A stretch of DNA of 62,112 nucleotides, the filler included, from Collodictyon triciliatum (taxonomy: Eukaryota): assembly GCA_043381765.1 (NCBI GenBank). It is 3 parts of 3 records of this genome, joined end to end, with 100 filler letters (N's around TTAATTAATTAA, not from the genome) between each part and the next. Parts side by side here need not be neighbours in the genome. Positions count along the whole stretch, not along the records: positions 1 to 28,329 come from JBHJMP010000030.1; 2 more parts are not named here. One strand, written 5' to 3'. The notes below the pieces were generated by a model. That model was not told where the DNA came from, made no database searches, and saw only the letters and a list, made by a program, of their open reading frames with translations. A program made the position numbers and the translations under genes. Positions 1-62,112 of the stretch are shown piece by piece (the first letter of the stretch is position 1; every line of letters begins with the position of its first letter).

Positions 1-150
1 CATAAAAACATAAAAACATAAAAACATAAAAACATAAAAACATAAAAACATAAAAACATAAAAACATAAAAACATAAAAACATAAAAACATAAAAAACAT
101 AAAAAACATAAAAAACATAAAAAGCACAAAAAACACAAAAACATAAAACC
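1..150. repeat. (CATAAAAA)n tandem repeat, degenerating to the right
   Basis: 8-nt unit read directly from the sequence. Confidence 0.95.
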
Positions 151-809
151 ATAAATAAAATAAAAGCATTCATCGAATCTACATACCCCTATCTTGAAAA
201 GCTAGAAAAGAAAAATAATAATAAAATGAAGCCATTATCAACCAAATTCTACAGACTCGAATCGCCGCTTTGCGGATTAAGAGAGCCCAGAAGAGTACGA
301 AGGCCAAGCAGCTCCAGCAGGAAGCGAAACCATGGACGGACCAAAGCCGATCACGCCCAGTGTAAACCCACCTCTTCGCCGGCGCACAGCGAGTGATCTC
401 ACGCCAGACATCACCCACGAGATCGAAGTTGTCGAGCGGCCAAACTCCTCCCTCGTTTGTGTGGCCGAGTCAGTTTCTTTTTTCTTCTTTTTTTTTATTT
501 CTCTCTGCATCATCTTCTTTTTCTTTTCTTAAAAATAGGTTTATTTATTCTCTTTCTCCCTTCTCCCTTCTCCAAAGAATACATTCAGTAGCCATCTGAT
601 TAGTCGGGTAATATAAGTGCTTTTGTTTGAAAGACAAGTCCTTTTCTTTTCTGGCGAGTTCGGCTGGCGAGCTTCCTTACGTTTCATCGCTTTTTTTTTC
701 GTCATTCTTTTGTTCATACAGTAATACCAAAGCGCTTTTATCTCTAAAAAAAACTCAGCATGTGATTTACACACAAATCAGTCTTTTTTCTTCTAAACTG
801 TATAGTCCC

Positions 810-3800
810 ATGTCCGAGGAAAAGCAGTCAGAGTCGATCAATCCAAAGACGCAAGAAGCTGATGGTTCGGCTTTACTTTCTTATTGCAGATATTCTCTAC
901 TCTTCTAGAGAAATAACAAGTGTCCTTGTTCCAACTTCCAAAAAAACTAAAATATGACTGATTCAAAACGATCTCTTGTGCACGAATGCTGATTTTTTTT
1001 TATTTGCTTCATTTTTGCATGGATTGATACGTCGCAGGCCTGGACCATGAAACCCTTGGAGATGGGGATGTGAATACACGCAGCCAGGATAATGATGCCG
1101 GTTCATTTCCTATGTTTTCTTTTTGTGTCATTTCCCGTCACTCCATCGCTGCATGATTCCCTTTTGTATTCATCACAATAATTAATTTACAACCTATTCG
1201 TAAGAGGCAGATTCTGAGGAGGACTGGGACGCACTTCTCGGTAATATCAAAATATAGCCTGTTGGGAAAGAAAAAAAATCTGACGCAATTTAGATTTCTA
1301 TTTTTCACAGCACAAATCCGACACTCCTTTCCCGCGCATAATTTGATGCAATTTACATTGGAATATTTTCTTATTTTCTTTTTGTGTATGTAACCGCATC
1401 TCTGTGCAAATAGCTTCATCATCAGAGGATGAAGACGAAGCCGAATTAGATAACCGGCCCGAAAATGATAATGCAGAAGGAAATTACATCTCTGTGAGTA
1501 TTGCAAACCTCGATGGAAAAGAAGATCGCAATCGTAGTAGAAAAGCCGTTGCTATGAATCGACAGCGGATGATGAATCGGGAGGCTCTAAAGAAAGTCGG
1601 AGCACAAGTACAAATGGAGCTGGAAGACAAGAAAAGGACAGTTGCCCAGGCTACAGAAAGTGTAAGCCGCCTCTGTATTGTTGTTCTATCGTTTTCTATT
1701 AATTTTTTTTTCAGCGCGGTTCATTCTTATTCAATCATTTCCTGTCGCAAATATGGACACGCACCTAACGAGTTTTTATACTTCCTCGCATCTTACGGGC
1801 CACTTCTGCATCCATGTTTTTGTCTCCTGCATATCTATTATGCATTCAAAGGCTATGGAGGCTCGTGACCAGAGCAAAATGGCAAAGGCTGAATATTTAC
1901 AAATGAGCGAGAAAGTAAAGAATATGGAGGTGACGCCTTGTTACACTAAAATCATTTGAAAAACACACGTTTTTGTTGCAATTTTCATGTATTTACGCTT
2001 ATTGAGACCAAAAGCATGTGTTTATGACAAAGTACCATTCATTAATCCTGCTGATTCAGATGGACTCAAAGTCTTCTCCCCAAGAACTTATAAGGGCAAA
2101 GAGACAGCTGATGGAGGTATTGCCTTTGGATTGCTTCCCAATCGATCTTTTTATATCCTATTTATGTATGACATTATGTCAGAGAAATCTAAATCTTCCA
2201 TCGAGCATGAAGGCTAGTTTTTATTTTTCTCTTCATCAATATCTGATTACTGATCGTATGTATACCATCGTTTGTGATGTTTAGCTCTCTGCGTTCGCTG
2301 AACAAATGGCCCGGGCAGCTGGGGAGCAGCAAAGGGCTCTTGATATTGTATGTTTATGCGCATATTCGTTCTATAATAGCAGCACCCTAAAATTTACTCG
2401 TTTGTTTAAATCAAGATGGAAGGAGAATTGTTGCAAATCGAGCTAGAAGCCATGAAGGTTGTAGAAGCTGTAGATGGTCTAAGAGATGAAGAGGTAACAT
2501 TACTCTTGTCTATTTCCGAGAAAAATGACTTTAAAATTCGAATTACCTTATTCTATCTGGGTGTTTTTTTTTTAAAAAAAAAGAAGTTATTTATCTGGGT
2601 GATATATTGAGTACTCACTCCCTGGTTTCTTTCTACCATACAAAATTACGACCACCGTGCTGAATGAATGGTTGACAAGTACATATTCATTTGATTAGGC
2701 AGCTGATATGCAGGAAATGGAGGAAATGGCCCAAAGACATGCAGGGATTGAGCATCATGCGGCCAGAAAGTATGAAGCCAGACTGAAGAAACGACTTGAC
2801 ATTATCCAGCAAAAGATTGAACAACAAGAAATCACTAGGTGATCATTTCCTTCCATCTTTGTTTTTTTTGTAAAAGGGGAGCTAACTTCCTGTCTTTTTT
2901 GGCGATTCATATTTAAAGTTTATGAATGCAATCCCATCATACTTTCTATATACATGAAAAATCTTGTACGAAACTTTGCATAATAATCAGAAAAAAAGCG
3001 ATGCAAGACGCTCGAGCTGGACGGAGAAAAGCTCAAGAAAGAGTCGAAAAATTGCTTAATTCATTCGTTTCTGCCAAAGTAACGCTCTTTTACTATTTTA
3101 CTCTGCTTTTGTATCCTGTTTTCAATAACACACGCTATTATAAATTTAGACCAAATTCTGTGAACCATAAAATTGTTAACAAGACTCTATTACGGGTCAT
3201 ATTCGTTCACTTCATTGCAATTTTTATCCTTTTTATTTTTTTTTGTTTGTTTGATATCCATTTTGAAAGATTTCAATCGATTTTAACACCCGACATACCA
3301 TTCACAAAATACATCTTGTCAAATTATTTATGCATCATATGAATAATTAGGAGGAAGACTTGAACAAGCGTTTGGAACACAAAGCGAAAAGAGTTAAGGC
3401 TTTCCTGGAATTGAAGTCAAATATCGAATCATCTCAAGCACAGATTCGTTCTTCATTGGAGAAAAAGTATATCCCATTTACGAACAAGTTTATATACCTG
3501 ATGAATCCATCTGTCCGAAATTGAACAGTATACTGTTATAAAAAAATAGTATCGTGGCTCTCAACTGATATCATTTTGGATGACCATAGGATGAAAAAGA
3601 AACAAGAACAACGTGAACGAGAAGAAGCTGAGAAGCAAGAAATCCTCAAATATGGAGGAAATCCGTACGAAGTATGATTTAGTACGCAGAGCACAGCCTA
3701 TATATGTTGCCCCTTCCTTTAATTATGGGTGTCTATATACCCACTTAATGTTCCAAAAAAAATTTTTAACGCCAAAAAAGAAAAGACGCATAACCGCAAA

Positions 3801-6800
3801 GTCATCATTACCTCATGAGTGTACCAGATTTATAGAAGGAAAGAGGAAAATGAGAGACTTGCTCGTGACCTAGAAAAACTAAGAAAAAGGCAAAAAGTCA
3901 GAGAGCTTCAAATTGTAGCAAAGCTGCTAGACGAAGAGAAATACCTTCAGAAAAAGGTCGATGCTGAAAATCGAGAAAAGGCGGTCGAGGTAAAATACGC
4001 AGAAAACGAGTCATCCCAGGATGATGAGCAAGATATATAATAGAAACTTCTATTATTTACTTAAGGAGCTTTTCAAATAGCACCACTTCCCGTTTCTTAT
4101 CATCGCTCTTCAATAGAAACAATACCAATTAAGTCTCGGAAGACGTGCCGAGGAGAAAAGAATGGAAAATTGTACCATCTATTCCAAAATCAATTGTCAA
4201 ATCCACTCTCTAGACTGTAGATGCAGATGCAAAATGTATCTTAATTTTTCTGATCGAATAGCCTTTTAATCGGTAACACATCTGGCTCAGATATCCTGAG
4301 TCGAACTGGTGGCAAGGAGGTTGTGGAAATGTCGACAACCAAGCACGTCTCTATCGACCAAGTATGCCACTTGAATCAATTTAACCCTGGTTAACTATCA
4401 CAGAATGAATAATTACTTCTTTTTTTTTTTAACACCGCGATTGAAGTTGTATTAGTAGCATATAAAAAAAAAAGCTTCCATACCATCCAATCCACTTATT
4501 TTTAAAGTCTCAATGTAAAGTTGTAGCGTAGATTTTAACAAATGACTTTATCACATAATTTTTACGAGACATTTTTTCGTACTATAAATTGAGGGTGATG
4601 ATTTATTTATTCGAAAATAGATCACATCGCGGAGAGCTGTCTATGAAAATAAACTCATTTCCATGATTGAGAAGCAGCTGAATAGAAACAACGAAGAGGG
4701 AGAAAGAGACCAATCAACTCCGAACCAGGGCCAAACAAAAAAAGCATTTGAACTAAAGTATCGGTCCCTTGTTCATTATGTATTCCATGATAGCATTTAA
4801 AATATCCATCACTGTTGGGTACAAAAGTTGACAAATGAAAGAAATTCTCATTTCGAAACCTTTTTCAAAACCCAGCAAAACAAGGCAGACCGCTTGGGAA
4901 GAAAAGCATGGACCACTCCCTGACAAACCTGATGAAGAGGTTGGGTTAATTCACCTAGTTTTTAATTTGTTCCGTCCATTTTTTCTTAATTATCTCTCTA
5001 TTTTTTTTTAAAAAAAAATTGTATCCCATATCTACAACATATATTCCACTTTCTAAATTTTATCGTCAAAGTTTGCAGAGCCTGAATTTCAAGGGCTATG
5101 GGAGTCTAATCAGAAGACGTTTGATGCGAATGCCACAAAGACCCTCCGCGATTTGTCTACATTTGAGAAGAAGGCTCTTGCAGAAAGAATGAGACTGGTG
5201 TCTTGCTTAACTAAAATCGAATATAGCAATATCACATCGACCACAAACATTCTTCATTTTTGTTTTCAAGTAAAACTGCATTCGGTATTGATACAGTTTT
5301 GGTTAATCGATTATTTCACTTAGCACAAAGAAAATATCGGCAGTAAGAAGCAGGTTGTTCTCGGGAAAGAATTCAAAGGAGACGCGTTTATTCCCAAGCC
5401 CGAAAAAATCATATTTAAAGACTTTGATGTTGGGGAAACTTACAAACAAAAAGTGTGTCCTTCGAGCATTTTCCAATACTATAATTTGGCCCCTTCCAGG
5501 AAATATTTTCCTATCAGATCAAAACTTCTTAATTCAATTTTTTTTTTCAAAAGGTATTACTGACAAATGTGTCGTTCACGTTCAACACGTTCAAGGTCTG
5601 GATAATGTGATGTATTTCTGTGATAGTTTACGAATTTATTTTCAAAGAATTTCAAATTGACAGATTTATCAAAAAAGAGATCTGAAATAAATATAAATTT
5701 CTAGAATTATGGTGTGTTGTCAAGCATAATTTATACATTTTTCTTCCAGGTTCTTGACATGCCCCCACAGTTCAAAGATTTCTTTGAAATATCCTACACC
5801 CCGCCAGGGTATATGTCTGCTGGATTAACGTGCGATATTTTTGGTGCCCTTTCTTACAGCTTCTATGATTAATTTTAGAAAATGTTTAATGACTCTATCG
5901 TCTGCAGCAAACGGCCTCCGATATTATGAATGATTCAAATATATCGATTTTCCATGAACCATAATAAACACAATTCTGTCTTTTGCTTCATTTCGAACTA
6001 TAGTTACTTTTACGCCAAAGATCAATGAAGACATCTTTACACACCTGCCTTTGCTCTCTGAGACTGGACCAATCAATATCCCGTTGGAGTGTACCACCAA
6101 AAAGACACAAATCTCAGTATATCCAAGGACACTCGACTTCGATGGAGTTGTTCTTGGCGAGTCCAGCAAGAAAGTTTGTGAAAACTGAGTGCCGCATGTG
6201 CGCTTAAAATTATATATCACACAAGAAAAGGAGAAAAAGGGCTAAAAAAAGCATTAGATACAAAGAATTCTAGCAGCTCTCTTCGCTCTATCATGATTGC
6301 TTCAAACCTTCTAGGTTATCCGGATTGTAAATAAGGGAGCACTGCCCACTCAAGTTCATATTGTGCCTATGTGAAGTTTTTTTTCTACTACCAATTATAA
6401 TCCATCAGAATCCAGGATATCAGGCATATTGTAATAAGCTTGGTGAATATGAAGCTTTGAATTCACTGTCACCCTTTTTCATGGCGCAGTAAATCGGATG
6501 AATCAGTGGACCTATCTTCATACAACTTCAAGGAAATGGCTGATATTCAAGCATATTCCACCACATCAATCGATGTTACTTTTTCTCCAACCAAGGTCGG
6601 CCAGTTCGATGGAAAGCTCGTTCTTCAATTCTCTGGTGGTGCAACTCCCGATCATGTTGTCGCTATATCCGTATGTTTTTTTTTTTAAAAAAAAAAAGAA
6701 TCATGATTGTCTTTGCTAATATAATAGCATTTCTTACTGTGAACATATGCAACTACGACCCAAAATAATTTTCACACTATTCCTCTCTGTATGATCTTTT

Positions 6801-9800
6801 TGCATTAGGGAACTGGCTCTGATGTGCCCATTTTTGTGGAAAGAGAAGTTTTAGACTTTCGTGTGTGTTACTTTGGAACTTTGTATCGGGAAGTTTTAGT
6901 TCTGCGCAATCGAGGTTCCTCTGCACTCAAGTTTCAAATAGATGCGCCCAAGGAATTGAAAGGATTTATTGAATTCACTCCAACTTATGGCTTCGTGCAG
7001 GTCATCATCCATATATTCCACATATTTTATAATTGTTGTGTTTCATTTTTTCGAAGTGGTCGAGGGTCTGATTGAAGAAACATCATTTACTATGCTGTGA
7101 TAGAGGCTATTCTTTTCTTCTTTCACGAATTTCTCCTGAATTTACACAATGTGATTCAATTTACCCACGATGTTACAGGTTCAGTCATCATTCCAGGTGC
7201 AAATGAAATTCCGTCCAGATTTATCCATTCTCCAACAATGTGGAAAATGGTCTGTAACTTGAAGGAGAATCTGAATTGAACCTAAAAATACAGATGTCAA
7301 AAAGATCAACAGAAATAAATTGGCATTCCAGGCTATGTTGCTTATTTATTATTTCTAATTTTTATATCAAAGAATGTAAAATTGTCATGCTTATCAAAAC
7401 TCAACAATCTAGCGCGGACCTTGGAAATAATATCATCACCGTGCCTATACGCGTTCAAGTTCCCGACCAAACGCTTCCAGTTTTCTTCACCATTACTGCA
7501 CAGCTAACATATTCTGACTTGCTGATAGAGCCTTCGCATATTGAATTTGGGGAGTGTTCTGTGCATGAAAGTGTCTCAGTGCCCATCAAAATCACAAGCA
7601 AATCGATTCTACCACAACAGTGAGACATCTCGCAGTCGATGAACGACATCCTTAATTTTCTCCAAGATTTTATTCCTCGTTATTGCATCTCTTCATAGCT
7701 TCGATTGGAAACACTATTGCTTTCGTTTTATAATTGATAATTACTCAATTTTCTCCTCTCGATGCAAGAACTTGAAATTATTTTCCAATCATAGATACGG
7801 ATTTGTAAATCTTTCAAAAGAAGTCGAAGTGCAACCAGGTGACGGATTTGGGACGATTCTACCACTAGAATCTATAGTAAGCACGCAGCCCTGTCAGTTG
7901 ATTATATCCCTGCAAAGAATCGTTTTAATTACAGAAATCGATTGATAGACATACAATTGAACTCTTTAATTTATCGATTTTTCTTATGACAGACCCGAAA
8001 TGTTATATTCTCTCCTCGAAGCGCCACGCTGCATACTTTAAACTTGACTCTAAAAACCCTGGCCATGCGTGAATACCAAATTCCCTGCAGAGGTGTCGGT
8101 GTTGTGGCACCATTGAAAATATCTGCATCATCCATTTATTTTGCTGGTCAGTTGACATACTTTGTGCACCTGTAGTTCAAATTCTAAAATATCCGCTAAA
8201 AGATATCTCGGAACATATGAGCTGATAAGCTAAACGTCCCTTTTTACTTTTTATGTATTTACTAAATCGAATACTGTTTCCTTTTTCAGCCACTGCCTTT
8301 GGTGATTCGAATACAGAACATATATTTGTCACAAATATATCGGCACTACCTCAGACGTTTGAATTTGCTATCCCAGCAGACTCTTTCTTGCAGGTTTTAC
8401 AAAAAGAAAAAGAAAAATTAAACCATCAGAAGGCTTGCCTCGATATTTATTTGGCCAAGGGTTTTTTTTTTTATCACGCTAATTATTCAAAAAGATATGG
8501 GATGAGAAGAATCTTATTTTTTTTTTTGATTGATTAAGTTCATCTCCTCATAATTTCTCAGATAGCCCCAGTTGTCGGAACCATCGCACCCCAGAAAACA
8601 ATACATATCCAGGTAATTGAAAATTGTCAGAATTCATTTTCTTTTTTAGATAAAAAATCAAAAAAATTTGTTCTTCATCAAAAATTAGCAACCTGAATTC
8701 CAAATATTTTCCTTTATATTTCCCTACGATAGAACATTGACTCCATGTTGTCTATAGTTTCACTTCTCGCCGCCACCACTGCCATCGCCAAAGAAACCCT
8801 CAAAGGACGAAGTGTTGGCACCGTCGCCCATCCCCACACCCGACGTAGCCGCTGTAATGACGCATATCGAATGACGATGCTGAATGATCAATTTTGCATA
8901 TCGCTCTTAGCCTATGAAACGTAATGTCATCCTGGTGTTTCAATTTTTTTAAATATAATAAATAACCATTGGGATAGAGTGCAACCCGGGATTCTTCTAA
9001 GAAACAAACGCCAGTATCATCGAAAGGAAAGCCTCAGGTTTCCTCAACTTTTTCTCTTTTTCTCTTTTTCTCTTTTTCTCTTTTTCTCTTTTTCTCTTTT
9101 TCTCTTTTTCTCTTTTTTTCTCTTTTTCTGAATAAATTGCGGCTTTTCCAATCACCAAAGTTTGCAGGGAATGATCAGATACCAGTCCCTAAATCACTTT
9201 GGAAATTCAATTCAAACTTTAGTCTGCTAAAGAAAAAGAGAAGGAAAAGAAGGGAAAAGATGCAAAGAAAATGACACCAACAGGAAAGAAAAAGGGTGGG
9301 AAAGACGAGGATGAATCGACTGTACGAGCTTACTAAAATTTTAAAGAATACATTCGATTTCGGACAATTTTCGATATACTTCAAATATCCCAATATATAC
9401 ATGAGCAGGCATACTTTAAATGAATTTTATGGTTGACCTTATACAGTTTGCAGAGGATGAAGAAGGTGATGGGGCAATTGAAGTCACAGTTACCCATGCA
9501 CCTGTGGTTGACGATGTCCTTCCAATTTTCAAAGAGCCCATTCCAGAGAGCATCCATAATTCTTGGAAGGTAATCTACATATGATTGAAAAAAATTAAAG
9601 AATATAGAATGAGCCTTCTTGAAATTGAATGATAAGAACATTTGATATCACTACGAAGTATAATTTGAACGATAATTGAGATAAATTTTAAACACATTGC
9701 GGTAGATTCCTTGCTTTGTACAAGGGAAGGAGGGCCATGTTTTGTATATGGATGTTCGAACAACCATAGTGAAACCCATCGTTACTATATCAAATCCTGA

Positions 9801-12241
9801 ATACCAATCTGGCATTAATTTCAAACAGGTGCCTATAGGTAATTTTTGACAGAACACATCTAAATACCCTCTTTAATATTTTTCTTTTTAGTTGGAAGAT
9901 AAATCACGTATCTCAAATAAAATATGCATTTTGGATAATTTTGAGGTTGCATTTTTTTAATTTAGGCCAGAAAGTTATCAAGATAGTGACCTTGAAAAAC
10001 AACGGGGACACGCCTATTCCGGTATTAAAATAGCCTTAATTCAGACGAAACGGTTAATTTATCTAGTAATATGAATGACGAAGAACTATCATTTTCCTTA
10101 AACAAAATCCTGCCTCTAAATAATATCTGATTTTGACTGAAATGGAACACAAATTGCATCGTAGTTATCTTTGAATTCAATCGACCCATTCGGCGCCTTC
10201 TTGGTTTTGAATGCTGTGTACTCAAGGACTATCAAGGCCAAAGAGTCGAAAGACCTAATAATCAGTTTTAATCCAGAAAAAGATGCCGAGGTTTTTTTAT
10301 GAGTACTTGATCAACAAAATATCTTTTTCGTCCCTAGCCTCGACAGTTTCACGAAAATTCTTTTTGCTTACATTAGTGCGTAATTCAATGGATACTTTAA
10401 AATAAGAAAATCCCTCACATTTCCTTTGATTTGTTACAGTATTTTGAGAACATGACATTGATATGCGGACCGAGCAAACTAACAGTGCCACTTCGCGGAA
10501 GAGGAATCCGACCCACGCTAAGAATTGAGCCACCTGAACGTAATCCGATTTTCTTTGCAACTCCACCAAAATCAGCTGATCAATGGAAGTTTCATTCATC
10601 AACACCAAATACTCACCACTCGCTTTGACTTGATTGAACTCAGCTGTATTTGACTTGGGCGATGTTCTAGTGGGAGATGTGATCACAAAAGTGTTTACTG
10701 TAAGATGAATGTGTTTGCTATCAATACGAGAAACTTGCATTCATTTTTAACTTTATGGAAATCAAGTTTCAAATATTTATTCAAACACGACTTTGTCTAT
10801 GTTTGCACTAATTTTGTTTTATACATGTGGGATTCATTCATGTCCAGATCATCAGCACATCAATATTTGACCTTCGTTACAAGGTTGAAATGCATACAAA
10901 AGCTGGAAGCGCAAACTACAACAATATATGTGCATTTGATTGTGTGCCCATCGAAGCAAACCTTGTACCTGGTAAAATTTGTCGTCATCTTGAACACGAG
11001 TTTTAAACAGCATCCTTCTTCTTTTTTTTTTTTAATATACTTATCGAGCCTTTTTTTTTTTTTCCCCCTGTGCATGAAGCATTGACTATTTGCGTAGATG
11101 ATGTTCATTTTTCTCTCCATGATATGTACTGCTTCACTAAACATCCCGAAAAAAAAAATTGCTTATCTGCAGGTGGTCAGCAAAAAGTGGTTGTCTCTTT
11201 CCATCCCGACCACGAAAGTGCAAAGTATGCATCGGAGGCTCATATCGTTGTCTCTCAAGAGGTCAATTTGAATCGCTATAGTATTTCTCGCTTAATCCAT
11301 CTTCTGAATCCATTCGCCGATTCAAGTTTGGCCATATGGTTTGGAAACATGCAAGCTGTACTAATATTACTGCATGACAACCCCAAAGCAAGAGGAACAG
11401 TACATCGTACGATTAGAGGGCCGTGGCTGGGCAGCCCCACTGTATCTTATGGGGTATGATGAGCAAGTGGAAATTGAAGATTTGTATATGCTTCCGTCCG
11501 AATGTGGGTTCTTTATCATTTTCTTCATGCACTTTCCAAGAAATGCCTGTGAGTTATGTAGAAAATCAACACAGTCCCAATAATCTCGTGATTGTCAAAT
11601 GCAGTCAACCGAAAAGGCTCAAAGACGGTTGAAGTGACTCTGCGCTGGATGGGTGGTGGTCCAGTTTTACGGGAGTTGGAAATCGGCTGTGTCAAACCGG
11701 GTGGAGACAAGAAAATCCCGTCAGGAGAATTCAGCATCGATGCACTGAGCCCACAAGCTATGAAGGACGGATTTTCTATTTCAACGAACAAGGTTATTCC
11801 ACAAATCTTTCATGGCATCTGTGCTTCTCTCTGTTTTTTTAATGAATGCAGCAAAAAGGAGTCATTATCGTGTTTGCTTGGTGAGACTATGTGGGTTTGT
11901 ATCTTGTAGGGAAATGTGGAACCAGGTTCTCGAAAAAAAGTGGAAATCCGGTTTCTGCCGAATTTTCAAGTAAGTGTAGACTTTTGCTCGTGTTTTTTTT
12001 TTTTTTTTTTTTTAATGTGACGATGGTGCATAAAGAATCGGCTGACTGACTTTTTCTTCATTATTTGATTAAATTTTTTATGAACCCCAAAAAAACTGCT
12101 CTTTTTATGTCACTAAAGTCCGATGCTGGAATCACCGGGTCCATCAAAGGGCAATGGCTCGAAGCTACTGTTCAAGTAAGACAAATTATTCATGCACAAG
12201 AAATGGGTTGGGACTACCTGACAAACATGACTCCTTATTCG

Positions 12242-12288
<47 letters not shown>

Positions 12289-12652
12289 ATTTCCCCAACA
12301 ATATACGTCATATGGGATTCTTTTGTGATATCTCTTTTAATTTTTCCTTAAACTGTATCATATATCATATCTCATATCACAGCATATCATAAATTGCCAT
12401 CGTATGCTATAGTGCCTTTTGAAAGGAGCGCCGACCGGACCTGACAAAGAAAGCGGGGAAAGGCGATACACCGTCCTTTTGCGCGGCTATGTTGGCGCCA
12501 GTGTTGAAGTGGAGAGAGAAGAGCGCAGCCGTGGTCGACCCGGAAGTCTGGGTGGCGTGCTCAACTCGAACGGACCGCAAGACGGGATGTCCACACCGGG
12601 GTCGAAAGGCAAAGAGGCCGGCTCAGGAAAAGCATCGGCGAAAAAGAAGTAG
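810..12652 (+). CDS. CFAP74: Cilia- and flagella-associated protein 74 (coiled-coil N-terminus, ASH/Ig-like repeats), about 40 exons; 5' start uncertain
   Basis: Manual GT-AG splicing gives one open frame with EPEFQGLW, FKDFDVGETYKQKVLLTNVSFTFNTFK, PPGYMSAGLTC, LRNRGSSALKF, VPDQTLPVFF, LPQQYGFVNL, QPGDGFGTILPLE; ends ...ASAKKK-TAG at 12652. Confidence 0.9.
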
Positions 12653-13320
12653 AGATTGACCAGTGATTGCCACGATAGCGGCTGTAGCAGTGATCATCAG
12701 CACAAAAGTCCCATAAACCCCCTTCTTCGTCCTATGAGCCTACAGAGGCCTGCGTTTCTGTTCGTGTTGCTTCTGCATTATCGCCTGCTCATTTCCCTTT
12801 TCGCCCTGGAACAAGTTAACATGAAAACCAACCTTTTTTATTCTTTGATGTCAAAAATACTTTATATGAAGTATATATTTATATCATCAAGTATATATTG
12901 ATATCATTCTTTCTTTTTTTTCTTTTTTTTTGACAGCAGCGAACGATATCCACAAATTCGCTGCGAAGCGCGCTGTAAATACTTGCAAAAAGAAAAGAGT
13001 AAAAATGGAAATGGAAATGGATATATATTCTGTCAGTGATTTGCCACTCAACTCATCGATTTCTTTGAAGGATTATTCAAAAAGACGCACCTTACTCACG
13101 TCTCGCCTTTGTCTGCCGAAGGAACAAGTCTATGAATCACAAGACACTCACACGAAAGAAGAGAAAAGAAGAAAGAAAGAAGAGTGTACCATTCCTCCTC
13201 CAACTGCGCCGACAATAATCATCGCTTATAATATAGACACTCACAATGTATATACACATATATATTATCTCAGCAAACACAGCGCAGCTACGGGCAGGAA
13301 CCAAAGAAGCAACAGAAAAC

Positions 13321-13922
13321 ATGGCCCGATGCGCCGCCCCTTTGCTTCTGTGGATCCTCATATGCGCAGCGCCACACAACTCGTTTGGAGGCAAAGCAGG
13401 CGTCCAGGCCAGACTCAGCAGCGCCCAAAGAGCCGATCAATGTCCTGCCGCAGCCTCCGACGTCTTCTCAGCAGACACCACGCTTCCGCCCAGTTGCTTG
13501 TCTGCGGCTCGGCCGATCTGCGTCTGCGACGCGGGTTTCTACCAAGACAGTGCCGACTCGCTGCAACGCGTGAGTCAGAAAACAACGCTGAAAGCAGCAG
13601 AGAATCCTGTGTCTTGTTTGCCCTGCCCTGAAAACGCGGTCTGCTTTCGCGGGTGGGTCGACCCGTTGTCCGAGGCGATCTATTCCTTCAACTCCACGGC
13701 CGAGACTTACAAGCACAAGGGAAAGCCTTTGCCAAAGGCGGGATTCTATGTCGACTTTGATGGCCGCGTTCGGCCTTGCAAGCTGGAGCAGCTCTGTCTG
13801 GGGTACTTGGATTCATCCATCTGTGTTGATGGTCGCACTGGAAGGCTTTGCTCGGAGTGCGAAACGAACCGCTTTGTACCTGTCGGAGTCTCCTGCATGG
13901 GTTTGTCGCTTCCTCACTGATT

Positions 13923-13954
<32 letters not shown>

Positions 13955-16499
13955 TGTATGTATGTATGTATGTATGTATGTATGTATGTATGTATGTATG
14001 TATGTATGTATGTATGTATGTATGTATGTATGTATGTATGTATNNNNNNNNNNNNNNNNNNNNNNNNNNNNNNNNNNNNNNNNNNNNNNNNNNNNNNNNN
14101 NNNNNNNNNNNNNNNNNNNNNNNNNNNNNNNNNNNNNNNNNNNGTATGTATGTATGTATGTATGTATGTATGTATGTATGTATGTATGTATGTATGTATG
14201 TATGTATGTATGTATGTATGTATGTATGTATGTATGTATGTATGTATGCCTGCAATTTTGAATATGTCGATGATTATAATGGTTTCTTGTGGATTGTACC
14301 GATATATATATTTTGTTATTTATTACTTATTTATTATTACTAATCATATTTTTCTATTGCTTGTGCATTCTACCCGTACCACTCTGCACTTCAAGAGGGG
14401 CATGATTCGTTTTATGCATGGATGTTTTTCTGCATTGTTCTCTTTCTTGCAATTATCTCCTTGCCCATGTATGCCTCTTTGATAAGTTTGCTTCGGTCAT
14501 TTTCATTCACCAAATTACTTCGCTTCATCAAATATCTTCAAGGTGAACATTTATTTATTTATTATTTATTATTTATTTATTTATTATTTTTCACCTCACA
14601 CTCTCAGGTTGAGCCTCCGACCTGTCAAATTCATATATAGTTAAATTTTAACTTCCTATCGGATAAATGTGAATTTTTATCTAGTCTTAGCAGCCTACCG
14701 GTTTATCCATACCAAGTGGCCATCATTCATGCTTGAGTGGATTCGAGTCATGTGCTTCTCTTCATTTTCCTGGGGAGAACTAACAACACCAGCGTTTGCA
14801 TCTTCTTTCAACGACAGCGTATTAGTCTCCATGGCAGTAGATGTGCTACTACCATATGTCTTTATTGCTGTATTTTCAATGCTCTGGTTCGCCATTTACT
14901 GGACCGAATGTGACCGACCAGTTTCATCGACTTATGCCGTCACGCCTACAGCTGGCTCGTCTCCTCCCCATTCACCTCATGGTTTAACAAAGGGCAACAA
15001 GATTCGCCAAAACATAGCTCTCATCTCTCTCCTAATCCTATCGCTGTCATACCTGAACGCATCCATCAAAACGCTTTTGTTCTTCAAGTGTGAGAGAGGA
15101 CCGCATGACGACTTTTACATGGTGCATTATCCCTGTAAGTAATTATGATGTAGCAACAACCCTCTCTCTCNNNNNNNNNNNNNNNNNNNNNNNNNNNNNN
15201 NNNNNNNNNNNNNNNNNNNNNNNNNNNNNNNNNNNNNNNNNNNNNNNNNNNNNNNNNNNNNNNNNNNNNNNNNNNNNNNNNNNNNNNNNNNNNNNNNNNN
15301 NNNNNNNNNNNNNNNNNNNNNNNNNNNNNNNNNNNNNNNNNNNNNNNNNNNNNNNNNNNNNNNNNNNNNNNNNNNNNNNNNNNNNNNNNNNNNNNNNNNN
15401 NNNNNNNNNNNNNNNNNNNNNNNNNNNNNNNNNNNNNNNNNNNNNNNNNNNNNNNNNNNNNNNNNNNNNNNNNNNNNNNNNNNNNNNNNNNNNNNNNNNN
15501 NNNNNNNNNNNNNNNNNNNNNNNNNNNNNNNNNNNNNNNNNNNNNNNNNNNNNNNNNNNNNNNNNNNNNNNNNNNNNNNNNNNNNNNNNNNNNNNNNNNN
15601 NNNNNNNNNNNNNNNNNNNNNNNNNNNNNNNNNNNNNNNNNNNNNNNNNNNNNNNNNNNNNNNNNNNNNNNNNNNNNNNNNNNNNNNNNNNNNNNNNNNN
15701 NNNNNNNNNNNNNNNNNNNNNNNNNNNNNNNNNNNNNNNNNNNNNNNNNNNNNNNNNNNNNNNNNNNNNNNNNNNNNNNNNNNNNNNNNNNNNNNNNNNN
15801 NNNNNNNNNNNNNNNNNNNNNNNNNNNNNNNNNNNNNNNNNNNNNNNNNNNNNNNNNNNNNNNNNNNNNNNNNNNNNNNNNNNNNNNNNNNNNNNNNNNN
15901 NNNNNNNNNNNNNNNNATGTTCTGTCTGATGAATACATTGCGTGTGATGCCGTATCAAGACCCGGAAGACCTTATTTTCGAGATAGGTGGATTGACCCTA
16001 TCGATTCTCTGGCTGTTGGGTGCCATTTCATTTGCTGACGAGGAGCGCTTCCGGAGCGACGAAAAAATGGGGGCGGAAATCACTCTATGTATTCTTTTGT
16101 TTCTGTGGCACTTTTACATGTCACACAGAGTTATCTTTTCCGATCACTCGTTCTTTGGCTTCCGACCAGACGAAAAGTCCATGTACGCCTCGCACAAGTT
16201 GGGCTTGTTGGTGAGTTATTTGTCTTGAACGTACGGGCCGTTTATATCTTGTGACTAAGGAAAGCCCAGTTTTGCTATATTTGTCACTAAACGAGTATTT
16301 GTATTTGTTCATGCTTCATTGGCAGCCCCTCTTAAAGTACACAAAGACGGATAACGACACCGCCATCAAGCTTTGGGTCGAGGGCGTTTCTGTGCACAAA
16401 GCGCGGCTGTTTGTTTCGCTGCTCTCGAAGTTTGAGATATATGCAACAGAATCCGCGCAGAAGTTTGGAAATCGTCGAATTGAAGATGCACACGCGTAG
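13321..16499 (+). CDS. Signal peptide, cysteine-rich (TNFR/EGF-like) ectodomain and multi-pass membrane region; internal exons probably lost in gap 15171-15916
   Basis: MARCAAPLLLWILICAA signal; CVCDAGFY, CLPCPENAVC, CVDGRTGRLCSEC; hydrophobic exons at 14396-14542, 14684-15134, 15917-16210; terminal exon ends HA-TAG. Confidence 0.75.
13926..14247. repeat. (TATG)n intronic microsatellite with internal gap
   Basis: Direct reading. Confidence 0.95.
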
Positions 16500-17054
16500 C
16501 CTTTCAGATTCGCTTTGGTTCACCTCACGCTCCATTCATTTTTCTTTTCTTTTCTTCTCTTTTGCGAATGAACGAAATCTCTACTTCCTCCCTTTTTTTT
16601 TCTTTTTTTATCCTTTTGTTTGTAATGAAAAAAAAATCAAGACAAAAAAATCAGCGAGAGCTCCTTGAGAGTGGTGATAGTTAGCTCATTTCCCTATTTT
16701 CTGTTTCTCTCTATCTCTCTTCTTTCAGCCAGCAATACTTTTTATTGTAGGAAGTCCAGGTTCTAATGAGAGCATCCAGAAACCAATGGCATGAATATTC
16801 CCCCTTTTCAGTTTGAAGATATTCTGTCCAACTAACTAGATTGCGATTTCTTTTCTTGGCTTTTTTTTTTTTAATATATATATAATTATTATGATGTTCT
16901 ATGGCGATAGGCATCAAACAAGCAACTAACCAAAGAGGAGAGTCGACCAGCATACGGATTGCAAAGTGAATATGACACAAGAAGGTACGCTTTGGGAAGA
17001 TAGATGAAGCGACACTCTCTCGCAAACAGCTATATGCATCACCATCACCATCAA

Positions 17055-20000
17055 TCACTCAATCACTTCGGCCTCTTCAAACTCGTCCTCGTGTGCCTGG
17101 CCATTCGTGGTTGCATATGCGCGCTCCATATCAGCATCAAACATCTGCAACAAATCGAGAAGCCCAGGTGATGCTGCTGCACTCTCTCGTGACGGTTCTG
17201 CTCTCATTTCCTGGCCTATGACACCACAGTCTCTGCTGCTGATTATGTTAGGTGGCATGTCAGTTTTGCTTGGCTTACCACCTGCGCTTGCATTAGTTGC
17301 ACTTGTTGGGTGCTTTGTCTTTGCGCCTGGCTTCGCTCCGAGCGGTGTGGTGTAGTGCGTTGTGCTTACTCCGGAACTTGCTGTCTGTGTCAGGGCCGGC
17401 TTTGCTTTGATAAGAAGTCCGGCCTTGGCCTTGTCCAGCTTTGCCGAAATCTTGCTTTTTGCCTGTGCAGCTGGTGCTTTTCTGGTTGGCTCGGTCCGTT
17501 TGGCAAGAGAGGCCGGTGCGTGCGAGCCAGCTTCTGCTTGTGCATCATTCTGGGATGAGGCTGGTTCATTTTGCGAGATGTCTGAATGTTTTCGTTTCTT
17601 TTGAGCTGGGATGGAGTGTGGCAGTTTGCAGGAGTCTCCCTTGTCACAAAGACCAGTCGTTTGGAATTGTGGGCAGATATACACGTGGTTCAATTTGCAC
17701 GTGTCCCCCTCGTGGCAGTATCCCTGGTTGTGTGTTGATGTTTTTAATGGGAGGGGTTTCCAATATATATATTTAAAATGCTTGTCTGTGAGTGATTGAA
17801 GCTTGCGCTTAATCGCGATGTTTGTTCCTACTTTGAGGAAATTAGGACAGGCTCCAGCATCACTGTTCACTTTTACATGTCGGTAGGGGCATGGGTCTTG
17901 TATGCAAACGCCCTTCAGAAAGTGGATACAAACAGGCATTTTGTCCTGCGAGACTTTATGGGATAACAAGCATTCTTTGTTGTTGCATTCCCCTGTAGTG
18001 ATATCAAGTAGTTCAAGCGAATAAACATGTGCGACTGAATAATCATGACAAAAAAATTGTTGATTTGTATAATGAGTTTTTTTTTTTTACATATATTCTT
18101 CCATGCCATGAAGGAGAGCATAATTCCGCTTTATAAGTGCATGGTGTGAGTACCTTTCAGGAATTTTCGACAAACTGCGACCTTGGTGGGGTCATGGACA
18201 TATTTGCACTTTGGTCCATCTGTGCATTTGCCTAGATATGTTGGAAATGTATACATAGAGGATAAAATTGAAGAAAGCATTAATGAAAGTCATCATACAT
18301 GTCCCTTTATATCACCACAAGTTCGGAAATTTCCTGTCAGCATATGGAACGAAGGTGAATAAAAAAATAGTAAAAATAATATAATCAACTAATCAGGATG
18401 ATAGACAAAGCAAAAAGGAGAAATGCGCAGGTAATATAGTATATGACTTTTTCTTCTTTTTTAACAAGTGCGCAAAAAAAAAAAAAACTAGGATATTTAG
18501 CAGTTCTTTTATATATAATAGACGAAGTGGACATCACAATATCTTTCGTAATATAAATAAATTAATATCCACCGAATCTAGTGAAGAATAGGCATAATTC
18601 ATCCTTCTTTTGTCCGCTTGTTTGTCTAACTTTAAACAAACTTAGCTTCACTTTTTGCCTATGTTTGGTTGTCATTATTTATACTAAAAATGCAACTTAC
18701 TGGTAGATTAGATGGACAAATATTTGATGTTAAAAATCTGATGATAAATATATATATAGGATTATCACCGTTTATCTCCCAACGAAACGTAAATATCAAT
18801 AGATTGTTTTGAAGGGACATGCAAATAATCAATGAAAAGCAATATAAAAATAAGCCAATACTTTGCCAAGGACACTGGATTTACTTGAACAACTTTGATT
18901 AGCTTTTTACCATCGCTAGACTTGATATACTTGACCTTCTCTATTTTCTGTCGTATACTTCTTAGCACATTTTCTGAAACAGGGTTTATCCTTTTTGTCA
19001 TACCTTTGCAAACAAAGAGTAAAAGGTGATATGAGTAAATTAAATAATGATTAAAGTATTACAGCTAATAGAATGAGTGTATGTTGAATAAAGTTCATGG
19101 CTAGAACGGGCATTTCTATAATTCGCTACTTTTGTTAAGTATCAGGGACTTTCCATTGCCGGATTTCTGGTAATCACACCCGCTCAGCTTGATATTTTGA
19201 ATTGAATGACGATTCATTACAGACCGGATGCGTGAACTGTATATAAAAATAAAGTACATATTGATATGCAGCTCCTTCACTCCATAGGAAATGTCAAAAA
19301 AATTCATGACTGAAAAGAAGTACACAGATCAGATGAATAGGGAGGAAAAACATGATTAAGTGAGATGGCAGATAGTCAAAAGTGCAGATGATTGCATACC
19401 CAGTGCGACTTATACCAGTTGGTAAATACTGCTTCGAAAGATGACCTTTGCTTGGTTTTGAGAACAAGTAAGGGTTTGTGTTGTGGTATATGGGATATGC
19501 AGAGTTGTGGAAACTATATCCATAGTGTGGGAAATTGCCAGGGAAGTATCCTCTATGCAAAGGATGCATCGCATTTGCCATCCAACTTTTTTTATTTAGC
19601 GGAGATGATCTTGAGAACCTGGCGACTGGCATGCAAAAATAAAATTATAAGTAGATAGCTTATAAAATATAATTTAATTACCCAGTTATTCTTCTTTTAG
19701 AAACTAAAGGCATCCATAAATTAAAGAGATGACGAGTAAAGATTGAAGGAAAAAGATGAAGCAAATTTTTCTTGAAGAAAAGGAAAGTAATGAGTCATGG
19801 CTGAAGTGCTTTTAAATTGTGGGGCACGATAGTGGAAGCATTCTTGTATGTACCTTGAGGTTTCTTTTCAACTTTGGAAAGTGCGACACCTTTTCTGACG
19901 ATGGCGTTCGCCTTTGGTTTTATAAACTGATTTTCATTTGTGATAGTTGGAGGTATTTGCTGTCCTGTTGATGCTGTCGGAATTATTGTGAGCTTCGTTG

Positions 20001-21181
20001 ATGATGTTTCTTTGATTAGCGAACGGTCGAGGGATGCAGGAGATGAACCCGACAATATTTGATTTGATGTGACTGATTCCTTTTGCTTTATAACCGATGG
20101 GCTTGAGATAACAGGTTTTGCTAGAGACTTTTGCTTTTGCTCATTATCAGCATGTTTCTGTGCTACAGCAATAGGAGACGCCTTTAAAATGGTCAGCTTT
20201 GCTTCGGATATTTGCGCATCGTTCTGTAATTGTGGCTTCTGTGAATTAGCCGTTGGATTCGATACTAGGTTTTTTTCTGGCGCGACGCTTGAAGTAGATG
20301 ACTTGCTCTTTAATGGCGGGCCTGAGTTTGCTGAGTTTGCTTTGTTTATTGTGTTTGCTGATTTTGTTGTGTTTGCTGATTTTGTTGTGTTTGCTGTGTT
20401 TGCTGATTTTGTTGTGTTTGCTTTGTTTGCTGTGTTTGCTTTGTTTGCTGTGTTTGCTTTGTTTGTTGTGTTTGCTGATTTTGTTGTGTTTGTTGTGTTT
20501 GCTGTGTTTGTTGTGTTTGCTGTGTTTGTTGTGTTTGTTGTGTTTGTTGTGTTTGTTGTGTTTGTTGTGTTTGTTGTGTTTGTTGTGTTTGTTGTGTTTG
20601 TTGTGTTTGTTGTGTTTGTTGTGTTTGTTGTGTTTGCTGTGTTCGTTGTGTTTGTTGTGTTTGTTGTGTTTGTTGTGTTTGTTGTGTTTGCTGTGTTCGA
20701 GCTGGTTGACCGGTTCGAGCTTTGTGGTGATGGGTTTGGCTCATGTGAATGTTTGTTCAGCACAAGCGACATATTTGCATGGAATAAGACGGGTGATGTT
20801 TGGTGATGAAATGTCGTTGTCCGTGGCGGTCTCTGGTGGTAGCTACTTCTATATCATCGTCGTTAGTGTTATGGAATCGAACATTACTGGGGCACAATTG
20901 AAATGAAAAGAAAAGAGAAAAAAAGACAAGAAAAGAAAAGAAAAGAAATGAAAAGAAAAGAGAAAAAAAGACAAGAAAAGAAAAGAAAAGAAAAGAAAAG
21001 ATAATCATGAGTAGTCATCTAAAACGATTGGGGCGACTGTGCGCCTGTGGAATGTGCATAGTGAGTTCATGTATGAATGTCTTCGACTGCGGTGTCCATA
21101 CGGTGTTGTTGGGTCTGATGTCGGTTTACTCAGGGTCATGTTTTTATAACCGTGGCGCACAAAAGAGCGGTGCGGATGCAT
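17055..21181 (-). CDS. ZC3H3: Tandem CCCH zinc-finger protein, ZC3H3/Red5-like, with long low-complexity N-terminus; 5' exon structure uncertain
   Basis: Spliced fingers: CKYVHDPTKVAVCRKFLKGECNNKECLLSHKVSQDKMPVCIHFLKGVCIQDPCPYRHVKVNSDAGACPNFLKGYCHEGDTCKLNHVYICPQFQTTGLCDKGDSCKLPH. Confidence 0.75.
20340..20697 (-). repeat. Coding 9-nt tandem repeat (NTT/NTA/NKA/KSA)n in the ZC3H3-like exon
   Basis: gtgtttgtt/gtgtttgct units; frame open within ORF 19795-20772. Confidence 0.9.
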
Positions 21182-21356
21182 CTTCAAAAATGAACTATTT
21201 TACATTTTGTTATTCTTTCATTTTGTTTTTCTTTAAAATTAAGAAGTGAGGTTTATTCTTTTATGCACTCTTGTACCAGTGTTTTACTTCGTGCACTGAT
21301 CAGCCCAAACTCATTTGCATCGTTATAGTCCAGGCAGTCTTGGATTATTTTGGACG

Positions 21357-21857
21357 TTTTTTTTGTTTTTTGTTTTTTGTTTTTTGTTTTTTGTTTTTTG
21401 TTTTTTGTTTTTTGTTTTTTGTTTTTTGTTTTTTGTTTTTTGTTTTTTGTTTTTNNNNNNNNNNNNNNNNNNNNNNNNNNNNNNNNNNNNNNNNNNNNNN
21501 NNNNNNNNNNNNNNNNNNNNNNNNNNNNNNNNNNNNNNNNNNNNNNNNNNNNNNNNNNNNNNNNNNNNNNNNNNNNNNNNNNNNNNNNNNNNNNNNNNNN
21601 NNNNNNNNNNNNNNNNNNNNNNNNNNNNNNNNNNNNNNNNNNNNNNNNNNNNNNNNNNNNNNNNNNNNNNNNNNNNNNNNNNNNNNNNNNNNNNNNNNNN
21701 NNNNNNNNNNNNNNNNNNNNNNNNNNNNNNNNNNNNNNNNNNNNNNNNNNNNNNNNNNNNNNNNNNNNNTTTTTTGTTTGTTTTTGTTTTTTGTTTTTGT
21801 TTTTTGTTTGTTTTTTGTTTTTTTTTCTTGTTTTTGTTTTTTGTTTGTTTTTTGTTT
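21357..21857. repeat. (TTTTTTG)n repeat flanking a gap
   Basis: Direct reading. Confidence 0.9.
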
Positions 21858-22302
21858 GGAAGTATCAAAGCGGTATGGCGAACCAAATTATAAATGTGTC
21901 CCAAATTTCTCGTGAGAATACCAAAAACGTATTATTCCAGTTATAGATTTTTAGAAGAATCATTTAAAGGGCGGTGGCCGGGAGAAGATGCGCACTGCCT
22001 CATCCAAACTCACGAAGTTACTTTTTCTTACAGAACCCAGGATTTCAGCCGCTCAAAGCCACTTCGTCCATCTGATATGGTTAGTATCTGATTCTAGACT
22101 GCATAAGTTTGGAGTTAAAGTGTGGGATTGTCTTTATTCTCATTTTGAAGCCCTTCTGTAAACAAGAAAACCACTTGAGTCCAGTAAAAAAGAGAGTGCA
22201 CGGGGTACAACCTGATTATTTTAAAGAGCTACTTTACCACTTATAATTTTTTATGTGAAAAAATGTAAGAGACATACTTACTCCAAGGCGATGGATATAC
22301 AT

Positions 22303-25300
22303 TTATTCGGTGGAAGTCTTTCTCTTGTAAGCTGATAAAACTTTCCTCCACTCTGCCGCTTTCTCCATGTTTCTCTCGACACCCCACGCATTCTCATAAC
22401 ACTCGACCATCAATAAAGCCTGGAATTTTGTGACTCTGCCTTGCTCGCAAAACTGAATAAAGCTCGCATCGAAAGAAACCGCGCCCATGGAAAGCAGGAG
22501 TAATTTGTTGAATTGGCTCAACCCTGTGACGTTCCTGAGCTGAATCTTTCTGTCCTCGGTTTCCCTCAGAATTTGAATTTGAGCAGTTTCCTTGTCACTG
22601 ATGTTTGCTGCATCAATCAGAGGTATTACGTATCTGACCCTGCTCGAAACGGGTGTAATTTCCATGATACCATGTATTTCGGTGAAAGTTTTGCCTTCAA
22701 GACACGTAGCCTTCGTTTTCTGTGTTGTTTTGATTTGGTTTTCTGCGATTATATTCCAAATACGTACTGCGTTATCTTCACTTGCTGATATTAACCAGTT
22801 TTCATGATTGAGACCTTGGAAACTACAAACACTCCAGACGATGTCTGTGTGACCTTCGAATAATCGAATTTGATGACCTGTTGTCATATCCCAGATACGT
22901 ATTGTGTTATCGCCACTTCCAGAAGCCAACCACTTTTCGCCGTTCGAACCATCAATGCCGCAAACACAGTTGACATATTTCAAATGACCCTGTAAAACTT
23001 CTATTTGGTTTCCTGTAGCTACATCCCAGACGCAAACTGTTTTATCGTTGCTCCCAGAGGCCAACCATTTTTCACCATTCGGTCCTTGGATGCTGCAAAC
23101 ACTTCTTACTGAGCCTGTATGGCCTTTGTATACCTTGATTTGGCTTCCTGTGGCCACATCCCAAATACGTATTGTATTGTCACCGCTTCCAGAAGCCAGC
23201 CATTTTTCGCCATTCGGTCCTTGAATACTGCAAATACTATTCACACCTCCTGCATGTCCTTCTATTACTTTGATTTGGCTTCCTGTGGCCACATCCCAAA
23301 CACGAATTGTTTTATCACTACTCCCAGAGGCCAACCAGTTTTCACCATTCGGTCCTTGAATCCTGCATACGTAATTGATAAACTTTGTGTGTCCTTTTAG
23401 GGTTTTGATAGGGTTTCCTGTGACTAAATCCCAAATGCGTATTGTTTCGTCGTTGCTCCCAGAAGCCAGCCAGCTTTCACCATTCGGTCCTTGGACACTA
23501 CAAACTAAGTTGACATCATTCGTGTGGCCCTCCAGTCTTTTTATTAGTCTCCCTGTGGCTAAATCCCAAATACCTATTGTTTTATCATTACTCGCAGAAA
23601 CCAGCCACTTTTCACCATTTGGTCCCTGAATACCACAAGCACTCATGACCCCATTAGTATGACCTTCCAGCTTTTTATAGAGAATTCCGAACTTCACATT
23701 ATTCATGAGTGAATTATCAAAAGCACAATTACCAAGCATCGAATCTGTGAAATCCACACCATCCAAGTTGGCACCAGTGAGATTTGCATCATCAAGGATT
23801 GAGTTACTAAGATTTGCATGTGGAATTTTGATGTATGATAAATCCATTCCACCAAAAGATACATCCATAAAATTCAAAAGTGTGACAGCATCAGATGCAG
23901 CCTTTGATTTGCTTTCATCGTTCTTTGACATGTAGACAATCCTGAATAATGAAGCAATTATTTGCTCTCGATTCCACTCGCCATCTAATTTTACATCACT
24001 GAGATTTTTACTGATGAGTTCCTTGACCCTGGTAAACTCCACGGGTTCTTTGATGATTTCAATTTCTCTCGAATAGAAAGATATGTGTTCGCATGAGTTT
24101 AATGTTCTGGCGTGAATCCATCCGAGTTTATCGGCAAATCTATCTCTCATGTCAGTCCAAAAGTCAACTGCTTCGTTACTTTGCTTCAGTTCCTTGTAAA
24201 TCTTGTCTGCATTCTCACAAGCCACCCAACAGTCCCAATTTTCATAGGATGAATTTTCTCCATATCTTATAATTGCAGTCTTAAACAAAAGAATGGCTGC
24301 GCAATATTCTTTCTTTTCTTCCAGAAATTTACCTATTGCTGCGCACTGCGATCCATTTCCCAGTGATATGATGGTTTGTGTCTCCTTTCTGATTACAGCA
24401 GCTTTACGAAAATACTCGACAACACGGTCCAACCTGAGTATATTGACCTTACTCAACGAAATATGTTTTTCAGACCATGGCATGGTGGGTACATTAATTT
24501 TCTATTTAATAATTTTATTTTACCTTTTTAACTCAAAATTTGTATTTCCAATATTTTCAAGGGCAGTTGCGTTTTCAACTTCATCAATCTTAAACTCCTT
24601 AGAGCTATAACTTGACCCTTTCAAATATTTACTACAGTCTAGAAGGAAAATATTCGACAATCGTGTCCTTTCGTGAGTCCACCCAAGATTTTCGTTGAAT
24701 CTATCTTTCATTTCAGCCCAAAATTGATATAGATTCTGATAAAGGTTGTTTTCGTAGCAATATTGATTCACATTCTCACACGCAATCCAACAGTCCAAAT
24801 GTTCATAGGTGAAGCCCTCAGCGGACTTGACAGCAGCAGTTTTGTAAAGTTGGACAAATATTTCATGCTCTTTCTTTTCTTTCATAAATCGAGCAATAAT
24901 TTCAATTTGTTGGATTTGATTTAACGACATTACGGTTTTCGTTTGTTCTCTTACAATGGCCGCCTTTTGAAAGCTATCGATCGACTGAGCAAAGCTGAAT
25001 GATATTTCATTATGAATTTATTTTGGGGCTATGCGCTTCCTGAGCAATTTATAAAAATAAAAAAAAACCTTTTCAACTCAAAGTTTGTTTTGCCAATATT
25101 CTCAAGTGAAGTTGAGAAATCAATATGCTTATCTCCCAGTGTCCTTTTTCGAATTTCTAACGTCTTGGCATAAGTCTCTAAGGCTCCTTTGAAACTAAAT
25201 ATTTAAATGTTAAAATAAAAAAAGAAGCATATCGTAGTCATAGTTTCCATTTATTTTTTTCGTGTAAATGTCCTTTTATATTCTCTTTTACCAGATTTGC

Positions 25301-26926
25301 TTGTTGATAACGTTAAATTCTTGTTATTTAGCCTTCAGATAAAATTATATATTTAAAAAAATACTCCTTCATGTCATAGCTGATGTCGCCGATCATTTCA
25401 TTGCAAGCCACAACATTTGGGTGGTTCTCACCAAGAGCAGAGATGAAGATATCAAGTGATTGCTTGAGACAGGACATTGCTTCCTTTCGACTACACAAGA
25501 TGGTTTTAAATACTATAAATGTAACCAAATATGGTGGAAATTATAGGAAAGACACCAATTTACTTTTTGCTTTGAAGATGAACTTTTGCTATAAACTGGA
25601 TTGTTGAAGCAACAGATGCGTGATTTGCTCCCAGTGATTTTTCAAGTATACACTTTCCTTTATGGTAGTTGTCAATGGCTTCTTTGAACCTAAATTATAT
25701 TTAAAAATTATATTGATATTTCTATGTATGATGAATCTTTCATCTAAAATGGTAAGGAAATCCGAATATTCATCACTTTTTTTCAGCTAGAGAAACATGA
25801 CCGAGGTTTATATACGATGATGCAACAAGAGGATGCTCATTTCCAACTTTTCTTTGGCGAATTTCCATGGATTTTCTGTATTCGCTCACACCTTGCCAAA
25901 TCCTAGGTATTATGAGTAATCAAATCATTTGTTTAAGCATAATTGCTTCAAAATCATATTTATACTTGTTCTGCTTCATATAGATATCCCCAAAGCGGTC
26001 ATAAGACTGAGCTACTTGTAGGTCATGCTCACCAAGCTGTTTCATTCTCATATCAAAAGATTTTTTGTACTCCTCAAGTGCTTCATTTATTCTAGGGATA
26101 CAGTTTTTCGATAAATACTTGATATGAATGTCTCAATCATAGTTCCGTATAGATACTTATTCTCTCGCTGGTAGATGAAACCTATTTCATCATGTATGGT
26201 GGCAACACTTGCAGTATTAGTTTCACTTTTTACGATGGAATCGAGACATTTCTTATAGTAAACCATCGATTCGCCCCAGCTATTATTGATGCATTAGTGG
26301 TTTACATAGAATCAAAAAAATATAAAATTTTTATTTTAGTTAGCACATTCAATTAATTGTTTTCTTTTACTTTTGGAGATTTTTGTAGACGCGACCAAGA
26401 TTCAAGTAATCTGTGGTCTTAAATTCTATAGTGCATGAGTTAGGCTTAAATATACGACCTCTCAATTTAGATACTTATAAAGGAAAACGCGTGAAATTTA
26501 TTTATCAAAATATTTTTAAAAGAGGCATGAATGGTATGGTTATCACCTTCTTTCTGGTGCTTTCCGAGGCGTATGTTTAGGACAGACAATAGAAAGGAAT
26601 TTTCATATGATTCCAAAAAAAACTCAACTAGTAGGTCTCCTACTTTATCTGTGGCCTGTAGCCATTAATTTGTTTTTTTTTAAAAAAAAAAAAAAAGAAT
26701 TTCAGGTTATAAGATGTGATTGATAAAAGGAAAAGTGAATATAATTTCTCAACCTTGGACATAGTTCTATAGATATCCTTGTAGTCTGCAGCCCCACTAG
26801 TGTTTATTGCTCTCCAGCATGTAAAGAATTCATAACGATAGCGACCACTGAGCATGATACTGATGACCTGTTGATAGTCAAGAGAATTTTGAGCAAGGAC
26901 CACCGAAAAAGAATCAACCAATCAAC

Positions 26927-26997
<71 letters not shown>

Positions 26998-28103
26998 GAT
27001 TGGTAGAGTATTTTGTCCATTCACATTTTAATTCGAAATTTTGATATCAGAGGGCATACGTGCTTTTGTTTTATGTATTCAACTAGTAAATTGAACGAAT
27101 TTCCTCGTAGTAACTGATAGCATATCTCTGCAGCGAGCTCTTCGTCTACATCCACAATCTCTGAGTATTGGCCATACAGCCATTCTCCATAACTTTCATG
27201 AGCACTCCGTAAAGTTTGGCTATCTGGGAAGTAAACCTTCTCAGAAGTCTCCAAAAGCAACTGATGGAAGTACATATATCTGGTGTGATGAAATTTAGTG
27301 GGGTAATATAAAATTAACAAGCATCAAATAACAAAATAAGGATAATATAGGAGACTAACCTTCCATTTCGAACAAAGAGTGAATCAATAAGGGTGAAGAA
27401 GAAAGATTTCCTATAAAAAAAATATATTTAAATGGTTGTGTTCATGAACGCAGAAAGTTTTATTGCGATAAATTTCATGTGATATCGATGCCATCAATAC
27501 AAAAGCATAGAAATTACCACTCAGCGAGCTCAAATCCGCCTCCAATAATATCTTTCATGTACCTATCCAAATCTCCCTCGCTCAATCCGATGCGAGAAAC
27601 ATACAAAACTTTCATCGAAGGGGCAACATATTTCGCATCTAAATATCGTTTAATAATCAAAGCCATGATTAAGTTAATGAAAATAAAATTCATATACAAC
27701 AGTTTTAATTACCTCTTCTGTCAAACTTAAGCTGCCAGCGTTGTATGATAAGAGTATAGAGATCGATCACACCATCTGTCGAAAGTAGCGTATTCAACTC
27801 TTCATCAAGCTTTTCATATACCCCAAAAATCCTAATTTCACCAAGAATGATACGAAGATACAGGGGATGACCTAAAAAAAATATGGTAAATATTTGACTA
27901 GGGTTGATTGAGCGTAGTGTTCACATTTCAGTTGTGAAAAAAAAAGTCGTACCGGTGTCTTCGTAATCTGCTAAGATCATTTGCATTTGTTTTTCGTTCA
28001 AAACTTTATCGTAGCATGTGAGAAATGATTCCACACACTCTTTAACTTCTTCTTTTGTTAATTTGGCGACGGCAATAGGCTCCAACCCATTTTGCACAGC
28101 GTG
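22303..28103 (-). CDS. NLR-like STAND protein, 5'-truncated: NACHT C-terminal/winged helix (NPHP3/TEP1-type), 42-aa TPRs, two copies of an unknown domain, pentapeptide repeats, 7 WD40, SEL1-like repeat
   Basis: Spliced frame: GHPLYLRIILGEIRIFGVYEKLDEEL, SRIGLSEGDL, YMYFHQLL; TPRs such as EALEEYKKSFDMRMKQLGEHDLQVAQSY; terminal exon 24433-22303 with DLSYIKIPHANLSNSILDDANLTGANLDGV, GH...WD repeats and ECYENAWGVERNMEKAAEW. Confidence 0.85.
22745..23672 (-). repeat. Seven 135-nt (45-aa) WD40 repeats with high mutual similarity
   Basis: Recurring QGPNGEKWLASGSxDxTIRIWD; recurring DNA ccattcggtccttg. Confidence 0.9.
26916..26996. repeat. (CAAT)n intronic microsatellite
   Basis: Direct reading. Confidence 0.95.
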
Positions 28104-28169
28104 CTTTTGAATGCATAATTTTTAGCACATTTACCAGATAAAGAAAAATTAATAAAAGAACTTGAGAGT

Positions 28170-28329
28170 GGAGCAGGAGCAGGAACAGGAACAGGAACAG
28201 GAACAGGAGCAGGAGCAGGAACAAGAACAAGAACAGGAACAGGAACAGGAACAGGAACAGGAACAGGAACAGGAACAGGAACAGGAACAGGAACAGGAAC
28301 AGGAACAGGAACAGGAACAGGAACAGGAA
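28170..28329. repeat. (GGAACA)n repeat at contig end
   Basis: Direct reading. Confidence 0.95.
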
Positions 28330-28429
28330 NNNNNNNNNNNNNNNNNNNNNNNNNNNNNNNNNNNNNNNNNNNNTTAATTAATTAANNNNNNNNNNNNNNN
28401 NNNNNNNNNNNNNNNNNNNNNNNNNNNNN
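28330..28429. other. Artificial contig-joining spacer N44-TTAATTAATTAA-N44
   Basis: Six-frame stop linker inside N run; genes on both sides are truncated. Confidence 0.95.
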
Positions 28430-28548
28430 AAAAAAGAGAAAAAAGAGAAAAAAGAGAAAAAAGAGAAAAAAGAGAAAAAAGAGAAAAAAGAGAAAAAAGA
28501 GAAAAAAGAGAAAAAAGAGAAAAAAGAGAAAGACAAGGAGAGGGAAAC

Positions 28549-28967
28549 CTTGACGGACGTGTCGACAGAAGAAGAGGCGAGCGTGTTTCCACCAAAGGGG
28601 CTGAAGTCGAGGTCTGTGAGCGCCGCAGTGTGCCCGGAGCACACAGAGATTTCGCGGCCGATCTTCCCGACACGATCGAACGGCAGCACGCCGATGGTCC
28701 CGGCCCCACCGCTGGACTCCCACAGGAAAGCAACATACTTTGCGCTGCAGAGCAAGCGTGCATTAGAGTCTCCGGTTGGCTGCGGCGGCGTCTGCGGAGA
28801 CGTGGGTTCTGCGCGAGTGGAAAGGGCGAGGAGCGTGCGTACCTTGCGCGAACCATGTCGCCGTCCACGGTGGTGCTCAAGGCGGGGACGTCGTTGTACC
28901 ACTGCTCTTTGCGCCGCGCAGCACCCGTCGAGTGGCGGTACTTGGAGACGCGGAAGCGGGTGGACAT
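28549..28967 (-). CDS. Coronin-family protein (coronin-7/villidin-like), first two exons, 3'-truncated by contig join
   Basis: MSTRFRVSKYRH...VRA|SAKYVAFLWESSGGAGTIGVLPFDRVGK...GHTAALTDLDFSPFGGNTLASSSVDTSVK. Confidence 0.9.
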
Positions 28968-29370
28968 TCGAGCTGTCGGCTGGCTGCTGGGTTGTTGGGT
29001 GGCCTTGTTGTTTCTTTCCTTTCAGTTTCTTTTGTTTTTTATTTTCTGTTTTTTGGTTTTTGTGTTTTTTTCTGTTTCTTCTGTTTTTCTGTTTTTTTCT
29101 GTTTCTTCTGTTTTTTTTTTTTTCTATTCGGTTTTTTTGTGTTTTGTTTTCTGTTTTTTGTTATTGCCAAGACGTTGATTTTGATTGACATTTGATCGGG
29201 TGATTCTGTCTCGCCTGATTAGGTATGATTCGGCACAATCATGTCCTGATTTGGCATATTCACACACAAGAGAATTTTTTTTCATTTTGCACGGAGACCT
29301 GGCTGCTTGCGCTGTGTGTATGCGCCACTCGGGCAACAACAGTGACTTGCGAGCTCGTAATGAATTAAAA

Positions 29371-30030
29371 GAAAAATAGAAAAATAGAAAAATAGAAAAA
29401 TAGAAAAATAGAAAAATAGAAAAATAGAAAAATAGAAAAATAGAAAAATAGAAAAATAGAAAAATAGAAAAATAGAAAAACAGGAAAATAGAAAAACAGG
29501 AAAATAGAAAAATAGAAAAATAGAAAAATAGAAAAATAGAAAAATAGAAAAATAGAAAAATAGAAAAATAGAAAAATAGAAAAATAGAAACATAGAAACA
29601 TAGAAACATAGAAAAATAGAAAAATAGAAAAATAGAAAAATAGAAAAATAGAAAAATAGAAAAATAGAAAAACAGGAAAATAGAAAAACAGGAAAATAGA
29701 AAAACAGGAAAATAGAAAAATAGAAAAATAGAAAAATAGAAAAAAGAAAAGAAAAGAAAAAAGAAAACAAAAAGAAAGGAAAAAGAAAAGAAAAAGAAAA
29801 TAGAAAAGTAGAAAAAAGAAAAAGAAAAGAAAAAGAAATATAGAAAATGAAAAAAGAAAAATAGAAAAATAGAAAAATGAAGAAAAGAAAAGAAAAGAAA
29901 AAGAAAAAGAAAAAAGAAAAAAGAAAAAAGAAAAAGAAAACAAAAAGAAAACAAAAAGAAAACAAAAAGAAAACAAAAAGAAAGAGAAAAATAGAAAAAT
30001 AGAAAAGAAAACAAAAAAAGAAAAAGAAAA
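29371..30030. repeat. (GAAAAATA)n array grading into a polypurine tract between divergent genes
   Basis: Direct reading; variant units GAAACATA and GAAAAACAG. Confidence 0.95.
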
Positions 30031-30118
30031 AAGTGCATAAACTTGCTTTTTGGTCTGAGTCGTACGCGTGTTTCTCTTTCCTTTAAACTAGGACTGTGCA
30101 GGTCTTGCAGTATTGCTT

Positions 30119-43504
<13,386 letters not shown>

Positions 43505-43824
43505 GTTTGCTGACCCTGCAACCAAATAATCAAAGTAAATAAAACAAGAGAAAATAGAACACATACTGTTACGCAAACAAACACGCTCGCGAGCATTCGA
43601 GGAAAAAAGAAAGAGAAAGAAGCGAGAATGTTAGAACGAGTTCTTTATACACCCTCGAGAGTGACACGACCAATTCGCAGAGCATACGTCAAACAAAAGA
43701 GCGAACCCCCACAAAAGAAAAGGAAAAGAAAGGAAAAGAAAAGGAAAAGAAAAGGAAAAGAAAAGAAAAGAAAAGAAGAGCGCACAAAGGTTTCTCCTCC
43801 CAACAAGCACAATAGATACAAAGC

Positions 43825-44934
43825 ATGGGCAAAGGAGTCGCGCGCGTCAAGTTCCTCTGGCTCTGTGCCGAGTACGAGTATGACTTCCTGGTGGGGATCA
43901 TTGCAAACATCGCGCCGTTCTGCGACCAGACGCTGGCCATCCCGATTCTCCTGGTGAACATCTACGGCGTCGCAAACACGCTGCTGCTGGCCGTGGTGGA
44001 CCGCAAAGCCCACATCCGCACGCTTCTCTGCAAAACGATAGTCTTCAAGCTGTTTGTGATGTATCCCATCATCTCCTTCAACGTGACCATCGGGCTGCTT
44101 GGATACGGCTTCTGGCTCTTGCTTGCGCCGTTCTACATCCTGCTTGGAGTCATCCTTGTCTGGTTTGTGCTGCTTTTTGTGACGGGGGCGGCCAACGACC
44201 TGGACTTTGGCGACGTCTTTCTGGAGGACCGCGGGGCCGAATCAACGGCCGACCTGAAGGAGGACCAAGAGGCTCGCCGCGTCTTCATCGAGCGTGCGGA
44301 GGAAGACTTCCTGGCCAAGGTGGTGATGGACGAGCAGGATGTGCGGCTGGAGAAGCGCGTCATCATCTGCAAGTTCCTCTTCAACCTGACGCTGCTTTTC
44401 CTGCGCATCGTCTCGTTTGTCGGGGCGGAGGGGACGTTTGACCCAAACGTTCTGTCGGCTCTGATTCTGATGTCGGCCGTCTGCCAAATCATCCTGATGC
44501 TCTTCTCGCTCGTCTCCTTCCTGAACCGCTACCGCTTCCCCTTCTACATCCTCTTCTACGTCCCCATCTATCTCGACATCGGCATCACCATCGGCTTCAT
44601 GTCCTGGGTGCAGCAGCAGCTCTCGGAGAAGTATGCCCTCTCGTCCGGCGCAAAAGTCTTTATGATTGCGGCCATGGTGGCCATGCAGTGCATCCTGCTG
44701 CTTGCTCTCTACGTGACCTTCCTCATCAAGCGCTCAGACAACTTCTGGGAGAGCCTCAAGGCGGTTCTCGTCTCCATCTGCAAAAGCCCCTTCTCCTTCG
44801 TCGTCTTTGTCCTCAACCTCGCTTTTGTCCTCGTCGATGTCACGCTCATCTTCTTTCTCCTCATCGTCTTCACCTCTCAGATCCAGGAGGGCTCGGACGC
44901 AAACGACACGTTCTGCTCCTTCATCTCCCACTAG
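43825..44934 (+). CDS. Intronless 369-aa multi-pass membrane protein of unknown family
   Basis: Long ORF with strong C/G third-position bias, about 8-9 hydrophobic segments and a central acidic loop. Confidence 0.8.
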   Translation: MGKGVARVKFLWLCAEYEYDFLVGIIANIAPFCDQTLAIPILLVNIYGVANTLLLAVVDRKAHIRTLLCKTIVFKLFVMYPIISFNVTIGLLGYGFWLLLAPFYILLGVILVWFVLLFVTGAANDLDFGDVFLEDRGAESTADLKEDQEARRVFIERAEEDFLAKVVMDEQDVRLEKRVIICKFLFNLTLLFLRIVSFVGAEGTFDPNVLSALILMSAVCQIILMLFSLVSFLNRYRFPFYILFYVPIYLDIGITIGFMSWVQQQLSEKYALSSGAKVFMIAAMVAMQCILLLALYVTFLIKRSDNFWESLKAVLVSICKSPFSFVVFVLNLAFVLVDVTLIFFLLIVFTSQIQEGSDANDTFCSFISH

Positions 44935-45096
44935 ACAACTCACGCCTCCATGTCATCTTTACGCAGCAGCTCGTGAATCGGATGATGAGTAAAAACACGA
45001 GACAGATAAAGACAGAGACAAACACAGACACATGGGTGGGTGGATGGATGGATGGATGGATGGATTCCTCTGCGCCTGCGTTGCCTCCCTGGTTTA

Positions 45097-47157
45097 TTAT
45101 AAGACGATGTCCAATTCGTGGCGCACATACGTGTTGCGCTCGTCGTCCTCCAGACGCGGATATGCGGGAATCAGGGCGTCCTGCGAGCCGATGTAGAGTG
45201 GATTGTAGATCTTCCAGTAGATCTCGCGGACTTTGCGTGCTGGGTGGAAAAGCCCCTGCACTGTGTATTGCAAGACAGTCGTCGGCCCCAATCCGACCCG
45301 CATTCCTTCGATGGCTTCCGTGACAGCGTTGATGACGTGGGGCGATGTCTCAAAAATGTTGGGCCAGACAAGATTCAGCAGATGGACCAGGGCATCCTCG
45401 CATCCGAGCCCCGCCACACCAAGCGCAAGGTCTGTTTGCGCAGCAAAGTATTAGTGTTTGTTGATGTTTGCGAGTATTTTATGGCGATGGTGAGAGAGAA
45501 GGAAAATGCCATACGCTTCACAACCGTGCACGCAGTTTGTCGGTGGACAAGGTCGCGGTCCATGAGTGCGTCTTCAAGAAGTGGCGCAACTGCGTAGATG
45601 TAATCCTTTCCCATCTCGCCGATGTACTCAAACATAAATGACAAACTCTGCATGGTATTTGATTATCGAATGTTTAATGAACCGGGAAAGGCACGCAAAG
45701 GATGACAAAGCGAAGGGAGGAATTAAAGAAGAAGAAGGCTATATAGGATTGGAGGGAAACCTTCAAAACACCGTTTTGGACGTTCAGTTCTGGTGTGCGG
45801 TACTCGTTCATGAGGGCTGGAAGGACAGTGAAGGGAGAACACGTCTCGGCTACAATAGCAATAGCGACAGTGGTACACACACGATTCTGACGCTCTTGCA
45901 CTTTCAGATTGTTCAGCAGGGTGGCAAGGACGTCTTGAGGGCCAATCGCCTTTGCGATGTAGCCGAAGGTGTTTACAGTGGCGCGACGAATTCCTTTCTT
46001 GTGGGCCTTGAGCATTTCCAGCAATTCAAAGCAAATACGCATCCACTCACGCAGCGGCACAAACTCGCTTCCACGATCAGCAATACGGCCGACAAGGTCG
46101 ATACAGTTTTCTTGTACCTTCTCATGGCGATTTTTGAGAATAGGTGCCAGACGGGGAAGCAGGTCCTTGATGGGTGGCGTCATCTTGTGCATACCAATCA
46201 CATTCACCACCGCCTTCAACGCGGCCAAGATAGAGCCCAGCACCTCAGGATATTCTTCACCAAGATACTCGTACAGCACCTGGCCCAAATGGCTCAAGAG
46301 CTTCTCCGACCCGCAGTTCTTTATCACGGAGGCAATGCGTGTAATAAGGTCGGCTGCCTGTTGGCGGACCTTGGCCATCTGTGTGCGCGTGTGTGAAAGT
46401 GTCAACAACATGTTACAAACCACGTATGATGGCATACCATTGAGGGAGAATCAAGTGGGATGGCAAGCGAAACCTTATTTGTGAGGCGCCATCGGAGCAT
46501 AGCGACAATCTGGTCCAGATATTCGCGGGCTCTCAAGTTCAACGAAACAAGGACAGTTGCCAGTCCATTCAAAATTGTGTTGTCGTCTCCGTTGTGTTCC
46601 TGGAATGCAAACAACATTCCATCCATCAGTGTGTTCAGCAGTTGTTGGTCGATATCGGCCGTGCCCAGATTTGCCACCACCTTTTCCACGGTTTCTGTGA
46701 CCATCTGTGAGGTTTGGGGGTTTTAGAAGGAAATGTATTTAGGAGACCATGAAAAAAGGTGAAAGGTTGAGGTAGAAAATGATGACAAATTTAAGCTATT
46801 CAGGAAAGAAAAAGAAAAGCGGCATTTGATGCCAGTAATTGGGACTTCATAACCTTTCTGAACGGCTCGGCATCATCTTTCAAGTTCTCCACCACACGCG
46901 AAATAACCGCGGAAACACCGATTTTGTTTGCAATTTCCACGGTCGTCTCAACTAAAGCGATGTTTTTTTTTTTCAAAGTTGGGTGATTAGAACATGGTTG
47001 ACAATTAACGTGCTGTCAAATTAAAGTCTGCTTGAATTTTCCTTCGCTTTTTCCGAGATTATTGGTACTCTGCATCAATTTTTGTTATTCAATTATTCAA
47101 TTATTTATCGCTACTTTATCGAAGAAAGGAAACCGCCAAGAAGCGAAAAGTACAATC

Positions 47158-47190
<33 letters not shown>

Positions 47191-47424
47191 AAAANNNNNN
47201 NNNNNNNNNNNNNNNNNNNNNNNNNNNNNNNNNNNNNNNNNNNNNNNNNNNNNNNNNNNNNNNNNNNNNNNNNNNNNNNNNNNNNNNNNNNNNNAGGGGT
47301 GCTAATGTTATTATTCTGTTCACTTACGCCCTCTGGCTGAGCTGCACGCTGTTGCTGCGTCTTTCGAATCTCTTCCTCGAGTGAATCTGCACAGACATAC
47401 GACAACAATGAGTACGAAATAGTA

Positions 47425-47507
<83 letters not shown>

Positions 47508-50500
47508 ATAAAATGGTACGTACCAACTTGTTTGTAGTTTCTACGGTCAGCTGCAATTTTCGACGTCCAGAACAGTCGGAAGAATTCAGGGACAATTTTT
47601 TCGTTGATTTTTGCTGCATCGACTCCGTCAGTGGCCACGCATTGCTTGACAACTTTCAAGACAATCTTTTGCATTTCTCCATCGGCGCTCTACGATGACA
47701 AATTTGAATTTTCATCATTATTATTATTATTTAAAAAAAAAAAAAGAAAGAGGAAACGTGACAAAAGGATATATAGCGGTTTCCTAAATCATGCGTTCAA
47801 CATTTAAAGCAGGATTACCGTGGTAAAATACATGCTTAGCATGATTATTCACCATAAAATATGACTGATAGGGTTATTTCTAAATGTCTTATTACAGCAA
47901 ATTCTCTCGTCAGAATCGGGTGGATTGAGTCCACAATGAAGCTTGCGTGCTCTGCCTCCATAAGGGGAATAATGAAACCTATTGCCTTGAGGTATGCAGC
48001 CAGGGTCTTGCTGCGATGCTGCTTGATTCCGTCCATGAGGGGCTTGATAACCTCGTCAAAGCTTTCAATACCGTACGGCGCCGCTGATTCGGCTAATGCA
48101 GACAGCGCAAGTGCAGTAATTGTCTTCACTTTGGACTCTTCTTCCGCCTAGAAGTAGTTTGATCAATTCAGTAGCAACTTCAAACGCAGGCTTTATGGCG
48201 GTGGTGGATGAAAAGCGTGAACGGGTGTACCCCGCATTTTTTTGTGTGTGATTCTCGTGCATATTGGATGAAGCAGGGAAAAGTATTGATCAATTGCAGA
48301 ACCTTCAATCCATCTTTGATTGTGGACACTAGATTCTTGAGATGAGGGAGAACAGCACAGCCCATGAGAATTGCAATCTGCTGGACAATTTTGATACCTA
48401 GTATATTCAAGAATCTTTCAACAATTGTTTTCTCAAAACAAATATTACTGGGATGTTTGAAACGAAGACAGAGCGCCTATTACGGCTGGATGCATGATGA
48501 GAGAAGATGGCAAAAGAAAAAATTAGCTAAATCTTGAATACTAATAAATTGGATGTGGGTGGAATAGAGTAAAGTCTTTCAGAATTCGTTCTCTAGTTTT
48601 GATTGTGAGTCCGCGTATAATGGCTTATGCTTGCATGTGACTCACCTGTGTGACGGGCCTGCCACGATTTTTTACTTTGACAAACTGCCTTTAGGAAAGG
48701 CAAGAGCGAAGGGATTCCAAGCGCAGAGGCAACGACAGCAAATGCACGGGCTGTTGTGTTACGGACATATTCGTCGGCGTTGTCAATGTCAGGGCGAAGC
48801 GTGGCAATCATAGTAGCAAGACCGGCAGCCTTAGCAAGATTGGAGATGATTTCACGTCCTTCCACACGAGCATAGTAGTCCTCGTCGATGAGAAGCGGCT
48901 CGATGACGACCAGGATTTTATGGACATAGGGACGAACAAGGTCATCGAGCTTGTACAACACTCTGTCGATGACTTTGACCAGCAAGTGGCGCTCCTGGTC
49001 TTCAAGTGATGGAGACATCAGAAGTGGAAGAATCTGTCCGAGAGAAATACAGGAGATGAGTTTGGGCCTCGATGAAGGAAGGATTTAAGTAGAGGTATGC
49101 AATTATAATAATCTTGTATATTCAGCCGCCTTAAACTATATTCTTATCAGGATAATGCAGGATAAAATGGTTTCAAAAACTTAGCGAGGAGTTTTGGGTC
49201 TGATTCTGAGATGAGGCTTACCTGATTGAACAAAGGGCCGGCTCCAAATTCTCGAGCCTTGTCTGTCAAGTGCCTCAACGCGAGCTTTCTCTGAGGGGGC
49301 GTGCCATTTTTTACCTGAGGCCAAGATAAGCATAAGTATTTTAACCCATCTAGGATTTAAAGGCATGAAGGTATCACCGTTAGACGAGGCAGTATCACGT
49401 TTGAATTTAAAAAAAAAACCAAGAACTATGGGCATGGCGGTATATGAAAATCAGAAAATAAAATAAAATACCTTCAACAGGAGCTTGGATATCTTGCGGT
49501 CCCTTGATTCCTCTGGGGATAACTCGCTCTCATCCACCTCTGTGAGAAGCTTCCCGAAATTCTGGTAATCTTCTGGCTTGATGAAAGGGAGCTGGCTTGG
49601 GGATGGAGGGACTTCGTACTGCAGACGATTTTCCTCTGGGATTTGATACATGCTTCCCATCAGGCCGGAGGGTGTAGGCGTCTCGAGAAGCTTTCGAGAG
49701 GGTGTTCGGATGGGTTGGTAGTTTGCAGGCGGCTCGAGAATCTTATAACCCTCCGTGGGGAACATGGCATCGAGCTCCTCGTCGGAAAGGGGCCTGTTTC
49801 GCTCATCGATTTCGCGCTCCCACCTCATGGCATTCACCTGCTCGGGTGTCATCATCGCCTGGATGAGAGCTGGATTCGGCGTGGCCATGTCAAAGCCGCC
49901 CTTTGGGGTGGCTCCTCCCATCATCGCGTTGTACTGCGGCGTAGAAAGGTTTGCCAGTGCACCCAGATTCGACGGCGTGGCAGCTCCGGCTGGGTCTGAC
50001 GGTGTCGGATTTTCATCCCATCGAGAGCGCGAGCGGCGCGGCGTTTCAGCGTCGGGCTTTGAGCCGCTGTGACCGGGCGTATCGTTCCATGACCCGCCGC
50101 GATCCGGGGCAGGTGTGGCTTCACCGGCCGGTGCATCCCAGCGTGAAGGACGGGACGGCGTCGCTGTAGAGTCCCAGCCACTCGCCCGTGGCGCAGGCAG
50201 TGCGTTGGTTGGGGCGCTGGTTTTCTGTTGCAGAGCCAATACCTCCTCGATTTTACGCTTCTTAGCCTCGCTGGAGTCCACAAGCGGGATGAACTCGCCG
50301 GATTCTTTGGCCTGCTTGACCTTCAGCTTTAACTTCTGCTCCAAGGACTGGACTTGTGTTTCCTGCAGCGCGTCCGTGTATGTGCGGAGTCCTGGGTCGG
50401 GTGTCTTGTCGCCCTGTGGTGATTGTGATATTAGGAATGAATGTGATGATGTGCTTTTATCCTTTCCTGTCATCACCCTGTCTGCTCTCTAGTATGCTTG

Positions 50501-51448
50501 TTTGACGTTTGTTTGTGTTCGCTGCAGTGTTTTGGGATGTGTTTCGGGTGTGCGATTTACCAGGGCAAATGGGTCCACACGTTCGGGTGAGATGATGCGA
50601 TTGCGTCGGCGCATGCGATATTCATCCTCTCGGTCGATGATTCGCTGTGCGCGATGCTGCTTGAATGGCTGTAACAAGATGATGGGTACATGAATTTGTT
50701 GCTGAGGAATCGATTGGATACCAGTCAGGAGTCCAAAAGCATGATTTTTCTTCCTGTTTTTTTTTATTATTATTATTATTGGCATGGTATTGCTGCTTAC
50801 GTCATCGTCATCAGCAGACGCAGGTACGTCTTCGAGCATCGCCTGGGAAATGGAGTACGCGGCGCGGGATTTGCGTGCACTGTTTGGGTTCGAGTAAGTG
50901 GCCGTTTATGGTGAAAAAAAAATGTAGCAAGGCTGAAGGATAGCACCCAAATCAAAGGTGGTGGGATAGAAAGAGACAGATTGGATTGGAAAAAGAGGAG
51001 GGTAACCTGGTCTCATAATCGCCTTCTCCGTCCTCGTCATCCATGGCGATCGAGGTGGCATACTGTGATTTATCCTTGCTGGTATACAGGTCCTCATCGA
51101 ATGAGATTTTAGACGAAAGAGATATCTACAGCATGGGCCGACGTTAGGAGAATATGTCATTTCAGTCAAATTCACCCTCACTCTGCAAGTATTATTTTCT
51201 TTCCTCTTTTTTCAGAATAATAGTTCATATTTTGATTGCATGGGCTCTAGTTCTGTTTCATCGGTTAGTCTTTACCCTCACAACTGTATTGTAGAGGTTT
51301 ACGAGAACCCAAAAAAAAAAAAGAAAGAGGGAGGAATGAGAAGAAAAGGGGTGCTAATGTTATTATTCTGTTCACTTACGCCCTCTGGCTGAGCTGCACG
51401 CTGTTGCTGCGTCTTTCGAATCTCTTCCTCGAGTGAATCTGCAGACAT
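45097..51448 (-). CDS. SF3B1: Splicing factor 3B subunit 1 (U2 snRNP HEAT-repeat protein), complete
   Basis: RWD/TP repeats, [79 protein letters not shown], ends ELDIVL-TAA; all introns GT-AG. Confidence 0.98.
47295..47440 (-). repeat. Near-identical copy of SF3B1 exon 1 and flanks (51347-51490) inside an SF3B1 intron
   Basis: Direct alignment; differs by a 2-nt insertion (gcacagacat vs gcagacat) and one substitution (agtattgac vs agtaatgac). Confidence 0.9.
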
Positions 51449-51906
51449 ACGACAACAATGAGTACGAAATAGTAATGACTTAAAAAAAAAGGGAATATGC
51501 TCGAAAGTGTGTATTTGTTTCGCCAATCTTTGCTGGAATGTATATGTCAATTAAATGGTTGGGCAAGTTTGTCGCAAGTGTTTAAGTTCTTGTAGCTTCA
51601 TCTTGGCTTTTGAGAGAGCAGACGGTGGAAGATCAAGTTACTAACCAGCCATAGAACCGTCGTGACGTTTCCTCCTACACCAAGCCAGTTATTGTATTTG
51701 TTTTTAATGCAACTATTATTGCTATTCTTATTGCTTCTCTTATTTCTGAAGAAGTGTGGATCAGTGAAGCTTTTTTTTGTTGTTTTTTTGTTTTTTTGTT
51801 TTTTTGTTTTTTTGTTTTTGTTTTTGTTTTTTTGTTTTTGTTTTTTTGTTTTTGTTTTTTTGTTTTTGTTTTTTTGTTTTTGTTTTTTTGTTTTTGTTTT
51901 TTTGTT

Positions 51907-52006
51907 NNNNNNNNNNNNNNNNNNNNNNNNNNNNNNNNNNNNNNNNNNNNTTAATTAATTAANNNNNNNNNNNNNNNNNNNNNNNNNNNNNNNNNNNNNN
52001 NNNNNN
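51907..52006. other. Artificial contig-joining spacer N44-TTAATTAATTAA-N44
   Basis: Same linker as at 28330. Confidence 0.95.
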
Positions 52007-52151
52007 TTCTTCTTCTTCTTCTTCTTCTTCTTCTTCTTCTTCTTCTTCTTCTTCTTCTTCTTCTTCTTCTTCTTCTTCCTCTTTTTCTTCTTTTTCTTCT
52101 TTTTCTTTTTTGGAATTCAACGCACTTATTTATGTTTGCGACGGAGAGTAG

Positions 52152-54646
52152 GTATACTGTCACCCTCAAACTCTTGTCTTTGTAATAAACGGAAACCCAA
52201 AAGATGATGCGTGAGTGATTCGCTTTTGGATTATATGATTATGATGTGCATGCATTCATATACATATATATTGTTGACTAGCGTGCTATAGCATATCTCT
52301 GTAGAGCCAGACAATATCTGAATAACCCTATTCACATTTATTCAGCCGCTACGTCGACATTTTGAAAGAGGCTGGCATTGTACATCTACCAAGAGTCATC
52401 ACGAACGAAGTGAATGCCACAGAGAGGTTTTTCCTTGATATTTAGATTGGACTGGCTTCATCACATATCAAGAATCAGCAGCCACGTATGAACTATTTTT
52501 CCGCTAGACAGGAGCTTTACCAAGGTGGAGGAGTCTTCATGATTACATCTCGAATTCTGATTGTGGATTTTCTGAACCAAAGAATACCAAAAGAGAAACT
52601 GAATGGACTCATCATTCTTAACGCTCATATGTAAGAAATACGCATTTATGAATTTCTCGGCTGTGCACGCGTTACTTTAAAAATATTTGAAAGAAATCTG
52701 TTGCCTCATGTTTACACATATATACTAAATTCACTATAGGATTACCGAAACATCTACAGAGGCATTCATATTGAGAATATACCGAGAGCAAAATAAGGTT
52801 ATATATTATGAACGTCACTTCTTTTTGTCTCAGGACGGTACAAACTGTCATCGTTTCGTAATATATTGTCTTTGCTTTTAACAAAATATCCTTTATTTAT
52901 TTTTAGACTGGATTCATCAAAGCTTTCACAGAGCATGCAGAATCGTTGGTTGGATCCCTTATGAAGATGGAAAAACTTCTCAAGATAATATTTCTGAAAA
53001 ACATTTACTTATGGCCAAGGTTATACTCTTAAATATTTTTTTAAAAGAACTCAATTACTTTTCTTTTCTACACCCTGCTTCAATATGATTCGGTTCTTCA
53101 ATTGCTTCGATGCGCGAAGGAAAATAACCACTCCGGTGATAATTCATATTAATAAGTGTGTATGACATGCAGGTTCCATCTCTTGGTATGCGAATCATTG
53201 GAAAGAAATCAGGTACTAAATACTGTCAATTTCGCGATTGTGTATATTATATCCATTCAAATTCTATGTTTCATCGTCACTAAAAATATCGACTAAACAT
53301 GTATTTTTTTTTTTAATAAAAAAAAAAATAACAGCCTGAGGTTATTGAAATAAATGTGGAACTAACCCCATGTATGAAAGAGAATGATTTTAATACCCAC
53401 ATCATAATATATTTATGAATATAGTAAAAATAAATATATTGTCATGTTAATTATCCGCAAACATAGCCATGCTGAAAATGCAAAACCTGATTGTCGAGAT
53501 GATTGCATCCTGCTTGTCAGAACTCAAGCAAACAAATAAGGTTAAATCAAAAAAATATGTTGCAAATTCCATTTGCATATTTTTCTTTGAGTCACTTTTA
53601 TGCAATAAATTCAAGTTATATTTTTAAAGCAAGGTTTTTGAATTTTCGCCCTGTTAAATAGATTGTTATCCGTGATTTCTCTGTTGAAAACTGCCTATTC
53701 AAAAGCTTTGATAGGTAACTGCAAATTTTATCAATGTGCATACCTTCTTATTATATATTCCTCCATTCGAAGAAAAAAGTATCACTTCGCTATGTGTAAT
53801 TCATTTTTGAACGAAAGGGTCACGTGCAAATTTTTGATTAAACGCCTCATTTTAGCATCATTCGTAACCAACTCGACCCTATTTGGCACACTCTCGGACT
53901 GAAAACCAAGGCGCTGGTATCTGATTTGAAGACACTAAGGAAGTTATTAAAGTAAAAGAGATAACATAGAATTAATTCAAAGCGATAATTTGAAGTGAAT
54001 ATCATAACTTCAGTCAAATAACACTCATACAATCCTAATGTGAACGCCTCCTTCCTTTTTTTAGCTACGTTACAAAGTACGATTGTGTTACATTTTTGGG
54101 CTATCTAGAAAGTGTTAGAGCCAGCGAAGGACCCCACGGTTCAAGCAGATGGCTCTATCTTGACCAAGCCCCAAAAGTTTTCCAGGTTTCTGGGCTACAT
54201 CTTATTGAAATGAACAGGAAGACATACGAATCCAGTAGATAAGGTTGGTGACCTGATATTTCGTATTTTCATTCAACCAGATCGCCCGAAATCGAGTCTA
54301 TAGCGATTCGAACGGCAAGGAAGGTATGTCTATGCTAACCCCTCGTTCCACTTTTTTTTCTATCTATCTTGTTGTATGATAGTTATATTTACAAGAAGGC
54401 TAATAATGTTGAATGCTTTATTTTGGTGCTTATTTCCTTACTGTTTCTCCAGCTTTACAGAAGGTTTTAGAGCCAAATCCGAAGTGGGAAGTTGTGGGGG
54501 ATGTGCTGCAGGAAATTCAAGAGGAGTCGATGAAAGGTAATATATGCCTCCTTCAATATTCGAAGTGTTCGCCCTCCTCTCCTTTAAAAAAAATAATAAT
54601 CAAAATGCACACTCTATCTTGTTCGCGTTTTTATTTATTTATCTAT

Positions 54647-54743
<97 letters not shown>

Positions 54744-56796
54744 TTTCCTTGAAGCCTTCGGAAAAGTTCTGCCCAATTCCGTTCTTATTATTGTGAAGGA
54801 TGAAAGAACAAGGCGACAACTACATGTACTGAATTCCATCGTTCCCTTGTTTTTATTTCTTCCATACCTTCACAAAGTGCACCCGAATGAAATGAACTTG
54901 TTCAGCTTGTGCCAAACAATCCCTTCTCATTTGTACTCACTAGGATTACTTATCCAACGGTGTCGAAAAAATGTTGGAGAACAAATTCAGATACTTCCAG
55001 CAGAGAAGAGATGTTGGTAGTCGTATATCAACCGATGTACCGTTAGGTTTAAGGGCCTTTAATTTTTAAAAGCTAGCTTTCAATAGTCAACCGTGACTTG
55101 AAGTGGAAAATTTTGTTTTACTGAAGATAATTTTTACAAGGCTACCTTTCAAATAACTGTTCTAGTATTTCAATTAGATGCTGCTCCCGACCATGTACCA
55201 ATACAAGAGAATCTTAGAGTTGCTCAGACTCGGGGCCGTGGTAGAGGAACTCAAGCAAGGTATGAATTTTATTTTATTTTGCATTTCACATCTGCTTAAT
55301 ATCTAACGCAAAACTGCATGATCAAGCCTCAACTTCTAGAAACGATGTACTTAAAATGCTAATTTGTCCTCAAAGCAACGGGAAGATGACAAAAAAGAAA
55401 ATGACTTCGGCAGAGATGTTGCGAAACACGTTGATTCCCTACTTGTAATTCCGCTATTTATTACTCTGTTAATATACATAAATGCAGTGATATGATAAGT
55501 TTCCCAGAATATTTATCTGTATTCTAACTATAATGACAAAATTTCGAGGAAACCAAGCAGCAACACCTCGGGAACACCTGCCAGACCATCCGATGCAGAG
55601 AATGACCAAAAGCATGAGGTTAAATTCGCATATTGTCAATTCTGATGATAGTGCGCTTATCAAACGTTGACATAGGAAGAAGTCTCTCTTTTCTTTGAGG
55701 AGGACCCGGAAGTTTTGGGCCAACTTCCGGAGCATATCCACATCGTTTTAGTAGGTTAGAAAAATGAGCTGATTACGTGGTAGCATTCATTATTATGGTC
55801 GCGACATTCCAAGTGAATCTCAACTGAACGCCAATTAGACGAAATCGAATCGCATTTGAAAGTATTGAGTCCTGTATTTGTTATATTCTTCGATTCGAAT
55901 GTAAGGATTGTGCGCCTTTTCGAGGTATGAGGCTAAAGCAATCAACTATTCATTAAGATTGTACCTATGTTTCGTGGACTACAGGAACTTTATTTTGTCC
56001 CTCAAGAAAGTGAGAAAAATACTGAAAATATTTTTTGGGGCTGAAAAAAGCTAAATATTAAATAGTTAACGATTGTCAGGTATACAAAGCACGAAATCCA
56101 GGAAGTAATCTTCGAATATACTTCTTGACTTATGAAAAATCGGTCGAACAACAAAAGTATTTGAGCTCTACGAAAAGAGAAAAAGACAGCTTTGACCAAC
56201 TGATAAAATCAAAATCGGTATTTCCTAGCTTATGGCCAGCAAGTTAATTTACTGCCTACAAGGCAACTTTCAGCTATTTATGAATGAATTGATATCTCAA
56301 CAGACTATGCTTGTCGACTTTGAGCAAGACGGAAAACTGGAGAATTTTTCTCCGACAAAAGCACTCCTTCCCCTTGGAGCGCCAAAACAAAATGAAGTAC
56401 CACAGGTCCTCATTATTAATTAATGCACAAAAAGCACTGAGGTTAATTGCCATAGTTGTAATCAGACAAAGTCAAATCGATGAAATGTGTAGGTTATTGT
56501 AGACATCCGAGAATTCCGAAGCGCACTCCCTTCATTATTGCAAGGTCGAGGAATTAGAATTGTTCCTGGTAATCCCATCAGTTCTATATGATGTTGCACG
56601 ACCGCACTCTTCTGAGAAGGGACAGTAATGAACATCATGGTATTATTATTATTATTATTATTTTTCAGTTACGTTAGAAGTTGGTGATTATGTGCTCAGC
56701 CCAGAAATATGCGTGGAGCGTAAAAGTATAGTTGACTTATTCGGTTCTTTTGCATCAGGGAGATTGTGAGTGAATTATTTGGAAGATTGTTCTCGG

Positions 56797-56892
<96 letters not shown>

Positions 56893-58717
56893 TTCAAACA
56901 TAGTGTCACAAAACTAATCTTAATATCTCGTCACTTGAATATCAACCGTCTCATATTGTGNNNNNNNNNNNNNNNNNNNNNNNNNNNNNNNNNNNNNNNN
57001 NNNNNNNNNNNNNNNNNNNNNNNNNNNNNNNNNNNNNNNNNNNNNNNNNNNNNNNNNNNNTTTTTTTTTTTTTTTTTTTTTTTTTTTAGATTTACTGAAA
57101 AAAATTTATCTGTGTCAGGTATACCCAAGCTGAAACGATGACAAAATTCTATAAATTTCCTATTCTATTGATTGAATTCGAACAATCGAAATCCTTTTCG
57201 TTACAAGTAAAATTTATTATGAGAACAGAGCTGAAACTACTCTAATCACTTATACCTTTCTTGCATTGTTTATTTATTTTGCATTGGTTATCATTCTTTT
57301 CCTGTATTTGATTCAAAGACTTTAGACTGATTACATAAATATGTTTTCAGTCCACCTCAGATATCCCGCCTGATATCTCGCCAGCAAGTATAAATTCAAA
57401 GGTTAGGAACAAGCAAGTCTGGCGCATGTGGAATGTGAACTATCAGTTGTTTACGACGTGAAAATAATACTCAAATGTTTATGACCGATTCCGATTCGCC
57501 TATCCTCGCAGATTTCTCTGTTGTGTCTTCATTTCCCAACCCTTCGTATTGTCTGGAGTCGCTCTCCTCATCATACAGCAGAGCTCTTTGAGAAAATGAA
57601 GGTAGAGTATTTATGGCATTTTTTATTTCCAATTATGCTGTGATTGTTTTATGCCACAACCAAGTCCATCTTTTTCGCTTTTTGAAAGAATTATCAATAC
57701 TTTGTCCTTCGGAGTTCTTTTTTCGAACACTGTAAGTTAATAATGTCACCATACTCTGGCTTGCTTTGTGTACGAACCGCACAAATACCTGACACCAGAA
57801 ACATCACGACGAACCCGACGCTGCGGTGGCAATGTCTGTCGGCGTTGAAGGAGACAACACGAATGAATACAACGCCGGACCCCACGAAGTCCTCAAACGA
57901 ATCCCTGGAATCACACCGCAAAACATATGGGCTGTCATGAACAGAGTTGAAAACCTTTCAGAACTAAGCAAGGTAACTGTGAAGGATTGTCTCTTTTTTT
58001 CTTCTTTTTTCTTTTTTCTTCTTTTTTCTTCTTTATTTCTTTTTTATTTCTTTTTTATTTCTTTTTTATTTCTTTTTTATTTCTTTTTTATTTCTTTTTT
58101 ATTTCTTTTTTATTTCTTTTTTATTTCTTTNNNNNNNNNNNNNNNNNNNNNNNNNNNNNNNNNNNNNNNNNNNNNNNNNNNNNNNNNNNNNNNNNNNNNN
58201 NNNNNNNNNNNNNNNNNNNNNNNNNNNNNNTTCTTCTCTTTTCTTCTCTTTTCTTCTCTTTTCTTCTCTTTTCTTCTCTTTTCTTCTCTTTTCTTCTCTT
58301 TTCTTCTCTTTTCTTCTCTTTTCTTCTTTCTCTTTTTCTTTTCCTCTCTTTTCTTCTTTCTCTTTTTCTTTTCTTCTCTTTTTCTTTTCTTCTCTTTTTC
58401 TTTTCTTCTCTTTCTCTTTTTCTTTTCTTCTCTTTTTCTTTTCTTCTCTTTTTCTTTTCTTCTCTTTTTCTTTTCTTCTCTTTTTCTTTTCTTCTCTTTT
58501 CTTCTTTTTTTATCTTTTTCTGCTATCTTTCGATTGGTATACTCCCAGCAGGATATAAAATGTCATTGTTGTGCGGTTTTGACGGGCTCCGCGCAGACAA
58601 ACCAGCTTGCTCATCCCATAATCAAAACAGATGGCACACAGGGAACTGAGCGCGCTTGTCGGTTCACGCAACGCAACACTTGTGCACGACTTCTTCAATA
58701 AAGCAGCATACTCATAG
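52152..58717 (+). CDS. ERCC4: DNA repair endonuclease XPF (Rad1/Rad16), 5'-truncated
   Basis: [82 protein letters not shown], HhH LKRIPGI; ends AAYS-TAG. Confidence 0.95.
54630..54742. repeat. (TATT)n intronic microsatellite
   Basis: Direct reading. Confidence 0.95.
56799..56891. repeat. (TAT)n intronic microsatellite
   Basis: Direct reading. Confidence 0.95.
57990..58520. repeat. Pyrimidine-rich compound repeat (TTTTTATTTC / TTCTTCTCTT) in the last XPF intron, gapped
   Basis: Direct reading. Confidence 0.9.
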
Positions 58718-58889
58718 CCGAACACGCGACGCGCGCACCGCCGCTAAAGAGCCACACATAAAGCTCGCGAGTTGTTTGGAGAAGAAGAAAAAGAAAAAGA
58801 CAGGCAAAGTACCGCGACAACATCAGCTCCTGACAGCTTGTTTTACATAAGAGAGAAAGAAAGTAGTATCTCTCACGCAAGACTGCAGC

Positions 58890-60944
58890 ATGGCCGGCAG
58901 CGCGATCGACGGAGTTGCAACGCAAACACTGCCCATACTTTCTCCGTCCGAGTGGATCTTTGGCGATTGCCTCCGCAGCCAACCAACCCAAAGTCTCTTT
59001 GCGCTCACATCACAGAGCGGTGAAGCACACATCGCGCAGGAGGTCAGGTTACTCGAGTCCAGTGACTTTGCCTTCGGCCAACCAGAAAACTCGTGCAAAG
59101 ACAGTTTCGAAGAACAAAGGCACGTTTTCTTGCATCCACGCATCGTCCCTGCTGTTGGTCTTCTCCTTCCAGACCTTTTGCGCGACAGAACCTTCCTAGT
59201 GTATGGCCCAGCAAAGCCAGAGAGCGTCATGGACATCATGATGGGCGTCAGGAAAGATGCCGTAGGCCTTGGATTAGATCATACTCTGCGCATCCTCCAT
59301 GATCTCTTCTGTGCTATCAGTGAAGTGGGGGATGCATCTCTCTATCTTTCTCTTCACCCGAGAAATGTTATTGTAGATCCTCTCGGTAAAGTGTGTTTTC
59401 TCTCACCGCTTGTGTATCCGTCATATCTTTCTAACGACGGTGGCTACGCAATAAGAACTCTTTTTGATGCACCCGATCACATGCGTTTTACTCCTTCATT
59501 TCATGATCTAAGGTTGCCGAATACTGACCATGGTGAGAAAACTCTCGATGGGCCTGATGCTGTATTGAGAGCCAGCAAACGCCATGTTCATGCTTTGGGC
59601 TTGATTGCTGCCTATTTGATGCTTGGGCCTCGAAAAGTATTTGATAAGGAGGACATGCATATCAGCACAACGGACCGGTCAGAGGCATACCAATCGATCA
59701 TTGCTGATTTAACATTAAGTTCTCGGGAACTTGCTAATTTTGTCTCTAAAGCTCTAGATGAAAATCCTGAATGCAAGCCTGCAATGTCGACCTTTCCCGA
59801 GTGGATTCATCGCATCCGACTCCTTTCAGAAATCCCAGTAGAAAAGTTTTTTAACATGAATATAGAAGAACTATGTGCATTTTTGCGCAAAATACGTTTG
59901 GGGTATTTGGCTGATGTTGTTATAGAAGAGGGTATTGTCCCGAAATATTTAGCCCAAATTACTGATGATATTCTGTCAGATGAACCCTTCAATCTTTCTG
60001 AGTGCGATATTGGTATATTACGCCCCTACTTGATACCTCCAGACGAATTCTTAGCATACGCCGAAAAGGCTAGAATTCTCAAGCTCCAGGAAGAGCTGTC
60101 TGAAACCCGGCAAGGAACTGAATTGGTGCATGATTCTCAAGTTATTCAAGGAAATAGTGTGATGAGCATTGAGCTTCCATCTAAAGACGAACCTGACAAT
60201 CTCATCGAGGTTATAGATGAGGTTTCCCATCTTTTCGCTGATTCGCTCGAACGAAAACTTCGACGTTTGATTGTGCTTTGGAGTAGTCATGGAGAATGTC
60301 CTCTTCTACCTCTTGGTATTCGCTTATTGGTGATTGTTCAGCCGACACTCTCGATGCTTCTACCAAAGACTGAGTGTACTTCATCTGAAGATGCAATGCT
60401 GAGTCTATCCAGGGGGTTGTCTATGAATGCCAAAATGGCCGGTGATTACCAAAGAATAATGGATATTGCAAAAGCGAGAGGAAGCATGACGTTCTGCATG
60501 CAACTTGTTTTGTCTCAGGGTTGCTATTGGATTCTCAACTCACCTGATCAAAGCAAACATCTTTTGTGCAACCTTATCTGTTTGTACGAAGAAAAAAGCA
60601 AGGCGTCACAAATGCCCCCTGAAGACGATACAGCATATCTCCTTGCCTTGACGTTTGCAGGCATAGACGCTCTTTACAAGCCTGATGAATCGGGGCTTTG
60701 CAATGCACCCCAAGGATTTCGCCAATTGAGCAAAGCTATGAGCTTCCGGTCTAAAAATCACCTTCCCGATACTCTGCTTCATAGTGGCATCTGTCTCATC
60801 GACGGCCGCGGAGTCCTTTCCAATCCCGTGGAGGGTTGTCGCCTGATTCGGGCCGCGGCAGATGTTGGGCATCCCGAGGCCAAGCGCATTCTTTCCTGCC
60901 TAGCGAGCGTCTCGCCTTACGATATAATCCTCCAAAAACTATAA
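58890..60944 (+). CDS. Intronless 684-aa protein: pseudokinase, SAM domain, helical region, C-terminal SEL1-like repeat
   Basis: LHPRIV, LSLHPRNVIVD, HVHALGLIAAYLMLG, LDENPECKP (kinase fold); MNIEELCAFLRKIRLGYLADVVIEEGI (SAM); GICLIDGRGVLSNPVEGCRLIRAAADVGHPEA (SEL1). Confidence 0.8.
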   Translation: MAGSAIDGVATQTLPILSPSEWIFGDCLRSQPTQSLFALTSQSGEAHIAQEVRLLESSDFAFGQPENSCKDSFEEQRHVFLHPRIVPAVGLLLPDLLRDRTFLVYGPAKPESVMDIMMGVRKDAVGLGLDHTLRILHDLFCAISEVGDASLYLSLHPRNVIVDPLGKVCFLSPLVYPSYLSNDGGYAIRTLFDAPDHMRFTPSFHDLRLPNTDHGEKTLDGPDAVLRASKRHVHALGLIAAYLMLGPRKVFDKEDMHISTTDRSEAYQSIIADLTLSSRELANFVSKALDENPECKPAMSTFPEWIHRIRLLSEIPVEKFFNMNIEELCAFLRKIRLGYLADVVIEEGIVPKYLAQITDDILSDEPFNLSECDIGILRPYLIPPDEFLAYAEKARILKLQEELSETRQGTELVHDSQVIQGNSVMSIELPSKDEPDNLIEVIDEVSHLFADSLERKLRRLIVLWSSHGECPLLPLGIRLLVIVQPTLSMLLPKTECTSSEDAMLSLSRGLSMNAKMAGDYQRIMDIAKARGSMTFCMQLVLSQGCYWILNSPDQSKHLLCNLICLYEEKSKASQMPPEDDTAYLLALTFAGIDALYKPDESGLCNAPQGFRQLSKAMSFRSKNHLPDTLLHSGICLIDGRGVLSNPVEGCRLIRAAADVGHPEAKRILSCLASVSPYDIILQKL

Positions 60945-61097
60945 ACATTCGATAGATTCCCTCGCCATGGTAAGCCCCTGAATCTATTCCTGCTGGCAGG
61001 CATCCGTAAGTGATAGAGAGCATCGGCTAAATGATGTACCTTGGCACCTCGTCATCAGGAAATGCATAGTGCAGAACGAAGAGCATTGGACTTAACG

Positions 61098-61203
61098 TGC
61101 CTTGGCTATCGGCTGGCCTTTCTTTTCTTTTCTTTTCTTTTCTTTTCTTTTCTTTTCTTTTCTTTTCTTTTCTTTTCTTTTCTTTTCTTTTCTTTTCTTT
61201 TCT
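61098..61203. repeat. (TTTTC)n repeat
   Basis: Direct reading. Confidence 0.95.
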
Positions 61204-61405
61204 TTATTTACTTTCGACACAATTCGTGAACTTCCCACAACACGAAAATGCTGCAAACCGCCATAAAACAACTACTCGAGTCTTCAAGTTAATCTTTTCG
61301 CACCGCTGCTGCGCCGTCAAAAGAAGAAGACAGAACAAAACGCAAAGCAACAGAGGTCACCTTTACCAACAGGTAACAAAAGAGCTCCAGCCAAGAAAAC
61401 TGAGT

Positions 61406-61954
61406 ATGAGCAAAGACAGCGCCGCCGACTCTGGTTTGTCCCTTTGTCTTTAAGACAGGCTGCAACACTCGGCCAGCTGTCTTTTCCATTATTTCATCAG
61501 CGTCTTCTTTCTTGTCTTTCTTATCTCTTTACTACGTATAATATCTGCCTTGTGGAAGCATACCTTCATTACTTGTTTGTCTGCTCACAGCCCCGGTTCT
61601 TTCCTCTGTCTGGTTGTTGTTTTGTTGGTTTTCGAAACGCCTTGGCCTCATATCACATCATTATGCCTATGCCTTATGTGCAATCCTTCTTCATGTCTGG
61701 CGACTTTAGCCGCAGCTATTGTCGGGCCGGACGGGACAGTCTACGACATTCATTACCGCCCGGTTTCCTCTGCCACAGTCCCGTCGGATAAACTCACGGC
61801 TTTGCCTGAACCTGAGCATTTTGAGACGCTGATCGACTATGAACAGGCCCTTCTGTTGTGGAAGGAGCAGACGGAATCGTTGGTGGGCGCTCTGCATTTG
61901 CCTATTCTTGTTGGCAGACACTATTGCCGACCGCGCATATCGTTCTTTGCGGAT
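61406..61954 (+). CDS. 5' exons of a gene running off the window; resembles the N-terminus of Sca1-complex scaffold (ScaA)-like proteins
   Basis: Exon 61710-61954 reads AIVGPDGTVYDIHYRP...LPEPEHFETLIDYEQALLLWKEQ...LPILVGRHYCRPR, flanked by tttag and gtgagt; start codon and family call are tentative. Confidence 0.5.
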
Positions 61955-61997
61955 GTGAGTTTGTGTTTTGTGCTGGACGTTGTATCATGCTATGAGT

Positions 61998-62112
61998 TAT
62001 TTTTGATTTCTTATTTTTTATTTCTTATTTTTTATTTCTTATTTTTTATTTCTTATTTTTTATTTCTTATTTTTTATTTCTTATTTTTTATTTCTTATTT
62101 TTTATTTCTTAT
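61998..62112. repeat. (TTTTTTATTTCTTAT)-type intronic tandem repeat
   Basis: Direct reading. Confidence 0.9.

Follow-up and report, generated by a model that had tools for sequence, protein, structure and literature searches.

A STAND-type gene in Collodictyon triciliatum

We identified a large gene on the minus strand of a 62,112-nucleotide stretch of Collodictyon triciliatum DNA (GenBank assembly GCA_043381765.1), which consists of parts of three records joined end to end and is referred to here as the window. Sixteen exons (v1 to v16) are visible between positions 22303 and 28103 (Table 1). The gene runs into the gap at 28330–28429, and its 5' part is lost. Homologous proteins were found in Diphylleia rotans; these derive from spliced transcripts and are designated P0001 (which is truncated), P0003, P0004 and P0009. 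All comparisons with them were made at the protein level. Going by the full-length homologue P0003, the encoded protein would consist of a CH domain, a DUF4062 domain, a NACHT-like NTPase, a winged-helix/helical region, approximately eight TPRs of the kinesin light chain (KLC) type, one or two helical modules, pentapeptide repeats and a WD40 propeller.

Exon v1, the first piece past the gap, corresponds to P0003 from about residue 800 onwards, where the NTPase ends and the winged-helix region starts. Residues 1–799 of P0003 have no tblastn match anywhere in the window, and the NACHT core is thus absent from it. Judging by the layout of the homologue, the missing 5' part of the gene would encode the CH domain, DUF4062 and the NTPase core.

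The repeats present in the gene C-terminal to the NTPase/helical region are TPR, pentapeptide and WD40. The last exon contains pentapeptide repeats at about 23743–23844 (Pfam Pentapeptide, 43 bits against a cut-off of 20.2) and a seven-repeat WD40 propeller at about 22700–23615 (Pfam WD40 in seven stretches, E 1e-62). The WD40 part is also above the cut-off for Beta-prop_TEP1_2nd (104 bits against 89). The donor site of exon v7 was set at 26547 because the resulting joint gives residues that are present in both P0003 and P0004; an alternative in-phase donor at 26475 was rejected, as it would insert 24 residues absent from the homologues. The intron upstream of exon v6 contains a (GATT)n microsatellite.

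Table 1. Exons of the gene and the adjoining gap, listed in the direction of transcription with positions in the window.
Feature	Start	End	Strand	Description
(TTCCTG)n-type microsatellite and two 44-N runs	28170	28429	.	Assembly gap
Exon v1	27953	28103	-	151 nt; AG/GT, open frame, tblastn match with P0003 residues 800–899
Exon v2	27713	27871	-	159 nt; helical/winged-helix region beyond the NTPase; homologue match
Exon v3	27518	27638	-	121 nt; 70% identity to P0003 and P0004 over 37 residues
Exon v4	27360	27410	-	51 nt, phase 2-2; borders and homologue match
Exon v5	27060	27279	-	220 nt; borders and homologue match
Exon v6	26754	26867	-	114 nt; borders and homologue match
Exon v7	26547	26655	-	109 nt; TPR region begins; joint checked against homologues
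Exon v8	26371	26410	-	40 nt; TPR helix A; 72% homologue identity over 18 residues
TPR exon 1 (v9)	26157	26279	-	123 nt, phase 2-2; AG/GT, aligned to homologues
TPR exon 2 (v10)	25966	26091	-	126 nt, phase 2-2; Pfam TPR_12 E 2.2e-4
TPR exon 3 (v11)	25777	25902	-	126 nt, phase 2-2; Pfam TPR_12 E 1.2e-4
TPR exon 4 (v12)	25564	25689	-	126 nt, phase 2-2; without its own Pfam match
TPR exon 5 (v13)	25365	25490	-	126 nt, phase 2-2; Pfam TPR_12 E 2.8e-3
TPR exon 6 (v14)	25069	25194	-	126 nt, phase 2-2; Pfam TPR_12 E 2.8e-5
Exon v15	24524	24994	-	471 nt, phase 2-2; helical module, linker, copied TPR helix
Exon v16 (last)	22303	24433	-	2131 nt including the stop codon; module, pentapeptide, WD40, C-terminal tail

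A first-pass annotation of this locus had placed the gene on a NACHT scaffold of the NPHP3/TEP1 type. In P0003, DUF4062 precedes the NTPase and scores 42.5 bits (cut-off 24.7), and its best match among solved structures is TEP1 (PDB 11gz_A, E 3.7e-14). Three NTPase families fall just short of their Pfam cut-offs in the same protein: NACHT with 25.3 bits against 26.7, nSTAND1 with 24.5 against 27.1, and NPHP3_N with 23.1 against 24.8. NB-ARC is not among the six Pfam families with E ≤ 0.01 in P0003. The proposed scaffold is therefore in keeping with the DUF4062 and near-threshold NACHT matches of the homologue, but the NACHT core itself does not lie in the window. Overall, these domain matches support the assignment of the gene to the STAND family, with a TEP1/NPHP3 flavour.

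Animal STAND proteins of the TEP1/NPHP3/NWD1 type carry DUF4062 or NPHP3_N, then NACHT, then TPR or WD40. The present family resembles them in the DUF4062 of P0003 and in the Beta-prop_TEP1_2nd match of the window gene, and it gives near-threshold matches to NPHP3_N and TPR_NPHP3, which like the NACHT match score below the curated cut-offs. It departs from them in the N-terminal CH domain of the homologue and in having TPR, pentapeptide and WD40 repeats in one protein, and no TROVE domain was seen. The combination of CH, DUF4062, NACHT-like NTPase, KLC-type TPR, pentapeptide and WD40 is unusual for a STAND protein, and its description should help genome annotation.

The TPR exon array

Six consecutive exons of nearly equal size (v9 to v14) encode one 42-residue TPR period apiece. 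On the minus strand, each lies between an upstream AG and a downstream GT; its first base is the third of a split codon, and its last two bases open the next codon (phase 2-2). Spliced together, the six exons form one open frame 250 residues long; both alternative frames are stop-rich. When the exons were shuffled, the frame that is used was open in only 158–370 of 5000 trials per exon, so six consecutive open exons are far beyond chance. The exon borders are independently supported because the spliced product aligns without gaps at all junctions to the D. rotans transcript proteins. The six intervals, their GT-AG borders and the phase given in the first-pass annotation are all confirmed, with the joint frame open, and its arithmetic was correct in that exons of symmetric phase 2 can be lost or doubled without disturbing the frame. 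The downstream intron of exon v8 and both borders of exon v15 fall at the same phase-2 repeat position. There are consequently eight phase-2 introns at homologous repeat positions, of which the one at the end of exon v8 is the first.

Translations of single exons match TPR_12, TPR_10 or TPR_NPHP3 in four of the six cases, all under the gathering score (16.5–17.1 bits for TPR_NPHP3), as is expected when each is one 42-residue piece. For the homologues P0003 and P0004 the TPR_12 score, about 136 bits, is well above the cut-off of 30.1, and P0004 reaches 89.7 bits on TPR_NPHP3 (cut-off 100). We set the repeat register by alignment to kinesin light chain, alongside the textbook TPR consensus. Each exon begins with the helix B that closes one repeat, continues through the LGxxHP linker and finishes with the helix A that opens the following repeat. 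The description of the array as one TPR per exon, as first proposed, thus fits the 42-residue period but not the register. Kinesin light chain (KLC1 and KLC2; for example 7ai4 and 3nf1) is the nearest solved TPR relative (E about 1e-17) and shares both the 42-residue period and the LGxxHP motif. However, it is a relative at the level of the domain only, as it has neither an NTPase nor WD40 repeats.

The six TPR exons are only 21–31% identical to one another in protein and 40–49% in DNA. The five introns between them range from 63 to 170 nt, and their mutual similarity is not above that of shuffled sequences. Most likely, the one-period-per-exon layout would have arisen by ancient tandem duplication of one 126-nt exon together with its intron. 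The identical phase and position of the exons would then be accounted for, since only in-frame (symmetric) copies could survive. Because the introns share no sequence, we infer, rather than observe, that exon and intron were duplicated as one unit.

Alternatively, the repeats may have been duplicated in an intron-free state and the introns gained later, one at a time, at the same context in each repeat, in which case the layout would be silent on exon duplication. Introns of varied length and no detectable similarity are consistent with such late gains, as is the similar A-rich context that precedes the GT at the end of every unit and that might have served as a repeated insertion site. However, eight separate gains that all hit one codon position in one phase make a much less parsimonious account than duplication of a single exon-intron unit with later decay of the introns, and at the observed exon divergence any shared intron sequence is expected to have been erased. 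We regard late intron gain as improbable.

Homologues and conservation of unit order

The protein search recovered relatives only from D. rotans. This organism is a flagellate, in agreement with the flagellate setting originally suggested for the gene. The family as defined by the helical module has four matches among 1.84 billion representatives. The window gene and its D. rotans homologues represent four genes that are only 33–44% identical. One pair of D. rotans proteins, P0003 and P0009, are isoforms that agree at 2609 of 2619 positions with no gaps, and their TPR regions are identical.

The six units of the window gene correspond one-to-one with those of P0003 and P0004, and five correspond with P0001, with no gaps of 42 residues. 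Units at the same position in different genes have a mean identity of 0.35, compared with 0.20–0.22 for units at other positions. The best cross-gene match lies at the unit's own position for 19 of 22 units, and none of 2000 within-gene permutations reached the observed score (a count that excludes the truncated unit 2 of P0001). The remaining three units, including unit 4 of the window gene, are best matched at another position; comparisons of single units are noisy because each is only 42 residues long. TPR exon 6 is the best-conserved unit, sharing 66% identity with its P0004 counterpart, unit 6.

The TPR region shows 40–45% identity to the homologues, against 30–44% for the modules and pentapeptide part and 57–72% for the NTPase-adjacent region. 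On these protein comparisons, divergence of the TPR region does not exceed that of the modules and pentapeptide part, and only the NTPase-adjacent region is better conserved. Diversifying selection could also be a cause of the lower conservation of the TPRs relative to the NTPase-proximal region.

More distant searches added no member to this family. A word-index protein search with the TPR-plus-module region of P0003, among proteins of near length, returned only P0003 and distant TPR proteins (20–26% identity). The corresponding search for shorter proteins found 48, none more than 34% identical and most 20–30% identical, the few with a named source being bacterial; this search missed P0004 and is uninformative on isoforms. 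The ORF of the unit-6 exon gave no candidate in a word-index protein search, and scanning metagenomes with exon v5 and with the beginning of exon v16 gave pattern matches among which tblastn identified no relative.

We consider it likely, with a probability of roughly 0.8, that these exons make up the TPR region of a single ordinary gene, spliced constitutively, for a very large STAND-type NTPase and that the array is a frozen ancient duplication. Since the duplication the array would have remained fixed, each unit diverging to a position-specific sequence that was kept across paralogues, and it probably works as one fixed binding surface. The gene thereby provides a clean, homologue-checked case of a repeat domain whose exons would still record their origin by duplication.

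Exon v15 and its helical module

Exon v15 encodes a 113-residue helical module without a Pfam assignment, followed by a linker and a duplicate of the final helix of TPR unit 6. Its frame was open in 0 of 20000 shuffles. The module shares 39–41% identity with the second copy, which opens exon v16 (41% over 106 residues), and the end of v15 matches the end of v14 at 33 of 38 nt, with four synonymous codon differences and one non-synonymous difference; the four synonymous changes fall in 12 conserved codons. Exon v15 looks like the product of a tandem duplication that extended from within v14 to within v16. By the module identity and the four synonymous changes, this duplication is old. Two helical modules are also present in P0001. 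In a tree of the modules, P0001 and the window gene are weakly grouped by their first modules, and none of the four inner branches is well supported. A protein language model places the helical module as TPR-like, which we take as a lead only.

If read as a duplication product, exon v15 documents one or more in-frame rearrangements among these exons that were retained, and this counts against a fully frozen array. In the NB-ARC-TPR genes of Ectocarpus siliculosus, the TPR domain is encoded in symmetric exons of 126 nt and 42 residues, one period each (Zambounis et al. 2012, PMC3341825), so the layout of one TPR period per 126-nt exon is already known. The available text of that study describes inactivated or truncated TPR exons within introns, weak conservation of order among paralogues, a large family with gene birth and death, a total of 124 exons distributed over 13 loci, and signs of diversifying selection. 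The window gene is similar: here too, a STAND NTPase has its TPR domain encoded by such exons, five of 126 nt and one of 123 nt, all of phase 2-2. The comparison extends to exon size and symmetry; intron phase and repeat register do not appear in the available portion of the text of PMC3341825. The NTPases also differ, as the Ectocarpus proteins carry NB-ARC whereas P0003 matches NACHT, nSTAND1 and NPHP3_N, all just under the cut-off.

An array that is still being shuffled as in Ectocarpus, with exons duplicated, deleted and exchanged inside a locus or between paralogous ones to give a diversified receptor family, would be consistent with the shared exon size and with exon v15 as a retained in-frame duplication across two exons. 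However, the hallmarks of dead intronic exons and weakly conserved order described in the available text of PMC3341825 were looked for and not found. Searches with profiles of the six exons, at both the DNA and the protein level, revealed no dead TPR-exon copies in the introns or on the opposite strand of the gene region, where, on both strands, they find only the six exons themselves and the end of v15. Across the 62-kb window, further TPR-exon-like sequence is confined to weak rows, the best at 3689–3729 on the plus strand (nhmmer E 0.27). In contrast to Ectocarpus, then, the gene has no dead exons, its unit order is conserved and its family is small, with four members by the module-based count, and the v15 duplication is itself old. 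Ongoing shuffling is for these reasons highly improbable.

Splicing of the array

The first-pass annotation interpreted the locus as a candidate combinatorial immune-receptor cassette. On a splicing-cassette reading, the symmetric TPR exons, and perhaps v15, would be skipped or combined to give receptor isoforms with varied binding surfaces. All eight junctions are of phase 2 and any of the exons v9 to v15 could be omitted in frame. According to the kinesin light chain alignment, removal of an exon would fuse helix A to the helix B of a later repeat, and the TPR period would be kept. Alternative splicing of repeat exons has also been reported for Ectocarpus ROCO genes, at least in the accessible text of PMC11378527. 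Symmetric repeat exons alone, however, are no sign of combinatorial use.

Three sequencing runs of one study, conjectured to be of RNA, were mapped to the window. One contig from run X3 joins TPR exons 2 and 3 with exactly the 63-nt intron removed, which is the only junction of the array seen in a contig and is the constitutive one. Contigs from run X1 cover 22300–23234 with five differing letters. Most mapped pieces derive from paralogues or relatives, because they are 90–95% alike and are stacked on the WD40 repeats. Contig joints with replaced letters, for example the one linking 24393 with 25077, were interpreted as mosaics of paralogues and rejected as evidence. Contigs lose rare variants, and the parts of the array that they do not cover are uninformative.

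Constitutive splicing in C. triciliatum we infer from that one junction in a contig of a run conjectured to be of RNA. The homologues point in the same direction against a cassette: the TPR region is the same in both deposited D. rotans isoforms, the unit order is common to all three D. rotans transcript proteins, and position-specific conservation argues that each unit has a role of its own. The cassette interpretation is weakened by these observations, although the splicing evidence from C. triciliatum is itself very thin. The exons are old and dissimilar, their order is conserved in four genes, decayed copies were not found in the gene region, the family is small and nothing ties the gene to immunity. 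Invariant exon order, one of the refuting signs named in the first-pass annotation, points to ancient tandem duplication only. We therefore consider a working splicing cassette decidedly improbable; if it were real, a proposed route to receptor diversity outside animals would extend to a deep eukaryotic lineage.

A more specific form of the idea is regulated exon skipping, which would make the TPR surface of a TEP1/NPHP3-like NACHT protein variable and let the protein toggle between one and two helical modules through inclusion of the 471-nt exon v15. We consider this very improbable. If it were true, it would represent a second, independent origin of repeat-exon diversification of the brown-algal type, in a deep and little-studied branch of the eukaryotes. 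In brown algae, NB-ARC-TPR genes are reportedly subject to alternative splicing that yields variants differing in repeat content. The repeat exons of brown-algal ROCO genes give several splice variants, and the LRR exons are of phase 2 (Teng et al. 2024, PMC11378527, from the available text). The window gene resembles these ROCO genes in its phase-2 array with one repeat per exon, from which combinatorial isoforms are conceivable. It differs in that no splice variant in repeat content was seen among the available contigs and the D. rotans isoforms.

Possible function

In STAND NTPases, repeats restrain the NTPase and bind partners, and nucleotide exchange drives assembly. The protein described here would operate in the same manner, its repeats restraining the NTPase and binding a partner until nucleotide exchange drives assembly. 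An immune role of the gene is possible. Those relatives of which parts are solved or named (TEP1, NPHP3 and kinesin light chain) are scaffold or cargo proteins. Among the matches listed in a loose literature search, none dealt with genes of this kind in Diphylleia or Collodictyon, which is not proof of their absence from print.

In fungal NLRs, NACHT or NB-ARC is combined with TPR, ANK or WD repeats that are highly similar to one another (Dyrka et al. 2014, PMC4986451, from the available text). The family described here is similar to them in joining an NTPase to TPR/WD40 sensors outside animals and plants. Repeat variability in fungal NLRs arises from near-identical repeats that recombine inside one exon. 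In contrast, the repeats of the window gene are 21–31% identical and lie on separate exons.

The TPR exon array

The minus-strand STAND gene at 22303-28103 carries six consecutive TPR exons (v9-v14, units 1-6), the first of 123 nt and the other five of 126 nt, with AG before and GT after each interval. All six are in phase 2 on both sides: each opens on the third base of an interrupted codon and closes after two bases of another. Spliced together they give a single open frame of 250 residues, with stops throughout the remaining two frames. The used frame remains open after shuffling in only 158-370 of 5000 trials per exon, so six consecutive open exons with matching splice signals are not a product of chance. 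These borders, phases and the open frame bear out the exon intervals, sizes and phase-2 symmetry proposed in the first-pass annotation, and its arithmetic, by which any such exon can be skipped, duplicated or swapped without a frameshift, is also correct. Four of the six single-exon ORFs match Pfam weakly (TPR_12, TPR_10 or TPR_NPHP3), all below the gathering score, as expected for only 42 residues.

The same phase-2 repeat position is also used after the 40-nt upstream exon v8 and at both ends of the 471-nt downstream exon v15, so that eight introns lie at homologous spots. Alignment to kinesin light chain places the exon border in the turn between TPR helix A and helix B, and each exon would thus hold helix B and then, past the LGxxHP linker, helix A of the following repeat, as read with the textbook TPR consensus.

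Reading the strand up- and downstream of the six exons gave a gene model of 16 visible exons (v1-v16), with GT-AG introns throughout and a visible product of 1439 residues. Reads of X1, a presumed RNA sequencing run, are apparently cut at 26908-27006, in the intron with the (GATT)n microsatellite.

Features of the STAND gene and other genes in the window
Feature	Position	Strand	Remarks
Coronin gene start	28440-29021	minus	GC-rich; Pfam DUF1899 in two frames (profile positions 2-39, 38-66), then WD40 repeat
(GATT)n microsatellite	26925-27010	minus	Occupies most of the v5-v6 intron
Exon v8	26410-26371	minus	
Exon v15, helical module copy	24524-24994	minus	
Helical module copy in v16	24095-24433	minus	
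Last exon, v16	24433-22303	minus	Helical module, pentapeptide repeats, seven WD40 repeats; stop at 22303
Kelch-type beta-propeller gene, multi-exon	31165-36126	plus	Pfam Attractin/LZTR1 and KLHDC2-type Kelch, single exons, all below cut-offs
CCCH zinc-finger protein gene	17055-18290	minus	zf-CCCH 20.9 bits vs cut-off 20.5; long low-complexity tail
352-residue open frame	19795-20853	minus	Mostly Asn/Thr-rich hexanucleotide repeat (NTTNTT...)

Relatives and protein family

A HMMER search with the v15 ORF against 1.84 billion representatives matched four proteins in total: three ORFs from Diphylleia rotans transcripts in EukProt (P0001, P0003 and P0004) and an NCBI fragment of 77 residues. Identity between the window gene and the three D. 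rotans proteins is 33-44%. The full-length homologue, P0003, has 2619 residues and consists of a CH domain, DUF4062 and a NACHT-like NTPase (this 5' half lying within residues 1-1108), followed by kinesin light chain-type TPRs, pentapeptide repeats and about 14 or more WD40 repeats. Its DUF4062 scores 42.5 bits against a cut-off of 24.7, and the closest solved structure to that part is TEP1 (E 3.7e-14). The NTPase scores 25.3 against 26.7 for NACHT, with nSTAND1 and NPHP3_N likewise just below their curated cut-offs. Pfam TPR_12 is passed by both P0003 and P0004 at about 136 bits, and the closest solved structure to the P0004 TPR array is kinesin light chain (E about 1e-17). For the family, the earlier label of NPHP3/TEP1-type NACHT scaffold in a flagellate therefore gives a fair picture; it rests on the homologue P0003, in which NACHT itself is borderline.

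The immune role also proposed found no support. The named relatives TEP1, NPHP3 and kinesin light chain are scaffold and cargo proteins, which makes an immune role no likelier than a cytoskeletal or flagellar one. The protein is a STAND NTPase, and its repeats probably form a single fixed binding surface. From family knowledge only, the repeats would be predicted to restrain the NTPase until a partner binds, with nucleotide exchange and assembly to follow.

Is the array a combinatorial cassette?

The first-pass annotation read the six symmetric exons as a cassette for combinatorial use. The likeness to Ectocarpus is exact in exon size, the TPR exons there also being 126 nt and 42 residues; active shuffling is argued there from inactivated exons in introns, paralogues that barely keep their exon order, numerous similar exons (124 across 13 loci) and diversifying selection (PMC3341825). 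In the window gene, protein identity among units 2-6 is 21-31%, and the exons are 40-49% identical as DNA. The five introns of the array, compared pairwise, never align above shuffles. Profiles built from the six exons, at both DNA and protein level, revealed no dead TPR-exon copies in the introns or on the opposite strand of the gene, and the rest of the window yielded one weak row (3689-3729, plus strand, E 0.27). The sole real extra match is to the end of v15, where a helix is duplicated.

Unit order is conserved between genes. Both P0003 and P0004 align one-to-one with the six units without 42-residue gaps, as does the N-terminally truncated P0001 with five. Mean unit identity between genes is 0.35 at the same position versus 0.20-0.22 at other positions, and the best cross-gene match is at the same position for 19 of 22 units (excluding the truncated unit 2 of P0001), a score reached by none of 2000 within-gene permutations of the position labels. 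Another position gave the best match for three units: 4 in the window gene, and 3 and 5 in P0001. Identity to the homologues is 40-45% in the TPR region, 57-72% in the NTPase-proximal region and 30-44% in the modules and pentapeptide part. The TPR value lies below the NTPase-proximal one but is similar to that of the modules and pentapeptide part, so the TPRs are not conspicuously fast-evolving.

For the P0003 gene, the two distinct isoforms on deposit match at 2609 of 2619 residues, without gaps, and leave the TPR region unchanged. In a contig from run X3, presumed to be RNA, exons 2 and 3 are joined with precisely their 63-nt intron gone; this is the single array junction under contig cover (depth 2.2; 3 other letters in 127). 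With diverged units, no dead copies, conserved order and isoforms sharing one TPR region, the cassette reading was not sustained.

Our best reading, from sequence comparison, is that tandem duplication produced the array long ago. An exon-plus-intron unit would have been duplicated in tandem, the array fixed before the paralogues split, and its members spliced since then as ordinary constitutive exons. Later gain of introns at a repeated site in the TPR units is a minor alternative. Under tandem duplication, symmetric phase is a survival condition for the duplicates and does not demonstrate combinatorial use.

Exon v15 and the helical module

Behind the TPRs, about 113 residues form a helical module that matches no Pfam family and that, apart from the window gene, was recovered among 1.84 billion representatives only in Diphylleia rotans. 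The copies in v15 and v16 are 41% identical over 106 residues; two copies occur in the window gene and in P0001, and one in P0003 and P0004. A protein language model tentatively places the module among TPR-like proteins, which we treat as a lead only. Exon v15 closes by repeating the final helix of TPR unit 6. Between the two helix copies (LENIG-x-TNFELK), 5 of 38 bases differ, giving four synonymous codon changes and one non-synonymous, and the 471-nt frame was open in none of 20000 shuffles. Exon v15 is therefore old and kept by selection, not a recent rearrangement. Its layout is the pattern expected of a tandem duplication with breakpoints inside v14 and inside v16.

The truncated 5' end

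At 28170-28429 the gene reaches a microsatellite together with two N runs; the start of a coronin gene, rich in GC, follows on the far side. Residues 800-1524 of P0003 fall in order on v1-v15 by tblastn, and residues 1-799 have no tblastn match anywhere in the window; the 5' half with the NTPase core is therefore absent from the assembly here. Microsatellites lie on both sides of the coronin start, which is immediately upstream of the truncated STAND gene in the window, and this placement would have the gap conceal what remains of the coronin gene as well as the STAND 5' half; positions 28,330-28,429 are filler between joined records, and adjoining parts are not necessarily neighbours in the genome. 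The N runs flanking the coronin start are at 28330-28373 and 28386-28429. Pairs of exact 44-N runs, 12 bases apart, occur at 28330-28429 and at 51907-52006, the second filler position, while other gaps are of 100 N or longer; the paired runs may reflect a masking or scaffolding convention.

Other genes

Several frames are open, on both strands, across the Asn/Thr-rich repeat frame. It is probably a microsatellite expansion, whether coding or not.
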